Below are positions 1 to 64,000 of a stretch of 64,000 bases of DNA, piece after piece. The first letter of the stretch is position 1. Every line of letters begins with the position of its first letter. The DNA lies in the NCBI GenBank assembly GCA_965218555.1, contig OZ244625.1, positions 3,397,303 through 3,461,302 of the forward strand. Direction: 5' to 3'. Below the pieces are notes generated by a model. It ran no database searches. It was not told the origin of the DNA and saw only the letters and a list, made by a program, of their open reading frames with translations. This stretch comes from Bryobacterales bacterium. GTDB taxonomy: Bacteria > Acidobacteriota > Terriglobia > Bryobacterales > UBA6623. Made by a program: the position numbers and the translations under genes.

Positions 1-1
1 T

Positions 2-1231
2 GCTCGCCTCAAGCCCGGGAAGCGCACGGCGGCCCAAAGCGACAAGCTGCGGCTCTCCTTCCTCGATGAGTACGTGCCCTCCCACATCCGTGAGGCATGG
101 CAAACCCTGAGCGCAACCCGCAAAGAACGCGAAGCGTTCATCAAAAGCTTCCCGACCGTCATGGTCATGCAGGAGCGGGAGATCCTGAGGCCGACTCATC
201 TGCTTGTGCGCGGCCAATACGATCTCCCGGGCGATGAGGTCACACCCGGCGTTCCGGCCGCGCTGCCGCCGATCCCCGAGGGTGTTCCGAACAACCGCCT
301 CGGCTTGGCCCGCTGGCTCGTCAGTCCTTCCAATCCGCTGACGGCGCGGGTGACCATCAACCGTTTCTGGCAGTCCTACTTCGGCACCGGGCTCGTCAAG
401 ACGGTCGAGGATTTCGGCTCGCAAGGTGAATGGCCGATGTACCTGGAACTGCTCGATTGGCTGGCCACCGAGTTCATCGATAGCGGCTGGAACGTCAAGC
501 AGCTCCAGAAGACGATCGTCATGAGCGCCACCTATCGGCAGTCATCCCGCGTCACCCCCGCGTTGGCGGCGAAAGACCCTGAGAATCGGCTGTTGGCTCG
601 AGGGCCGCGGGTACGTCTTCCCGCCGAGGTGGTGCGCGATCAGGCGCTGGCGATCTCGGGTTTACTGGTTGAAGAGATCGGGGGGCCTTCGGTGAAGCCT
701 TATCAGCCGGCAGGCCTTTGGAAGGAACTCGCCGGGGGATACGACTACGAACAAGGCCAAGGCAACGACCTCTACCGGCGCAGTCTCTACACGTTTTGGA
801 AGCGCGCTGTGCCGCCGCCGCAGATGCTGAACTTCGATTCGGCGGGCCGCGAGGCCTGCACCGTTCGCGAGACACGCACGAATACGCCGCTGCAAGCGCT
901 CAACTTGATGAACGACGTCACGTTCGTCGAAGCCTCCCGCAAGCTCGCCGAGCGCATGATGACCGAAGGCGGCCGCACGCCGCAAGAGCGCATCGGATAT
1001 GGGTATCGCCTGGCGACGGCTCAGAAGCTCAAGCAGGAGAGCAACAAAATCCTGCTGGGCGGTTACCGCCACTACCTCGACAATTTTCAGACCGACCGGC
1101 GCGCCGCGCTCGAGTTGGTTCGCCAAGGTGAATCCGAACGGGACCAAGCGCTGGAAGTCGCTCAACTCGCCTCCTACACCACTGTCGCGAGCCTCATCTT
1201 GAATCTGGACGAGACGATTACGAAGGAATAG
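2..1231 (+). CDS. DUF1553 (PSD1) domain protein, 5'-partial
   Basis: Frame is open from base 2. Motifs RLGLARWL..NPLTARV.INRFWQ, ELLDWLA.EF...GW..K, RRSLY, TNTPLQAL.LMN. Followed by a DUF1501 gene, as is usual for this family. Confidence 0.9.
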   Translation, partial: ARLKPGKRTAAQSDKLRLSFLDEYVPSHIREAWQTLSATRKEREAFIKSFPTVMVMQEREILRPTHLLVRGQYDLPGDEVTPGVPAALPPIPEGVPNNRLGLARWLVSPSNPLTARVTINRFWQSYFGTGLVKTVEDFGSQGEWPMYLELLDWLATEFIDSGWNVKQLQKTIVMSATYRQSSRVTPALAAKDPENRLLARGPRVRLPAEVVRDQALAISGLLVEEIGGPSVKPYQPAGLWKELAGGYDYEQGQGNDLYRRSLYTFWKRAVPPPQMLNFDSAGREACTVRETRTNTPLQALNLMNDVTFVEASRKLAERMMTEGGRTPQERIGYGYRLATAQKLKQESNKILLGGYRHYLDNFQTDRRAALELVRQGESERDQALEVAQLASYTTVASLILNLDETITKE

Positions 1232-1262
1232 CCCTTACCTATTGACAACGGGAGAGATGCCC

Positions 1263-2729
1263 ATGAATCCGCTCGTTGAACGCCAACTTCAGTTGACGCG
1301 ACGTCACTTCTTCGGTTTGAGCAGCACCGGCATCGGAACAGCCGTTCTTTCGTCTCTGCTGAATGACGACCTATCGGCCGCCACGCCGCGCACGGACGGT
1401 CCCGGCAGCATCGGAGGTCTCCCCGGGCTGCCCCACTTCGCGCCGAAAGCGAAGCGCGTCATCTACCTCTTCCAGTCAGGTGGGCCGTCGCAGATGGACT
1501 TGTTCGACTACAAGCCCAAACTCGTCGATATGCGCGCCTCCGAACTCCCCGACTCCATTCGCCAGGGCCAGCGGCTCACCGGCATGACGGCGACCCAGAC
1601 CAGCTTTCCTGTCGCACCGTCAATCTTCGAGTTCAAGCAACGCGGCGAATCCGGCGCTTGGATCAGCGATCTTCTGCCGCACATCACGAAGGTCGCCGAT
1701 AATCTCTCGTTCGTCAAATCGATGCACACCACGGCCATCAACCACGACCCGGCCGTGACGTTCTTCCAAACAGGATTTCAATTGGCCGGCAGGCCAAGCA
1801 TCGGTTCGTGGCTTTCCTACGGCTTGGGCACGCTCAACAAAGATCTCCCATCGTTCGTCGTCATGGTCTCGCAGGGCGAGGGCCGCGGCGGTCAGCCCCT
1901 CTATGACCGGCTGTGGGGAAGCGGTTTTCTGCCGACGCGGTACCAAGGCGTAAAATTCCGCGGCGTAGGCGATCCGGTTCTTTATTTGTCTGACCCGCCG
2001 GGCATCAATCAAGGAGTTCGACGTCGATTCCTCGACGATCTCGCGAAGATGAACGAACTGAAGCACAACGATTTCGGCGACCCGGAGATCTCAACGCGCA
2101 TCGCGCAGTATGAGATGGCCTATCGGATGCAAAGCTCCGTGCCCGAATTGACGGACCTGTCCGGTGAATCGGAGAAAACATTCGAATCCTACGGACCCGA
2201 TTCACGCAAGCGAGGGACCTACGCCGCCAACTGTCTGTTGGCTCGGCGGCTCGCCGAACGCGGGGTCCGCTTCGTACAACTTTTCCATCGTGGCTGGGAC
2301 CAGCACACGGAACTGCCCAAGGGCATTCGGTATCAAGCGAAGGACACGGATCAGCCAACCGCCGCGCTGATCCAGGATCTGAAAGACCGCGGCATGCTCG
2401 ACGATACGCTCGTCGTTTGGGGCGGCGAGTTCGGCCGCACCGTTTATAGCCAAGGCCGCCTCACCGAAGATGACTACGGCCGCGACCACCACCCGCGCTG
2501 CTTCTCCATCTTCATGGCGGGTGGCGGCATCCAGCCCGGAATCAGCTACGGCCAAACGGACGACTACGGCTACAACATCACGAAAGATCCCGTGGATGTC
2601 CACGACCTGCACGCGACGATCCTGCACCTGCTTGGCGTCGAGCACACCAAGCTCACATTCAAATATCAGGGCCGCCACTTCCGCCTGACGGATGTTCACG
2701 GCAAAGTGGTCAAGCCGCTGCTGGTTTAG
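1263..2729 (+). CDS. DUF1501 domain protein (sulfatase-like fold), Tat signal
   Basis: TRRHFF twin-arginine motif. PHFAPKAKRVIYLFQSGGPSQMDLFDYKP, LARRLAERGVRFVQ, WGGEFGRT, GRDHHP. Start chosen after GGAGAG. Confidence 0.92.
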   Translation: MNPLVERQLQLTRRHFFGLSSTGIGTAVLSSLLNDDLSAATPRTDGPGSIGGLPGLPHFAPKAKRVIYLFQSGGPSQMDLFDYKPKLVDMRASELPDSIRQGQRLTGMTATQTSFPVAPSIFEFKQRGESGAWISDLLPHITKVADNLSFVKSMHTTAINHDPAVTFFQTGFQLAGRPSIGSWLSYGLGTLNKDLPSFVVMVSQGEGRGGQPLYDRLWGSGFLPTRYQGVKFRGVGDPVLYLSDPPGINQGVRRRFLDDLAKMNELKHNDFGDPEISTRIAQYEMAYRMQSSVPELTDLSGESEKTFESYGPDSRKRGTYAANCLLARRLAERGVRFVQLFHRGWDQHTELPKGIRYQAKDTDQPTAALIQDLKDRGMLDDTLVVWGGEFGRTVYSQGRLTEDDYGRDHHPRCFSIFMAGGGIQPGISYGQTDDYGYNITKDPVDVHDLHATILHLLGVEHTKLTFKYQGRHFRLTDVHGKVVKPLLV

Positions 2730-3012
2730 CCGGCGTTAGCCGTTGTCATCAGGAATCCAGTGATCGACCGGGCCGACTTCGACAAGATCGTCGGGGTCGC
2801 CTGTATCAAATCTTCCTTCACGCTCCCCGAAAGCCTTGATGGCAGTTCCGCGTGAATCACCGCAAGGATCTTTCGATGGTGACTCACTTCCTCGAGGCCG
2901 CCGGTGTGAGGAACTTCGTCAGGCGCCTGCCAAAGGCGATCTTGGAACCCAACGGTTGTTGATCTCACGGATTGCCACCCAAACCGTATCATCGCCATCG
3001 CCTCGAACTTTC

Positions 3013-3390
3013 ATGGACCAAGCTGTCAGTATCTACGACCTTATTGGAGACGAGGGCTTCCAGCGCCTCATCCGGGCCTTCTACCGGCAAGTCCCCGATG
3101 ATCCCATCCTGGGAACGATGTATCCGCCCCAAGATCTCGCCGGCGCCGAACAGCGTCTGCGCGATTTCCTGATCTTCCGATTCGGCGGCCCGCCACGCTA
3201 CATCGAGCAGCGTGGCCACCCGCGCCTAAGGATGCGGCACTTCCCCTTTGCCATCGATCAGCAGGCACGCAACCGATGGGTCCGACTGATGGACAACGCC
3301 CTGGAAGAAACAGCCCTGCCCGAGCCGGTGACAGAAGCCCTCAGGGAGTTCTTCCATGACACCGCCACCTTCATGATCAACCGGCAGTGA
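3013..3390 (+). CDS. Truncated hemoglobin, group II (GlbO-like)
   Basis: SIYDLIG, FYRQV..DPIL, FGGPPRY..RGHPRLRMRH.PF.I motifs, ending FMIN. Confidence 0.9.
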   Translation: MDQAVSIYDLIGDEGFQRLIRAFYRQVPDDPILGTMYPPQDLAGAEQRLRDFLIFRFGGPPRYIEQRGHPRLRMRHFPFAIDQQARNRWVRLMDNALEETALPEPVTEALREFFHDTATFMINRQ

Positions 3391-3408
3391 TCGGGGGGTC
3401 GACTTTGA

Positions 3409-4755
3409 TCAGCGAGATTCGTGCGCCCGCTTGACCGCCTGCTCGGTCAAGCGTTGATGAACCGATGCGGCCGCTTCCGCCGTCACCGCGACACCTTCTT
3501 CATCGTCCACTCGTTCCGTAATGCGGCCGTGGCTGTAGAGGAAGGAAAGCTTGTCTGCTTCGGTGTGCGGGAAGCGATACCTGACCGTTGACACGGGATC
3601 TCCCGGCAACAAGCGGTCCATCGCGACCAGCAGATGTTCGATTCCTTCATTCTTCAGAGCCGAGACCGCCACTGCATCGAGGTGCTCTCCAGCGGCGGTC
3701 TCGATGGCGCGAATCCGCTCGCCCTCGTCGGGAGCAATGCGGTCGCACTTGTTCAGCACCAGGATCTGCGGCTTGTCCCTGGCTTGCAATTCTTCCAGTA
3801 CCTTGTTGACTTCGTGGATGTACGCGCGCCGTTGCGGGCTCGATGCATCGACCACGTGAAGACACATCACCGCCTCGGTAACTTCTTCCAAGGTTGCGCG
3901 AAAAGCGCGCACCAGGCCCAGCGGCAATCGGGAGATGAAGCCGACCGTATCGGAAAGCAACACGCGGCGATGCGACGGAAGTTCGAAGGCGCGGATCGTC
4001 GGGTCCAGCGTTGCAAACATACGCGAGTCGGCCAGCACGTTCCCCGAAGTCAACGCGTTGAACAGCGTGGACTTGCCCGCATTCGTGTAGCCGACCAGTG
4101 CAATGGTCGACAGCGGCACCACGCTACGCTTCTTACGCTGCCGCCCGCGTTGAGCGCGCACCGATTCGAGTTTCGCTTCGAGGGTCGCGATACGCCGTCC
4201 GATGCGGCGTCGGTCCGTCTCGAGTTGCGTCTCACCCGGCCCGCGAGCGCCGATGCCGCCGGCCAGCCGGGACATCTCGACGCCGCGGCCGGTCAACCGT
4301 GGCGCCAAGTATTGCAACTGCGCCAGTTCGACCTGCAAGCGGCCCTCTCTCGTCCGCGCGTGACCCGCGAAGATGTCGAGGATCAACTGTGTGCGGTCCA
4401 GCACGCGCCGGTCAAGCTGTTTCTCAAGATTGCGCTGTTGAGTCGCTGTCAGTTCGTGATCGAAGAGAACGAAGTCGGCGTCAAACTCCGTGGCAGCTAC
4501 CCGCAACTCGTCGATCTTGCCGCGGCCGATCAGCGTTGCGGAATCGGGCTTATCCCGAACTTGCATCATCGCATCGACGACCTCGGCGCCAGCGCTAGCG
4601 GCAAGTTCGGCGAGCTCTGCCAGAGACTCCTCGGCTTGCTCGACAGCATGCGCTTGCCCTTTGCCGCGCAGGGCAACCCCCGCGAGCACACATTTCTCCG
4701 GTTCGTTGCCGCTTGCCGACGTCGAGCGAACCGTGGCTGAGCGTGCTCTCGCCAT
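3409..4755 (-). CDS. hflX: GTPase HflX
   Basis: LILDIFA, GPGETQLETDRR, GYTNAGKST, FATLDPT, DTVGF, NKCD motifs. Lies downstream of hfq. Start codon uncertain. Confidence 0.96.
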   Translation of the reverse strand: MARARSATVRSTSASGNEPEKCVLAGVALRGKGQAHAVEQAEESLAELAELAASAGAEVVDAMMQVRDKPDSATLIGRGKIDELRVAATEFDADFVLFDHELTATQQRNLEKQLDRRVLDRTQLILDIFAGHARTREGRLQVELAQLQYLAPRLTGRGVEMSRLAGGIGARGPGETQLETDRRRIGRRIATLEAKLESVRAQRGRQRKKRSVVPLSTIALVGYTNAGKSTLFNALTSGNVLADSRMFATLDPTIRAFELPSHRRVLLSDTVGFISRLPLGLVRAFRATLEEVTEAVMCLHVVDASSPQRRAYIHEVNKVLEELQARDKPQILVLNKCDRIAPDEGERIRAIETAAGEHLDAVAVSALKNEGIEHLLVAMDRLLPGDPVSTVRYRFPHTEADKLSFLYSHGRITERVDDEEGVAVTAEAAASVHQRLTEQAVKRAHESR

Positions 4756-4892
4756 AGCGATTTTTGGTTTGTCCGCGTTACTTGCAGGCAAAAGACCCGC
4801 CGGCCGCCGGTGCGCAATCGTTCCTTGCCGCAAGGCCTGCGACCGGCATTTTCGCTGTTCCTCTCGTGATGTTCCGCCGAGGCTCGACTCGA

Positions 4893-5225
4893 TCAGCCGG
4901 AGTCAACGGATGACTCGACGACCCCGACTGGGGCCTTGGATTCGAGCGGCTCCGGTAACGGCCGATGACTTTCTGATCCCCGGTGCGACTCGGCTGAGCG
5001 GTAGGAGCTCCCACCGCGGTGGTGCTGTTTCGAGGTCACGACGGTCGAAATCGCGTGCTTGAAGATCAACTGTTCCTGATGGTTCGTTTCAAAAACCACA
5101 CAGTACTTGTCGAATCCTCTCACACGTCCGGAAAGCTTTACGCCGCTGGTGAGATAAATCGTGACCGGAACTCTTTCTTTACGAGCATTGTTGAGGAAGC
5201 CGTCTTGCAGGTTTTGACTGGACAT
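4893..5225 (-). CDS. hfq: RNA chaperone Hfq with disordered C-terminal tail
   Basis: [38 protein letters not shown]. Confidence 0.97.
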
Positions 5226-5504
5226 ATCGCACCACCCATCATCCTGGGAATATTGCTCGATGCGTTGTTGTTCCCTAAACGAGGGGTGAAAAAGAGCGCA
5301 AGCGCCACCCCGTCAAGGTCATGTCATTGTAGAGCAACATCCGCCACGTCGCAACGCAATCGTAACCCTGTCCGAGATACCCTTTTCTGCTGAGAAGACC
5401 TATCAGCCTGCCTTGCTTTTTTAACACGTTACGGGAAAAGCAGTTGTGCGTCCTGAAGCGTGAGCCTCCGATCGAGGGCATGCAGGCTGACGGTACAATG
5501 AAAT

Positions 5505-6401
5505 TTGTCTTTGCCTATCATTCGCGAGATCGGAGCGGCATTCCGCAATCTCGATCCCGAAGAAGTTCGCCGGATGTCGGAACGTCCGATCAGCTTGGGC
5601 ATCCTGGCCGCTGATGACAATCTGTACTCCCTCATTCTTTCCTTTCTGATCCCGCCGGAGACCTCCGAGGCTAAAGCGCGGCAGGCGTTCGACTGCATGT
5701 TGCGTGTCGCGGAAGTCGAGGACTTCGGCCGCTGTGACCTCGGCTTGGCGGAGTCGGGAATCCCTCATCCCGAGCACTTCTACGCGTTCGACTCCCACTT
5801 GCCCTCGGCGACCGTCAAGCTGATTCTTGACGACCACGAAGACCTCTGGATACCCCTCGCCAAGCGATTTCTTCCGTTTCGCGAGGCTGCGATACAACGC
5901 ATCATCTGGAAGATCAGCAAGGAGAATGCATGGTTCACCGTGGCCACGGCGCTGCCCAATGTCGTGCCCAGCATCATCACCGCGCCATGGGCTGTCGGCG
6001 AGTTTGCGTCCGACACCGCTTTTCTCACTATGAACCAGGTTCGCATGGCATTTCTGATTGCCGCCGCCAGCGATAGCGACGTCGGCTACAAGCGGCAGCG
6101 GGCACAGATCGGCTCCATCGTCGCGGCGGCTTTCGGTTGGCGGGCCATTGCTCGCGAGATGGTGTCAAAGGTTCCGGGGGGCGGCGGGTTGGTATCGAAA
6201 GGCCTCGTATCGTTTGCCGGGACGTACGTTGTGGGCGTTGGCTTGGACCGCCTACTGCGATTCGGACGCCATCTTACCCGCGAAGAGAAGCGCCAACAGT
6301 ATGCCTACGCCTTCGAAAGGGGCCGCGAGGCCGTCCACCAGATCGTGGAGCGTCTCACCGGAATAGGCGGATCGACCGCTAGCGCCCGCGCGGTATCCTG
6401 A
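5505..6401 (+). CDS. Hypothetical protein (DUF697/EcsC-like C-terminal half)
   Basis: 298-aa ORF with natural composition and hydrophobic, Gly/Ala-rich helices (SDTAFLTMNQVRM, AFGWRAIARE..KVP.GGGLV.KG..SFAGTY). Confidence 0.7.
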   Translation: MSLPIIREIGAAFRNLDPEEVRRMSERPISLGILAADDNLYSLILSFLIPPETSEAKARQAFDCMLRVAEVEDFGRCDLGLAESGIPHPEHFYAFDSHLPSATVKLILDDHEDLWIPLAKRFLPFREAAIQRIIWKISKENAWFTVATALPNVVPSIITAPWAVGEFASDTAFLTMNQVRMAFLIAAASDSDVGYKRQRAQIGSIVAAAFGWRAIAREMVSKVPGGGGLVSKGLVSFAGTYVVGVGLDRLLRFGRHLTREEKRQQYAYAFERGREAVHQIVERLTGIGGSTASARAVS

Positions 6402-6421
6402 TCAGTTCATTGCACTCCGAT

Positions 6422-6841
6422 ATGGCGCGCCGCACCCTCTGGCCAGTCCTCTTATTGCTCACGGTCTTTGCTGATCTGCTCGCTGCGGAGAATACCATCA
6501 TCCGCGGCCGACTCGCCGACCCGCCCGGACAGCAACCACCCGCCGGCCAACCGCTTGTGTTCGTCACCGCTCAAGGACAAAAGCTGGCGCTGGAAGGAGA
6601 CGAGTACTCGACAAGCCAACTTGCCGACCCGGAACTCACGGACCGCTACTGGGAACTTCGCGGCCATCTCAAACCCGCCGGCTTCTTCGAGGTGCTGCGG
6701 CTATTCACGGTGAAAGACAACAAGCTTTTTCGCGTAACCTACTTCTGCGTGATCTGTAACATCCGCAGCCATCACCACGGTCCTTGCATGTGCTGCCAGG
6801 ACGAAACCGAACTGCAAGAACTCCCTGTGGCCGAACCATGA
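6422..6841 (+). CDS. Exported protein with C-terminal Cys/His metal-binding motif
   Basis: Signal peptide and YFCVICNIRSHHHGPCMCCQ motif. Its stop overlaps the next start (ATGA). Confidence 0.75.
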   Translation: MARRTLWPVLLLLTVFADLLAAENTIIRGRLADPPGQQPPAGQPLVFVTAQGQKLALEGDEYSTSQLADPELTDRYWELRGHLKPAGFFEVLRLFTVKDNKLFRVTYFCVICNIRSHHHGPCMCCQDETELQELPVAEP

Positions 6842-7902
6842 GTCTGTGCACGATGATGCGTATGGTTCTCTTGCTGCCGCTCGCCATGTCCGCGCTCGCG
6901 CAACCCTACACGGCACAGAAGACGACCGTTGACGGTATCCCTATCGTTCGACTCAATGACAACGAGCGGGACATTGTCGTCTCGATCGCGCCGACCGTCG
7001 GTAACAACGCCTACGAGATGATCCTTGGCGGCAAGAACGTCTTCTGGTTCCCTTACGAATCCGTTGCCGACTTTGCTCGGGAGCCGAAGCTCTGTGGAAA
7101 CCCCTTTCTCGCTCCGTGGGCAAATCGCTTGGATGAGGACGGTTTCTACTTCGAAGGCAAGCACTATCTCCTTGACAAACATCTCGGCAATCTACGCCGC
7201 GACGGCAACAACCTTCCGATCCACGGTTTGCTTCTCTACCGGCCTGAATGGGAGGTCGTCGAGTTGGAGGCGACCGCAGAGGAAGCGTACGTCACGAGCC
7301 GGTTCTCATTCGCGAGGCATGCGGAGTTGCTCGGTCACTTCCCGTTCGCGCATCAGATCGATATGACGTATCGGCTTCGAGCGGGCGCGCTTACCATCGA
7401 AACGCGCATCATGAATCAAGGCTCGCAGGCCATGCCGCTCTCGGTCGGCTATCACCCTTACTTCCAGATTCACGATGCGCCGCGCGACGCCTGGACCGTC
7501 CGCCTGCCGGTAGAGCACATCTGGACATTGACGGACCGGCTCGTCCCCACCGGAGGCACACAACCGGTCCGTAACCTATTTCCCAACCCGGAGAGCATCG
7601 CGCTCACCGGAACGTTTCTCGATCACGTCTTCGGAGGCCTCCGCCGCGCTGCTGATGGAACCGCCCGTTTCGCTGTGAAGGGCAAACAGCAAGTCATCGA
7701 GGTTCGCTACGGGGAAAAGTACCGCGAGGCGGTCGTCTACGCCCCTCCCGGCAAGGAGCGCGCATTCATCTGCTTTGAACCCATGAGTGGCATCACGAAC
7801 GCCTTCAACCTGGCTCATCGAGGCCGGTACGATCACCTGCAAAGCATCCCGGCGGGCGGAGAATGGATGGAGTCATACTCCATCCATCCCAGGGGTTTCT
7901 AG
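6838..7902 (+). CDS. Aldose 1-epimerase family protein with signal peptide
   Basis: GNPFLAPWANRL, IHG, GYHPYF, FICFEPM motifs. Confidence 0.9.
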   Translation: MSLCTMMRMVLLLPLAMSALAQPYTAQKTTVDGIPIVRLNDNERDIVVSIAPTVGNNAYEMILGGKNVFWFPYESVADFAREPKLCGNPFLAPWANRLDEDGFYFEGKHYLLDKHLGNLRRDGNNLPIHGLLLYRPEWEVVELEATAEEAYVTSRFSFARHAELLGHFPFAHQIDMTYRLRAGALTIETRIMNQGSQAMPLSVGYHPYFQIHDAPRDAWTVRLPVEHIWTLTDRLVPTGGTQPVRNLFPNPESIALTGTFLDHVFGGLRRAADGTARFAVKGKQQVIEVRYGEKYREAVVYAPPGKERAFICFEPMSGITNAFNLAHRGRYDHLQSIPAGGEWMESYSIHPRGF

Positions 7903-8849
7903 CTGTGGAACCTCAACAGGTTGTCCCCGGTCAGACCGATTCGACTGATGGGCGGGTTGGCCTTGAGACTGGCGTGTGGGCGGTGCCAATTGTAGCGGTG
8001 GAGCCAGTGTCTGAGGTGTTGGGCACGCTGCGCGGAGGTGGGGTAGGGGTGTGCGTAGGCCCACTCGCGGAGTGCGGTCTGGATGAAGCGTTCGGCTTTG
8101 CCGTTGGTACGAGGGGTGAAGGGCCGGGTGAAGCGATGGCGTAGGCCGCGTTGGGCACAGCGTGCATGGAAGGCCCTGGAACGGTAACACCCGCCGTTGT
8201 CAGTGAGCACGCGGCGGACGCGGATGCCGAGGCGGTGGTAGTAGTCGAGGGCGGCGGTGAGAAAGGCCGCGGCAGTGGCGGCGGTCTGGTCGGGATAGAG
8301 CTGGGAGAAGGCAAGGCGGGAGTGGTCGTCGACGCAGACATGAAGGTATTCCCAGCCGGCGCCGGGGCTGGAGTGGCGGCGGTCCCCGGTGACGCGGTGA
8401 CCGGGGCGGCGAAAGCGGCCGAGTTTCTTGATATCAAGGTGCAGCAGGTCGCCCGGGTGGGGATGTTCGTAACGGCGGACGGGTGGCGCCGGGTCGAGGG
8501 CACAGAGGCGGGCAAGGCCCTGGCGGCGGAGGACCCGACTGACGGTAGCAGGCGCCACCCCGACAGTGGCGGCGATCTGGGCGCCGGTCCAGCGCAGCCG
8601 GCGCAAGGTGGTGATGCGATTGATGACAGCGGCCGGTATCGTCCGTGGCGAGCGGTGCGGACGCGAACTGCGGTCGAGCAATCCGTCGGCGCCCTCAGCC
8701 CGATAGCGGGCTACCCACTTGCGCACCGTACGTGCGCAGACCCCGAAGGCGCTGGCCACCGCCTTCGGGGTCTGGCCCTGGTCGAGAATCCGCCGGACAA
8801 CATCGGCTCGACTCTTCGGGGTCAACTTGGCATTCTGATGGATGTTCAC
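7899..8849 (-). CDS. IS481-family transposase
   Basis: MNIHQNAKLTP start, HTH, DDE triad in HLDIKKLG / VLTDNG / TNGKAERF, YNWHRPH. Confidence 0.97.
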   Translation of the reverse strand: MNIHQNAKLTPKSRADVVRRILDQGQTPKAVASAFGVCARTVRKWVARYRAEGADGLLDRSSRPHRSPRTIPAAVINRITTLRRLRWTGAQIAATVGVAPATVSRVLRRQGLARLCALDPAPPVRRYEHPHPGDLLHLDIKKLGRFRRPGHRVTGDRRHSSPGAGWEYLHVCVDDHSRLAFSQLYPDQTAATAAAFLTAALDYYHRLGIRVRRVLTDNGGCYRSRAFHARCAQRGLRHRFTRPFTPRTNGKAERFIQTALREWAYAHPYPTSAQRAQHLRHWLHRYNWHRPHASLKANPPISRIGLTGDNLLRFHS

Positions 8850-8934
8850 TCGGTCCTCCTTCCGGGAAACCGTTTGCTTGACACCTTCAGTTTCCTCGGT
8901 CGGGACCGAGTGAACAACCTATTGAAAGATCACA
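7904..8934 (-). mobile_element. IS481-family insertion sequence, complete (1031 bp)
   Basis: Imperfect terminal inverted repeats TGTGGAACCTCAACAGGTTGT and TGTGATCTTTCAATAGGTTGT (reverse complement). Direct repeat TCTAGC at 7898-7903 and 8935-8940 fits an NCTAGN target. Confidence 0.95.
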
Positions 8935-9076
8935 TCTAGCGGACCTTCCGCTGCGCGCAGTGCGCCTGATTCGACGCCCGGGATGCTCGGTCTTTGACCG
9001 GATAGCGGGCTGCGTTCATGGGCGGGTGCGCCTGATCGTTGCCATCGCGTGCTTCCGAGTGCCCTAGCCGCGCGTC

Positions 9077-11782
9077 ACCAACGCGTTTCACGGCACACTG
9101 TTCGAGTTTCTGTGCAACGAAGCTCTCGACGCCGAGGCGTACTTCCTGAACTTCGAGCTGGCGTCGGGCGAAGCGCGCCGTCCCAAGCAGCAACTCCGGC
9201 GCAATCAGTACGGCATGGTTGTGAGCGGCCCGATCGTCAAGAACAAGACGTTCTGGGCGTTCAACTGGGAAGGCCGCCGCGAGCGGACCTCCAGCACCCA
9301 GACCGCCTGGTATCCGGACAACACGTTCAAGAGCGGAGACTACTCGCGTTTTGCGGTGCCGTCGCCCCGTGCCGGGGCGGTATGCGGGATCCCATCATCC
9401 TCTACGACACCTATACGGGTGAGCTGTTTGCGGGGCAATCAGATTCCGGCTTCGCGGCTCCATCAGGGTGCGCAAACCGCGATGAACGAGCTTCTTCCGT
9501 CGCCGTGCTTCCAGCAGGAGGATCCACTCGATTTCACCTGCCGCGAAAACGTCGTGCAGCCGATCGACGAGGACCAGTTCTACGGCCGGGTGGACCACCA
9601 CTTCAGCGACTCGGACCGCATCTTCGGCCGGATCGCCGTTTCTTCGGGTGAGCGCTTTTTGAACAACATCAACCCCAAGAGGGTACGAATCGACTCCAAC
9701 GACGTGTACAACCTGGCGACGCAGTGGATTCACACCTTCAGTCAGAACGCGATCAATGAGTTCCGGTTCGGGTTCAACCTCGCCGAAACCAATCCGTTCC
9801 ACTACTTCACGAATACGGACTTCAATCCCGATTCCCTCGGTATCGGCCAGATCCGGGTGGCAGGAGACAACAATCGGGCGCTTACCCCCCTCGAGACGGG
9901 GCCGCCGGCGGTGAACGGCGCTCGGTTCTCATGGTCGGTCAACGGCAACACCAACGTTTTGGACACCTACCAGTTCGGTGATCACTTGTCGATCATCAGA
10001 GGCAGTCACAACCTGAAGTTCGGCGGTGAATTCTACTACAAAACCATGGACCGCGCCGCGGCCAACCTGCCGACGGGCCGTTACACATTCAACGCGGCTC
10101 AGAGCGGTGACGGGTTTGCTTCGTATTTGCTGGGTCTGCCGTCCCGGACGGAGACGGCCGAAGGCTGGCCGCGTACGGTGCTGCGGGCCGGCCGCCAGGC
10201 TTACTATGTCAACGACGACTGGAAAGCCACGTCAAAGTTGACCTTGAACCTGGGCGTGCGGCTCGAGTACATTGGCAACTCCCAGGATGCCCTCGGCCTG
10301 CAGCGGGTCGTCGCCTTCCCGGGAGAGCCGTACAATCGCGGATCGTACTTCACGGATCCGGAAACCGGACAGCAGATCCCGACCTTCTTGCCGGAGCCGG
10401 TCAACGTTCCAGAAGGCAAGGTGAACCTGTGGAAGCAGCAGGGAGTGTTCTTCCAGCCGCGATTGGGGATCGCCTTCCGTCCAGCGGAAGGTTGGGTGGT
10501 CCGCACGGGCGCAGGATACTTCAGCAACATCGACCACATGAACACGTGGACGATTCTGAACCTGAACCCGCCGCTGTCGGGCTCGAACAACTTCGAGGCA
10601 GTTACCGACGCTGCCGGCTCCATTACGGTCGCTGGTGTCAGTGGGCCGGTCAACCGCACATTGCGCATGTTCCGTCCCGGCAACCCGATCCTCACGTTGA
10701 ACGATCCCTACTTGCAGCAGACGGGCGGCACAGCGTCGCCGCGCAACATCAACACCTTGACGGTGCCTTCCGACCAGAAGACGGGTGATGTGGTGAAGTG
10801 GAGCTTCGACGTACAGAGGGAGTTGCCCTTCGAGACGTCCCTGACGGTCGGCTATGTCGGCAGCAAGGGCTCGCACGCGGGGAACAGCGTCCGGAACTAC
10901 AACAGTCCTTTGCCGTCCCCGGATACGAACGTTCAGGCGAACCGTCCCTGGCGGCGGGTGTATGACCCGGCGACGCCGGAACTGGGCGTGCAGAGCCTGG
11001 CTGTAATCCGCTACTTGGACAGCTTCGCGAACACGTTCCATCACGGCTTGCAGATGAAACTGGACAAGCGCTTCTCCAGCGGACTGGCGTTCGGTGTGGC
11101 TTACATCTTCAGCAAGTCGCACGGCGACGGGGAGAACGGCGGCCAGCAGGGCGCCCAGTTCCAGAATCCCCGCAACTGCCTGACCTGCGACCGCGGCCGC
11201 TTCCGGTTCGACCAGCGGCACAACTTGGTCAGCCACTTCGTGTGGGAAATGCCGGGACAGAACCTCTCCGGACCGTTGCGGCACATCATCGGGGGCTGGC
11301 AGTCGAACGGCATCGTCTCGCTGCGTTCGGGCTTCCCGATGACGATCGTGAACCCTCGTGGCGACCTCAACGTTTCCGACTCGAATATCCGGCCGGACCG
11401 GATTGCCGACGGAGCGCTCAGCAATGCCACCCGGAAGCTGTGGTACGACCCGAAGGCGTTCTTGAGAGTGACCTGCGATGTTCCGGAGCTGGTGGCCGAC
11501 CGCTGCCACTTCGGCGACGCCGGTTACAACATTCTCGACACGCCGGGACAGGTGAACATGGACTTCGGGCTCTTCAAGAACTTCGCGATCACGGAGACGA
11601 TGAAGGTGCAGTTCCGCTGGGAACTGTTCAACGCCGCGAACACGCCGTACTTCGGCACGCCGGGGGGTATCGGGTTCTCCAACTCGAACCAGCTCGTGCC
11701 GGACGGCTCGCGCAACGGTGAAATCCGGAGCACCCGGACGCCCATGCGGATTCAGCAATTCGCGCTAAAGTTCTTCTTCTAA
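9077..11782 (+). pseudogene. TonB-dependent receptor (Oar-like), 5'-truncated
   Basis: Begins abruptly at TNAFHGTLFEFL after an in-frame TAG (9065). No signal peptide, CarboxypepD_reg or plug domain. Barrel motifs DDWKATSKLTLNLGVR, PRLGIAF, C-terminal RIQQFALKFFF. Confidence 0.85.
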
Positions 11783-11806
11783 GAGTTCACGAACCTTTAA
11801 CCAGCA

Positions 11807-11839
11807 GGCCGGCCTTCGGGTCGGCCCGTTTTGTTTTTG
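11807..11839 (+). terminator. Rho-independent terminator
   Basis: GGCCGGCC-TTCG-GGTCGGCC hairpin followed by CGTTTTGTTTTTG, just after the receptor stop. Confidence 0.85.
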
Positions 11840-12331
11840 TGACGCATTGTTCGAGGCGCTTACTTGTTTGAGTACGGCCCCTTTAAGAGCCGCGGGAACG
11901 GCATGCCGCAGCGCTACTTTTTCTACCGAGCTATTTGGCGGGGTGGGGTGACACGAAAGCCGCAATGTTGCTCCAGGCGATGCTCCGGGCGCATCCGAGA
12001 GCACTCGTTTCAGCCATCAAGGGGTCGTGCTGAAACCTCCACTGCTGAAAACGCCCCGACTCATGGAAGTTGCCTCCAGTACTTCCGAGGATGCTGCGTA
12101 GTCCCATGCCGCCTTGGCCGAGAGACACTTGCCGCGCCAGCGGGAAAAGGTGTCGTCTTCGAAAATGCTACCGTGGCATACTGGTTCCTCCTCACGAACC
12201 TCGCGCATTCCCGAGAGCGTCATCATGGACCACCGACTGTCTGCGTTCTCCCCATACAGCGGCGAGCCACCAACAGGACGATCTGAGCCGCTTGAAAAGG
12301 CCCGTTGAAGCAGCTTCGCTAAGATGGGTGC

Positions 12332-13375
12332 TTGCCCGAGGCGCCGCCATCACTTGAGACGAAGTCCCTCCGGTCGTTCTGGATAACCCTGATCCTGCTC
12401 AATGTAGGGCTGGCCATTGGAGGCTCGGTCGGCGCAGATCGCCTGGACGTGTCCGCCGACTTGGCGGTTCCGATCGTGGCGGCATTTCTTCTTCAGATCT
12501 CGGTGTACCTGGTCGCGGTCTTCCCCGAGGCGCGAGCCCGTTTGGAAGCCCGGTTGTCAGCGGATAAGCTGGCTGGCTGTCTTGTCGCCGCGTCGGTCGT
12601 CCCCTATCTGGTCTATTCCCTCCCAACCGGCGTTTTTTCGGTGGGGTCGCTGCTGAGGCTGCTCGCTTACTGCGGTGCGGCTGCCTACATATTCGTCTGG
12701 TTTCCACCGGCGGCGCGGCGCTTGCAATGGCAGGACGTTGTCGTACTCCTGCTGCTCGCGTATCCGATGTTCGGCGGGACAAGCTACATGTTCAAGCAAA
12801 TCTACCGTTCGCCAGGAGGGAACGTCCCGGCGAACATGTACGCTCTCGGCAAGGTGATGCTGATTCCCTTCGGGGCGATGATCTATCTCTCCCTGCGCCG
12901 CCTTGAGGGCACGAACTTCCGGCTCACGATATCGGCGAGAGATTTCGTGGCGGGACTAAAGAACTACCTGCTGTTTCTCCCGATCGGCATTCCGCTGACT
13001 CTTGGTATTGGATTTGCCAAATGGACACCCTTCGTGTTCGATTCCTGGACTGACCCACTTGCCGTACTCGCCCGCATTGTGGGGTTGTATGCGGCGGTCG
13101 CTCTGGCCGAGGAGTTGTATTTTCGGGGAATCCTTCAGAATCTACTCTCGTCAACTTGGGGCCGGCCTCGATGGGCGCAGTTCACGGCGAGCGTTCTTTT
13201 CGGGCTGGCCCACATCGCCTCTCGCGGGTTTCCCAACTGGCGCTATGCCCTCGCGGCAGCTTTCGCCGGATGGTTCTACGGCAGGGCGTACAACGCCGAT
13301 CGAAGCGTCGTCGCGGCCGCGGTAGCACACACTCTGGTCATGGGCACGCACGCCTTCATCTTTCCGCCGGGCTGA
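12332..13375 (+). CDS. CPBP (CAAX/Abi) family intramembrane metalloprotease
   Basis: Multi-TM protein with EELYFRG, FGLAH and AHTL motifs. Confidence 0.9.
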   Translation: MPEAPPSLETKSLRSFWITLILLNVGLAIGGSVGADRLDVSADLAVPIVAAFLLQISVYLVAVFPEARARLEARLSADKLAGCLVAASVVPYLVYSLPTGVFSVGSLLRLLAYCGAAAYIFVWFPPAARRLQWQDVVVLLLLAYPMFGGTSYMFKQIYRSPGGNVPANMYALGKVMLIPFGAMIYLSLRRLEGTNFRLTISARDFVAGLKNYLLFLPIGIPLTLGIGFAKWTPFVFDSWTDPLAVLARIVGLYAAVALAEELYFRGILQNLLSSTWGRPRWAQFTASVLFGLAHIASRGFPNWRYALAAAFAGWFYGRAYNADRSVVAAAVAHTLVMGTHAFIFPPG

Positions 13376-13661
13376 ACTGGGCTCGTCGCGAGACCGTTTA
13401 CCCGAACGGATTCAATCACGGGCTGTTTCAAGATCGGCTGCATCTCCATTGAACGGGGATCTTTCCAAGTAGACGGCCACGAGTGACGCCCGTCTACAGT
13501 GGCCAGGCCGCCGGTGCGCATCGTCAGGCGGGACTACAGGGACTGACGGCCCCTGAGACCGGTGCTCCCTCCAATCTACTCGCTACCACCTAGCCTTACG
13601 CCATAATGTGACTTATGGACCTTTTTCACCCTGACTTTCACCCTGACGAGGAGAGTGACCC

Positions 13662-14990
13662 ATGCCTGAACTGAAACCCTCTCGCCGCCGCTTTCTAGGC
13701 ACGGCCGCGGCAGGCCTTGCCATCCCTCGGCCTGCTACGGCGGCTTCGGCCAACCGAGTGATTGGCGCGAACGACCGCATCAACATCGGGTTCATCGGCG
13801 TGGGGGGGCGCGGACGCGGGCATGTCCGCCGGATTTATGCGCGCAGCCAGGAGCAGGCCGACATCCAGATCGTCGCCGTCTGTGACATCTACTCGAAGCG
13901 GAAAGAACGCGCTCGCGCGATGGCGAAGCTGGCTCCCAAGGATGTGCACCACGAATACCGCGACATGCTGAGCCGCGAGGATGTCGACGCCGTCTACATC
14001 TCCTCGCCCGACCATTGGCACGCGCCGATGACCTTCGAAGCGCTCGATTCCGGCAAGGACGTCTACCTCGAAAAACCGATGACCTACACGCTCCACGAAG
14101 CGCAGGAGGTCGCCAAGCGCGTCCGCTTGCATAAGCGAGTCTTGCAGGTTGGAAGCCAGCATCTTTCGGAGCAGCGGTATCACCGCGCCCGCGAGGTCAT
14201 CGAGAAGGGCTGGATCGGTCAGCCGTTGTGGACGCAAAACACCTACTCGCGCAATTCCTTGTACGGCGAGTGGAACTATCGCATCGACGACGAAGGAACA
14301 CCGGAGAACATCGACTGGAAACTCTTCGTGGGGCCGGCTCCCGCCCGCGAGTTCAACGCTGACCGGTATTTTCGTTGGCGCAAGTATTGGGACTATTCGG
14401 GCGGAATCGCAACCGATCTCTTCTACCACCGATTGGCGCCACTCGAATTCGCGATCGGAATGGGCTTCCCGACTCGCGTGAGCGCAAACGGCGGCATCTA
14501 CGTTCACAAAGACCGCGAAGTGCCCGACACCTATTCGACCAACATCGAATACGAAGACCACTACGCACTACTGTCAGCTTCGATGGCCTCGGCGGCGGCC
14601 AACCAGTGGATGCCGCCCGTCATCTACGGTCACGAAGGGACGATTCAGTTCGTACCGGGCGGCATTGCGGTGTTTCCGGAGCATCAGTTCCGCAAGAAGT
14701 TCGAGGCCGCGGCGGGCGCGCCCGAGGTGCTCATCCCTGTCGAGCGGCGGGATATGGACGACGATCACACCAGCAATTTCCTCGACTGTGTTCGCTCCCG
14801 TAAAGACCCGGTGTTTGATGCCGACATGGGCTACAAGGTGATGACGGCGATCGATCTGGGCGTCAAGTCGTATCGGCAGAACAAAGTCATGGCGTTCGAT
14901 GCCCGGCGCGAGTTGGTTCTTGACGAAGCCCACGACCGGCCAAGCTACGAGGGCAGCGGGAAGAACTACAAAGAGCCGCCCCGGCGCTAG
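13662..14990 (+). CDS. Gfo/Idh/MocA oxidoreductase, Tat-exported
   Basis: SRRRFL, GANDRINIGFIGVGGRG, PDHWH, YLEKP motifs. Confidence 0.93.
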   Translation: MPELKPSRRRFLGTAAAGLAIPRPATAASANRVIGANDRINIGFIGVGGRGRGHVRRIYARSQEQADIQIVAVCDIYSKRKERARAMAKLAPKDVHHEYRDMLSREDVDAVYISSPDHWHAPMTFEALDSGKDVYLEKPMTYTLHEAQEVAKRVRLHKRVLQVGSQHLSEQRYHRAREVIEKGWIGQPLWTQNTYSRNSLYGEWNYRIDDEGTPENIDWKLFVGPAPAREFNADRYFRWRKYWDYSGGIATDLFYHRLAPLEFAIGMGFPTRVSANGGIYVHKDREVPDTYSTNIEYEDHYALLSASMASAAANQWMPPVIYGHEGTIQFVPGGIAVFPEHQFRKKFEAAAGAPEVLIPVERRDMDDDHTSNFLDCVRSRKDPVFDADMGYKVMTAIDLGVKSYRQNKVMAFDARRELVLDEAHDRPSYEGSGKNYKEPPRR

Positions 14991-14999
14991 CCTGCCGTC

Positions 15000-15056
15000 G
15001 ATTGAGTCAAACAAAGAGGACCTCTTGCGAGACCCCTGTTTCTGTTTGACTCGGTC
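15000..15056. repeat. Inverted repeat / long hairpin downstream of the oxidoreductase
   Basis: GATTGAGTCAAACA ... TGTTTGACTCGGTC arms. Confidence 0.65.
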
Positions 15057-15365
15057 GGGATCGACAATGTGCTCGTTGCGCGAACACGTATCGGCGTTCC
15101 GGCTTCCAAGCCACTGAACACCACCACTGGCCCTGCTGCCACGGAAAAGAAAAGCGTGAACCATCTATGCTGTTTCATCGCAATCTTCTCCTGGATCTGT
15201 ATTGCGCAACCGTGGGACCAACGGCGCGACAGCACGACAGGAGCGGTCTCGAATGTCTGGTTTACAGTGGCTTGAGCATCCGGGACGCTCGCACCAACAA
15301 ACGATCTTCAGGTAGATCCTACTTGGTTGTGTAAGAACTTCCCCCCTGTGACCGCCGTCTACCGC

Positions 15366-15839
15366 TTAACGGTCAGCCGCCGAATCGGGCGCGTTGCGGA
15401 AGAAAAGGAAGGCGTAGGCGAGCAGGCCGCAAGTGATAGCGAATGCGCACGCGAAGGTGGCGTTGCCAACAAGGAACGCCGCGCCGTAATGGCGGATTAG
15501 CGACGAAAGCGCCTTGCCTGCGGTGACTTGGTCGTGGCGTCCGAGGATTTCCAGCCCAACGTGTGTGCTGATCGAATAGAAGAACGGGGTCGTAACAGGG
15601 TTTGTAAACAAGGTTCCCACAACGGCCGCTGCCCGATTCAAGCCCAGGCGGCCCGCTAAAAAAAACGCCAACGGCGAACCCACGAAGAAACTGGGGACAA
15701 TGCCCACGAACGCTCCCAGCGCCAAGCCCGCCGATGTCCGGAGGGGGCTCGAGTTCTCGCGCAGCACTTGGCGCAACTGCCCCTGGATCCAGCATTTGAA
15801 ACGGCTGGATCGACTCGCAAAATTGGCAACTGCACGCAT
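15366..15839 (-). CDS. DUF2062 domain membrane protein
   Basis: SP...A.GLALG.FVG..P, LN..AAV.GT...NP.T.P pattern. Confidence 0.8.
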   Translation of the reverse strand: MRAVANFASRSSRFKCWIQGQLRQVLRENSSPLRTSAGLALGAFVGIVPSFFVGSPLAFFLAGRLGLNRAAAVVGTLFTNPVTTPFFYSISTHVGLEILGRHDQVTAGKALSSLIRHYGAAFLVGNATFACAFAITCGLLAYAFLFFRNAPDSAADR

Positions 15840-15994
15840 CTACAGTAGCTATTAAGCAATTGGTGTTCCAATACGGCCTCAACTCCGTAACGAGCACAAC
15901 GCGGATGTGCTGAAACTCACACACGTCCGCCCGACCCTGGCGTTCTGCCCGGGCTCACCCTTCTCTGAATGGACTAATGACAAGAGCGGCGGAT

Positions 15995-17971
15995 CTACGT
16001 GCCCGGTCGGGCCTCCGCTACTTGAGGCGTGGCCGCCGATAGGAAACGCCGGAACTCATCCACATCGCGGGTGCGGCCGGCAAATTCCGCGACGATGGTC
16101 TCATCCGGTCGAAGCAAGGCGTAGTAGGGAATAGCCACACTCCCGAAACGTTCTAGCTGCAACTCCTGATTCGCCTGAGACGCTTCATCGTGTCCGTCGG
16201 TATAGAGCTCCAGGAGGATCATGTTCTTGGTCAGATCCACGATTTCAGGTTCGGGGAACATGTTGTACTTCATCCACTTGCAATTGGAGCACGAATAGCC
16301 GGTGAAGGTGATCAGAACCGGGCTGCCGGTTTGCCGGGCTTTTGCCAGGGCTCCGTCGTAATCGTCTTTGAGCCAGACGTTCTGTTGCGAGTCCGGTCCG
16401 CCAACAACGGATGGGAATCCGGAGTAATCGGTGGGCGGGACGTAGGCCTCCAGCTCGCCCAGCCGGCCGTTGAACATGCCGGGGACGAGGCTGAGAGAGA
16501 GAACCAGAAACACGCCCCCCACGGCGAGACGCCCTAGCCCGACAGGGGCGGGCGTTTCATCTCCTTCATCCGGGAAGCGGTAGAACCCGAGCAAATAGAA
16601 TGCGGCCAGCGCAAGCAAGACGATCCAAATCGAAAGGAACCGCTCTCTGGTAAGGATCTCGAGCTGATATATCATGTCGACGTTGCTCAGGTACTTGAAG
16701 GCCGCCGCCAGGATCAAGAAGGCCATCGTTTTCTTCACACGGCCCAGCCAGGAGCCGCTCTTGGGAAGACTTGACAGATACGAGGGAAACAGCGCCAGGA
16801 AGAAGAACGGCAGAGCCATTCCCGACGAGAACAAGGCCATGCCGAAGACGGGCCACGTCAAGCCGCCCTGAAGCGACCCGGCGAGCAAGGTTCCTACGAA
16901 CGGACCTGTACAGGCGAACGACGCCAGAGCGAAAACGAGGCCCATAATCAGCGTTCCCAGTATGTCTCCCCGAGCAGACATCTTGTTGAGCGAGGTCAGA
17001 GCGCTGCTCGGCACGGTGATTTCAAAAGCGCCGAAAAGGCTGATCGCAAATCCGGCAAACACCAGAGCAATGAAAAGATTCACCCATATGCTCGAACCGA
17101 GTTGCACCGTACCGAAAGGCCCCAGCACGACCGAGACAAGAGCCCCGAGACCCGTGAACAACACAACAACGCCGGCGCAGAACACGATCGCCTGAAAAAC
17201 GGAGTCTCTGCGTGAGCCTGTATCCGTGCTCACGAAATACGACATCGTGATGGGAATCATCGGGAAGACACATGGCGTGAAGATGGCAAGCAAGCCGAAG
17301 CCAAAAGCGACAGCGCCGAATTCCACCAAGCCTTGCGACCCGGCTGTCCTCCGGAGTGTGCCTTCCGAGACGCTCTGCGGGGCGGCAGAGCGGCTGCCGG
17401 ACTGTTGCGGAGCCGGTTTGGCTTCGGAGTAAGCTGCCGCGATGGTAGGCGGATCGCCACTCGCCTGGCGTGCGACCGTCAGTGGGGCAGCGACCTTCCT
17501 GGTCACGGGCCGCAGGCAAACTCGGTCGTCGCACACCGAGTAGAACGCGGAAGCTTCGAGCGCGGCTTCACCAAGTGGGGAACTTTTGCTGAGTTGCACC
17601 TCGATCAGGAAGACGACCTGATTGTGGTAGATCTCGCTATCCATGTCGAAGTTGGGGTCGTACTTTATCTCCGGCTGAGGTTGATAGACCGTCGCCGCAT
17701 CAACAAGAGGGGAGTCCGTCATCTCGAGCTTGGTGGGAGTTGGGCCGCCAGCAGGGGTTGTGGGAGCGTAGAGCCGCCAGCCGGATTCAATCGTCGCTGT
17801 CAGCTTGCCGACGACCTTGCCTCCCGGCACGGCGGTTGCCGGGTCCCAGCTCAGCGTCCAACGAACCGGGTCCGGACGTTCCCGTTTCTTGGCCTTCTGC
17901 TGCGCCGATAAGACGCTGCAAACCACGAGTCCAAGCGTCAACAGGATAAATAAACCTCGCCAGTCTGACAT
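15995..17971 (-). CDS. dsbD: Thiol:disulfide interchange protein DsbD
   Basis: N-domain CDDRVC, TM domain TPCVFPMIP and SFACTGP, C-terminal thioredoxin CSNC. Confidence 0.93.
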   Translation of the reverse strand: MSDWRGLFILLTLGLVVCSVLSAQQKAKKRERPDPVRWTLSWDPATAVPGGKVVGKLTATIESGWRLYAPTTPAGGPTPTKLEMTDSPLVDAATVYQPQPEIKYDPNFDMDSEIYHNQVVFLIEVQLSKSSPLGEAALEASAFYSVCDDRVCLRPVTRKVAAPLTVARQASGDPPTIAAAYSEAKPAPQQSGSRSAAPQSVSEGTLRRTAGSQGLVEFGAVAFGFGLLAIFTPCVFPMIPITMSYFVSTDTGSRRDSVFQAIVFCAGVVVLFTGLGALVSVVLGPFGTVQLGSSIWVNLFIALVFAGFAISLFGAFEITVPSSALTSLNKMSARGDILGTLIMGLVFALASFACTGPFVGTLLAGSLQGGLTWPVFGMALFSSGMALPFFFLALFPSYLSSLPKSGSWLGRVKKTMAFLILAAAFKYLSNVDMIYQLEILTRERFLSIWIVLLALAAFYLLGFYRFPDEGDETPAPVGLGRLAVGGVFLVLSLSLVPGMFNGRLGELEAYVPPTDYSGFPSVVGGPDSQQNVWLKDDYDGALAKARQTGSPVLITFTGYSCSNCKWMKYNMFPEPEIVDLTKNMILLELYTDGHDEASQANQELQLERFGSVAIPYYALLRPDETIVAEFAGRTRDVDEFRRFLSAATPQVAEARPGT

Positions 17972-18077
17972 CGCGGTTCTCCCAGGGGTGACAGGTGAGT
18001 GGATCACCCCCTAATTATCGCTTCGTAGAGTGGTCGCGCGAAGCCCGTTGCAATATACAGGGCCCGGTGACGGGAAG

Positions 18078-19472
18078 CTACTGTCTACCTTCGAGTTTGT
18101 TGAGCCCATTCAGAGCTGCGATTTTGTAGGCCTCGGCCAAGGTCGGATAATTGAAAACAGCGTCCCGCAGATATTCGACGCTGCCGTCGTGGTCGATGAT
18201 GGCCTGTCCGATGTGGACCAGTTCCGTCGCGTGCTCTCCCAGAATGTGCACGGCTAGCAGCTTCAAATCCTGAGGACTGAAAAGCAGTTTGAGCACACCG
18301 GTTCTGCCCCCGCTGATGTGGGTTCGGGACAGTTCGCGGAAGCGAGCGATACCCGTTTCGTAGGGGACTGACTTTTTCGTCAGCTCTTCTTCGGTCGGAC
18401 CGATCATCGCAATCTCGGGAATCGTGTAAATGCCGAACGGCAGGCGTGTAAACGTTTTTTGGGTTTCCCGACCGAAGGCATGCAGAGCCGCCAAGCGGCC
18501 CTGCTCCATGCTAGTGGAAGCGAGGCTCGGGAAACCGATGATGTCCCCGACCGCGTAGGCGTGATCGAGTTGAGTGCGGTAGTGCTCGTCGACTTGGATA
18601 CGTCCGCGGTCATCGATCTCGATGCCGACCCTATCCAAGTGCAGGGCGTCTGACGCTCCGACACGTCCCGCGGCGAACATCAGCGATTCTGAGTACAGTT
18701 TCTTTCCGCTCTCCGTCCGGACTTCCACCTTGCCGTTCTCCGTGAGCCGAACGGAGGAGACCAACTCCCCGAAACGCAACGTGATCCCCTGGTCGCGCAT
18801 GTGGTAGTACAAGGCATCTTCGATCTCGTCGTCAACGAAGTCGAGGGGCCTCAGCCGACCGTCCATCAACGTGACACTGACCCCAAGAGTGCGGAAGATC
18901 GTCGCGTACTCAATGCCGATTATCCCGGCGCCGACAAAGGTCATCGTTCGGGGGATCTCGCCGAGGCACAGCAGGCCATCGCTATCGATGATCCTGCGGT
19001 CGTCAAACTCGATATCAGGCGGCCGAGCCGGCTTCGTTCCGACCGCGATGATGATTTTCTCCGCGGTGAGCCAGCGGAGGGTGCCGTCGTCGCTTTTTAC
19101 TTCGATGGTGTGCGGGTCGACAAACGCCGCCGTTCCATCGACGATGTCGATGTAGTTGCGAATGAGTTGATCGCGGACTACGTTGACTTCCGTTTCGGTC
19201 ACGCGCTGAGTGCGGAACAGCAGGTCCTGAATCGTGACCTTGTCCTTGACACGATAAGCCGATCCATAGACCTCCCGCTGCATTAATCCCGACAGGTAGG
19301 AAGCGGCCTCGCGAAGCGTCTTGCTGGGGATTGTGCCTTTGTGCAGGCAGATTCCACCCACGCTGCTAGTGCGCTCGATGACGGCCACGGTCTTTTCGAG
19401 CTTCGAGGCCGAGATGGCGGCTTTGCGCCCAGCCGGGCCGCTGCCAATGACAACCAAGTCGTACTCGGCCAT
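18078..19472 (-). CDS. sthA: Soluble (Si-specific) NAD(P)+ transhydrogenase
   Basis: GGICLHKGTIPSKTLRE (lacks the second Cys), PSLASTSMEQGR, VFNYPTLAEAYK. Confidence 0.93.
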   Translation of the reverse strand: MAEYDLVVIGSGPAGRKAAISASKLEKTVAVIERTSSVGGICLHKGTIPSKTLREAASYLSGLMQREVYGSAYRVKDKVTIQDLLFRTQRVTETEVNVVRDQLIRNYIDIVDGTAAFVDPHTIEVKSDDGTLRWLTAEKIIIAVGTKPARPPDIEFDDRRIIDSDGLLCLGEIPRTMTFVGAGIIGIEYATIFRTLGVSVTLMDGRLRPLDFVDDEIEDALYYHMRDQGITLRFGELVSSVRLTENGKVEVRTESGKKLYSESLMFAAGRVGASDALHLDRVGIEIDDRGRIQVDEHYRTQLDHAYAVGDIIGFPSLASTSMEQGRLAALHAFGRETQKTFTRLPFGIYTIPEIAMIGPTEEELTKKSVPYETGIARFRELSRTHISGGRTGVLKLLFSPQDLKLLAVHILGEHATELVHIGQAIIDHDGSVEYLRDAVFNYPTLAEAYKIAALNGLNKLEGRQ

Positions 19473-19670
19473 GCAGATTCCTCCTGTCGGAGCCGCGGTG
19501 CAAAACCGGCGTGATCAGATCAGTCGAAAGTGCAGTTGCTCCCGCCGGCCGGCCGAGCCATCTTTCGTTCCGGGTTCTTTCCGAGCCTTATTGTCGGTGT
19601 CCAGAGATAGCTCTTCGCCCTCTTCCACCGACACGAACACTCGCAAGCTTTCGGGCCCGGGAATCGACGT

Positions 19671-20960
19671 CTATACACTCGCCGGCACGACGAACGGCTT
19701 GCGGTATCTCCGCGTGAGGTACGAGTTGGCTTCGTCGTCACCGGGGAAGTTTTCCCACGAAGGATCGAATGTCAGATTACGCCCGGTTCGATAGGAGATG
19801 TTTCCGAGGTGACAGAGCGCCGAAGACAAATGTCCCTCCAGGATATCGGCGTTGAGCAGACTGTGGTCTCGCTTCCTGACAGCGTCGATGAAGTTCTGGA
19901 AGTGGCTGGCGCGCGCACCGTCTTTGGAACTCCCTGGTCCCGGCTCGCCCTTTTCGCCAAGATAGGCTTGCCAGCCGCCCCTTCCTATCGTGAGATAGCC
20001 GTCGGAACCATAGAAAATGTTGCCAACGGTGACTCCCTTTTCATCGTTGGTGAACAGACCGCGCACTTCGAAGACGAGCTGCGTGTCGTCGTATTCGAAG
20101 GTCGTGAGCTGCGTATTCGGGGTTTCTTGATCGTCGTCGTAGACGAACTTATTCCCCGTACCGTGGATCTTGGTGGGGAATTCGTGCTTGTTGATGCCCC
20201 AGCGAGCAATATCCATCTGGTGGATGCCTTGGTTGCCCATGTCGGTCGTGCCATAGTCCCACATCCAGTGCCAGTTGTAGTGGAAGCGGTTGCGGCTGAA
20301 GGGGCGCTCGGGAGCCGGGCCGAGCCACAGATCGTAGTCCACGCCTTCGGGCACAGCCGTATTGGGGGTGTGGCCGATCGACTTGCGGCGCTTATAACAG
20401 AGGCCTTTCGCCATATAAACCTTGCCGATACCACCATCGTGAATGAACTTGATCGCCTCCTGCATAGCGGGTTGGGAACGGCCCTGAGTCCCCGTCTGGA
20501 CCAGGCGGTTATACTTGCGGGCGGCTTCGACGATCCGCCGGCCCTCGCTGATGTTGTGAGAGACGGGCTTTTCGACGTAGACGTCTTTACCCGCCTGGCA
20601 AGCCCAAATCGCTCCAAGTGCATGCCAATGGTCGGGCGTTGCGATCGAGACGATGTCGATGTTGTCGTCGTCAAGAACTCGGCGGATGTCTTGCACGACC
20701 TTCGGTTTCGGCGCGCCTGCCTCTTCGAGGATCTTTTGGGCTCGGCCCACAACGTTGAGATCGACGTCGCAAAGCGTCGTGACCACGGTGTCGGGCGAAT
20801 CTGTGAATCCCTTGACGTGACTCCTTCCACGCCCCCGCACACCTACGACAGCGACGCGAAGTTGGTCACTCGGTAAGCGCGCGCTGCTCGCTGCCGCGCC
20901 CAAGGGTGCTGCCGTCGCGGCGCCGGCAACTGAACCTTTCAGGAACGATCGACGATTCAT
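19671..20960 (-). CDS. Gfo/Idh/MocA oxidoreductase, Tat-exported
   Basis: MNRRSFL, TPDHWH, GKDVYVEKP, WLGPAP motifs. Confidence 0.93.
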   Translation of the reverse strand: MNRRSFLKGSVAGAATAAPLGAAASSARLPSDQLRVAVVGVRGRGRSHVKGFTDSPDTVVTTLCDVDLNVVGRAQKILEEAGAPKPKVVQDIRRVLDDDNIDIVSIATPDHWHALGAIWACQAGKDVYVEKPVSHNISEGRRIVEAARKYNRLVQTGTQGRSQPAMQEAIKFIHDGGIGKVYMAKGLCYKRRKSIGHTPNTAVPEGVDYDLWLGPAPERPFSRNRFHYNWHWMWDYGTTDMGNQGIHQMDIARWGINKHEFPTKIHGTGNKFVYDDDQETPNTQLTTFEYDDTQLVFEVRGLFTNDEKGVTVGNIFYGSDGYLTIGRGGWQAYLGEKGEPGPGSSKDGARASHFQNFIDAVRKRDHSLLNADILEGHLSSALCHLGNISYRTGRNLTFDPSWENFPGDDEANSYLTRRYRKPFVVPASV

Positions 20961-21075
20961 AAGAGCCTCCCAGAATAACGATAGCGAAAATATCTCTTTG
21001 AGTCAAAACGCACCGATATCGCCGAACCGGGTTGCAGGTCCGGCGCAGACTGGGGTACAACTGTCCGAGGCCGTC

Positions 21076-21705
21076 ATGCTGCGATACATCTTGCTTGGAA
21101 TCTTGACCTACGGGGTCGTTTCTGCCCAGTCTCCCAATATACTGACGGAGCAAGAGCAGAAGGATGGATACCGGCTGCTCTTCGATGGGAAGACGCTCAA
21201 CGGCTGGAAGGGCGATACGAAGCTGTGGTCGGTCCGCGACGGAGCGATTGTCGGTTCCACGGAAGGCAACAAGATTCCCCACAACAGCTTCCTGATCAGC
21301 GAAGAGAAGTTCTCGGACTTCATCCTGCGGCTCGACGTCAAGGTCCGCAACCACAATAGCGGCGTGCAATTTCGTAGCGAAGAGTTGCCCGACTTGGTCG
21401 TGCGGGGCTATCAAGCTGATGCCGCTGAAGGAGCATGGTGGGGTACTTTGTACGGCGAAAAGACCGGGAGGGGCGTCATCGCCGCCGGTTATGCCGGCAA
21501 GGGTGAGAAGGTCGTCAAGCCTGGCGATTGGAACAGCTACGAGATCATCTGCAAGGGCAATCAGATTACCCTCACGCTGAACGGGCTCGTCACGGCCGAT
21601 CTGGCCGATGACATGTCGTCGGAAGGAATCCTCGCCCTGCAATTGCACGCCGGGCCAGCGATGCAAGTATCGTTTCGCAACATCCGCATCCGCACGCTGG
21701 AGTAG
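21076..21705 (+). CDS. DUF1080 (3-keto-disaccharide hydrolase) family protein
   Basis: Signal peptide, LFDGKTLNGW, NSGVQFR, LQLH, FRNIRI. Confidence 0.92.
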   Translation: MLRYILLGILTYGVVSAQSPNILTEQEQKDGYRLLFDGKTLNGWKGDTKLWSVRDGAIVGSTEGNKIPHNSFLISEEKFSDFILRLDVKVRNHNSGVQFRSEELPDLVVRGYQADAAEGAWWGTLYGEKTGRGVIAAGYAGKGEKVVKPGDWNSYEIICKGNQITLTLNGLVTADLADDMSSEGILALQLHAGPAMQVSFRNIRIRTLE

Positions 21706-21748
21706 TCGGCGAGTGATCGAAGCCACCCATCAAAGAAGGATGTGAACC

Positions 21749-22666
21749 ATGAAAAAAATCTCACTTGGTAGTTGGGCCTTCGCATTCGGGCCTTACTCGG
21801 ACAATCCGGTTCCATTCGACAAGACGGCCAAGAGGCTCGCCGAAGCCGGCTATGACGCCATTGAGATCTGCGGCATCCAAGAGCACGTCACTCTCGATGC
21901 CTACCCCACGACGGAGTCTCGACAGGAAGTCAAGAAGATGCTCGATGATCTCGGATTGGAGCGGTCAGGCTATGCCTGCGACCAGTACGCATTCGATCCT
22001 ACCGAGGCGGACAACAAACAATTGTATCTCGATCAGTTTTCAAAAAATCTCGAGTTGTGCAATGACTTGGCCATCCGCGACATTCGAGTGGATACGGTCG
22101 CCGATCCCGGCAAGTATTCCGACGATGCCGAATACGAGGCGGCCAAAGGTCGGGTGGCAGAGACTTTTCACGAAGCAGCGCAAAAAGCGCAGGACGCCGG
22201 CATCCGGATGCACTGGGAGTTCGAGCCGGGGTTCATCTTCAACAAGCCGTCTGAGATCGTCGAGTTCCATGGCAAGGTGGCCCATCCGAATTTCGACGTT
22301 ATGTACGACACAAGCCACGCGCACATGGCAGCCGTCGTGGGCTCCCGGCAGCACGGCGAGAAGGAAACTCTCGACGGCGGCATCGAGGAGCTGCTCGCCA
22401 ACCTCGCGGGCAAGATCGGCGCGATCCACTTGATCGACTCCGACGGCAGCTTGCACGACAATCACACCAGCACACACAACCCGTTTGGGACCGGCAACGT
22501 CGACTTCCAATCGGTTGCGCCGAAACTCTTGACGGTACCCGACGTTGAATACTGGGCAATCGACATGTGTTTCTGGCCCGGTTCATGGGAACTGGTCGAA
22601 GCTTCTCTGGCGTACGTAAAGAACCTTGTCGCGGAGGCGGAAGCCGCGACTGCCGCAGCATCCTGA
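21749..22666 (+). CDS. Sugar phosphate isomerase/epimerase (xylose isomerase-like TIM barrel)
   Basis: GYDAIE, WEFEP, YDTSH, IHLID, H.PFG.G.VDF metal-site motifs. Confidence 0.88.
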   Translation: MKKISLGSWAFAFGPYSDNPVPFDKTAKRLAEAGYDAIEICGIQEHVTLDAYPTTESRQEVKKMLDDLGLERSGYACDQYAFDPTEADNKQLYLDQFSKNLELCNDLAIRDIRVDTVADPGKYSDDAEYEAAKGRVAETFHEAAQKAQDAGIRMHWEFEPGFIFNKPSEIVEFHGKVAHPNFDVMYDTSHAHMAAVVGSRQHGEKETLDGGIEELLANLAGKIGAIHLIDSDGSLHDNHTSTHNPFGTGNVDFQSVAPKLLTVPDVEYWAIDMCFWPGSWELVEASLAYVKNLVAEAEAATAAAS

Positions 22667-22730
22667 ACTGAATGTCTCCCCGCGTGCGCGAGATATCTAA
22701 GGCCAGGTTGGACGAGCCGCTCCCGAAGGC

Positions 22731-23009
22731 CTACCGGGCAAAACGTTCCGTGATCGTGCGTTCGTACTCGGGGAAGTAATGTCCGATCAACGGCAGGTCG
22801 AATGATCGCAAGATCGATTCCTTCGGCTCGCGTTCGAGCAAGAACTCGAATGACAGGCGAAGGAGTTCTTCGGTTGAGGTCCTGCCGCCGGTGAGCTTGC
22901 GGGCGTATTCGAAATTGACCTTGACGCGGTGCGCGGTGGCGCCGCCGCCTTCCTGAACGGTGACGACGTACTCACCGCAGCTTCGTGCCTCGACTTCAAT
23001 CGCCGGCAT
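22731..23009 (-). CDS. Conserved hypothetical small protein
   Basis: Protein-like SFEFLLEREPKESILRSFDL...YFPEYE. Co-oriented at the end of the ffh operon. Confidence 0.75.
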   Translation of the reverse strand: MPAIEVEARSCGEYVVTVQEGGGATAHRVKVNFEYARKLTGGRTSTEELLRLSFEFLLEREPKESILRSFDLPLIGHYFPEYERTITERFAR

Positions 23010-23080
23010 GTGGAGTTGATCTTAATCGAAATAAGAGGCGCCGTGCATAGGATCTACAACGGCCAAGGACGAACAAACTC

Positions 23081-23371
23081 CTACTTCCAAAGCCGCCAAG
23101 CCTCGCCCATGCCGATCCAGATATTCACCAACCCTACCCCCGAAACCCCGCCACGCAGGTAGTTGCTCAACCACACCCCATCCAACTGCGGCGTCAACCC
23201 AAAGAAGAAATTGTTGTCCCAAAACGGCGTCCACGGCAGGATCATCAGCACAACCCCGATCTCGATGCAGAACAGAGTGAACAGGATGTGAGTCGCCAGC
23301 CTCGCCCGCGAGCCTTGCGGAACCGGCTCTGACTCGGGTTCAGACCTTTGCAGGTCGAGGATCTCGCCCAT
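23081..23371 (-). CDS. Small membrane protein
   Basis: Two hydrophobic segments (CIEIG..L..LPW..FW..N, RG.VSG.GLVN). Starts 3 bp after rnhB. Confidence 0.75.
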   Translation of the reverse strand: MGEILDLQRSEPESEPVPQGSRARLATHILFTLFCIEIGVVLMILPWTPFWDNNFFFGLTPQLDGVWLSNYLRGGVSGVGLVNIWIGMGEAWRLWK

Positions 23372-23374
23372 GGT

Positions 23375-24100
23375 TTAGAAAGAAAGCACCGCCGCTTTGT
23401 CCGGCGCACCAAAGGGAAGGACCATCCGTGAATCCGGTTCCGGCCCGAAGCAGGCGCAATCGGCAACCGGCTTGAACGTCATCCGATGCAGCGGCGTCGG
23501 ACCGTGCTTTTCGAGAGCGGCCAAATGATCCGGGCAGCCGTAGCCCTTATTCGAGGTCAGCCCGTATTCGGGAAACAACGCGTCCCACTCCTCCATCCAA
23601 TGGTCGCGCTCGACCTTCGCCACGATCGACGCCGCCGCGACCGACGAACTCGTGGCGTCACCCTTGATAATCGACTTCTGCGGAATGGCCAAATCCAAGG
23701 TCAGTGCGTCCACCACCACGGCCTCCGCCGCCGGCTCTAAACCGAGAACAGCGGCCCGCATCGCCAAGCGAGAAGCCTGATAGATGTTCACACGATCGAT
23801 CTGAGCATTATCAACAGCCGCCACCGAGACAGCAATGGCCCGCTTGTGAATCTTCAGGCTCAGCACCCGGCGTGATTCCGCGTCAAGCTGCTTGCTGTCG
23901 TTGAGCCCGCGTACAGGATGCCGCGGATCAAGAATCACCGCGGCCGCTACAACCGGCCCGAAGAGACAGCCGCGGCCAACTTCGTCCACGCCCGCTACCA
24001 GTGCGTGCCCCAGGGCGCGCAACCCTTGCTCGATCCTCGTGTGAGGCCGATGCTTGGACGCACGTTTGCCGCGGGCAGAAGGCGCCGCGGTTCGTGGCAT
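23375..24100 (-). CDS. rnhB: Ribonuclease HII
   Basis: AGVDEVGRG, DSK, KGD, AAASIVAKV.RD, NKGY. Confidence 0.96.
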   Translation of the reverse strand: MPRTAAPSARGKRASKHRPHTRIEQGLRALGHALVAGVDEVGRGCLFGPVVAAAVILDPRHPVRGLNDSKQLDAESRRVLSLKIHKRAIAVSVAAVDNAQIDRVNIYQASRLAMRAAVLGLEPAAEAVVVDALTLDLAIPQKSIIKGDATSSSVAAASIVAKVERDHWMEEWDALFPEYGLTSNKGYGCPDHLAALEKHGPTPLHRMTFKPVADCACFGPEPDSRMVLPFGAPDKAAVLSF

Positions 24101-24457
24101 TTAGGCTTTCCGCGCCCGCTCACGCAACCGCGCCGCTTTGCCGCGCAGCTTGCGCAAGTAGTAGAGCTTCGCCCGCCTTACTCGCGCCCTACGCACCACT
24201 TCCACCTTGCCGACCACCGGCGACTGCAAGGGAAACACTCGCTCGACGCCTACACCGAAGCTCACCTTGCGGACGGTAATCGTTTCGCTCATTCCGGAGT
24301 TGTTCCGCCCGATCAGGACGCCTTCGAAGACCTGCAAGCGTTCCTTGTCACCCTCACGGATGCGCACATGTACGCGGACCGTATCACCCGACTCGAGTTC
24401 AGGGAGATCGTCTCTCTTTCGATCGTCATAAACCTTTTGCAGCACTTTATTGATCAT
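24101..24457 (-). CDS. rplS: 50S ribosomal protein L19
   Basis: [32 protein letters not shown]. Confidence 0.98.
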
Positions 24458-25229
24458 GATGCCCCTCCGCTGCGGCGCCTTTCTCCTGCAGGGCCGAAAG
24501 CCATTTCCGATCCGCCGGGCTCAGCAGAGTCGTTTCCAAGAGTTCCGGACGGTTTCGCCATGTCTTTTCCAACGCCGCTTTGCGCCTCCACTGCCGGATC
24601 TGCTCGTGATTCCCACGCAACAGAACCTCCGGCGTCTTCCAACCTTCAAACTCAGCGGGACGCGTATAGTGCGGACAGTCGAGAATGCCCAACCGCCCTC
24701 CCCCGAGAGGACGAAAGGACTCCTGTTCCGTCGATGCCTTATTGCCGAGGGCTCCGGGCAGCAGTCGCGTCACCGCGTCCACAACGATCCCGCACGCCCA
24801 TTCGCCTCCACTCAGAACGAAATCCCCGACCGAAACCTCTTCATCGGCCAGATGTTCCGCCACGCGTTCGTCCACTCCTTCGTATCGTCCACAGATCAAA
24901 GTGACTTCTTTATATCCTGCCAACCGCAAAGCCATGCTCTGATCAAACCTTTTTCCCTGGGCCGACAGCAAGACGGTCCTCACTCGCTTGTCCCGCTGTG
25001 ACCCTCGAATCTTCTTCAGAGCCAGAAAAACCGGCTCGATCTTCAGCACCATCCCTTCGTCGCCGCCAAACGGCCGGTCATCCACCGTGCGATGGCGGTC
25101 GAAAGTATGTTCGCGAAGGTTGTGGATCTCTATCCCGATCAGTCCGTTCGACTTGGCACGGGCCACAATCCCATGATCGAACGGTCCCTCGAAGAACTGA
25201 GGGAAGATCGTGATGACATGAAAGAGCAT
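24447..25229 (-). CDS. trmD: tRNA (guanine37-N1)-methyltransferase
   Basis: [33 protein letters not shown]. Confidence 0.97.
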
Positions 25230-25230
25230 C

Positions 25231-25755
25231 TCACGAATTCAACTCCTCGAGTCCCTCCGGCAGACTGACTTGAATCTCGCGCTTCTCCTCGGAAATCTCC
25301 CGGCAAATCTCATCCACGAAAGGGACTAGAATCTCGCCTCCTACTCCGGTCACCTGCAACAGCAACGATCCTCCCGGCTCGAGTACTTCGTCAACGATCC
25401 CGATCTCCCGGCCGGTCTTTGCGTCCAAAACCCGGTAACCGATAAGATCCGCCAGATAATGCTCGCCTTCCGGCGGCGGACCTAACTCTGCCCCGGAGAT
25501 CCGCACCTTCCAACCGCGCAGTTGCTCCGCCGCACTGATCGAATCGATCCCTTCAAACTTCAAAACCCAGCGATCGCGCTGTCTCCAAGCCTCTTCCAGC
25601 GTCGTTTCGCGACGCTCGCCCTGCAAGCTCTCCAAAAACAACTGGCTCGCCGACGAAAAACGGTCCTCGCGATCCGTCAGATCGGTGGCCATCACCTCGC
25701 CCCGATTGCCCCGACTTCGCACGATGCAGGCAAGCGTGACGAACTCCTCTTCCAT
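25231..25755 (-). CDS. rimM: 16S rRNA processing protein RimM
   Basis: G.RGE, KFEGI, AEQLRG, DLIG, ILVPFV. Canonical operon position. Confidence 0.93.
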   Translation of the reverse strand: MEEEFVTLACIVRSRGNRGEVMATDLTDREDRFSSASQLFLESLQGERRETTLEEAWRQRDRWVLKFEGIDSISAAEQLRGWKVRISGAELGPPPEGEHYLADLIGYRVLDAKTGREIGIVDEVLEPGGSLLLQVTGVGGEILVPFVDEICREISEEKREIQVSLPEGLEELNS

Positions 25756-25769
25756 GCCGCCCGGCTCGC

Positions 25770-26021
25770 TTACTCCAGGATCTCCAGCGTGTACCGCTTT
25801 CTTACTTTCATACCGGCCGCACCGAGCAACGCTCGAATCGACTTCGCCGTCCGACCCTTCTTCCCGATAACCTTCCCCAGGTCCGACGGGTCCACTTGCA
25901 ACTCAAGCACGCGAACCTGATCCCCCGACACCTTCCGCACAGAGACTTCCTCCGGCTTGTCGACCAGAGCTTTGGCGATCAGTTCCACCAACTCGACAAT
26001 CGAATCTCTGTTTGCTGCCAA
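25770..26021 (-). CDS. khpA: KH-domain RNA-binding protein KhpA
   Basis: IAKALVD.PE.V, DLGKVIGKKGRTAKSIR. TTG start after a purine-rich RBS. Confidence 0.93.
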   Translation of the reverse strand: MAANRDSIVELVELIAKALVDKPEEVSVRKVSGDQVRVLELQVDPSDLGKVIGKKGRTAKSIRALLGAAGMKVRKRYTLEILE

Positions 26022-26157
26022 TCTCGGTTTCCTCCCTCGAACGTTTGAGAGGTTGGGCAATCCAACGATCGACTTTCGCGATTCTATGCAGAGAACGCAG
26101 GAAAGGTTCGTGAAGCGTCGCCTCGAGCGACCCTAGCGTCGATTATATCCCAAAGAA

Positions 26158-26538
26158 TCAACTACCTGCGGCCGGCTTCGACTCCTCGGCCGAGGCCGGT
26201 ACCTTTGCCGGTTCCGAAGCCGCTGCTTCAGCGGCGACCCCTTCCGCCTTTGGAGCGTCAACCGGCGTGCTCACGCCCGCTACCGGCTTCCAGGTCGGAC
26301 CACCTTTCTCTTTGTAGGCGATCAACCGACGGACCGTCACCGACGCTTGCGCGCCCTTGTGCAGCCAGTGGTTGATCCGCTCACTTTCCAGCGATAACTC
26401 GATCGGATCTCGAGTCGGGTTGTAGTGCCCCACAATCTCGATGTTCTTGCCGTTGCGCGCGTTGCGCTTGTTGATCACGACCACGCGATACGACGGTTTC
26501 TTCTTGGCGCCTGCTCGCGCCAAGCGAATAGCCAACAT
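26158..26538 (-). CDS. rpsP: 30S ribosomal protein S16
   Basis: IRLAR.GAKKKP.YRVVV, GHYNP, GAQ.S.TV, with an Ala/Pro-rich tail. Confidence 0.98.
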   Translation of the reverse strand: MLAIRLARAGAKKKPSYRVVVINKRNARNGKNIEIVGHYNPTRDPIELSLESERINHWLHKGAQASVTVRRLIAYKEKGGPTWKPVAGVSTPVDAPKAEGVAAEAAASEPAKVPASAEESKPAAGS

Positions 26539-26578
26539 AAGTCTCTCCTTGTTCGGAAAGCTGAACCGGGGCAGGATG

Positions 26579-27946
26579 CTACCGGAGCAGCGCCTCCAGA
26601 TTCATTTGTCTCCGGCCCCCAAGCCGGCGTCTGCGTTTCTTGCTCCCCCCAGTGCTTCCCGTCAGCGACCGCATCATCTTACGCGCCTGCCGGTATTGAC
26701 GGAGAAGTTGATTTACCGCTTGCACCGATGTGCCGCTGCCTTTGGCGATGCGGCGGCGGCGGCTGCCATTGATGATCTCGTGGTTGCGGCGTTCCTTCGG
26801 CGTCATCGAGCAGAGGATCGCCTCCACGCGATTGACTTCCTTCGGGTCAATCTCGGCGTTCTTGAGCTGCTTCAGCGGACCCATTTGCGGCAGCATCCCA
26901 AGAATCGACTCCAGCGGACCGAGCTTCTTGAACTGCCGCAACTGATCCCGAAAATCCTCCAGCGTGAACTCGTTCTGCAGCATCTTCCGCTGCATCTCGA
27001 GCGCGTCCTTTTGTTCGATCGATTCTTCGACCTTCTCGATCAGCGAAAGCATGTCGCCCATGCCGAGAATTCGCGAGACGACTCGGTCCGGATGGAACGG
27101 TTCGAAGGCGTCCGACTTCTCGCCCGTTCCGATAAACTTCAGCGGACAGCCCGTGACATGCCGAATCGACAAGGCCGCGCCGCCGCGGGCATCGCCGTCC
27201 ATCTTGGTCAGGATCACGCCGCTCAGCTCCAACCGCTCATGAAACTTCGCCGCCGATTTCACTGCGTCCTGCCCCGTCATCGCGTCCGCGACGAACAGCA
27301 CCTCGGTCGGCTCCAGCTTGTCGCGAAGCTGCTCCAACTCGACCATCAACGCGTCGTCGATGTGCAGCCGTCCCGCCGTATCCACCAATACGACGTCGCA
27401 GCCCGACTGCGCCGCCTCGACCCTCGCCGCCGCGGCCAACTCCAGGGGCTTGTCGTTATCCCCACCCTTGTAGATCGGCTGCTTGATCTGTCCCGCCACG
27501 ACACGCAACTGCTCGCGTGCAGCCGGACGGTAGACATCCACAGAAACCAGCAATGGCCGATGACCATTTTTGGAAAGCCATTTCGCCAACTTGCCGGTCG
27601 TCGTCGTCTTGCCCGACCCCTGCAGGCCGACGATCATAAAAACCGAAGGCGGGTTGTTCGAATACTTGAGACGCCTCTCTTCGGCTCCCAGCAGCGCGAT
27701 CAACTCGTCGCGCAGGATCTTGATGACCTGCTCGGTCGGCGACAGCGACGTGAGCACTTCCTGGCCCAGCGCCTTCTGCTTGATGCCCTCGATTAACTGC
27801 TTGACAACCTTGAAGTTGACGTCCGCCTCCAGCAGGGCCATGCGAATCTCTCGCAGGGCGTCCTGAATATTCTTCTCCGTCAGCTTCCCCTCGCCGCGGA
27901 GGTTCTTGAAGACGCGCTGAAGCTTATCCTGAAGGTTGTCGAACAT
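26579..27946 (-). CDS. ffh: Signal recognition particle protein Ffh
   Basis: ALLEADV, GLQGSGKTTT, DTAGR, DGDARGG, RILGMGD, M-domain. Confidence 0.98.
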   Translation of the reverse strand: MFDNLQDKLQRVFKNLRGEGKLTEKNIQDALREIRMALLEADVNFKVVKQLIEGIKQKALGQEVLTSLSPTEQVIKILRDELIALLGAEERRLKYSNNPPSVFMIVGLQGSGKTTTTGKLAKWLSKNGHRPLLVSVDVYRPAAREQLRVVAGQIKQPIYKGGDNDKPLELAAAARVEAAQSGCDVVLVDTAGRLHIDDALMVELEQLRDKLEPTEVLFVADAMTGQDAVKSAAKFHERLELSGVILTKMDGDARGGAALSIRHVTGCPLKFIGTGEKSDAFEPFHPDRVVSRILGMGDMLSLIEKVEESIEQKDALEMQRKMLQNEFTLEDFRDQLRQFKKLGPLESILGMLPQMGPLKQLKNAEIDPKEVNRVEAILCSMTPKERRNHEIINGSRRRRIAKGSGTSVQAVNQLLRQYRQARKMMRSLTGSTGGSKKRRRRLGGRRQMNLEALLR

Positions 27947-28237
27947 CAAGGTTTCCCCCCGCGGCGCGGGGGCTCAGGAGGGGCGGACACTACACTCCCG
28001 TGCCCTTCCCGCTATTGTACGGCTTGGTTCGAAAACCAGTCAAACACGCCCTGTGAGGCCAATTCCGTCCACAAGGGCGTGGTCCGCCAGGCGGCACCCA
28101 AGCCAAACTGACTCGGTGCTACCCTGTCGAAGGGAGAATCCTCCGTTTGCGAGCCAATGCCGTAGCAGGCTCGTACGGATGCGGTAGTCAGTAATCCGGC
28201 GACCTGTAGAATACGGCTCGACACAAGCGCGTGCAGC

Positions 28238-29185
28238 ATGACCCAAGGAACGCAAGGTCGATTCCGCCGTGTTGTACGGTGGGTGCTCCCTGCCCTGCTT
28301 GCGGCCGTCCTACTTCCGTCGTGGACGCTCTTCTTCTCCGGAGGTATGCATGCAGTCGCTGGCTGGATGGCGCTCAGCATCGCGGGACTTTTCCTCGCGC
28401 CGCTGTCTCTGTTGGTCCTGCTTGTCCATGCCGTCCGAAAGCGCCGCTTCAGCCGACCGATGCAGGTATCCTTAGCCTTGGCAGGTCTTGCCCTTTGGCC
28501 CGGCCTGTGGAGCTTTGGCTTCCTGACCATCGCGTTCCCGTACGTCCTCGAGAGTTCGAGCCCTTCGGCGACGGTACGGCTGCCATCGAACGAAACGCTG
28601 CGGGTCGGCTGGGGAGGTGATGAAGTCTCCACGAATTATCACGCCATGACTCCGGACCAACGCTGGGCTTACGACCTTCTCGTGGAACCGGCCGGGCACG
28701 GATCGGAAGTCCTGGAAGACTATGGCTGCTACAACACTCCCGTTGTCGCGCCGATCTCCGCTCGGGTTCACTATGCGGCCGATGGAGCCCCGGACCACGT
28801 ACCCGGCAAAGTCAGCATGGATCACAAGAACCCGGTCGGCAACCACGTTGTCTTGCAGCTCGAGACCGGCACCTATCTCTTGATCGCGCACCTCAAGCCC
28901 GGCAGCGTATTGGTCAGCGAGGGGGACGAGGTGCTGGAGGGGGAGGCGATCGGCGCGTGCGGCAACTCGGGGAATACGAGCGAGCCGCACATCCACATTC
29001 ACCACCAGCGTCAGGATCCCAAGGACCGACCGCTCAATTTCTCAGAAGGCCTTCCCCTGTATTTCCGGGATCATGACGGCGAGGCCATGCCGAAGGGAGG
29101 ATTGGAAATTCGCGATGGCGAGATTGTCCTGACCGGAGCGATTGTCCGGCATCTCGGGGCCGACCCGCCCGCCTCATCGAAATAA
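28238..29185 (+). CDS. Membrane-anchored M23 family peptidase
   Basis: Three N-terminal TM segments, AYD, GNHV, AHL, GNSGNTSEPHIHIH. Confidence 0.88.
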   Translation: MTQGTQGRFRRVVRWVLPALLAAVLLPSWTLFFSGGMHAVAGWMALSIAGLFLAPLSLLVLLVHAVRKRRFSRPMQVSLALAGLALWPGLWSFGFLTIAFPYVLESSSPSATVRLPSNETLRVGWGGDEVSTNYHAMTPDQRWAYDLLVEPAGHGSEVLEDYGCYNTPVVAPISARVHYAADGAPDHVPGKVSMDHKNPVGNHVVLQLETGTYLLIAHLKPGSVLVSEGDEVLEGEAIGACGNSGNTSEPHIHIHHQRQDPKDRPLNFSEGLPLYFRDHDGEAMPKGGLEIRDGEIVLTGAIVRHLGADPPASSK

Positions 29186-29357
29186 TGGCGCCAGGCCGTT
29201 TGCAGCTGGACGTGCTCCCGGAAGCGATCCTTGATGATTCGTACGACTTCGTACGGGTCGCGCCGTCGCCGGTTCCGCTCCGAGGCGCCCAGCGCAGGAT
29301 CCCTCTGCTACAGTCTCCTGCTCCATTTCGTGACGGCACACCCCCAGTCGCCGCCTC

Positions 29358-30485
29358 TCAGCCCGCCGCCCCCTTGATCGTCGCGCCCATCCCCTCCTCG
29401 ACTTCCTCGATCTCGCTCGGCCGGTGCAGCGCAAAGTACACCACCAAGAACACCACGCACGCCAGCGACAGCAGCGCGATCCCCATGATCAGCACCTCCA
29501 CCAGAGAAACAGCCCCCAGCGCCCCCGACCCTTCCTCCACCGCCACCACCATCCAGTCCAGCTTCGGATACTGCTCCTCCAATCCCAGATACGCAAACGC
29601 CAGCCGCGCTCGCCGCCCGCCCGGAAACGTCGCATCGAAGTAGCCCGACGTGCGGCCCTCATAATTCCCCCGCGCGTCCACCACCGCCTCCACCTCCGCT
29701 GAACGCTCATCGTCGGCCAGCGTCAATCCGTCCGTACCGAAGATCACCGCGCCGTCCTTCTTCGCAAGATAGACCTTGCCGCCCGCCCCCAAGTCAGCAC
29801 GGTGCAACGCCGGCAACAGCGACGCCACCTGCACCAGCGCATCCAGCGTCCCCATGATCTGGTTGGTCTCCCGGACCACCGGCACGCCCACCCCGATGTA
29901 GTAGTTCTTCGTCGCCTCGTCGTACAGCACGTCGGTCAGACTGACCACCCCGCGGCCGTAAAAGTAGATGTCCTGCCAGTACTCCTCGTCGGCCTGGTAG
30001 TAGTCCAGCGTCTTGTGCGTCGCGGCCACCGTCGCCCCTTCCAGATCGGTCACCGTGATGCGCAGAAAACTCGGGTCCACCGTGAGCTTGCGCCGCAGCG
30101 CCTCCGAGCCCGGGTTCGACATCGTCCGCTCCACCAGCGCCTCGCCCTGCGGCGTCACCCAGGTCTTGTCTTTCGCCTGCAAGCGCTCCCGGATGAGTTC
30201 ATCCCGAACCCGAAAATATTGCCGGTTCGAGCTTCGCACCACCTCCAGCACGGCCGCGTCGGACGCCATCAGAGCCGCTTCCACCACCTTCGCCTCGATC
30301 TGTTGTTCGATGCTGCTGGCGGCCGCTTGCGCGACCGTTTCCAGGTACCGCCCGGCCGCTGTCGCGGTCGTCTCGCCGGCGCGGGTCGCCGCGTAGAGAG
30401 CCGCCAGACTGATCGGAACCACCGTCAACAGCAAGGCGATGACGAGCTTCCGCCCGGCAATGTGGAACACCAATGGTGTAGGCAT
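29358..30485 (-). CDS. Stand-alone Cache-domain membrane protein
   Basis: TM - about 300-aa extracytoplasmic region (VTD..G..VA, YYQADEEYWQ, YDE, VGVPV, WMVV) - TM, then only about 22 cytoplasmic residues. Confidence 0.75.
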   Translation of the reverse strand: MPTPLVFHIAGRKLVIALLLTVVPISLAALYAATRAGETTATAAGRYLETVAQAAASSIEQQIEAKVVEAALMASDAAVLEVVRSSNRQYFRVRDELIRERLQAKDKTWVTPQGEALVERTMSNPGSEALRRKLTVDPSFLRITVTDLEGATVAATHKTLDYYQADEEYWQDIYFYGRGVVSLTDVLYDEATKNYYIGVGVPVVRETNQIMGTLDALVQVASLLPALHRADLGAGGKVYLAKKDGAVIFGTDGLTLADDERSAEVEAVVDARGNYEGRTSGYFDATFPGGRRARLAFAYLGLEEQYPKLDWMVVAVEEGSGALGAVSLVEVLIMGIALLSLACVVFLVVYFALHRPSEIEEVEEGMGATIKGAAG

Positions 30486-30651
30486 GAACTAGGCTTCCCT
30501 CCCTGCGTCAGGCCGGCTCGCCGGCGCCCTCGCCGGAATGCCGGATGCCGCGCCCGTCACCGCCCTGCTACCGGGCTGCTCAGCGTGCGAGCCGGGGCCT
30601 CCCGAGCCGGACCTTTCGACGGAGTCAGTGTAATCGCTCGGCGGCTCCCAA

Positions 30652-30746
30652 GGCAACCGCCAGGCCGCCCCAAGCAGGCCCCGGCCAAGACCCAGGGGCT
30701 CCACGGGCTCTTTGCGTCCCGCCGCGGGTGGGAGGCGTCGTGCCGG
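30652..30746 (-). promoter_or_regulatory. Possible degenerate c-di-GMP-I-like riboswitch
   Basis: Minus strand reads GGCAC..CGCC-loop-GGCG.GGACGCAAAG ... GGTTGCC in the 5' leader of the Cache gene. It lacks the GNRA tetraloop and the P3 register is imperfect. Confidence 0.3.
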
Positions 30747-31086
30747 CGTCCCCCTTCCCCAAAACAGTCCCGCAAATCTGAGCCTGGATGTCTTGCTGGG
30801 ATCAAGTCGTCGGCGGTGAGAATTCCTGCGGGGGCCGGACCAGCATAGACAGGTCAGTCCCGCTGAAAGGCGGCCCTTGCAAACGCGGGGCAGCTTGCTG
30901 TGCGGCCACCCAAGCCTCGAGCGCCGCCGGATATGCAAAACCGATCGAGCTTGGATAGCTGCTCACAACCCTCTGCCTGACCCTTCTCGACTTCGAAGTC
31001 GTAGGCCCCGGACATGATTGATTTGGTCAACAGGTGTGTAAAGGAAAGTGAGTGACCAGATGAGCATCCGTCGCTTGCAGCGAATA

Positions 31087-34008
31087 CTACGGCGAGGCGA
31101 CGGACATCACCACATCCGTTGGGCTGGACTCTCCCTGGATGGTGACCGAGACGGGAGTCTTGTCTCCGGTTGTGGCGGTGTCCGGGATCCGAACCTGGAT
31201 CAGAAAGACCCCGACAAGAGCTGGAACCATGCCGGCAGAGATCACTTCCGCAGCACTGCCTCCAATCGTGACCGACACGTCTTCGATCCGATGTGCGCCT
31301 ATTACCGGAGACGTTTGACCGGTGCCAATGGGGGGCGACGTCTCTCCCTGCCCGGTGCCAAACAGGATGACCGATTCTCCCAGCCGCGCGGGCTTCGACG
31401 CACTGATAAACTGGCCACCCTCGTTGAGGACAAGGGCGGACCTGCTTCCCGCTATCAAGAACAACGCCGGCCGAGCGGGCGAGACGGCAAGTGTCGCACG
31501 AGGGCTGTCAATGCCGCCATATGAGATTGCCAGCCGCACGTTGGAGCGACCTGCAATCTCGTAGGGAACCTGTGCGTAGATTTGTTCCTCTTGCACGTAT
31601 AAGAGCGGAATTGGCTCCCCGTCGAGCAACACTCTTACATTCTCCAGGGCGACCGGCAGACGACCCGTGTCGGGGTCAACGGCTCCCCGGGCGGGTGTTT
31701 CAGGACCCAGGCCGGCGCCGAAGATGTTTATGATTTCCCCGGGGGCGACCGGCCCCGAGGCGAAACTGGCGGCATGGACTACAGCGTCGCTGGTGAAACG
31801 GGGGCCCACCGACCACACCGCGGCGCCTCCGGACCCAAAGCCGGCGATCCGGGACCCGTCAGGCGAGAATACAACACCGCTCCCCCCTCCGAGGAAAATT
31901 GTCAGCAAATCACCGGTCATGGCATCCCACATCCAGGTTGTCCCGCCGCGACTCGCGCCCGCCAGGCGCCGCCCATTCTCGGAGAATGCAGCAGATACGA
32001 AAGGGAATCTATCTCCATCCAACGTGAGCAGTGCCCCGCCGGTACGGGCATCCCAAACGTGCAACGAGCGGGATCGGCCGCCATACGTCACTACTCGTTT
32101 GCCATCCGGGGAGAACCTTGCGCCGACTCGGCTTCCAGATGTCGCCAAGCTGACAAGTTCTACGCCTGTTTCTGCGTTCCACACCTGGACTCTGTGTCTG
32201 GCAAACTGTCCGTCGATGGTAAGCAGCAACGAGCCATCGGAGGATTCTTCCAGGTAGCCAGCACCTCTTTCCGGAGTCAGGGAGAGCAGGGTTTCACCCG
32301 AGGCCCAATCCAATACTGTTGCTCCGTTGTTCGAAGCAATCAGCAAGCGTTCCCCGTCGTGCGACCAGGCCGCATACTTGTACTCCGTGTCCGCCGTCCC
32401 GCTGTCCGGATAGAATTCCAGAGGCCGTGATTCGATGTTGTCAAGGTCCCAGACTGTGATGAAAGAGTATCTCGCCGTGGCGATGCGCCGGCCATCCGGG
32501 GACCAGGCCGCGGAATTGACTTGGCTGTCGAGCGTAATCCCGGCTCCGCCCTGTGTCGCATGATCCCAGAGTTCGACAACGTTGTAGGACAGCGAATCCG
32601 AGATCGTAAGAAAACGGTCTCCGCGGGGTGAATACGACACTCGTTCGACGGGGCGTCTGGGTGGCCTCAAGCGAGAAACCGGTTCAACGCGTTCCGGCAA
32701 CTCGTAGAGTTGCATGCCCGTCCCCGCATCCCAGGCCCTGACCGAGCCGTCTCTACCCGATGTGACGATGTGGGTTCCATCGGGCGCGTAGTCCAGCGAC
32801 AAGACGGCTCCATGTTGGTGGCCCTCGAAGCGGGCCACTTCCCGGTCTGTGGCGCGGTCCCAGACGATTGCTCTGCCGTCATCGCCTGCCGCCGCGAATT
32901 GGCTCCCGTCCGGGGACCATTCAACGGCCTCAACGCTATTGAGAAAGATGTCGAGATTCAGCAACTGCGTCCCAGTTTCGACATCCCATACCTTCGCGGT
33001 GCCGTCCAGTCCCGCACTGGCGATGTAGCGTCCGTCTGGTGAAAAGTCTATATCGGTGATTGATCCGTTATGGGGTACGAAAGTAGAGTTCTCAGGACCG
33101 GGATACCACTCGACCAGTTGTTGGCCGGACTCGACATCCCACACGCGCAACGTCGACGGTTGCGCCACCGCGATGCGCTTGTCGTCAGGCGAGAAAGCTA
33201 TTCTATCGATCGGGCTTCCGGGACCGATTCGGAAATTCGATTCGTTTTCCAGCGCATGCACCAACTTCCATTCCCGCGTATCCCATACTTTCACCAAGCT
33301 ATCGTTAGCTGCTGTGGCAAGACGGCTGCCGTCAGGAGACCAGGCTAGCGGCCTTGCCCCCAATCCCGGCGCCGGATCGTGCGCCTGGAAGGCGGCAATC
33401 TCCTCGCCGTCTTCGACCCGCCACACTTTGAGCGCCCCGTCCAACTGAAGAACCGCCAAGCGTGTTCCCTCAGGCGACCAACGGACGCCATAAGGGTAAA
33501 TGGTGGTGGATAATCCTTCAAAGCTGCGCAGCAATTCTCCGCTTGATGCATCCCAAACATTCACCGCTCCGCGTTCTTGTGACGCGATACGGTTCCCTAT
33601 GGGAGACCAGACGGGCCCACGCAGCCGAAACCTCTGATGTAGATCGAAATCGAGCAGAATCTCGGTTGTCGAGATATCGAGGATGCGGTTGCCGGATAAA
33701 GTCTCAACGTATACACGATCGCCGGCAGCAGTAACAGCAATGGTGTAAATCCTCTCTCCGTCGGCAAGCCGGATGACTTCCTCGCCGGTCCTCGAGTCCC
33801 AGATGATCAAAAACTCACCCGACAGCGAGAGGATGTTGCGGCCATCCGGCGGCAAATACCGAAGAAAACGCACTTCGTCACGATGACCGGCCATCTCGAA
33901 CAAGGGAACGGGGCGAACGATCTCCTGTGCGCTAAGCAGCCCAACTGCACCCAGCACCAAAGCCGTCACCGTCCGTATCCAGAGGCGGCTCCTTGTCTTC
34001 GACCTCAT
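31087..34008 (-). CDS. Secreted WD40-repeat protein with TIGR03437-type C-terminal domain
   Basis: Signal peptide, about 14 WD40 repeats (WSPDG.RLATA..D..VKVWD) and C-terminal VVHAASF..GPVAPGE...PLLYV....IYAQVPY. Confidence 0.9.
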   Translation of the reverse strand: MRSKTRSRLWIRTVTALVLGAVGLLSAQEIVRPVPLFEMAGHRDEVRFLRYLPPDGRNILSLSGEFLIIWDSRTGEEVIRLADGERIYTIAVTAAGDRVYVETLSGNRILDISTTEILLDFDLHQRFRLRGPVWSPIGNRIASQERGAVNVWDASSGELLRSFEGLSTTIYPYGVRWSPEGTRLAVLQLDGALKVWRVEDGEEIAAFQAHDPAPGLGARPLAWSPDGSRLATAANDSLVKVWDTREWKLVHALENESNFRIGPGSPIDRIAFSPDDKRIAVAQPSTLRVWDVESGQQLVEWYPGPENSTFVPHNGSITDIDFSPDGRYIASAGLDGTAKVWDVETGTQLLNLDIFLNSVEAVEWSPDGSQFAAAGDDGRAIVWDRATDREVARFEGHQHGAVLSLDYAPDGTHIVTSGRDGSVRAWDAGTGMQLYELPERVEPVSRLRPPRRPVERVSYSPRGDRFLTISDSLSYNVVELWDHATQGGAGITLDSQVNSAAWSPDGRRIATARYSFITVWDLDNIESRPLEFYPDSGTADTEYKYAAWSHDGERLLIASNNGATVLDWASGETLLSLTPERGAGYLEESSDGSLLLTIDGQFARHRVQVWNAETGVELVSLATSGSRVGARFSPDGKRVVTYGGRSRSLHVWDARTGGALLTLDGDRFPFVSAAFSENGRRLAGASRGGTTWMWDAMTGDLLTIFLGGGSGVVFSPDGSRIAGFGSGGAAVWSVGPRFTSDAVVHAASFASGPVAPGEIINIFGAGLGPETPARGAVDPDTGRLPVALENVRVLLDGEPIPLLYVQEEQIYAQVPYEIAGRSNVRLAISYGGIDSPRATLAVSPARPALFLIAGSRSALVLNEGGQFISASKPARLGESVILFGTGQGETSPPIGTGQTSPVIGAHRIEDVSVTIGGSAAEVISAGMVPALVGVFLIQVRIPDTATTGDKTPVSVTIQGESSPTDVVMSVASP

Positions 34009-34427
34009 GCTCCCGGTGTGTCTGTTGCCCCGAGGTAATCGGCATGAATGAAGGAACCGGGTCTTTTCGCTGCTCGGTGGGTGAGTCATCATCATCTCGT
34101 TTCTCCTTGTTTGGAAACCGTTAGACCAGAGTTTGGTGGCGTTCGAGGATGACCATTCATTCGTAGAAAGCAGCGACTCTCCGAGCCGAGACATTGGCAG
34201 GCTCGGAGTGATGTCTGGTTGTTTCGCAAGGAAGATCGCTGCACGCTCCCACCGTCACATCATCGCCTCGGCCGGAAGCCCTTCATACCAGCAGTCATAC
34301 AGAGTGACGAAAAGGGCCTCCCCGAGGCTCTCTCGGTCTCTGGTTTGAACGGCACAATAAGACCCTTGCTCCTTGGTTGTGACTCCGCCGATACCGTTCT
34401 GACTATACAAAAACACTGGCCTGCTTC

Positions 34428-36890
34428 TCAACGGAGGTAGATGAACTCGTTGGTGCTCAGGAGCGCCTGAGTGTATTCCGGCCACGGGGGGTAGCCCAGG
34501 GAGGCTTCTCGGGATTGGAGGAAGGTTATGGCCTGGTCGAGTTCTTGGGAGGTGGGGTTGCGGAGCAGAGTGTCTTGGTAAAGAGCGCGGATTTTCTCTC
34601 GGGCGTTTTTGATGTGGTGGACGCGTTGGGCGAGGCTTTTGGCCTGGTAGTTGAACCATGCGCTGTTCAGGACAAAAAGTTGCTGTAGCGGCGTAGTCGT
34701 AATTTGGCGCTGCGGGGTGTGCTGGGTGGCGTCGGGGTAGTCATAGAGCTGGAAGATGGCGTGGGGGCGTCCGCGGCTGATTTTGGAATAAACGGTGCGG
34801 CGGGCTTCGCATTCGGTGTCGACGGGGTCGGACGGGCCGCCCATTGCGAGGTTCAGTTCGCCGGAAACGTGTAAAACGGCGTCCCGCCAGGATTCGATGT
34901 CGAGGCGGCGCGGGGCATAACGCCAGAGCCAACGGTTGGTGGGGTCGGCTTTGGCGGCGGTTTCGATATGGAGGCTCGCTTGGCGGTAGGCGGCCGAGAG
35001 CATGATCTCGCGGTGGAGCCACTTGAGCGACCATCTGTTTTGAACGAAGCGGGCGGCGAGGTCATTGAGCAGCTCGAGATGGGTGGGCCGCTGCCCCTGA
35101 GTGCCGAAGTCAGACGGCGTGCGGACGAGGTGCTGTCCGAAATGCCATCCCCAGACGCGGTTGACCCAGACGCGGGCGGTGAGCGGCGCGGCGTCGTTGA
35201 CGATCTTGTCGGCGAGTTCCAGCCGGCCCGAGCCTTGGCGGAAGGGCTCGAGTGCGCCCTTCGACAGCACTGTCAAAAAACGGCGCGGGACGATGTCACC
35301 AGGGTTGGCGACGTTGCCGCGGATGAAGATGGGCAGGTCGCGCGGTTGGCCGGGGCGTAGGTCGATCCAGGTGACAGTGGGTGTCGAACCGTCGATCCAT
35401 ACGCCGCAATCGACCACGGCGTGGGTGAGAGGCGTCGCGTCTTTGGCAAGCACGGCTTCCAGATTTTCGACTTCTTTTGTCATTGCGCTGACTTTTGGAT
35501 GTAGCTCGGGCGCGATGGTGTCAAGTTCCTTGAGGTTGCCGACCATGCCTTTGATGCGATAGAGGCGTTCGTGGTCCCAAACAAGCTTGTCGGCGGCGGC
35601 GGGGTCCATTGCGACGATGGGGCGCTTGACGAGCCAGGTGCTGGCGAAGACGCCGGCGAGGGCGTAGTAGTCCTTGTTGGTGATGGGGTCGAATTTGTGG
35701 TCGTGGCAGCGGGCACAGGCGACGGTGAGGCCCATCAGACCTCGCGAGACGGCATCGACGCGCTCATCCCAGTCGTCGGAGGCAAGAGTCTCGATGACAT
35801 CGCGGGAGAGGCGCGGGTCCTTGTGATACATGGGCGCGTTGCCGATGTAGCCGAGCGCGCGCATGTCGGCGGGCTCGAAGCCGGGCAACAAGTCGGCGGC
35901 GAACTGCATGCGGATAAATCGGTCGTAGGGGATGTCGCGGTTGCAGGCCTCGATGACCCAGTCGCGATAGCGCCAGGCGTAAGGGTGGGGGCGGTTGGTG
36001 GATTCGCTGGTGGGGTGGTCTTCGGCCCAACGAGCGACATCGAGCCAGTGTCGTCCCCAGCGCTCGCCGTAGCGGGGCGAGTCGAGCAGAGTGTCGATGA
36101 GGGCGGCGTAGGCTTCGGGCGACGGATCGGCGGCGAAGGACTCCACCTGGGCGTAGGTGGGCGGGAGTCCGGTGAGGTCGAAAAAGGCGCGGCGGATCAG
36201 CGTGCGGGGGTCGGCGGGGGGTGAGGGTTGGAGGTTGTTCTCGTCGAGCTTGGCAAGGATAAAGCTGTCGATCTTGCTCTCGGTCCAATCGGGGTTGGAG
36301 GTCGGGGGCGCAGGGCGCTGCCTCAGGGGTTGGAAGGCCCACCATTTACGGCCTTCTTCGATGGGAGTGCCGGGGCCTTCTTGTTTGGTTTCGCTGCTTG
36401 TCGTCTCCGCCGGCTTGGAGGTTCTGAGGTCGACCGCGCCGTCAGCGATCCATTTTCTGAAGTCGGCGATGACCTTCTCCGGCAGCTTGCCGGTGGGCGG
36501 CATTTTGAGGTTCGCGTCCTTGTAGGTAAGCGCCTTGAGCAGAACGCTTCGCTCGGGTTGACCGGGGATGACAGCGGGGCCGGATTGTCCGCCTTGGCGG
36601 AGGGCGTCGCGGGAATCGAGGCGGAGGCCGCCCATGGGTTCATCTAAAGCAGTGGAGTGGCAGGCATTACAGTGCTCGACAAGGACGGGGCGGATTTTGC
36701 GCTCGAAGTGGTCGAGTTGGGGAGATTGGGCGGAGACCAAGCCGGCGGAAACAACGAGCAGGGCTGGGATGGAAAAAAGGAGGGCAGTCCGAGGCGCGCC
36801 GTTTGTTAGCGCGCAGATCAAGAAGCGCACTCGGGCTGCGATTCGAGAGCGTCGGGGGAAGCCGCTTGACAGCGGCCTTGGGTACGTCAT
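34428..36890 (-). CDS. Planctomycete cytochrome c / DUF1549 / DUF1553 protein
   Basis: FERKIRPVL..HCNACH, YGERWGRHWLD, CARCHDHKFDP, TTPLQQL. Confidence 0.93.
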   Translation of the reverse strand: MTYPRPLSSGFPRRSRIAARVRFLICALTNGAPRTALLFSIPALLVVSAGLVSAQSPQLDHFERKIRPVLVEHCNACHSTALDEPMGGLRLDSRDALRQGGQSGPAVIPGQPERSVLLKALTYKDANLKMPPTGKLPEKVIADFRKWIADGAVDLRTSKPAETTSSETKQEGPGTPIEEGRKWWAFQPLRQRPAPPTSNPDWTESKIDSFILAKLDENNLQPSPPADPRTLIRRAFFDLTGLPPTYAQVESFAADPSPEAYAALIDTLLDSPRYGERWGRHWLDVARWAEDHPTSESTNRPHPYAWRYRDWVIEACNRDIPYDRFIRMQFAADLLPGFEPADMRALGYIGNAPMYHKDPRLSRDVIETLASDDWDERVDAVSRGLMGLTVACARCHDHKFDPITNKDYYALAGVFASTWLVKRPIVAMDPAAADKLVWDHERLYRIKGMVGNLKELDTIAPELHPKVSAMTKEVENLEAVLAKDATPLTHAVVDCGVWIDGSTPTVTWIDLRPGQPRDLPIFIRGNVANPGDIVPRRFLTVLSKGALEPFRQGSGRLELADKIVNDAAPLTARVWVNRVWGWHFGQHLVRTPSDFGTQGQRPTHLELLNDLAARFVQNRWSLKWLHREIMLSAAYRQASLHIETAAKADPTNRWLWRYAPRRLDIESWRDAVLHVSGELNLAMGGPSDPVDTECEARRTVYSKISRGRPHAIFQLYDYPDATQHTPQRQITTTPLQQLFVLNSAWFNYQAKSLAQRVHHIKNAREKIRALYQDTLLRNPTSQELDQAITFLQSREASLGYPPWPEYTQALLSTNEFIYLR

Positions 36891-37015
36891 ACAGGTCCTC
36901 TATGCCGCGAATCCGCTATGAGCTTCGCCACCCACCGACAGCGAATGTCCACCAGTCAAGAGCCGTAGCCCTGCGCGGCTTGCAGTCGCGTCATGCCGTG
37001 CCTCTACGGTTGAGA

Positions 37016-38401
37016 TCACGCCAGCAACTCCTTCAATACGCGGCCGTGGATGTCGGTCAGACGGAAGTCGCGGCCGGAGTAGCGGTAGGTGAGACGTTCG
37101 TGGTCGAAGCCGAGTTGGTTGAGGATAGTGGCATGCAAATCGTGGATCGAGACGCGGCCTTCGACGGCTTGGAAGCCGAACTCGTCGGTGGCGCCGTGGG
37201 TGACGCCGCCTCGGACGCCGCCGCCGGCCATCCACACGGTGAAGCCGTAGGGGTTGTGGTCGCGTCCGTCGCCGGCTTCGGAGACGGGCGTGCGGCCGAA
37301 TTCGCCGCCCCAGATGATGAGTGTCTCGTCAAGCAGGCCGCGGCGCTTGAGATCGGTGATGAGCGCGGCGGAGCCCTGGTCCATGTCGGGGCAGCGCTTG
37401 CGGAGCTTCTCGTTGATTTCCTTGTGGTCATCCCAAGGCTGGCCGGGGCCGTAGTAGAGGTGGACATAACGGACACCGCGTTCGACGAGGCGTCGGGCGA
37501 GCAGGCAGCCGTTGGCGAAGGGCGTTGAGCCGTATTCCTGGCGAACGGCGGCGGGTTCCTTGCGGATGTCGAAGACGTCGCTCGCCTCGAACTGCATGCG
37601 GTAGGCCGTTTCCATCGCTTGGATGCGTGCGTCGAGGAAGGCGTCGTGGCCGGTTGCTTCGCGGTGTTGGCGGTTGAGCGCCGTGAGCAGGTCGAGCTGC
37701 AGGCGCTGTGCGTCGGGGCCGAGCTTGGCGTTCCGAAGATAGCGGATCATCTTTTCCGGGTCGGCCTGGGAGTGGTTGAAATGGGTGCCCTGGTGTTCGG
37801 AGGGCAGGAAACCAGAGCGCCAGAGTTGGCTGGCGCGGGGCGAGGGGCTGAGGGCGACGAAGCCGGGTAGGTTCTGGTTCTCGGTACCGAGGCCGTAGGA
37901 GATCCATGCGCCGAGCGACGGGTGCGTCGAGGCGATGTTGCCGGAGTGGATGAGGTTGCGCGCCGGCGTGTGCGTCGGGTTGAAGGTGTACATCGAGCGG
38001 ATGATGCACAGGTCGTCGGCAACGCCGGCGAGTTTCGGGAGGAGTTCGCTGATTTCGGCTCCGCTTTGGCCGTGGCGTTGGAATGCGAAGGGCGAGGGCA
38101 GCAAGCCGCCGGTCATGCGTTCGGTGCGCAGGTCGACCGAATCGGGGCGCTGGCCGGCGTATTTATGCAGGGCGGGCTTGGGGTCGAACATGTCGATGTG
38201 CGACGGTCCGCCGGTGAGGAAGAGAAAGATGACGTGCTTGGCCTTGGGCGCGAAGTGGGGGCCGATGGGCGCGGTGGCGGCTGCGGTGCTGTCCGCGCCG
38301 AGCATGCCCGCGAGGCCGATGGCGCCGAATCCACCGCAGAGGGATTCGACGAAGGCGCGGCGGGTGAGAAGCGCGGGGCCGTTTTCGCGAAACTTGTTCA
38401 T
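37016..38401 (-). CDS. DUF1501 domain protein, Tat signal
   Basis: TRRAF, GGPSHIDMFDPKP, LARRLVERGVR, GEFGRTP, GRDHNP. An alternative GTG start at 38437 overlaps the tyrA stop. Confidence 0.92.
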   Translation of the reverse strand: MNKFRENGPALLTRRAFVESLCGGFGAIGLAGMLGADSTAAATAPIGPHFAPKAKHVIFLFLTGGPSHIDMFDPKPALHKYAGQRPDSVDLRTERMTGGLLPSPFAFQRHGQSGAEISELLPKLAGVADDLCIIRSMYTFNPTHTPARNLIHSGNIASTHPSLGAWISYGLGTENQNLPGFVALSPSPRASQLWRSGFLPSEHQGTHFNHSQADPEKMIRYLRNAKLGPDAQRLQLDLLTALNRQHREATGHDAFLDARIQAMETAYRMQFEASDVFDIRKEPAAVRQEYGSTPFANGCLLARRLVERGVRYVHLYYGPGQPWDDHKEINEKLRKRCPDMDQGSAALITDLKRRGLLDETLIIWGGEFGRTPVSEAGDGRDHNPYGFTVWMAGGGVRGGVTHGATDEFGFQAVEGRVSIHDLHATILNQLGFDHERLTYRYSGRDFRLTDIHGRVLKELLA

Positions 38402-38433
38402 GGCTGCGGCGGCTCTCTCGATTGTAGCTGGGA

Positions 38434-39285
38434 TCACTCGGAATGGAGCTTGCGGCGCAGTTGCCGGGCAGCTTCGAATTCCTCGGCGATCCGGGGGCCG
38501 GGGAGTTCATTGCGCAGCTCGGTGAGTTTTTCGATGTAGTGGTCGAGGGCTTGGGTAATGTTGGCGCTGTTGGTGGCGAGGATGTCTTTCCAGACCTCAT
38601 AGGGGCTCTCGGCGAGGCGGGTCATGTCTCGCAGGCTGGGGCCGGCGACTTGCAGTGAGTTCTCGCCAGTGACGTTTTCGGCGACAGACGAAGCGAGGGC
38701 CGTGGCGACAAGCTGGGGAAGATGCGATGTCCAGCCGACAATGCGGTCGTGTGCCGCTGCAGGAAGGACGACGGGGCGGGCACCGATCTTGCGAATCCAC
38801 GAGACGAATTCATCGACAACGGGAGCAGTCGGAAGTTGACCGTCGTGCGGGGTCAGGACGTAGGTTGCGTCCTGAAAGAGATGGGCTTCGGCGCGCTCGA
38901 TGCCGCGCTGCTCCTTGCCGGCCATGGGATGACCGCCGAGGAAGAGGGCGCCGTTTGTGAAGGAGTCGCGAGCTTGATCGACAATCCGGCACTTGGTGCT
39001 GCCGGCGTCGGTGACGAGGGAGCCGGATGGGGCAAGCCTGCTGACTTCGGGGATGACTTTGAGGATGCGAGCGATCGGTTGCGACAGGTAGATGAGGTCC
39101 GACTGGTTAACAGCCTGGTCGAGCGGCAGGCCTTTATCGATGGCGCCCCGGGCCAGAGCGGCCTCGATGGTTCGGGGAGAGCTGACGCCGAGGATGCGTC
39201 CGGTGAAGCCGGCGGCGCGGAGGGCGAGCCCGAAGGAACCTCCGATGAGGCCGACGCCTACGATGCTGACGGTTTCAATGGGCAT
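38434..39285 (-). CDS. tyrA: Prephenate/arogenate dehydrogenase
   Basis: GVGLIGGS, TDAGSTK, GGHPMAG, HD.....SHLPQ, DMTRLA. Confidence 0.93.
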   Translation of the reverse strand: MPIETVSIVGVGLIGGSFGLALRAAGFTGRILGVSSPRTIEAALARGAIDKGLPLDQAVNQSDLIYLSQPIARILKVIPEVSRLAPSGSLVTDAGSTKCRIVDQARDSFTNGALFLGGHPMAGKEQRGIERAEAHLFQDATYVLTPHDGQLPTAPVVDEFVSWIRKIGARPVVLPAAAHDRIVGWTSHLPQLVATALASSVAENVTGENSLQVAGPSLRDMTRLAESPYEVWKDILATNSANITQALDHYIEKLTELRNELPGPRIAEEFEAARQLRRKLHSE

Positions 39286-39352
39286 GCAGAACCGGTTTGG
39301 TGACAGAGGCGAAAGGGGTGAGATGTACGCCCCGGAACCTCAAGATGTCGGC

Positions 39353-39646
39353 TCACTCCGTGCGGGAAGAGACCGGATTTCGTTTTCGTTCGTGCTCCTG
39401 CAGGGCGCGCATCTCGGCCATAATCAACTCGAAGATGCGCTCGACGGCTGCATCGCTGAGCTGTCCTTTGTTGAGTTTCTTTAGTTTTTCGATCACTGCT
39501 TGCTCGCGCTTGGGCGAGAAAATCGGGATGCCGGCCTGACGCTTCAGGGGGGAGAGTCGGAGGACGCACTCAACCCGCTCGTTGAGCAGTTCGAGAAGGC
39601 GGCGATCGATTTTATCGATACGCGCGCGCCAGTCGGAAACGTCCAT
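39353..39646 (-). CDS. Chorismate mutase (AroQ type)
   Basis: R.RID.ID..LL.LLNER, P.RE, IF..IM. Confidence 0.92.
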   Translation of the reverse strand: MDVSDWRARIDKIDRRLLELLNERVECVLRLSPLKRQAGIPIFSPKREQAVIEKLKKLNKGQLSDAAVERIFELIMAEMRALQEHERKRNPVSSRTE

Positions 39647-39649
39647 CAA

Positions 39650-40471
39650 CTATCTCCCGGCCGCGGCTTCCGCCGGAACCCGCAGGCCTTCTTTGAGCCG
39701 GGCGGCGAGATCGCACATGCGGTCGGGGAGGTCGGGTACATCCTGGTGCTCTTCGATGATCCGCATGAAAGCACTGCCCACGACGGCGGCGTCCGCGTAT
39801 GGCGCGAGCGCCCGCATGTGTTCGGGCTTCGACAGGCCGAAGCCGACCGCAAGCGGCAAGTCCGTCACGCGGCGGGTTCGCTCGATAAGCCGCCGGGCTT
39901 GATCGGAAACACTCTCCCGCTCACCGGTCACCCCCGCCCTTGACACAAGATATACGAAACCCGCACTCGATTGCGACAACTTGCGGAGGCGATCGTCGGG
40001 CGTCGTTTGCGAAACGAGGAAGATGGGGTCGAGGCGGTGCTTGCGCATTTCGGCCAGGTAGAGACCGGCTTCTTCGATATTCAGGTCCGTCAACAACGCG
40101 CCGTCGGCGCCAGCAACCGCGGCGTCGGAGGCGAAGCGGGCGAAGCCGTATCTCATGACCGGATTGAGGTAGGTGAAGATGATGACCGGGATTTCCGAGC
40201 GTTTGCGGAGATTGCGGAGGATGCCGAGAACCTTCGGGAACGTCGTGCCGGCACGGAGCGCGCGCTCGCCGGCTTTCTGGATGACTGGGCCGTCGGCGAT
40301 GGGATCGGAAAAGGGAACGCCGAGCTCGATGATGTCCGCGCCGCCTTGCTGGAGCGCGAGGATGAGCTGGACGGTGTGGTCGGGCGACGGGTCGCCCGCA
40401 GTGATATAGGCGACGAGGCCTCTGGTGTTCTCGCGGCGGAGGCGCTCAAAGGCGGAAGTGATGCGTTTCAT
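39650..40471 (-). CDS. trpA: Tryptophan synthase alpha chain
   Basis: YITAGDP, ELGVPFSDPIADGPVIQ, GVTG, VGFG. Confidence 0.97.
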   Translation of the reverse strand: MKRITSAFERLRRENTRGLVAYITAGDPSPDHTVQLILALQQGGADIIELGVPFSDPIADGPVIQKAGERALRAGTTFPKVLGILRNLRKRSEIPVIIFTYLNPVMRYGFARFASDAAVAGADGALLTDLNIEEAGLYLAEMRKHRLDPIFLVSQTTPDDRLRKLSQSSAGFVYLVSRAGVTGERESVSDQARRLIERTRRVTDLPLAVGFGLSKPEHMRALAPYADAAVVGSAFMRIIEEHQDVPDLPDRMCDLAARLKEGLRVPAEAAAGR

Positions 40472-40638
40472 TCGGATATCGGTGTGGCGAGATTCGCGGC
40501 CTGTGTGCTGGTGACTATCCGTCGTTCTTCGCTTAAGAACATACCGCCTCGATCGTCAATCCTGGTACGGCGTGAAAAAAGGTAAGAGGCGCCGAAGAGA
40601 AGTATTGTACTGTTGCGACAGCCTGTCAGCTGCGCGGG

Positions 40639-41844
40639 TCAGCCGAGGTCGGGCATGTTCTCCCGGAAAATGCCGATGTCTTTGTCGCCGCGGCCGGAGA
40701 GGTTGATGAGGAACGTCTGCCCTTTCGCATCCGGCGCGCGGCGAATCGCTTCGGCGACGGCGTGGGCGGATTCGAGGGCGGGGATGATGCCTTCGAGGCG
40801 CGAGAGGAGCTTTACGGCTTCCAAGGCGTCTTCGTCAGAACACGAGACATATTCGGCGCGGCCTTGATCGTGCAGCCATGAGTGTTCGGGGCCGACGGTC
40901 GCGTAGTCGAGGCCGGCGGAGACCGAGTGGGTCAGTGCGATCTGGCCGTCGTCGTCCTGCAGGAGATAACTGTAGGTGCCGTGGAGCACTCCCGGACTGC
41001 CGCCGGAGAATCGCGCAGCGTGCTCGCCGAGTCCGAGTCCGCGTCCGCCGGCTTCGATGCCCACCATCTTGACGCTTTCGTCTTCGAGGAACGGATGGAA
41101 GAGGCCGATCGAATTGCTTCCGCCTCCGACGCAGGCCATGAGAACGTCGGGGAGTCCGCCGGTCAGGTCGTGGAATTGACACCTCGCTTCCCTGCCGATC
41201 ACAGAATGAAAATCGCGGACCATGCGCGGATAGGGGTGAGGTCCAAGAGCGGAACCAAGCAGATAGTGCGTTGTTTCGAAATGGGCGACCCAGTCGCGCA
41301 TGGCTTCGCTGATGGCGTCTTTGAGAGTGCGGCTGCCGGTATTGACTCCGATAACCTCAGCGCCCATCAGGCGCATGCGGAAAACATTGGGGCTCTGACG
41401 GCGCATGTCCTCTTCGCCCATGTAGACGATGCATTCGAAGCCGAACAGGGCACAGGCGGCGGCCGTCGCGACACCGTGTTGGCCTGCCCCGGTCTCGGCA
41501 ATGATACGCTTCTTACCCATGCGCTGGACGAGCAGGCCTTGACCGAGGCAGTTGTTGATTTTGTGCGCCCCGGTGTGAAGCAGGTCCTCTCGCTTGAGGT
41601 AGATTTCCGCGCCACCGAGATGTCGGCTTAGCCTCCTGGCGTGGTAGAGAGGCGTGGGACGGCCGGCAAAGCGGCGGAGGAGGTTTTCGAGCTCGTCGTG
41701 AAAGCTATCGTCGGCGCGCGCTTCGTTGTACGCGATTTCAAGTTGATCGAGCGGAGCAACCAGGATTTCCGGAACATAGCGCCCGCCGTAGGGACCGAAG
41801 TGGCCTAAGGCGTCGGGCAGCGCTGTTGTTGTGGTAGTCGCCAT
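40639..41844 (-). CDS. trpB: Tryptophan synthase beta chain
   Basis: [39 protein letters not shown]. Confidence 0.98.
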
Positions 41845-42054
41845 AATCTATCGCTAGTCTCTCAGTTCGGAAGTCGCGTGTGCGCCGGTTCCAGCACCCC
41901 GCCAGGGCTCGGTCTTTTGGGATCTTGATACTCATTGCTGCAGCAATGGGCTTTCATCTCTTTGCCCCGCCGGTAGAGCGGGCACAACATGCTATGCCCA
42001 TATATTGCCGTTCGGGGTTTCCGCTTCAAGTCGGGTTTCTCCAGGACCGGGATG

Positions 42055-42684
42055 TTACGCTTCTTTTCCGGAGAGCGCAGCTTCCAAGTACGCTTTCACC
42101 TTGTCCGGATCTTTCACCCCAGGTCTGCGTTCAAGCCTGGAGCTTGCGTCGACCCCGTGAGGCGCGACTTGCCGCAGAGCCTCGCCGACGTTGTCGCGGT
42201 CTAAGCCACCTGCCAGGATGACGCGGCCGTGCCGCTTCGCCTCCACCGCAATGGACCATGGAAACGTGCGGCCCGTTCCCCCGTAAGCGCCGTTGGAAGC
42301 GGCGTCGAGGAAATAAGCCTCGCAGGGGTAGACTTTCAGGCCGTCAAGGTTGAATCCGGGCGCTACGCGGAAGGCCTTCCAGATTCGAAGGTCGCTCAGC
42401 TTCTCGCAGACCGCCGGGGTCTCATTGCCGTGAAGCTGCACGACGTCGAGCCCAATGAGCGCCGCGATCGTTCGAATCTGCTCCGGCTCTTCGTCAACGA
42501 ACACTCCGACGCGCAGCACTGTCTTCGGCAATACCGCAGCGATCATCGCTGCGTCCTGCGGTGTAACGCAGCGCGGGCTGCCCGAGTAGAAGATAAAGCC
42601 GAGCGCGGTCGCACCCTGCTCGGCTGCGAATCGGGCGTCGCCGGCGTTGGTGATGCCGCAGACTTTGACGATTTCAGGCGGCAC
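42055..42684 (-). CDS. trpF: Phosphoribosylanthranilate isomerase
   Basis: VKVCGIT, QLHGNE, GGTG, LAGGL, GVDASS, PGVKD. Confidence 0.96.
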   Translation of the reverse strand: MPPEIVKVCGITNAGDARFAAEQGATALGFIFYSGSPRCVTPQDAAMIAAVLPKTVLRVGVFVDEEPEQIRTIAALIGLDVVQLHGNETPAVCEKLSDLRIWKAFRVAPGFNLDGLKVYPCEAYFLDAASNGAYGGTGRTFPWSIAVEAKRHGRVILAGGLDRDNVGEALRQVAPHGVDASSRLERRPGVKDPDKVKAYLEAALSGKEA

Positions 42685-43462
42685 CTTTGCGCACCCCCTG
42701 AATCAACCCAGCGAGCGCCGAGCCCGGCGCGGCGCGTTTCATCAGGCTCTCGCCGATGAGAAATCCGCGAAACCCCACACCCATCAGTCGGAGGATGTCG
42801 TCGGCGGAGCGGATGCCGCTCTCGCTGACACTGAGGACGTCGCTGGGGATTTTTTTCGCCAGCTCGAACGATGTGCCGAGCGAGACTTCGAGAGTTTTCA
42901 GATTGCGGTTGTTGACGCCGATCAGATCGGCGCCCGTGGCCAAGGCGCGATCCAACTCCGTTTCGTTGTGGACCTCGACGAGCGCGTCCAACTCGAGATC
43001 GTTCGCTTCTCTCATCAAGTCGACGAGCTCGTAGTCAGTCAAAGCAGCGACGATGAGAAGGATGGCGTCGGCTCCGGCGGCCGCCGCCTGGATCAAGTGA
43101 TAGCGATCAAACGAGAAGTCCTTGCGTAACACGGGAAGGCTCGTCGTCGCGCGAGCGGCTTCCAGGTCTGCGAGCGAGCCTTGGAAGAATTGGGGATCGG
43201 TGAGGACCGAGAGCGCCGCCGCCCCACCGGCTTCGTAGCCGGCCGCGATGGCGGCCGGGTCGAACTCGCCGGCGATCACGCCCGCGGACGGCGAGGCTTT
43301 CTTGATCTCGGAGATGATGGCAGGCCGGGCCATTTCCAGAGCTTCCCGAAAGGGTCGGCGTTCCGGACGAGGCAGTGCTTCGATTTCGTCGAGCGGTGTC
43401 TGAGCCTGTTCGAGGAGCAGCTCAGCGCGTTTGCGCGCCATGATCTGGTCCAGCACCGTCAT
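42674..43462 (-). CDS. trpC: Indole-3-glycerol phosphate synthase
   Basis: EIKKASPS, SVLTD, LRKDF, GVNNRNL, SESGI. Confidence 0.97.
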   Translation of the reverse strand: MTVLDQIMARKRAELLLEQAQTPLDEIEALPRPERRPFREALEMARPAIISEIKKASPSAGVIAGEFDPAAIAAGYEAGGAAALSVLTDPQFFQGSLADLEAARATTSLPVLRKDFSFDRYHLIQAAAAGADAILLIVAALTDYELVDLMREANDLELDALVEVHNETELDRALATGADLIGVNNRNLKTLEVSLGTSFELAKKIPSDVLSVSESGIRSADDILRLMGVGFRGFLIGESLMKRAAPGSALAGLIQGVRKGAA

Positions 43463-43609
43463 TGCGGCTGCACGCATCACAACGTCCTCGCGGAAAGCAG
43501 AATGCGGGGGAGATCTCTCATCGTATCCAGCAGGCGGAAGGCCGTCAACGAACCAGGAAGTAAGGGTTTCATGGCTCGATGCAAACCTTGACCTTGGGTG
43601 TCTGCTTGT

Positions 43610-45812
43610 CTACCGCGACGGGGAAGTCGTCAGCCTGGGAATCGAGACGAAGCGCCCGCTCGCGTCAAACTGAAGTCCGAGGCCGCCGATCCTGCCGTCC
43701 GGGGCCGTGCGGAATTCGAGGACGCCACGCTTCCTATGTGGACCCAATCCGAATCCCAGATCGTAAGGTTGATCGCCGCCGGCGCGGAAGCGTTGCCATT
43801 CATCAGCGCTACGCCGACTTGGGATCCGTTTGCATTGTTGAAGGGCAGCAGGAGCGAGGGTGCGAGCGCCGGAAGGAGGTCAGTGGGAATGCCGGGTGAC
43901 TTGAAATGCTCGACCGTCGCATAGCTCGTCACAGGGCCCGGATGGAGGATCTCGGCCCAGCCCACGAGTGCCGCTGCGTGTTCACCGGGCGTTCTCACGT
44001 GAAGCGACGACCAAGGCGGGATCGTTTCGCTGATTTCGGCGGCGCTCAGCTCTTCTGAGCGACCGAGTGAATCGAGAGTGAGGGGCACAGTCAGCGGTTC
44101 CCCCGCATCGGACCGGAACACGATCCTCACGCTTGCCTCAGACGGTGACGGGTTGAGCAGATGCAGATGGGTCTTCCAGCTTCCGCCGGAGGCGATCTGA
44201 GGAAGGACAAGGCGTTGCGGATCTCCATCGGGCTCGATGGTGAGAATGAGCTCGGCGGCGGCTGTTTGCGAATCGCTACCCACAACACTCAAGGTGGATA
44301 GGAATGCGCCGGTAGCCGCCAGGGTGCCCGAGAGGAGGCCTTGCGAATCGAGTTGCAGGCCGGGCGGCAGCATCCCATCAGCCACACGCTAGGCATACGG
44401 CGGCTTGCCTCCACGGGCGGTGAGAGGCTGCGAGTGAGTACGCCCCGCCGTTCCACTCGGTAGCCGCGCCGGCGACGTGATCTCAAGCCGGGGCGGGATG
44501 CGCTCGTCTGGGACGAGAACCGTGTAGCGCTGCGTCGCCAAGCGGGTGGGCGAGGAACTGTCGGACACCGCAATCGTCGGGGTGAAGACACCGGAAGCTC
44601 GCAGTTCCCCGCTGAGTAGACCCGAGGGCGCCAGCGTGAGGTCGGGAGGCAGATCCTCGGCGGACCAGCGATACGGCGGCCGGCCTCGCACTGCTTCCAA
44701 CTGCTGGCGATACGTCGTTCCCCTTTCGGTCGTGGGGCGTATCGAAGAGGTTGCGATCGAGATATCCCGGTCTTGGGCGTTCGGGTTCGAGTCGGCCTTT
44801 CGGACACAACTCTGCGGGGTCAGTCCGCGCGAGAAATGATGCTCCGAGCAGGGCTCCGCAGTCATCACCGCGAACATCTGCGTGGGAGTCATCTCACCGC
44901 TGAGAATCGCCTGTTCGTCAAAGCCGTGTACACGGTCGATGAAGCCGCGGTCCCAGTCGGCCTTCGCATCGAAGTTCACCCCGAACCTGCGGTCCACGAA
45001 GACATTGACGACGTTTCCGAATGCAACGAAGAGATGAAAGTCAAAACGTTCGAGCAGCAGGGACAGGATGTCTTGTGCGCGGATGCCTTCGAAGAGCCCT
45101 CCACCGAACAATCGTAGTCGATGTACTCCTCCTCGTAACGATCGAAAACGCGGTTGTATCGGTACTCGATCGGCATTTCCCGCCAGAACCGTTGTACCGC
45201 CTCGAGAGCTTCCGGCCAACGTTGGTGGCCATTGCGGCCGATCATGTCGCTTGTCACGAAGTAGCCTCCCGGCCGCAGGGAGCGTTTGACCTCATCCAAC
45301 AATGTCTCGAGAGCGACGACGTGATGCAGCGACTGGTTGGCGATGACCGCCGTGTATTGCCTGTTCGCCTGCCAGCGGTTGAAGTCGGCTTCCGTGAATC
45401 TGAAACAGCCGGCAAACCCGGCTTCTTCGGCTTGAGCGCGCCCGCGGATGAGCATCGCCGGGTTCACATCGAGGCATTCGATCGTGAACTTCTTGACTCC
45501 GGACTCGCAGAGCATCCGTGCCACACGGATCTCGGCGTCGCAGTTGCCTGAGCCGATGCTCAAGAATACGGGAGACGTGTCGCCGGTTTTGTCAGCGGCT
45601 TGCGCGAGGTACTCGGCGTAGAGTTCCTCGGCGATCGTGAACCCGTATTCCTCGGCCATGGGTCGGACGTAGGTATCCACCCAATAGTGGAAGATGGGCG
45701 GCAGGTCATGCACGTCATCCAGGTTGCGAAAGTGGTCTTGTTCTTTTTCGAGCTTCTTCTGATAGTCATCGGACCCGGGTTCAGAGCAGGTCGGCCTGGC
45801 AGCGGATGACAT
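43610..45812 (-). pseudogene. SAM-dependent methyltransferase fused to two putative Ig (He_PIG) domains and an acidobacterial C-terminal domain; disrupted
   Basis: SIGSGNC/SLHH methyltransferase part. Frameshift near 45095 (DCSVEG|FEGIRAQDI), TAG at 44389-44391 in PPYA*RV (W expected), and a deletion/frameshift near 43735 before KRGVLEF...GLQFD..G.FVSIP. Confidence 0.8.
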
Positions 45813-45925
45813 TGAGGGAAAACGGCCGAGCGGAGTTCATGACCGTCGAGAACGTATGATACTGCCGGTCGCGACATCCGCGCCTGTGTGCTGGCGGTGT
45901 CGCGTTTCGATAAACTGACACTATC

Positions 45926-47326
45926 GTGTCGCAACAGAGAACATTGTTTCAAAAAATCTGGGACGAACATGTCATCGTCCACAAGTCCGAGAGCCCGGCC
46001 GTCCTGTATATCGATCTCCACCTCGTGCATGAGGTGACCTCGCCGCAGGCCTTCCAAGGGTTGCGCGACAAGGGGTTGAAGGTGCGGCGACCGGATCATA
46101 CGCAGGCTACATTGGACCACAGCATTCCGACGACGGACCGCACGCTACCGATCGTCGACCCGATCGCTGCCAGGCAGGTCGACCAATTGCGGATCAACTG
46201 CAAGGAGTTCGGCGTGCCGCTTGAAGACCTGGGCAGCGAGGGTCAGGGTATCGTCCACGTGATCAGCCCGGAACTGGGCTTGACACAGCCGGGCATGACG
46301 GTTGTGTGCGGCGACAGCCATACTGCGACGCACGGGGCGTTCGGGGCGCTGGCGTTCGGGATCGGGACGACAGAAGTCGAGCACGTTCTCGCAACGCAGT
46401 GCCTGCTCCAGAACAAGCCTCAGACCTATGAAGTGCGCTTCGAGGGTGCGCTGCCGAAAGGCGTCAGTGCGAAGGACCTCATCCTGGCGCTGATCGCGAA
46501 GATCGGTGTCAGCGGTGGAACCGGGCATGTTCTCGAATACACCGGCGAGGCGATTCGCTCGCTTTCGATGGAAGGCCGCATGACGGTCTGCAACATGTCG
46601 ATCGAAGGCGGTGCGCGGGCGGGCATGATCGCACCCGATGACAAGACATTCGAATATTTGGCGGGCCGCCCGAAGGCTCCGCACGGGAAAGCCTGGGACG
46701 ACGCGCTGTCTCGCTGGCGGCAGCTTCCGACCGATGAGGGCGCAAAGTACGACAAACAGGTTTCGATCGACGCGGCCGCTCTTGAGCCGATGATCACCTA
46801 CGGGACTAACCCCGGAATGGGCGTGCCGATCACACAGCCCGTCCCGGACCCATCGACCGCGGCGAACGGCGAGTCCATTCGGAAGGCGCTCGACTACATG
46901 GCTCTTGAGCCGGGTAAGCCGCTGTTGGGGCATCCAGTGGACGTGGTATTCATCGGAAGCTGCACGAACTCGCGGATCTCCGATCTGCGGGAAGCGGCTT
47001 CGCTGATCAAGGGCCGCAAGATCAACCCCCATGTGCGCATGCTCGTCGTGCCAGGCTCGGAGAAGACCAAAAAGCAAGCCGAAGCAGAAAACCTGCCGGA
47101 GATCTTCCGGTCGGCCGGCGCGGAATGGCGCGAAGCAGGGTGCAGCATGTGCATCGCGATGAACGGCGATCAGCTCAGCCCCGGACAATATTGCGTCAGC
47201 ACGAGCAATCGGAACTTTGAAGGGCGCCAGGGCAAGGGCGGCCGCACTTTCCTGGCAAGCCCGCTGACGGCCGCCGCCGCCGCTGTGAGCGGAGCGATTA
47301 CCGACGCTCGGACATTGATGCAATAG
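45926..47326 (+). CDS. leuC: 3-isopropylmalate dehydratase large subunit
   Basis: [37 protein letters not shown]. Confidence 0.98.
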
Positions 47327-47337
47327 GGGTTCTCAAG

Positions 47338-47943
47338 ATGCAGGCAATCAACACCTTCGCTGGCAAGGCCATCGCGCTGCCCGTCAAGGATATCGATACG
47401 GATCAGATCATTCCAGCGCGTTTTCTCAAGACCGTTGACAAGCGGGGTCTGGGCAAGAACCTGTTCAACGATTGGCGATACCTCGAAGGCGGCAGTCCGA
47501 ATCCGGCATTCCTCTTGAATCAGCCCCGCGCCGAGGGCGCTGTGATTTTAGTTGCCGGAGACAACTTCGGATGCGGCAGTTCGCGTGAGCATGCGCCCTG
47601 GGCGCTGATGGGGTTTGGATTCCAGGCCGTGATCAGCACATCCTTTGCCGATATTTTCCAGATCAACTGTCTCAAGAACGGGTTGCTGCCGATCATCGTG
47701 GACGAAGCGGCGCACGCCGATCTGCTCGCATCGGCGGGCGGCGATGAACCGATCGAGCTGGGAGTGGACTTGCCAAACCAAGTCGTGCGATTGCCGGACG
47801 GCCGAACGGCGTCGTTCCCGATCGATGCGTTTTCCAAAAAGTGCTTGCTTGCGGGTATGGACCAGCTCGACTATTTGCTGCATCAGGACGCAGCCGTTTC
47901 GATGTATGAAGCGAGTCATCTGGAGCGCGTGAGCACGCTCTGA
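47338..47943 (+). CDS. leuD: 3-isopropylmalate dehydratase small subunit
   Basis: DTDQIIPARFL, NFGCGSSREHAPWAL. Confidence 0.98.
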   Translation: MQAINTFAGKAIALPVKDIDTDQIIPARFLKTVDKRGLGKNLFNDWRYLEGGSPNPAFLLNQPRAEGAVILVAGDNFGCGSSREHAPWALMGFGFQAVISTSFADIFQINCLKNGLLPIIVDEAAHADLLASAGGDEPIELGVDLPNQVVRLPDGRTASFPIDAFSKKCLLAGMDQLDYLLHQDAAVSMYEASHLERVSTL

Positions 47944-48237
47944 AGCCTCTCCGCCACCCGACGAGGTGCCCCGCATTCCCGGCAGGTGAAAGAGTAAAGG
48001 CACCTTCCGTCCGGCCGCAGAATATACCCTTTTCGGCCTTGGTCCGCGCGCTTCCGGACCTTCAAGATCGGGCCATGGACGGTTGCATCAAAGAGGCGCG
48101 CGCGGTGGGGTCGCAGATGGTCTGCCTAGTCTGCGAACGCATGGATGACAGGAACGCGTTTCGAGGTGTGGTCGAAACCGGCAATGGAATGAACTTCAGG
48201 AACGTTCCGGACGAGAGCGTCTGTTACTATCTTCGGG

Positions 48238-49719
48238 ATGCCCACGGACCAGGACCAAGAAGTTCGAGAGAAAGCCTCCCGGTTTTTTCCACGTTGGGAA
48301 GAGGCGGACCTGCCGCAAGCGCCGGAGATCACGCTGAAGAGTTGGACCGCCCTGATCGGGCCCGGCGTGCTGATGGTGGGCAGCAACATCGGCGGCGGGG
48401 AATGGTTGTTCGGTCCGATCGTGACGGCCCGCTACGGCGGGTCGCTGATGTGGATCGCGACGGTCAGCATCGCCTGCCAGGTGTTCTACAACCTTTCGAT
48501 CATGCGGTACACGCTCTATACGGGCGAGCCGATTTTCGTGGGCTTCTTCCGGACGAAGCCGGGGCCGAAGTTCTGGAGTGTGCTTTATCTCCTGCTGGAT
48601 CTGGGAGGGATATGGCCTTACCTGGCATCGAATGCCGCGGTCCCTTTGGCGGCGGTGATACTGGGACATCTGCCCGGCGCCGAAGACGACGCTTTGGTTC
48701 GGAACCTGAGCTATGTCATTTTCCTCAGTGTTCTCACACCGCTGATTTTCGGCGGCAAGATCTACAACGCCATCGAGCGCATGATGGTGACGAAGCTGGT
48801 GGTTGTGTTGGGGTATCTGACGTTCGTCGGCGTGGTGATGGTCAGCCAGGAGTCGTGGGTCGACATCTTTACGGGCTTCTTCAAGTTCGGGTCGCTGCCG
48901 GAGGGCGACATCGATTGGGCGACGCTCGCGGCGTTCGCGGCCATTGCGGGCGCGGGCGGCTTGTCGAATATGAATTTCTCGAACTATACGCGCGAGAAGG
49001 GCTGGGGGATGGGCTCGCTGGTCGGTGCGATTCCGAGCATGGTCGGGGGCAAGACGATCCGGCTCTCGCACGTGGGCAAAGTGTTTCCGCTGAGTCAGGG
49101 GAACGTCCGGCGCTGGAAGGGCTGGATCCTGCATATCGTCCGTGATCAGGTTGCGATCTGGTCGGTGGGCTGCGTTTTGGGGATGGCGTTGCCGTCGTTG
49201 CTCTCACTGGAGTTCATCCCTGGGGCGGAGGTCGAGGGCCACGCCGCGGCGGCGATGACGGCGCGCGGCATCGCCAACAGCTATGGAGAGGTTTTCTGGT
49301 ACCTGACGTTGTTGATGGGCTTTATCGTTCTCGCGCCGGGGCAGATGTCGGACATTGACGGCATCGTACGGCGCTGGACGGACGTGATCTGGACCGGCAG
49401 CCAACGGGCCCGCAAGATGGAAGGCCATCAGGTGCGGAACGTCTACTACTCGATCCTGTTGTGCTACGTGGTCTGGGGATTGATCGCTTTGCGGTTGACG
49501 CCGAACCCACTGGTTCTCGCGATCGTGACAGGATCGCTGCGTAACATCGGTCTGGGGATTACGTCGCTCCATGCCCTCTATATCAACCACCATCTTTTGC
49601 CACGCGATCTGCGGCCGCCCTGGTATTTGCAGGCGGGTCTGGTGGCGGCGTTCTTTTTCTTCATGGGCATTTCGTCGATTGCGTTCCATCAGAAATGGAT
49701 ACAGTTGATGGGTTCGTAG
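48238..49719 (+). CDS. Nramp-like (APC superfamily) membrane transporter
   Basis: IGPG......IGGGEW..GP, RYTL.TGE, about 11 TM segments. Confidence 0.8.
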   Translation: MPTDQDQEVREKASRFFPRWEEADLPQAPEITLKSWTALIGPGVLMVGSNIGGGEWLFGPIVTARYGGSLMWIATVSIACQVFYNLSIMRYTLYTGEPIFVGFFRTKPGPKFWSVLYLLLDLGGIWPYLASNAAVPLAAVILGHLPGAEDDALVRNLSYVIFLSVLTPLIFGGKIYNAIERMMVTKLVVVLGYLTFVGVVMVSQESWVDIFTGFFKFGSLPEGDIDWATLAAFAAIAGAGGLSNMNFSNYTREKGWGMGSLVGAIPSMVGGKTIRLSHVGKVFPLSQGNVRRWKGWILHIVRDQVAIWSVGCVLGMALPSLLSLEFIPGAEVEGHAAAAMTARGIANSYGEVFWYLTLLMGFIVLAPGQMSDIDGIVRRWTDVIWTGSQRARKMEGHQVRNVYYSILLCYVVWGLIALRLTPNPLVLAIVTGSLRNIGLGITSLHALYINHHLLPRDLRPPWYLQAGLVAAFFFFMGISSIAFHQKWIQLMGS

Positions 49720-49835
49720 CTCGATGGGATCCGGTCGAATCGCGTTGCACTAGAGTAGAAAAGTCGGCCATTCGCCCACCTGGGTGACATGCCAAACTAC
49801 GCCGCAGGAAGTTGCCCGCCCCACTGCGACACCGG

Positions 49836-50711
49836 ATGAGAACCCGCTCCCTCACTGCCTGCTTGCTCCTGAACCTTCTCGTCTCCTGCGGCGGCAGCCG
49901 TCCCGATATCATCATCGGCTCGAAGAACTTCAGTGAAAACGTCCTGCTTGGCGAGATGCTTGCTCAGCACATTGAGGCACGGACCGATCTTAGCGTCGGC
50001 CGACGGTTGAGTCTCGGCGGCACCTTCATCTGCCATCAGGCCATGCTCTCCGGCGACCTGGACATCTATCCCGAATATACCGGCACCGCTTTGGCCGCGA
50101 TCCTCGAGAAGCCGGTCATGCAAGACCGTGACGCCGTATTTCAGGAAGTCGACTCGACGTATCGCAGCAAGTTTGCTCTTCAGTGGATGAAGCCTTTGGG
50201 TTTCAACAACACCTACGCGATGGTCGTTCGCGCCGAGGATGCCGAGCGCGACGGACTCCGCACCGTTTCCGACTTCGCCCGGGTCAGCGCCGACCGCACG
50301 ATCGGATTCAGCTTCGAATTCGCCGAGCGGCAGGACGGCTATCAAGGGTTTATCGAAACCTATGAAATGAAGTTCAACAGGGCGCCGAAGACCGTCGACC
50401 TGGCCCTCATCTACCGGGCTCTTCGCGATGGCGAGATCGATCTCGGAGTCGGCAACTCGACGGATGGATTGATCCAGTCCTTGAATCTGATCATCCTCGA
50501 AGACGACCGCCGCTACTTTCCACCCTATGACGCGGCGGCTGTCGTGCGGCAAGCAGCACTCGACCGGTTTCCCAAGCTACTGGCAGTGGTGAACGAACTC
50601 GGCGGCCTCTTCAGCGAACCGGACATGCAGAAGGCCAATCTTGACATCGACGGCAACCACCTGCCCGTGGCTCAGGTCGCTGCCGAGCTCCTCGCCGCAA
50701 AAGGTTTATAG
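49836..50711 (+). CDS. Glycine betaine/osmoprotectant ABC substrate-binding lipoprotein (OpuCC/OsmF-like)
   Basis: Lipobox LVSC, GSKNFSE, YPEYTGT, GFNNTYA, LEDD..YFPPY. Confidence 0.93.
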   Translation: MRTRSLTACLLLNLLVSCGGSRPDIIIGSKNFSENVLLGEMLAQHIEARTDLSVGRRLSLGGTFICHQAMLSGDLDIYPEYTGTALAAILEKPVMQDRDAVFQEVDSTYRSKFALQWMKPLGFNNTYAMVVRAEDAERDGLRTVSDFARVSADRTIGFSFEFAERQDGYQGFIETYEMKFNRAPKTVDLALIYRALRDGEIDLGVGNSTDGLIQSLNLIILEDDRRYFPPYDAAAVVRQAALDRFPKLLAVVNELGGLFSEPDMQKANLDIDGNHLPVAQVAAELLAAKGL

Positions 50712-50723
50712 AAAAGGCGACTC

Positions 50724-52547
50724 TTACTTCGCCGCCCGGCTCATCCCAAGCCGGCGGACAAAGAACGGATACAGCCCCAACGCAAGTCCAAAGAGCACGT
50801 GGCCAACGAGCATCGTCGGGAACGGTTGGTAGACAACCACCGCACTGCTCAGCAAGGGCCAAAGCCAGCGGAACGCCGCCAGATACCAGACCACGCCGAT
50901 CAACAGCCCCACCCACAATGACCGGACTGGCCTTGCAACGTACAGGATCAGAATCAGCGAAGCGACGACACCCACGACGCCCGACAACAGGACGTGCAGC
51001 GCGGCTCCGCTCACGGAAGCTTGCGAAAAGCCGACGCTGAGGGCGCGCCCCGGGAAGAACGTGGAACCGATCAGGTTGAGAATTGCCCAGGGCCCCTCGC
51101 CCCGGAATGTCGTCGCGAGTATCCAGTAGAGGAGAACGGCGGCACCCGCAACCACTCCCGTTTCGAGACCGGCCAGCAGCAGCCAAAGCCGCGCAACCGA
51201 GAAGCGTTCCCGGGGACGGTCCCTCCGCACGGCTTGTTTGCTCTCCGCCTTGCGGTACGACTCGTCCAGCAGCTCGACCACATGCATCACGCGCTGACCG
51301 CTGCCGAAGCGCTCCGCGCCGACGCGAAGTTGCAGCATGCATCCGGGGTTGGCCGTCACGATCGTGTCGGCGCCGGTCGTGCCGGCCATCTGCATTTTCT
51401 TCTCGAGCAGCGCCATCGACATCTCGGTGTGCTCGACGTTGTAGACACCGGCGCTGCCACAGCAGATTTCCGATAGCGGCAGTTCGCGGAACTCGAGCTC
51501 AGGGATAGCGGCCAGCATGGCCCGCGGCGGCGTCCGAACCTTCTGACCGTGCAGCAGATGGCACGAATCCTGATAGGTCACTCGCGCGGGGATGGGCGCA
51601 AGCTCGCGATTGAGCTCGATCCCGGCCAGGAACTCCGTCACATCCTTGACTTTGCTCGAAAATGCCTGTGTCCGCTCATGCCACTCGGGGTCGTGCTCGA
51701 ACAACTCCGGGTATTCCTTGACAACCGAGCCACAGCCCGCCGCGTTGGTGATAATGGCATCGAAGTTTCCCCTCTCGAACGCTTCGATATTCCGCTTCGC
51801 CTGGCGGCGCCCGATCTCGCGCAGGCCGGCGTGCACCTGCAGCGCCCCGCAACAACCCTGGTCCGGCGGAAGCGTCACCTCGCACCCATTTTTTTGGAGA
51901 ACCCGAACCGTCGCTTCATTCATCTGAGCGAACGAGATATTCGCGATGCATCCCGCCAGAAACGCGACCCGGTGGCGCGTCTCTCCTTCCGCCGGGAAGA
52001 CCTTGCCGACCTTGTTGAAGAAGAATGGCGTCTCGACCGTAGGGCTCAGCACCTCGATCTCCGCCAAACGTCCGAACAGCTTCAGAATGCCCAGACGCCG
52101 AACGAGCCGCTGCAGGCCACTCTTCTGAAGGACCCACAGCTTGTAGCCGGTGACCTTGAGCAGGAACGGGCTCGTCAGCAAGCGGTCGAAAACGAACCAA
52201 CGCAGCAGCCGCTGCCACCACGGCAGCCGTCGATTGGCGTCGATTTGCCCCCGCGCCGCCTCGACCAACTTGCCGTACTGCACGCCGGAAGGACAGGCCG
52301 TTTCGCAGGCCCGGCAGGCCAGGCAGAGATCAATGTGCTCGACATACTCGTCATTGATCGCCAGATTCCCATCGGCGACCTGCACCATTTGGTAAATGCG
52401 CCCGCGCGGCGAGTCCATCTCAAGCCCCAACTCGCGATACGTCGGACAGGCGTTCAAGCACAGACCGCAGTGGACGCAGCGGTCGAGGTCCTGTTGCAGC
52501 GGACGATCGTAGGGCGCGGAAAGGTCTTGGATGGCGGTGTCAGGCAC
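50724..52547 (-). CDS. glcF: GlcF-like glycolate oxidase Fe-S subunit fused to a C-terminal 4-TM domain
   Basis: CVHCGLCLNACP, SPRGRI, CLACRACETACP, two CCG domains, ANPGC. About 170 extra hydrophobic residues follow ELLDESY. Confidence 0.85.
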   Translation of the reverse strand: MPDTAIQDLSAPYDRPLQQDLDRCVHCGLCLNACPTYRELGLEMDSPRGRIYQMVQVADGNLAINDEYVEHIDLCLACRACETACPSGVQYGKLVEAARGQIDANRRLPWWQRLLRWFVFDRLLTSPFLLKVTGYKLWVLQKSGLQRLVRRLGILKLFGRLAEIEVLSPTVETPFFFNKVGKVFPAEGETRHRVAFLAGCIANISFAQMNEATVRVLQKNGCEVTLPPDQGCCGALQVHAGLREIGRRQAKRNIEAFERGNFDAIITNAAGCGSVVKEYPELFEHDPEWHERTQAFSSKVKDVTEFLAGIELNRELAPIPARVTYQDSCHLLHGQKVRTPPRAMLAAIPELEFRELPLSEICCGSAGVYNVEHTEMSMALLEKKMQMAGTTGADTIVTANPGCMLQLRVGAERFGSGQRVMHVVELLDESYRKAESKQAVRRDRPRERFSVARLWLLLAGLETGVVAGAAVLLYWILATTFRGEGPWAILNLIGSTFFPGRALSVGFSQASVSGAALHVLLSGVVGVVASLILILYVARPVRSLWVGLLIGVVWYLAAFRWLWPLLSSAVVVYQPFPTMLVGHVLFGLALGLYPFFVRRLGMSRAAK

Positions 52548-52675
52548 GCGTTCAGGACAAGCTCCTTAGTGTAGTACGAGCACCGTTTTTCGCTTGCAAT
52601 GAGCGGCCTCTTCCGTCATCCTACGGACACGGACACTGCCCCACCCACTATCCACGGAATGTTACGAGGAGCCCC

Positions 52676-53245
52676 ATGACGAAAACCCTGCTTTTGCGTT
52701 TGTTGATCATCGCCGCGCTGGCCTGGGCCTGCGGTCCACAGCCCGCCGCGGAGGAATCCGCCGGAGAGGAATCGTCCTCTTCTTCGGCCGCCGCGGTCCG
52801 AGGCGGTGCTCTGGCGCGCCTGTCAACGTTGGAGGAGAAACTCGTCGGTCTCGCGGAGGCAATCCCGGAAGACAAGTACACCTGGCGCCCCGGCGAAGGC
52901 GTCCGCTCCGTCAGCGAGGCGTTCTTGCACGTGGCCAGCGCCAACTACCGGCTGCCGAACATGATCGGCACGCCGCCCCCAGAGGGCATGGACTTCACGG
53001 ATTACGACAAGTCGACCAGCGACAAGGCCGAGGTTATCGCAGCTCTGAAGGCTTCCTTCGCCCACTACCGCAAAGCTGCTGAAAGCATCTCCGAAGCCGA
53101 TCTCGAAAACGCCGTGAAGGTCTTCGGACGCGACAGCACGAACGCCGGCGCCCTGATTACATTCAACGGCCACCTCAGCGAGCATCTCGGCCAGTCCATC
53201 GCCTATGCTCGCACCAACGGCGTCGTGCCGCCTTGGAACCAATAG
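52676..53245 (+). CDS. DinB family lipoprotein
   Basis: Lipobox AWAC, WRP..GVRS..E.F.H, H.SEH.GQ...Y.R.NG.VPP. Confidence 0.88.
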   Translation: MTKTLLLRLLIIAALAWACGPQPAAEESAGEESSSSSAAAVRGGALARLSTLEEKLVGLAEAIPEDKYTWRPGEGVRSVSEAFLHVASANYRLPNMIGTPPPEGMDFTDYDKSTSDKAEVIAALKASFAHYRKAAESISEADLENAVKVFGRDSTNAGALITFNGHLSEHLGQSIAYARTNGVVPPWNQ

Positions 53246-53296
53246 GCGCTCTGCCGCATCGTCAAGGCACACCGGCAGGCCGGGATCGGTCCGCTA

Positions 53297-53567
53297 CTGT
53301 TGAGGGAATGTTTGCGCGGCTGAGCCAAGCTCATCGCATGTCCGCAGCGTGAAGCCTTCGGCAGCTTGCTTCAGATGCGGTGGCCTCAGGCTGAATACAG
53401 CGGCTCGGCCTGACCGGCCTTGATCGGCTCGGGTCCGGACTCTCTCCGCATGACTCGGGGCGTGCCGCAATCGAGCAACATCCGACACGCTTCTGAAAAC
53501 GCCAGGATTGCGCCATCCGCAGTCGCCGGCAATGCCGGGATTTGAAAGCACTGATAGCCGTCTTCCC
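53297..53567 (-). repeat. Chimeric remnant: diverged copy of 55828-56014 joined to a copy of 57845-57930
   Basis: Direct alignment by eye to the aldolase 3' end plus downstream spacer, and to the sialidase FRIP region. Confidence 0.92.
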
Positions 53568-53703
53568 AAATCCTATGGAAAGAAGGGATTGGCGTACTCA
53601 AAGTCTAGAGACGCACTAGCGATCCTTCAGCAGCGTGGCCGGAAGACGGAGTCGGTACCGACCCCTTCGGACGGACCTTCAAGAATGTAGACCCAGCGCC
53701 CTC

Positions 53704-55400
53704 CTACGCCGCATACATCGTCGTGCCGCCGACGACGGTGCGCACGACCCGGATCTCCTTGATGCGGTCAGGGTCCACTTCGTGCGGGTCCTCGGCAATG
53801 ATCACGAAGTCGGCGAGCTTGCAGGCGGTGATCGACCCCTTCAGATCCTCTTCGAAGGAGGCGTAGGCGCCGTGGATCGTGCAGATGCGCATAGCCTCGT
53901 CGACGCTGATGCGCTGGTTGGGTCCCCAGACACGGCCGTCGAAGTCCTTCCGCGTGACCATGCTCTGTATCGCCATCAGGGGTTCGTAAGGCCCAGGCGT
54001 GTAGTCGGAAGCCGGCGCCACCGGGATGCCGTAGTCCAGGAAGGAACGGTGCGCGAACATCCACCGCATCTTTTCGGGTCCATACTCCACCCACTTGTTC
54101 CCGTGGTAGTGGACGTAAGTGTAGAAAGGCGTCGGAATCACGCCGAGATCCTTGATACGCCGGAGCAGGTCGGGGTTGACCAGCGAGCAATGCTCGATGC
54201 GGTGACGCGGGTCGGGACGCGGCCACATCCGCTGCACGCGTTCGTAGGCCTTCAACACCATGTCGATCGTGACGTCGCCGTTGGCATGGATGCCGACCTG
54301 CCATCCGTTGCTGTGCGCGTCCTCGGTCACCTCGTGTATCTCTTCCTGCGTCATCGTGAGGATGCCGTAGTCGTTTGGGCGGCCGACGAAGGGCGTGCTC
54401 ATCCGCATCGTGCGTTCCGAAGCCGAGCCGTCGGCCCCGTACTTGACGGCACCGATACGAAGCCAATGGTCGCCAAAACCGGTCCGGACGCCCGATCTCC
54501 GGAGGTTCTGATACAGCGCCGAATGCGGAAACAGGTACATCCGGAAACGCAACTCGCCCGCGTTGTAGGCGTCCTGGTAGGCGATCAGGTCGTCGGTCCC
54601 CGCGCCGGTTTGATGGACGGATGTCAGGCCCGACCGGGTCATGATCTCCGAGATCAGTCGTACGCCCGCTTGCCGTTGCTCGCGCGTGGACCCCGACGGA
54701 ATCAGCTCCGAGAAGACCTCTCTCGCGTGCTCAGCGACCTTGCCGGTCAGCTCGCCGTTCTCGCGATAGAACTTCCCGCCCTCTGGATCGGGCGTGTCCG
54801 CATGGACTCCGGCCAGCTCGAACGCCCGGCTGTTGTACACGGCCGTGTGTCCGCCCCGATGCCGGACCATGACCGGGTGGCGCGGGACGGCCTCGTCCAG
54901 GTCCGTCCGATGGAGCGGGCGGTCTTCGCGCAGCTTCGTGTCGTCGTATTTGAATCCGATCACCCATTCGTCGTCCGGCGTGATGGATGCCCGGTCGCGA
55001 AGCGCCTCTTTGATCTCGGCGACGGAACGCAGGTCGGCGTTGACGTTCACCAGCTCGGACACCCCGGCTCCGGACGGGTGCGAGTGCGCGTCGATGAAAC
55101 CCGGTGTCACGACCATTCCTTCGGCGTCGATGACCTCGGTCTCCGGTGTCGCCAGGGCCGGACGTCGTCGCTCGACCCGACAGCGACAAAGCGGCCGTTC
55201 TTCACCGCCAACGCCTCGGCGCGTGGGACCCGCTCGTCCACGGTAAAGATCCGTCCGTTGATGAGGACAAGATCGGGACCGGCGGAAACGCCCGGCTCCT
55301 GGAGAGGAATCGTCTGGGCCGGGGCCGGCGGCAGACCCAGGCCGAGCGCGGCCGTCGCGGCAGCCCCTGATTGGATGAATTCTCGTCGTGAAAGCGCCAT
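53704..55400 (-). pseudogene. Tat-exported amidohydrolase (Amidohydro_3/YtcJ-like) with a single frameshift
   Basis: [20 protein letters not shown] in one frame, continuing as [20 protein letters not shown] in another. One G is missing near 55158. HANGD, RIEH, ADFVI. Confidence 0.85.
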
Positions 55401-55527
55401 AGCAACCTCCCTGCGGACAATCCGGACTGCTTCGGAGTGAGCGGTGGACGTCCCCTGGCTTCGACACTGGTCAAAAACGTGGGGACGATCCTATAAAGGG
55501 AATTATATGCCTGGCTCAACCAAAGCA

Positions 55528-55826
55528 GGCTTTGTTCAAACCGTCACCTCGACGATTCACGGTCTCTCACGAAACAACCTGCCCGAGGGGTAGGAGTCGT
55601 ACTCCACACGAACTTCGCATCCCTCGATCGTAATTCCCCCGGTCAGGCCGGCGGGCCGCCCGTCGAGTGAGACTTCGAGCAAGTTCTGTCCCTTGACCGG
55701 CCGAACTTGCTCCAGATGATACTCGAGCTTCTGCCCTTGATAAGCAGCGACGCGCCACGGGAATTCACGCAGACAGGTCTCTTCGCTCAGCGACTCGCCG
55801 TTGAGAAACACGCCCAAGCGGTCGGC
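55528..55826 (-). repeat. Diverged copy of 58046-58343 (3' end of the GH-like gene and sialidase start)
   Basis: About 300-bp alignment with roughly 15 substitutions and 2 small indels. Confidence 0.93.
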
Positions 55827-55915
55827 TCTGTTGAGGGAATGTTTGCGCGGCTGAGCAGGCTCACCGCATGTCCGCAGCGTGAAGCCTTCGGCAGCTTGCT
55901 TCAGATGCGGTGGCC

Positions 55916-56917
55916 TCAGGCTGAATACAGCGGCTCGGCCTGTCCGGCCTTGATCGGCTCGGGTGCGGACTCTCCCTGCATGACTCGGGGCGTGCCACAA
56001 TCGAGCAACATCCGCCGCGCACGCTCACGGAACTTATCGCGGACATCGCGGGTCGGCGGCCGGCAACGGCTGGAAGCAAGGCCGACAAGCTCCATGCAGA
56101 GCTTGTCGAGGTAGCCGTCTCCGCTCGTGTACTGTTCCATCTCGCTCCAGAGCCGATAGAAAGGCATGGCCACGCACATCAGCTCTCGCTGAGCCTCCTC
56201 ATATCGGCGATCTTGCAACATCTCCCAGAGTTTCACTCCCCACTCGGGCCAGTGGTTGCAGATATGGACCTCGATGGCTCGCGCCCCTAGCATGTGACTC
56301 GTCACAAAACGTAACTGGTTGTCGATGATACTCAGCCGATCAGAAAATGACGCCACCACCTGCTCGAACTCTATGAAGCCGCTGTCGGGCGTCGCCCACT
56401 TCAGTCCGACAACGTTGGGGAGCTCGACAAGCCGCTCCGCCAACGACGCCGATACGCCGGTGCTCGTCCAGTAGGTGTTGTAGACGATGATGCCGACCTC
56501 GGCCGCGCCGGAGGCGGCCCGCGCATACTCCAAAAAGTCATCCTCGGTGTGCTTGAAGTAAAACGGCGGCGAGACCTGGATGTACTCCGCACCGCACCGC
56601 TGGGCGGCCTTGGCAAGCTGAACCAGTTCGCTGGTGCTGGTGGTCATCGCGCCCATGACGACGGGCACCCTTCGCGCGGCCTGCTCGACCACCGCCTCAG
56701 TCGCCGCTATTCGCTCGTCGAAGCTCATGGTCGAGAAGTCCCCGGCCGCGCCCGCCACGAGCAAAACACCCGTCCCGGTCTGAATGCCGCCGTCGATCAC
56801 GAAATCGACATGTTTCCTCATTGCCGGCAGGTCGACCGTCAGATCGCCGTCCCGGAACAGCGTCGGAATGGTGACGTAACAGCCGCAGAGCCACCGTCGT
56901 GCTTTCTCTCGATCCAT
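55916..56917 (-). CDS. Dihydrodipicolinate synthase / N-acetylneuraminate lyase family aldolase
   Basis: GAAGDF.TMSFDER, VSPPFY, catalytic YN and GLK. Confidence 0.88.
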   Translation of the reverse strand: MDREKARRWLCGCYVTIPTLFRDGDLTVDLPAMRKHVDFVIDGGIQTGTGVLLVAGAAGDFSTMSFDERIAATEAVVEQAARRVPVVMGAMTTSTSELVQLAKAAQRCGAEYIQVSPPFYFKHTEDDFLEYARAASGAAEVGIIVYNTYWTSTGVSASLAERLVELPNVVGLKWATPDSGFIEFEQVVASFSDRLSIIDNQLRFVTSHMLGARAIEVHICNHWPEWGVKLWEMLQDRRYEEAQRELMCVAMPFYRLWSEMEQYTSGDGYLDKLCMELVGLASSRCRPPTRDVRDKFRERARRMLLDCGTPRVMQGESAPEPIKAGQAEPLYSA

Positions 56918-56926
56918 CGTGGGGGG

Positions 56927-58057
56927 CTAAAGTCCGTCCTTTCCGTCGGTCAGCCACTCCAAGCTGAACCGGGCCATCGCGATCTGTGAATAGCTGTCGG
57001 CCTCGTAAAGGCACAGGATCGTCATATCGGGTGCGATCGCCAGATCCGAATAGGCCGCCGAGCCCGCGTGGAGCACTTTCGCGACGGGGAACGTTTCGCA
57101 TTCGTCGTAGCTCATGCGCACGGTGAGCTGCGCCCGCTCGGTGGGGCTCGAAGGATGAGCCAGCAGCACCCGGTTTTTCCCGTGGAGCTCCGCTCTCGTA
57201 AATCGAACAACGCTTCCCTGCACCGATGGTTCCGGCATGTCCTGGTTGAACCGGACGTCAGACCAGGTTTGCCCTCCGTCCTCGCTCCAGGCATAGGCGC
57301 GCCTGCGCTTTTGCTGCCGGCTGCGCATGTTCATATAGATTCTGCCGGCGGCGGTTTCCACCGACATCGATTCGTCGGAGAGGTCGCTTTCGAGCGGAGC
57401 GCTCCGTTGCCAGGTTGCCCCATGATCGTCGCTGTACATGGCGTAAGAGAACTGGACTTTGCCCCAGCTTGCCGGCCGCCACGTGCGTGGTCCAGGCGAG
57501 GTGTCGCCCCAGCTTGAAATCAGCAGTCTTCCCGACGAGAGTTGAATCCCATGTCCGGGACCGGCCCCGAGATAGCTCCAATTCGGATCGACAACCTGAT
57601 CGGTGATTTCGCGGGGCTCGCTCCAGGTCGAGCCGTTGTCTCGGCTCTTGGAGACAAACACTCGCTGATTGTTCTTGCAAAACACAAGAACTACATCCCC
57701 GGTTTCGCGATCCAAAACCGGAGCGGGCTGATTGACCGACAGGTCACCATCGTCAAAAAGCACTTCGAGAGGTCCCCAAGTCCGTCCTCCATCCCGGCTG
57801 CGCTTGAGAACCAAGTCGATGTCAGCATCGTCCCGGCAGCTATCCCGACGCGCTTCTGAAAACGCCAGGATCGTGCCATCCGCAGCCGCCAGCAATGCCG
57901 GGATTCGAAAGCAATGATAGTCGTCTTCCCCCGCCGAGAAGACGGTCAACCTCTCGACATCGGCAGGGACCTCGACGCGAGCATCCTCTCCCGCAGGCGG
58001 CTCACAAGCGACACACACCGCGACGGCCATCAAGACGGCTACGGCGGCTTTGTTCAA
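56927..58057 (-). CDS. Sialidase (GH33) family lipoprotein
   Basis: Lipobox VAC, FRIP motif, five Asp-boxes (SRDGGRTW, SRDNGSTW, SDDHGATW, SEDGGQTW, SYDECETF), AYSD. TTG start after GAGG. Confidence 0.92.
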   Translation of the reverse strand: MNKAAVAVLMAVAVCVACEPPAGEDARVEVPADVERLTVFSAGEDDYHCFRIPALLAAADGTILAFSEARRDSCRDDADIDLVLKRSRDGGRTWGPLEVLFDDGDLSVNQPAPVLDRETGDVVLVFCKNNQRVFVSKSRDNGSTWSEPREITDQVVDPNWSYLGAGPGHGIQLSSGRLLISSWGDTSPGPRTWRPASWGKVQFSYAMYSDDHGATWQRSAPLESDLSDESMSVETAAGRIYMNMRSRQQKRRRAYAWSEDGGQTWSDVRFNQDMPEPSVQGSVVRFTRAELHGKNRVLLAHPSSPTERAQLTVRMSYDECETFPVAKVLHAGSAAYSDLAIAPDMTILCLYEADSYSQIAMARFSLEWLTDGKDGL

Positions 58058-58082
58058 ACCGTCACCTCTACGATGCACCGTC

Positions 58083-59648
58083 TCACGAAACAACCTGCCC
58101 CGAGGGGTAGGAGCCATACTCCACGCGGACTTCGCATCCCTCGATCGTAATTCCCCCGGTCAGGCCGGTGGGCCGCCCGTCGAGCGAGACTTCGAGCAAG
58201 TTCTGTCCCTTGACCGGCCGAACTTGCTCCAGATGATACTCGATCTTCTGCCCTTGATAAGGAGCGGCGCGCCACGAGAAGTCACGCAGACAGGTCTCTT
58301 CGCTCAGCGACTCGCCGTTCAGAAACACGCCCAAGCGGTCGGCGCTGACGAGATTCTTGATCTCGAGTTGCAGAACGACCTGCCGAACTCGCTTCGGCGA
58401 GGCCGCGATGTCGTCCGCGATCAGAAAAGGAATGGGGTAGCGCCTGCCGGGATCGGCTTCCGTAATTTCGATGGGAAGCGTGGCGTCGTAGCCGAGTTCG
58501 GATGCTCGCTCAGAGCGGCGCCGCTGAATGTATCGCTTGCTCCCTTCACTGATCAAATCGGGATCACCCAACTCGGTCAGAATTCGGCGCTCGGCGTCAC
58601 CAAGAGGCCATTGCATAAACCACGCATAGATCCCATCGACTCCCCGAGCCCAATGGTTCGCCACCACGCCCCGCGCGACTTCCGGGGTCGCATAAATTCG
58701 TACCGGTGAACCCGTCGATTCGTCCTGTACATAGGGCTGCAGCATTCCGTAAACGGCCACGTCATGCTCGTGGGCCCTTTCGACCAGCCATTCGATGGGC
58801 ATATCCGGGTCAAGCGTGAAATCGATATAGAGCAGCGGGACGACGTAGTCCACCAATCCTTCCTCGATCCACGCGCCGACCTCGAGGCCCTGATCGCGGC
58901 ACATCTGCTGGGTCGGATAGACGCGAGCACCGATCTGCTTGTCTTTCCCCGATACGGCGCGGACCATCTTCGAGATCTCCCGCACGTAGTCGGTCAGCAC
59001 CGGTGTGTACTCCGCTACATCTTCCGGCCGCAGGCACAAAGGCATGCCTCCCGGAGCCGCCGCGAAATCCAACTCGACGCCCTCGGTGTCGTACTGCGTC
59101 GCCAACTCTTCCAGGACGGCGAACTGATGACTCCGCACTTCCGGATGCGCCATGCCTCGGCCTTCCGGCATACGAAACTTCGCATCCATCCCGCCGTAGC
59201 TCGACATGCGCACACTGGCGAAAAAATCCATCCCCTTCTCGTGCGCGCGGTCGACCAACACTTGCAGCGGATCAAGTCCGCGAGCCGAGAGACTCTGCAT
59301 GTTCTCCCAAGTGCGCCAGTAGGCGGCCATCGTGAAAGGCTGCTTGTCGGCCCCGAATTGCATGCCGACCTTCGAGGGATAGAAAAGACCGTCGCCTCGC
59401 TCAACGCCGTAGATGAATGTGTCGACCGGCGTGCCCGCCGCCTCGTCCACCGGCCGCCAGGCGTCTTCCATGGTCATGGGAGGCTCAAAAACAAAGAGAT
59501 AGTAGTGACGCGCGTCGTTGAAGTAGATGGTTCGCTTCTCGCGCTTCTCTGGTGAGGACTGCAACTGAGGAGTTGCGGCCGACGCCGTGGAGGTGGAAGC
59601 GGAAGCGCCCGCGAGACCTTGTACGAACCTTCGACGAGTAAAGCTCAC
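58083..59648 (-). CDS. Tat-exported glycoside hydrolase-like TIM-barrel protein (GHL10/DUF187-like)
   Basis: TRRRFV, DPL..LVD.AH.KGM.FFAS.RM, YD.EGVELDF, GVDGIY. GTG start after GGAGGAG. Confidence 0.72.
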   Translation of the reverse strand: MSFTRRRFVQGLAGASASTSTASAATPQLQSSPEKREKRTIYFNDARHYYLFVFEPPMTMEDAWRPVDEAAGTPVDTFIYGVERGDGLFYPSKVGMQFGADKQPFTMAAYWRTWENMQSLSARGLDPLQVLVDRAHEKGMDFFASVRMSSYGGMDAKFRMPEGRGMAHPEVRSHQFAVLEELATQYDTEGVELDFAAAPGGMPLCLRPEDVAEYTPVLTDYVREISKMVRAVSGKDKQIGARVYPTQQMCRDQGLEVGAWIEEGLVDYVVPLLYIDFTLDPDMPIEWLVERAHEHDVAVYGMLQPYVQDESTGSPVRIYATPEVARGVVANHWARGVDGIYAWFMQWPLGDAERRILTELGDPDLISEGSKRYIQRRRSERASELGYDATLPIEITEADPGRRYPIPFLIADDIAASPKRVRQVVLQLEIKNLVSADRLGVFLNGESLSEETCLRDFSWRAAPYQGQKIEYHLEQVRPVKGQNLLEVSLDGRPTGLTGGITIEGCEVRVEYGSYPSGQVVS

Positions 59649-60060
59649 AACTCCTCCTGAGACGTGCAGCCGATCACGACGTTCCGATTCTACCGCCGTT
59701 TCGATTTCCGTCAGCGGCAATGTTCCAGCGGGATAACGCACCCGGATGCTGTGAGGCTTTCAGGACGTGCTCGGTTTTCAATCCGAGTATAGCTCGCGAA
59801 TGTATCTGAACTCCGGTTACCGTTCAGGCAGGCGTTAGCCGAATAGTTCTTGTAAATGATTCATAAAAAATGACTTACTGTTAGTAGTCCGGCTATGTTT
59901 CCCTCGTTGTACGCCTCATTGTAAACGGGAATCTACGGGACCATCGGGGCCGCCCGGGGACCAAGCCACACTCATCTTCCGAGCGCTCCACTCCAGAAGC
60001 CCCGCGATTTCGTCTTCAGTACTTCCGTTTTGCAGCCGCATTCCGTAGTTACTGCGTTTC

Positions 60061-60173
60061 CACAACGATTGCACCAGAGATGCGAAGGTTTCCGCCGCGC
60101 GTTCGGTCAGTGCCTGTCGGGTCTCGCCCGACCGCAGAAGCTCGGGATTCGAGAAGGCCCACTTGAGCTTGAG
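60061..60173 (-). pseudogene. Short remnant of an MmeI-like (type IIL/IIG) restriction-modification gene
   Basis: LKWAFSNPELLRSGETRQALTERAAETFASLVQSL resembles the segment preceding the helical spacer of MmeI-like methyltransferases. Recognised from memory only. Confidence 0.55.
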
Positions 60174-60526
60174 GCACGCCACTTGGCGATGAACTCGTGC
60201 GGCGCCATGGGAGCATTCAGCCTAACCCATCAGAGCCGCAGCCAGCCAGGCGAGCCGAGGCCGTGTACCGGACGATTTCAACGGTCTTCCGGAGGAACAC
60301 CGAACAGGTATCCCCTGACGCCCAGCGTGTGACAGCCGTCCTTGGCTGCGCCAGGCATGGAAACGGCGCCTCGAACGGGTGGACTACAGCCCCGTTCGTG
60401 AAGGCCGGCAGCGGCCCATGAGAGTTGCGTTGACTCTGTCGTTCCTCTTGCTGCGTAGTGTGATATTGACCTCCTCCGTGCCCAAACCCATAATGAGCAC
60501 AGCACTGGAGGAAGGGGTATTCGGTC

Positions 60527-61666
60527 ATGATTGAATGGCTTGGCATTGGCCACCTCTTCGAGCTTTCCCGGACGGAAGCGATTGCGGGGTTTTTCACCCC
60601 GCTGGTGATCTTCGCCGTGTTTTTCCTGGCGCAGCTCATGCTGCCAGGATGGCGGGTTCCCGGCTACGTCATCAATCCGGAGACCGGTGAACCCCGCAAC
60701 TATCGGTTAAACGGTCTTCTGGTGTTTGCAATCGCGCTGATCGTGTGGGCTCTCGGTCTCACCGGGATGCCGCGTGATTGGTTCTACCGCTCCTCGATCT
60801 ATGCTGTGGCTGGCGGAACGGTCTTCACCACGATCTTTACAATCCTAGCGGTGTTCAGCCAGCCGCAAGAAAAGATAAAGAATCCGATCTTGGCGCTGTG
60901 GGTTGGGCGGGCCCAGGAGCTGTCGTTCTTCAACAACCGCTTTGACGTAAAGATGTATTTCTATGTCGTCGGTGGGACGATGTTGTCGCTCAACGCCCTG
61001 TCCGGGGCCGCGTACCACTACGAACTCTTTGGCGAAGACTCCAATCCAGGCGTTTTCCTGTATGCGGCGTTCTTCACATTCTACGTACTGGACTACTTCA
61101 TCTTTGAGCGCGTCCAGCTATATACGTACGATCTGATCCATGAGAATCTCGGCTTCAAGTTGTTCTGGGGCGGCCTCGTGGTCTACGGGTGGCTGTTCAT
61201 CCTCCCGTTGTGGGGCATGGCCGCTTACCCGGACCCCGGTTTCTCGCCGGCAGGGACGTATGTTTGGCTCATCGGAACGGCTGCGCTGTTCCTGTTCGGG
61301 TGGAGCATCTCGCGCGGCGCCAACTTGCAGAAATACACATTCAAGCGATGGCCCGAACGCAAGTTTCTCGGACTCATCGAGCCTGAGTACATTGAGGCCG
61401 GTGACCGCAAGATCTTGTGCAGTGGTCTATGGGGTGTCGCCCGACACTTCAACTACATGGGCGAGGGGTTCCTTTCCCTGTCAATTGCCCTGGTATTCGG
61501 CTACTTCACTAATCCCTGGGCTTGGACCTACTTTGTCTTCATCATCACGCTGTTCACCTTCCGTCAACGTGATGACGACAGGCTCTGTGCCGAGAAATAC
61601 GGCGCCGATAAGTGGGCAGAGTATCAGGCACGGGTGAAGTACCGGATTATTCCCGGCGTTTATTGA
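60527..61666 (+). CDS. ERG4/ERG24-family sterol reductase (delta14/delta7/delta24-type)
   Basis: Multi-TM protein with YRLNGL, YD.IHE.LGF.L.WG, ILCSGLWGVARHFNYMGE, R..DD..C.EKYG..W.EY..RVKYRIIPGVY. Confidence 0.9.
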   Translation: MIEWLGIGHLFELSRTEAIAGFFTPLVIFAVFFLAQLMLPGWRVPGYVINPETGEPRNYRLNGLLVFAIALIVWALGLTGMPRDWFYRSSIYAVAGGTVFTTIFTILAVFSQPQEKIKNPILALWVGRAQELSFFNNRFDVKMYFYVVGGTMLSLNALSGAAYHYELFGEDSNPGVFLYAAFFTFYVLDYFIFERVQLYTYDLIHENLGFKLFWGGLVVYGWLFILPLWGMAAYPDPGFSPAGTYVWLIGTAALFLFGWSISRGANLQKYTFKRWPERKFLGLIEPEYIEAGDRKILCSGLWGVARHFNYMGEGFLSLSIALVFGYFTNPWAWTYFVFIITLFTFRQRDDDRLCAEKYGADKWAEYQARVKYRIIPGVY

Positions 61667-61788
61667 GAGGGCTCCCAGCACCAGCTGCGCCAGTATCATC
61701 GCAAGTTGTTGCTCGTAATAGACTTACTACTGATCACGCTGCCCTGATCCCCTCATCACATCCCTCTTTCCGAGGTAGAATCCATTAG

Positions 61789-63510
61789 CCCGGATATTTC
61801 ACCAGGGGGTAGAAAAAGGGCTGCCTGTTGTGGCATAGAACATTTATGTCCAAAACGTTAGCGCCACAGAAGACAAGCCGCCCTCCGATAACAGAGTGTA
61901 GCCAATCGAGCTTCTCGTTTGGCAAGCACTTTCGCCGCCAAGTAAGCACCCGGTTTGATGGCGGGGTGATCAGCTCCGACGGCGGCGCGCTGCTGTTGCG
62001 CGAGGTCGACCGGCGCATCAAGCTGCTGCCGCGCCTGGCGGTCTGTTTCGAGGACCGCCGCGATCCGCGGCGCATCGAACACCGGGTTGCGGAGCTGGTC
62101 TCGCAGCGGGTGTATGCGCTGGCGCTGGGATACGAAGACCTCAACGATCACGACGAGTTGCGCAGCGAACCGCTGCTGGCGCTGCTAGTGGGCAAGAGCG
62201 ACTTGGAAGGGCAGCAGCGCAGCCGAGAGCGTGATCGCGGCAAGCCGCTGGCGGGCAAGAGCACGCTGAACCGGCTGGAACACAGGACCGACGGTTTGGA
62301 CCGCTACCAGAAGATCTGTTGCGACAGCGAAGCGATCGACCGCCTACGGGTGAACGTGTTCATAGAAGCACACCCGCAGGAGCCGGCCGAGATCATTCTC
62401 GATATCGACGCCACCGACACGCCCTTGCAGGGGCAGCAGGAGGGGCGTTTCTTTCACGGGTACTACGGTCACTACTGTTACTTGCCGCTGTACATCTTCA
62501 GCGGCGAGCACGTCTTGTGCGCGCGGCAGCGGGTGTCGAATCAAGACGCGGCGGCGGGCAGCGTGGCGGAGTTGGAGAGGATCGTGGCGCAGATCCGGGA
62601 AGCTTGGCCGGAGGTGAAGATCCTGCTGCGAGCCGACTCGGGGTTTTGTCGGGACGAGTTGCTGAGCTGCTGCGAGGCGAACCAGGTGGGGTACGTGGTG
62701 GGGCTGGCGCGCAACGAGCGGTTGCGGTCGCTGCTGGAGGAGGCGCTCGCAGAGGCGGCGAGGAGGCAGCAGCAGACGGGCCGGCCGGCGCGGGTCTTTA
62801 GCGAGTTCGGGTATCAGACGCGGCAGAGTTGGAGCCGGGCGCGGCGGGTGGTGGGGAAAGCCGAACAGCTCTCGGGCAAGCAGAATCCGCGCTATGTGGT
62901 GACGTCGCTGGAGGCCCAGAGATGGCCGCCGCAACGGTTGTACGAACAACTCTACTGCCGGCGCGGGGAGGCCGAGAATCGCATCAAGGAGCAGTTGAGT
63001 CTGTTTGCTGATCGCATGAGCAGCGAGACGCTGCGGGCCAATCAACTGCGGCTGTATCTGTCGTCGCTGGCGTACGTGTTGCTGGTGGCGCTGCGGCGGC
63101 TGGGGCTCAAGGGCACACGGTGGGCGCGGGCCCAGACGGAGACGATCCGGCGGGGGTTGTTGAAGATCGGGGCACAGGTGAAGGTGAGCGTGCGGCGGGT
63201 GTACCTGTCGTTGGCCGGCGGCTACCCCGATGAGGAGGCATTCGCGGCGGTGTATCGGGCGTTGCGTCCGCCGGGAGGAGCAACTGTTTGCTAACACGGA
63301 GCGAACCAAAAACGGCGCCCCCAGGGGGCGCAGGGGCGAAGTGTTTCTAGAATCGGCAACAACCCGAAAAACGGACTTTCGCGAGCCGCAATGGGCGACC
63401 TAAAGCGCCCCGTATCGGCCCTCGCCTCCCTCGCCGCGGAGGATTCCGATCTTTAGACTATATTTCGGCCCCTCTCAACCCATCGCAAAGCCGCTGGTGA
63501 GAAAAGGCGG
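61789..63510 (+). mobile_element. IS1380-family insertion sequence (1722 bp)
   Basis: Ends CCCGGATATTTCACCAG and CTGGTGAGAAAAGGCGG (imperfect inverted repeat), flanked by TTAG and CTAG. Confidence 0.85.
61846..63294 (+). CDS. IS1380-family transposase
   Basis: FDGG.ISSDGG, GYEDLNDH, LDIDATD, FFHGYY..YCYLPL, RADSGF, Y..RG..ENRIKE, ANQLRL. Start uncertain. Confidence 0.95.
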   Translation: MSKTLAPQKTSRPPITECSQSSFSFGKHFRRQVSTRFDGGVISSDGGALLLREVDRRIKLLPRLAVCFEDRRDPRRIEHRVAELVSQRVYALALGYEDLNDHDELRSEPLLALLVGKSDLEGQQRSRERDRGKPLAGKSTLNRLEHRTDGLDRYQKICCDSEAIDRLRVNVFIEAHPQEPAEIILDIDATDTPLQGQQEGRFFHGYYGHYCYLPLYIFSGEHVLCARQRVSNQDAAAGSVAELERIVAQIREAWPEVKILLRADSGFCRDELLSCCEANQVGYVVGLARNERLRSLLEEALAEAARRQQQTGRPARVFSEFGYQTRQSWSRARRVVGKAEQLSGKQNPRYVVTSLEAQRWPPQRLYEQLYCRRGEAENRIKEQLSLFADRMSSETLRANQLRLYLSSLAYVLLVALRRLGLKGTRWARAQTETIRRGLLKIGAQVKVSVRRVYLSLAGGYPDEEAFAAVYRALRPPGGATVC

Positions 63511-63726
63511 CTAGATCTCCGAAGACGTTCGCGGACAGGCGGCCCGACGGGTGCGGCCGCGATCGAACGGCACTTGGCCGCTTAGATCGCATTGCGCAAT
63601 AGCCAGCGCCTGGAGGTGGCCATGCGTTTCCCTGCACTCTTGCATGGCCGCCAACATCCCCACAGGTGCGGCCCTGAACCCTGTCAGCGCCTCCGCCGAC
63701 CCGCAGGCGCGAGCGCGGCGATGGGC

Positions 63727-63999
63727 CTAGAGTACTCCAGGGATCACCGCCTTCCGACCGGCCGGATAGTCTGCGAACCGTTCCCGGTACCACCGGTGGT
63801 GGCTGAGTGCTCTCGGGACGAGGTTGGCCCCTGTGTAGGTGAAGAACGCGAGTCCGCCCAGCGACCACGTCGCCACCGCCCACCCGGACCATTCCAGCAA
63901 CTCTCCTAGATAGTTGGGGCAGGAGACGTAGCGGAATGCCCCTCCGTGCGGGATGGAGTATCCGGTTCGGCCGGGCTTGCGCAGGCCGAGCAGGATGTT
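63727..63999 (-). CDS. Steroid 5-alpha-reductase (3-oxo-5-alpha-steroid 4-dehydrogenase) family protein, C-terminal 90 aa, runs off the window
   Basis: Manual translation: NILLGLRKPGRTGYSIPHGGAFRYVSCPNYLGELLEWSGWAVATWSLGGLAFFTYTGANLVPRALSHHRWYRERFADYPAGRKAVIPGVL*. Confidence 0.9.
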   Translation of the reverse strand, partial: NILLGLRKPGRTGYSIPHGGAFRYVSCPNYLGELLEWSGWAVATWSLGGLAFFTYTGANLVPRALSHHRWYRERFADYPAGRKAVIPGVL

Positions 64000-64000
64000 G

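Follow-up and report, generated by a model that had tools for sequence, protein, structure and literature searches.

The 64-kb window analyzed here, a stretch of a 5.78-Mb genome (G000) that is contained in one contig and 96.95% complete, closes with two convergent genes for membrane reductases of sterol-related families. Does this pair form a locus for sterol reduction? The original prediction, which assigned the DNA to an apparent acidobacterium, proposed that it could, and the features it described were recovered. The first gene, here termed ERG379, encodes an intact 379-amino-acid ERG4/ERG24-family membrane reductase on the + strand (60527 to 61666), identified from Pfam, PDB entry 4quv, an AlphaFold model, and cross-phylum copies. 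The second is an SRD5A-like gene on the − strand, assigned from Pfam, PDB entry 7c83, and synteny. Its 3' part lies in the window at 63727 to 64000, where the frame from 63727 to 63999 covers positions 62 to 150 of the 150 in the Steroid_dh model (E 3.2e-35). An IS1380-family insertion sequence separates the two genes. With this element removed, the spacing is 119 + 213 = 332 bp, compared to a predicted distance of about 340 bp. The acidobacterial assignment was also borne out, as the ERG379 gene of the congeners G001 and G005 is identical to Bryobacterales bacterium records. Our preferred reading, and the probable one in our judgment, is that both genes are real, intact, and unclustered, with a mobile ERG379 cassette lying beside a resident SRD5A-like gene and the two enzymes probably working independently on exogenous substrates.

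ERG379 matched the Pfam ERG4_ERG24 model (PF01222) with 124.2 bits against a cutoff of 27 (E 7.7e-36; model positions 76 to 432 of 432). Its residues 28 to 379 were covered by the sequence of 4quv, the delta14-sterol reductase MaSR1 (E 3.8e-36). The AlphaFold model (pLDDT 94.1; pTM 0.92) was matched to 4quv by Foldseek with an E value of 1.9e-17 and TM-scores of 0.80/0.78 over 376 columns. Thus, MaSR1 and ERG379 share the same fold and conserved C-terminal cofactor-site stretches, in which aligned positions were identical or similar, including SG-WG-ARH-NY and RD-D--C--KYG--W. However, the two proteins are only 29 to 30% identical, and ERG379 has a shorter N terminus (379 versus 427 amino acids). 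Across 58 diverse homologs, W302, G312, R346, and Y366 were invariant, while R306, H307, N309, Y310, D350, C354, K357, Y358, G359, and W363 were near-invariant. In the MaSR1 structure, these conserved C-terminal residues reportedly bind NADPH. We infer that ERG379 reduces a C=C double bond as an NADPH-dependent membrane enzyme; the bond itself may differ from that reduced by MaSR1, and ERG379 has no adjoining sterol synthesis genes. A protein atlas search gave family-level leads only.

The SRD5A-like gene is whole beyond the window, running without stops to 64491 (63727 to 64491; 254 amino acids). Its product matched the entire Steroid_dh model (PF02544; 161.3 bits; positions 1 to 150 of 150; E 2.2e-47). 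The predicted kinship with steroid 5-alpha-reductases held, as the gene is no fragment and the protein is far nearer to bacterial PbSRD5A (7c83; E 2.4e-78) and human SRD5A2 (7bw1; E 1e-45), and so to SRD5A1/2, than to the enoyl-CoA-reductase-type chain 22of (E 7.5e-13). According to PMC7815742, PbSRD5A reduces progesterone in vitro, and human SRD5A2 contacts NADPH through N160, D164, R171, N193, E197, R227, H231, and Y235 and holds its substrate through a “QEY” motif (Q56, E57, and Y91). All eight of the contact residues listed there are identical between 7bw1 and the SRD5A-like protein in our alignment, in which the chain numbering is offset by 4. The protein is in the same length class as PbSRD5A and SRD5A2 and keeps the Glu and Tyr of the motif (E56 and Y89), but the Gln position is occupied by Met (M55). 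Among 121 sequences 66 to 100% identical, this position was Met in 118, Leu in 2, and Val in 1. For the SRD5A-like protein, too, we infer a membrane enzyme that reduces a C=C double bond with NADPH. Its gene is resident, and the locus around it is conserved across the genus.

How the two genes came to be neighbors could be read from a blastn comparison of G000 with the syntenic loci of G001, G005, G002, and G006. ERG379 lies in a 1,971-bp insert (59701 to 61671, + strand) that is specific to this strain lineage and replaces 78 bp of ancestral spacer between a GHL10-like gene and the SRD5A-like gene; a contig from run X23 joins 59700 directly to 61672, skipping the 1,971 bases. The first 737 bp (59701 to 60437) are a mosaic of fragments of other repeats of the genus without a recognized gene. 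Only pieces of about 100 to 160 bp, 72 to 92% alike, occur elsewhere in G000, G001, G002, G005, and G006. Comparison of the mosaic with a related locus (L026) revealed no recognizable element, and Rfam gave no match between 59000 and 64000. A consensus scan placed a promoter-like site, TTGACC and CATAAT with a 17-nucleotide spacer, at 60466 to 60494 on the + strand, inside the cassette that is shared with other genomes. The ancestral spacer 3' of the SRD5A-like gene survives in two halves, of which the left (61672 to 61785) aligns to the same-genus loci L017 (9535 to 9649) and L019 (9399 to 9514) and the right (63514 to 63726) to L017 from 9652 onward.

Between these halves is the IS1380-family element (61786 to 63513, + strand), whose presence had been predicted. 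Its transposase frame (61828 to 63294, + strand; 488 amino acids) scored 379.1 bits against the NCBIfam model NF033539 (cutoff, 180), and its inverted ends are TAGCC..CACCAG. G000 carries four full, near-identical copies with the same ends (three besides this one) plus partial copies. In G001, the sequence runs unbroken across the empty site (L017 9649/9652); the site is also empty in G005, and contigs from runs X1, X5, and X7 lack the element there. Those from X5 and X7, two other public runs, hold the IS-free form of the exact ERG379-SRD5A junction. These data mark the element as a simple later insertion, one that entered between the two genes after the cassette had arrived.

In G001, G002, G005, and G006, the SRD5A locus has no ERG gene. 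The ERG gene of these congeners occupies another conserved locus, and that locus is empty in G000. The pairing therefore arose recently and only in this strain lineage. The cassette reached the lineage inside the 1,971-bp insert, and with it came to lie 332 bp beyond the 3' end of an SRD5A-like gene already resident there. G000 either moved its old ERG379 copy or re-acquired the gene. While G000 and its congeners stand apart in the ERG379 tree (SH-aLRT, 96), an approximately unbiased (AU) test did not reject a single clade of G000 and congener sequences (p 0.187), and the synonymous divergence between them (0.26 to 0.28) is at the genome-wide level, so we dropped re-acquisition from another lineage as a certainty. 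Seven ordinary genes compared between G000 and its congeners gave values of 0.16 to 0.34. G003 and G004 were tried as outgroups for both loci and set aside as too diverged and rearranged (77 to 83% nucleotide identity in dispersed blocks).

ERG379 is a self-contained single-gene cassette of about 1.2 kb, in which the open reading frame is accompanied by a conserved ribosome-binding site and, in part of the lineages, by the promoter-like site. Across 81 loci, conservation starts near −35 and stops near +12 around the frame. The promoter-like site, a putative one found as a pattern match (10 of 12 consensus positions), ends 33 bp upstream of the start codon, and the same two hexamer regions precede the gene in L030 and L031 (both Acidobacteriota) and in L075 (Dehalococcoidia). 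A scan of species-representative genomes returned 534 matching stretches, and the best 80 of them were 82 to 95% identical to ERG379 at the protein level. The cassette was found in genomes of at least 11 labeled phyla. Synonymous divergence was 0.10 to 0.69 among cross-phylum copies and 0.20 to 0.69 between the G000 gene and copies in other phyla. The surroundings are not shared to this degree: of the 21 kb at a Binatia locus (L033), just 1,186 bp aligned to G000, at 92.7% identity, and the flanks of L030 were 68 to 82% alike, compared to 95% for the gene. No neighboring gene was shared by more than 10 of the best 80 of the 534 stretches. The median dN/dS of 0.16 over 3,318 pairs indicates that the cassette is held under purifying selection. 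Taken together, these comparisons show a gene whose sequence has passed almost unchanged between at least 11 bacterial phyla. Nearly all of the family belongs to a single kind of community, and none of 400 further genomes sampled from the same phylum contained its tight form.

Could selection have brought the two genes together as a functional two-step unit that turns host or environmental sterols into saturated 5-alpha-stanols or steroids? NADPH-driven reduction of steroid C=C bonds is common to both families, and judged from family membership, one joint route to 5-alpha-stanols would be possible. The proximity itself speaks for such a unit, as does the persistence of the arrangement in other runs, and within the genus, both genes were present in four of six other genomes and neither in the other two. 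However, all four congeners with both genes carry them at unlinked sites (separated by about 0.72 and 0.79 Mb in the two complete genomes), and none of the 80 other loci (the best 80 of 534 stretches) had an SRD5A-like gene within 10 kb of ERG379. A strong SRD5A-like gene was found in 16 of 40 other ERG379-bearing genomes but was missing from 24. In 11 of those 16, the genes were more than 700 kb apart or on different contigs. The remaining five, from two lineages, had them 16 to 28 kb apart (17 to 22 kb in G065, G067, and G070; 16 to 28 kb in G091 and G100). Since the first three genomes are one lineage and the last two share synteny, these cases reduce to two events. In G065, a P450 fusion, a methyltransferase, an MMPL transporter, and a KshA-type Rieske protein lie around and between the two genes, in a genome without a cyclase, a setting that favors joint function. 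Assignment of this P450 to CYP51 was not clear-cut; its best PDB matches, to CYP51, reached only 4e-21 with other P450s close behind, and its identity to the CYP51 of sterol clusters is 20%.

Two further points weigh against a two-step unit in G000. As the genes converge, they can have no shared transcript. The route would also need an intermediate 3-beta-hydroxysteroid dehydrogenase/isomerase, and no particular gene stood out as a candidate; PF01073 also matched 14 of 14 control genomes and was uninformative. ERG379 and the SRD5A-like gene thus constitute neither a conserved operon nor a conserved cluster, and the original prediction of a locus found only partial support, since the lack of linkage in other genomes that was to refute it is largely what was observed. 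What stands of its stanol-forming pair is that both genes are intact and belong to the families named, for which sterols from outside are plausible substrates. We consider it unlikely that the pair is a two-step unit. Separately, the landing of a cassette 332 bp from an SRD5A-like gene in 5.78 Mb, along with the 16- to 28-kb cases, hints at a connection for which two independently acting enzymes would not account.

Under the preferred reading of a mobile cassette beside a resident gene, the question becomes what each enzyme acts on. G000 had no match for squalene epoxidase or P450, and its only candidates for a squalene/oxidosqualene cyclase were weak partial cyclase-domain matches in unrelated long proteins, none of them real. 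Any sterol substrate must therefore be exogenous, and the earlier argument that modification is likelier than synthesis, made from the window, now extends to the genome. Sterol-cluster genes (CYP51 and oxidosqualene cyclase) were not seen among the recurrent neighbors within 5 kb of 80 ERG379 loci, and 31 of 40 other ERG379 genomes lacked an oxidosqualene-cyclase-type match.

The same absence of a sterol pathway would suit a reading in which the steroid names mislead and one or both enzymes act on the bacterium's own non-steroid lipids, such as polyprenols or another unsaturated lipid. ERG379 forms a separate branch, its nearest full-length neighbors being 50% and 43% identical, and its closest sister group consists of bacterial metagenome proteins of 363 to 368 amino acids. 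Members of the family scored 109 to 124 bits against the Pfam model, compared to 235 to 250 bits for the ERG24 paralog of complete sterol clusters, to which ERG379 is only 33 to 37% identical; given this low score and identity, its substrate may be a non-sterol. The Met in place of the QEY Gln throughout most of the SRD5A-like clade points the same way. Against this, ERG379 matches a sterol reductase in fold and cofactor site, and the SRD5A-like protein sides clearly with the steroid enzymes. A family almost confined to one kind of community and missing from 400 sampled relatives is also easier to reconcile with a substrate from outside than with a housekeeping lipid. We regard non-steroid substrates as doubtful, somewhat more so than joint action on sterols. 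That both genes are remnants or parts of de novo sterol synthesis in this organism is highly improbable: G075 and G066 do hold a complete sterol cluster (sterol methyltransferase, Rieske protein, ERG24 paralog, P450, and fused squalene epoxidase-cyclase) as well as ERG379, but that ERG24 is a different paralog, and G000 is nearly complete without the pathway. Sterols or 3-oxo-steroids from outside are most likely the substrates. Their probable source is an animal host, which may be a sponge, a habitat suggested by one record title, one run labeled “sponge metagenome,” and a match to the phylum list in PMC9531527.

That study reports that sponge-symbiont genomes carry steroid gene clusters (Kelly et al. 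2022, PMC9531527) and that ERG24-type genes there are enriched, under purifying selection (omega 0.13), and horizontally transferred. The phyla with ERG379 are the same set as those listed for the clusters, and the “scattered” ERG24 genes it counts may include the ERG379 family. Unlike the ERG24 of such clusters, as seen in G075 and G066, ERG379 is solitary and without a conserved neighbor. The family is a stand-alone paralog distinct from the published clusters and far more uniform across phyla. Since most ERG379 genomes have no synthesis pathway, the family suggests that sterols of the host are modified, not that sterols are made. Intracellular bacteria offer a parallel. What Gilk et al. described in 2010 is reportedly a delta24 sterol reductase of Coxiella. 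Sponge-associated chlamydiae are enriched in sterol reductases, according to PMC9666466 (citing Gilk et al. 2010). By such descriptions, these cases resemble ours in having an ERG4/ERG24-type enzyme, no sterol pathway, and host sterols as the presumed substrate, while ERG379 is spread over many phyla of extracellular symbionts.

The cassette is a clean case of very recent cross-phylum transfer of a single gene without recognizable mobility machinery. Its small size, built-in expression signals, and relationship to a protein of solved structure make the bond it reduces directly testable in existing sterol-producing E. coli or yeast systems. More broadly, sterol-type genes in host-associated bacteria bear on how symbionts handle host lipids and on the use of fossil steranes as animal biomarkers. 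We tentatively propose, as a long shot, that ERG379 swept through phyla sharing a host, probably sponges, as a single promoter-bearing cassette; that bacteria unable to make sterols use it to reduce one particular double bond in host sterols; and that, with the Met-Glu-Tyr variant of SRD5A, which would also move between phyla, it provides a symbiont route to the sterols with saturated rings or side chains that occur in these hosts. If this is true, bacteria would make part of what is taken for the host's “own” sterol profile and part of the sterane record derived from it.

Both genes named in the original prediction are present at the end of the window (G000:C1:3397303-3461302), in a Bryobacterales genome, G000, that consists of a single 5.78-Mb contig. 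The first is an ERG4/ERG24-family ORF of 379 aa (60527-61666, + strand), here termed ERG379, which scored 124.2 bits against the Pfam ERG4_ERG24 model (cut-off, 27). For the second, the C-terminal 90 aa matched the Steroid_dh profile within the window (open frame 63727-63999, − strand). Read past the window, this steroid 5-alpha-reductase-like (SRD5A-like) gene is whole (63727-64491), encodes 254 aa, and matches the full profile. Between the two lies an IS1380 element with inverted ends (61786-63513), whose transposase ORF (61828-63294, + strand) matched its family profile; G000 holds three further near-identical full copies. Discounting the element, 332 bp separate the two stop codons, and the observation of a gene pair was correct. 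Beyond the window, none of the genes in the next 15 kb is sterol specific. These encode an amidohydrolase, an Nramp-like protein, an acyl-CoA dehydrogenase, SurE, a cytochrome c peroxidase, an old-yellow-enzyme-like protein, a phosphotriesterase, an aldolase, a glycosyltransferase, and a symporter. On the other side, 55916-59741 holds a dihydrodipicolinate synthase (DHDPS)/N-acetylneuraminate-lyase-like gene, a BNR sialidase-like gene, and a gene for a 552-aa GHL10-like protein with a twin-arginine-type N terminus, which together look like a set for host-glycan (sialic acid) use. The C-terminal ~85 aa of this GHL10-like protein recur in a frame at 55557-56000 (− strand).

The pair had been proposed to form a sterol-reduction locus, and while both genes are there, conserved linkage between them is not. 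Among 60 relatives, the two genes occur together only in the window’s own genus, where four of the six other genomes have both and two have neither; the remaining 54 relatives have neither at a meaningful level. In the complete congeners, the genes are ~0.79 Mb (G001) and ~0.72 Mb (G005) apart, and in G002 and G006 they are on separate contigs. The G006 ERG379 gene is itself split over two contig ends (C29:1575-2234 and C4:2623-3156, overlapping at residues 202 to 220), as the result of an assembly break or of an insertion that interrupts it.

Locus alignment revealed one common layout at both loci in all four congeners. In their SRD5A locus, the GHL10-like gene is followed by 78 bp, then 115 bp, and then the SRD5A-like gene; their ERG gene occupies a second conserved locus, with many copies of a 183-bp repeat, where G000 has only a degenerate repeat copy. 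In place of the 78 bp, G000 carries a 1,971-bp segment (59701-61671) made of a 737-bp mosaic of repeat fragments followed by the ERG gene. IS1380 entered the old spacer in a simple insertion of its own. Public sequencing runs contain both simpler forms: one contig of run X23 joins 59700 to 61672 without the insert, and contigs of X5 and X7 (361 nt each) contain the final 49 bases of the ERG ORF, cross the junction, and continue directly into 63512-63706, with no IS in between. The ~1.2-kb ERG379 cassette therefore arrived first and IS1380 later. They confirm each step, and the G000 arrangement is no assembly artifact. Thus, the two genes of the “sterol-reduction locus” have come together recently, in this strain lineage only, and do not form a conserved unit. 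Separately, in contigs of X1 (44 nt on one side and 5 extra letters) and X7, 60472 is followed by about 61614-61618. A form with this join would lack almost the whole ERG ORF and could reflect either a deletion variant or sequence from another organism joined by chance. The ~183-bp repeat is found throughout G000 (e.g., locus L016 1986-2168, 6799-6981, and 9341-9523), with 230 blastn matches, of which 149 reach 150 bp or more. The repeat is partly self-complementary and resembles a miniature inverted-repeat element; it also occurs in the other genomes of the genus and concentrates around the ERG locus of the congeners.

How the gene reached this site could be explained by two histories. In the gene tree, the G000 copy grouped with L030, L034, and a set of Binatia copies rather than with the congeners (SH-aLRT, 96); an AU test did not reject a single clade of G000 and congeners (p = 0.187). 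The ERG dS between G000 and the congeners (0.26 to 0.28) equals the genome-wide level. These data fit relocation of the old copy within G000, whose lineage later donated the gene to others, and also fit loss of the old copy and uptake of a foreign one.

Several observations favor a link between ERG379 and the SRD5A-like gene. Within the genus the two genes are present or absent together, and the G000 cassette, with 5.78 Mb of genome to insert into, came to lie 332 bp from the SRD5A-like gene. Elsewhere, 17 to 22 kb separates the genes in G065, G067, and G070 (a single lineage), and separations of 16 and 28 kb occur in G091 and G100; these two have synteny in common, and we therefore likewise count them as one lineage. 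Around and between both genes, G065, a genome without a cyclase, encodes a LolA-like protein, a methyltransferase, a GPP34-P450 fusion, an amine-oxidase-like flavoprotein, an MMPL transporter, and a KshA-type Rieske protein. Against such a link, the congeners show no linkage, the two genes converge, and none of the best 80 of 534 ERG379 loci has an SRD5A-like gene within 10 kb. Of 40 other ERG379 genomes, only 16 carry a strong SRD5A-like gene, and 11 of these 16 have the genes >700 kb apart or on different contigs. The evidence for a link is suggestive but comes down to two or three independent events. In the 1.9-Mb genome of G065, the fusion protein (L124:9849-11867; 672 aa) combines a cytochrome P450 with a GPP34 (Golgi phosphoprotein 3) domain, and its gene is located between those for ERG379 and the SRD5A-like protein. 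In G070, a second ERG379-like fragment (C1:959635-959883; residues 298 to 379, 68% identical, with one in-frame TAG) lies between the intact ERG379 and SRD5A-like genes.

The cassette is a more interesting object than the gene pair. ERG379 has 1,091 homologs at E ≤ 1e-10, and the best 120 of these are all 83 to 93% identical and nearly all 379 aa long. Species-representative genomes contained 534 matching stretches, of which the best 80 (82 to 95% protein identity) carry titles from Terriglobia/Bryobacterales, Vicinamibacterales, Thermodesulfobacteriota, Dadabacteria, Candidatus Binatia, Nitrospirales, Gemmatimonadota, Latescibacterota, Opitutales, Dehalococcoidia/Chloroflexota, Acidimicrobiaceae, a “Deltaproteobacteria” record, and a Rhodospirillaceae “Spongia” bin. 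Across these copies, only the ERG gene is in common. For L033 (Binatia), 1,186 bp of the surrounding 21 kb align to G000 (92.7%), and for L030 (Terriglobia) the gene is 95% alike, with flanks at 68 to 82%. Over 81 loci, conservation rises above background from about −35, where the conserved 5′ part includes a purine-rich ribosome-binding stretch, and falls back by about +12 past the stop. A promoter-like site at 60466-60494 also lies upstream of the gene in L030, L031, and L075 (Dehalococcoidia). The most recurrent neighboring gene is found at no more than 10 of the best 80 loci, and recurrent neighbors (short-chain dehydrogenase, TonB-dependent receptor, CoA-transferase, and others) are lineage specific.

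A DNA tree of 84 copies was shallow (branches of 0.003 to 0.17), with single-phylum clades (e.g., 18 Chloroflexota copies together) separated by very short internal branches. From G000, dS was 0.10 to L030, 0.20 to Binatia, 0.21 to 0.36 to Thermodesulfobacteriota, 0.46 to Nitrospirales, and 0.69 to Dehalococcoidia, compared with 0.16 to 0.34 for seven ordinary syntenic genes between G000 and its congeners. Therefore, ERG379 spread across phyla on the time scale of within-genus divergence. Median dN/dS was 0.16 (3,318 pairs). At 50% clustering, the whole family collapsed to one full-length representative, and its next full-length relatives are 50% and 43% identical. In 400 further genomes of the phylum, sampled evenly (228 genera), the tight family was absent, and one genus has homologs at 44 to 45% identity. 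In public runs, summed contig depth was 260 to 1650 over the ERG ORF versus 0 to 115 over the 737-bp mosaic, consistent with copies at least 90% alike in many different organisms of those communities.

The SRD5A-like gene also crosses phyla, being 87% identical to a copy in a Vicinamibacterales record (G089; dS, 0.30) and 84 to 85% identical to Thermodesulfobacteriota-labeled copies (dS, 0.57 to 0.60). Its product matches PbSRD5A (7c83; E = 2.4e-78), reported in PMC7815742 to reduce progesterone in vitro, and all eight NADPH-contact residues listed there are identical. Of the QEY motif, Glu and Tyr are kept, and Gln is replaced by Met, as in 118 of 121 close homologs.

The phyla carrying ERG379 are those of the sponge (Ircinia) symbionts with steroid genes reported in PMC9531527. 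One record title among the matches names Spongia, and a public run with the organism field “sponge metagenome” has many contigs with ≥90% similarity across the ERG ORF. We infer that the carriers form a sponge-associated community. Our literature search on sponge-symbiont sterol reductases and MaSR1 returned steroid-cluster papers and chlamydial sterol reductases. In it we found no stand-alone, near-uniform, cross-phylum ERG4/ERG24 cassette, although the supplements of PMC9531527 may list such “scattered” ERG24 genes.

The predicted fold of ERG379 (high confidence; pLDDT, 94.1) resembles the bacterial delta14-sterol reductase 4quv (TM-score, 0.80; 29 to 30% identity) and keeps its C-terminal cofactor-site stretches. 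Judged from family, fold, and conserved cofactor sites, ERG379 and the SRD5A-like protein would be putative sterol or steroid reductases. The ERG24 of published sponge-symbiont steroid clusters is a paralog only 33 to 37% identical to ERG379. Two complete sterol clusters, L126 (G075:C1:796001-814000) and L127 (G066:C5:733001-751000), encode in order a sterol methyltransferase, a Rieske protein, ERG24 (363 to 366 aa; 235 to 250 bits on the Pfam model), a P450, a fused squalene epoxidase-oxidosqualene cyclase (1,189 to 1,269 aa), and an MMPL protein with a sterol-sensing domain. Among the 40 other ERG379 genomes, the cluster-type paralog occurs in 8 and a cluster-type cyclase match in 9 (cluster context verified in 2, with 7 classed by score and frame length), while 23 have no PF13243 match at E ≤ 1e-20. 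Based on these counts, ERG379 is largely independent of de novo sterol synthesis.
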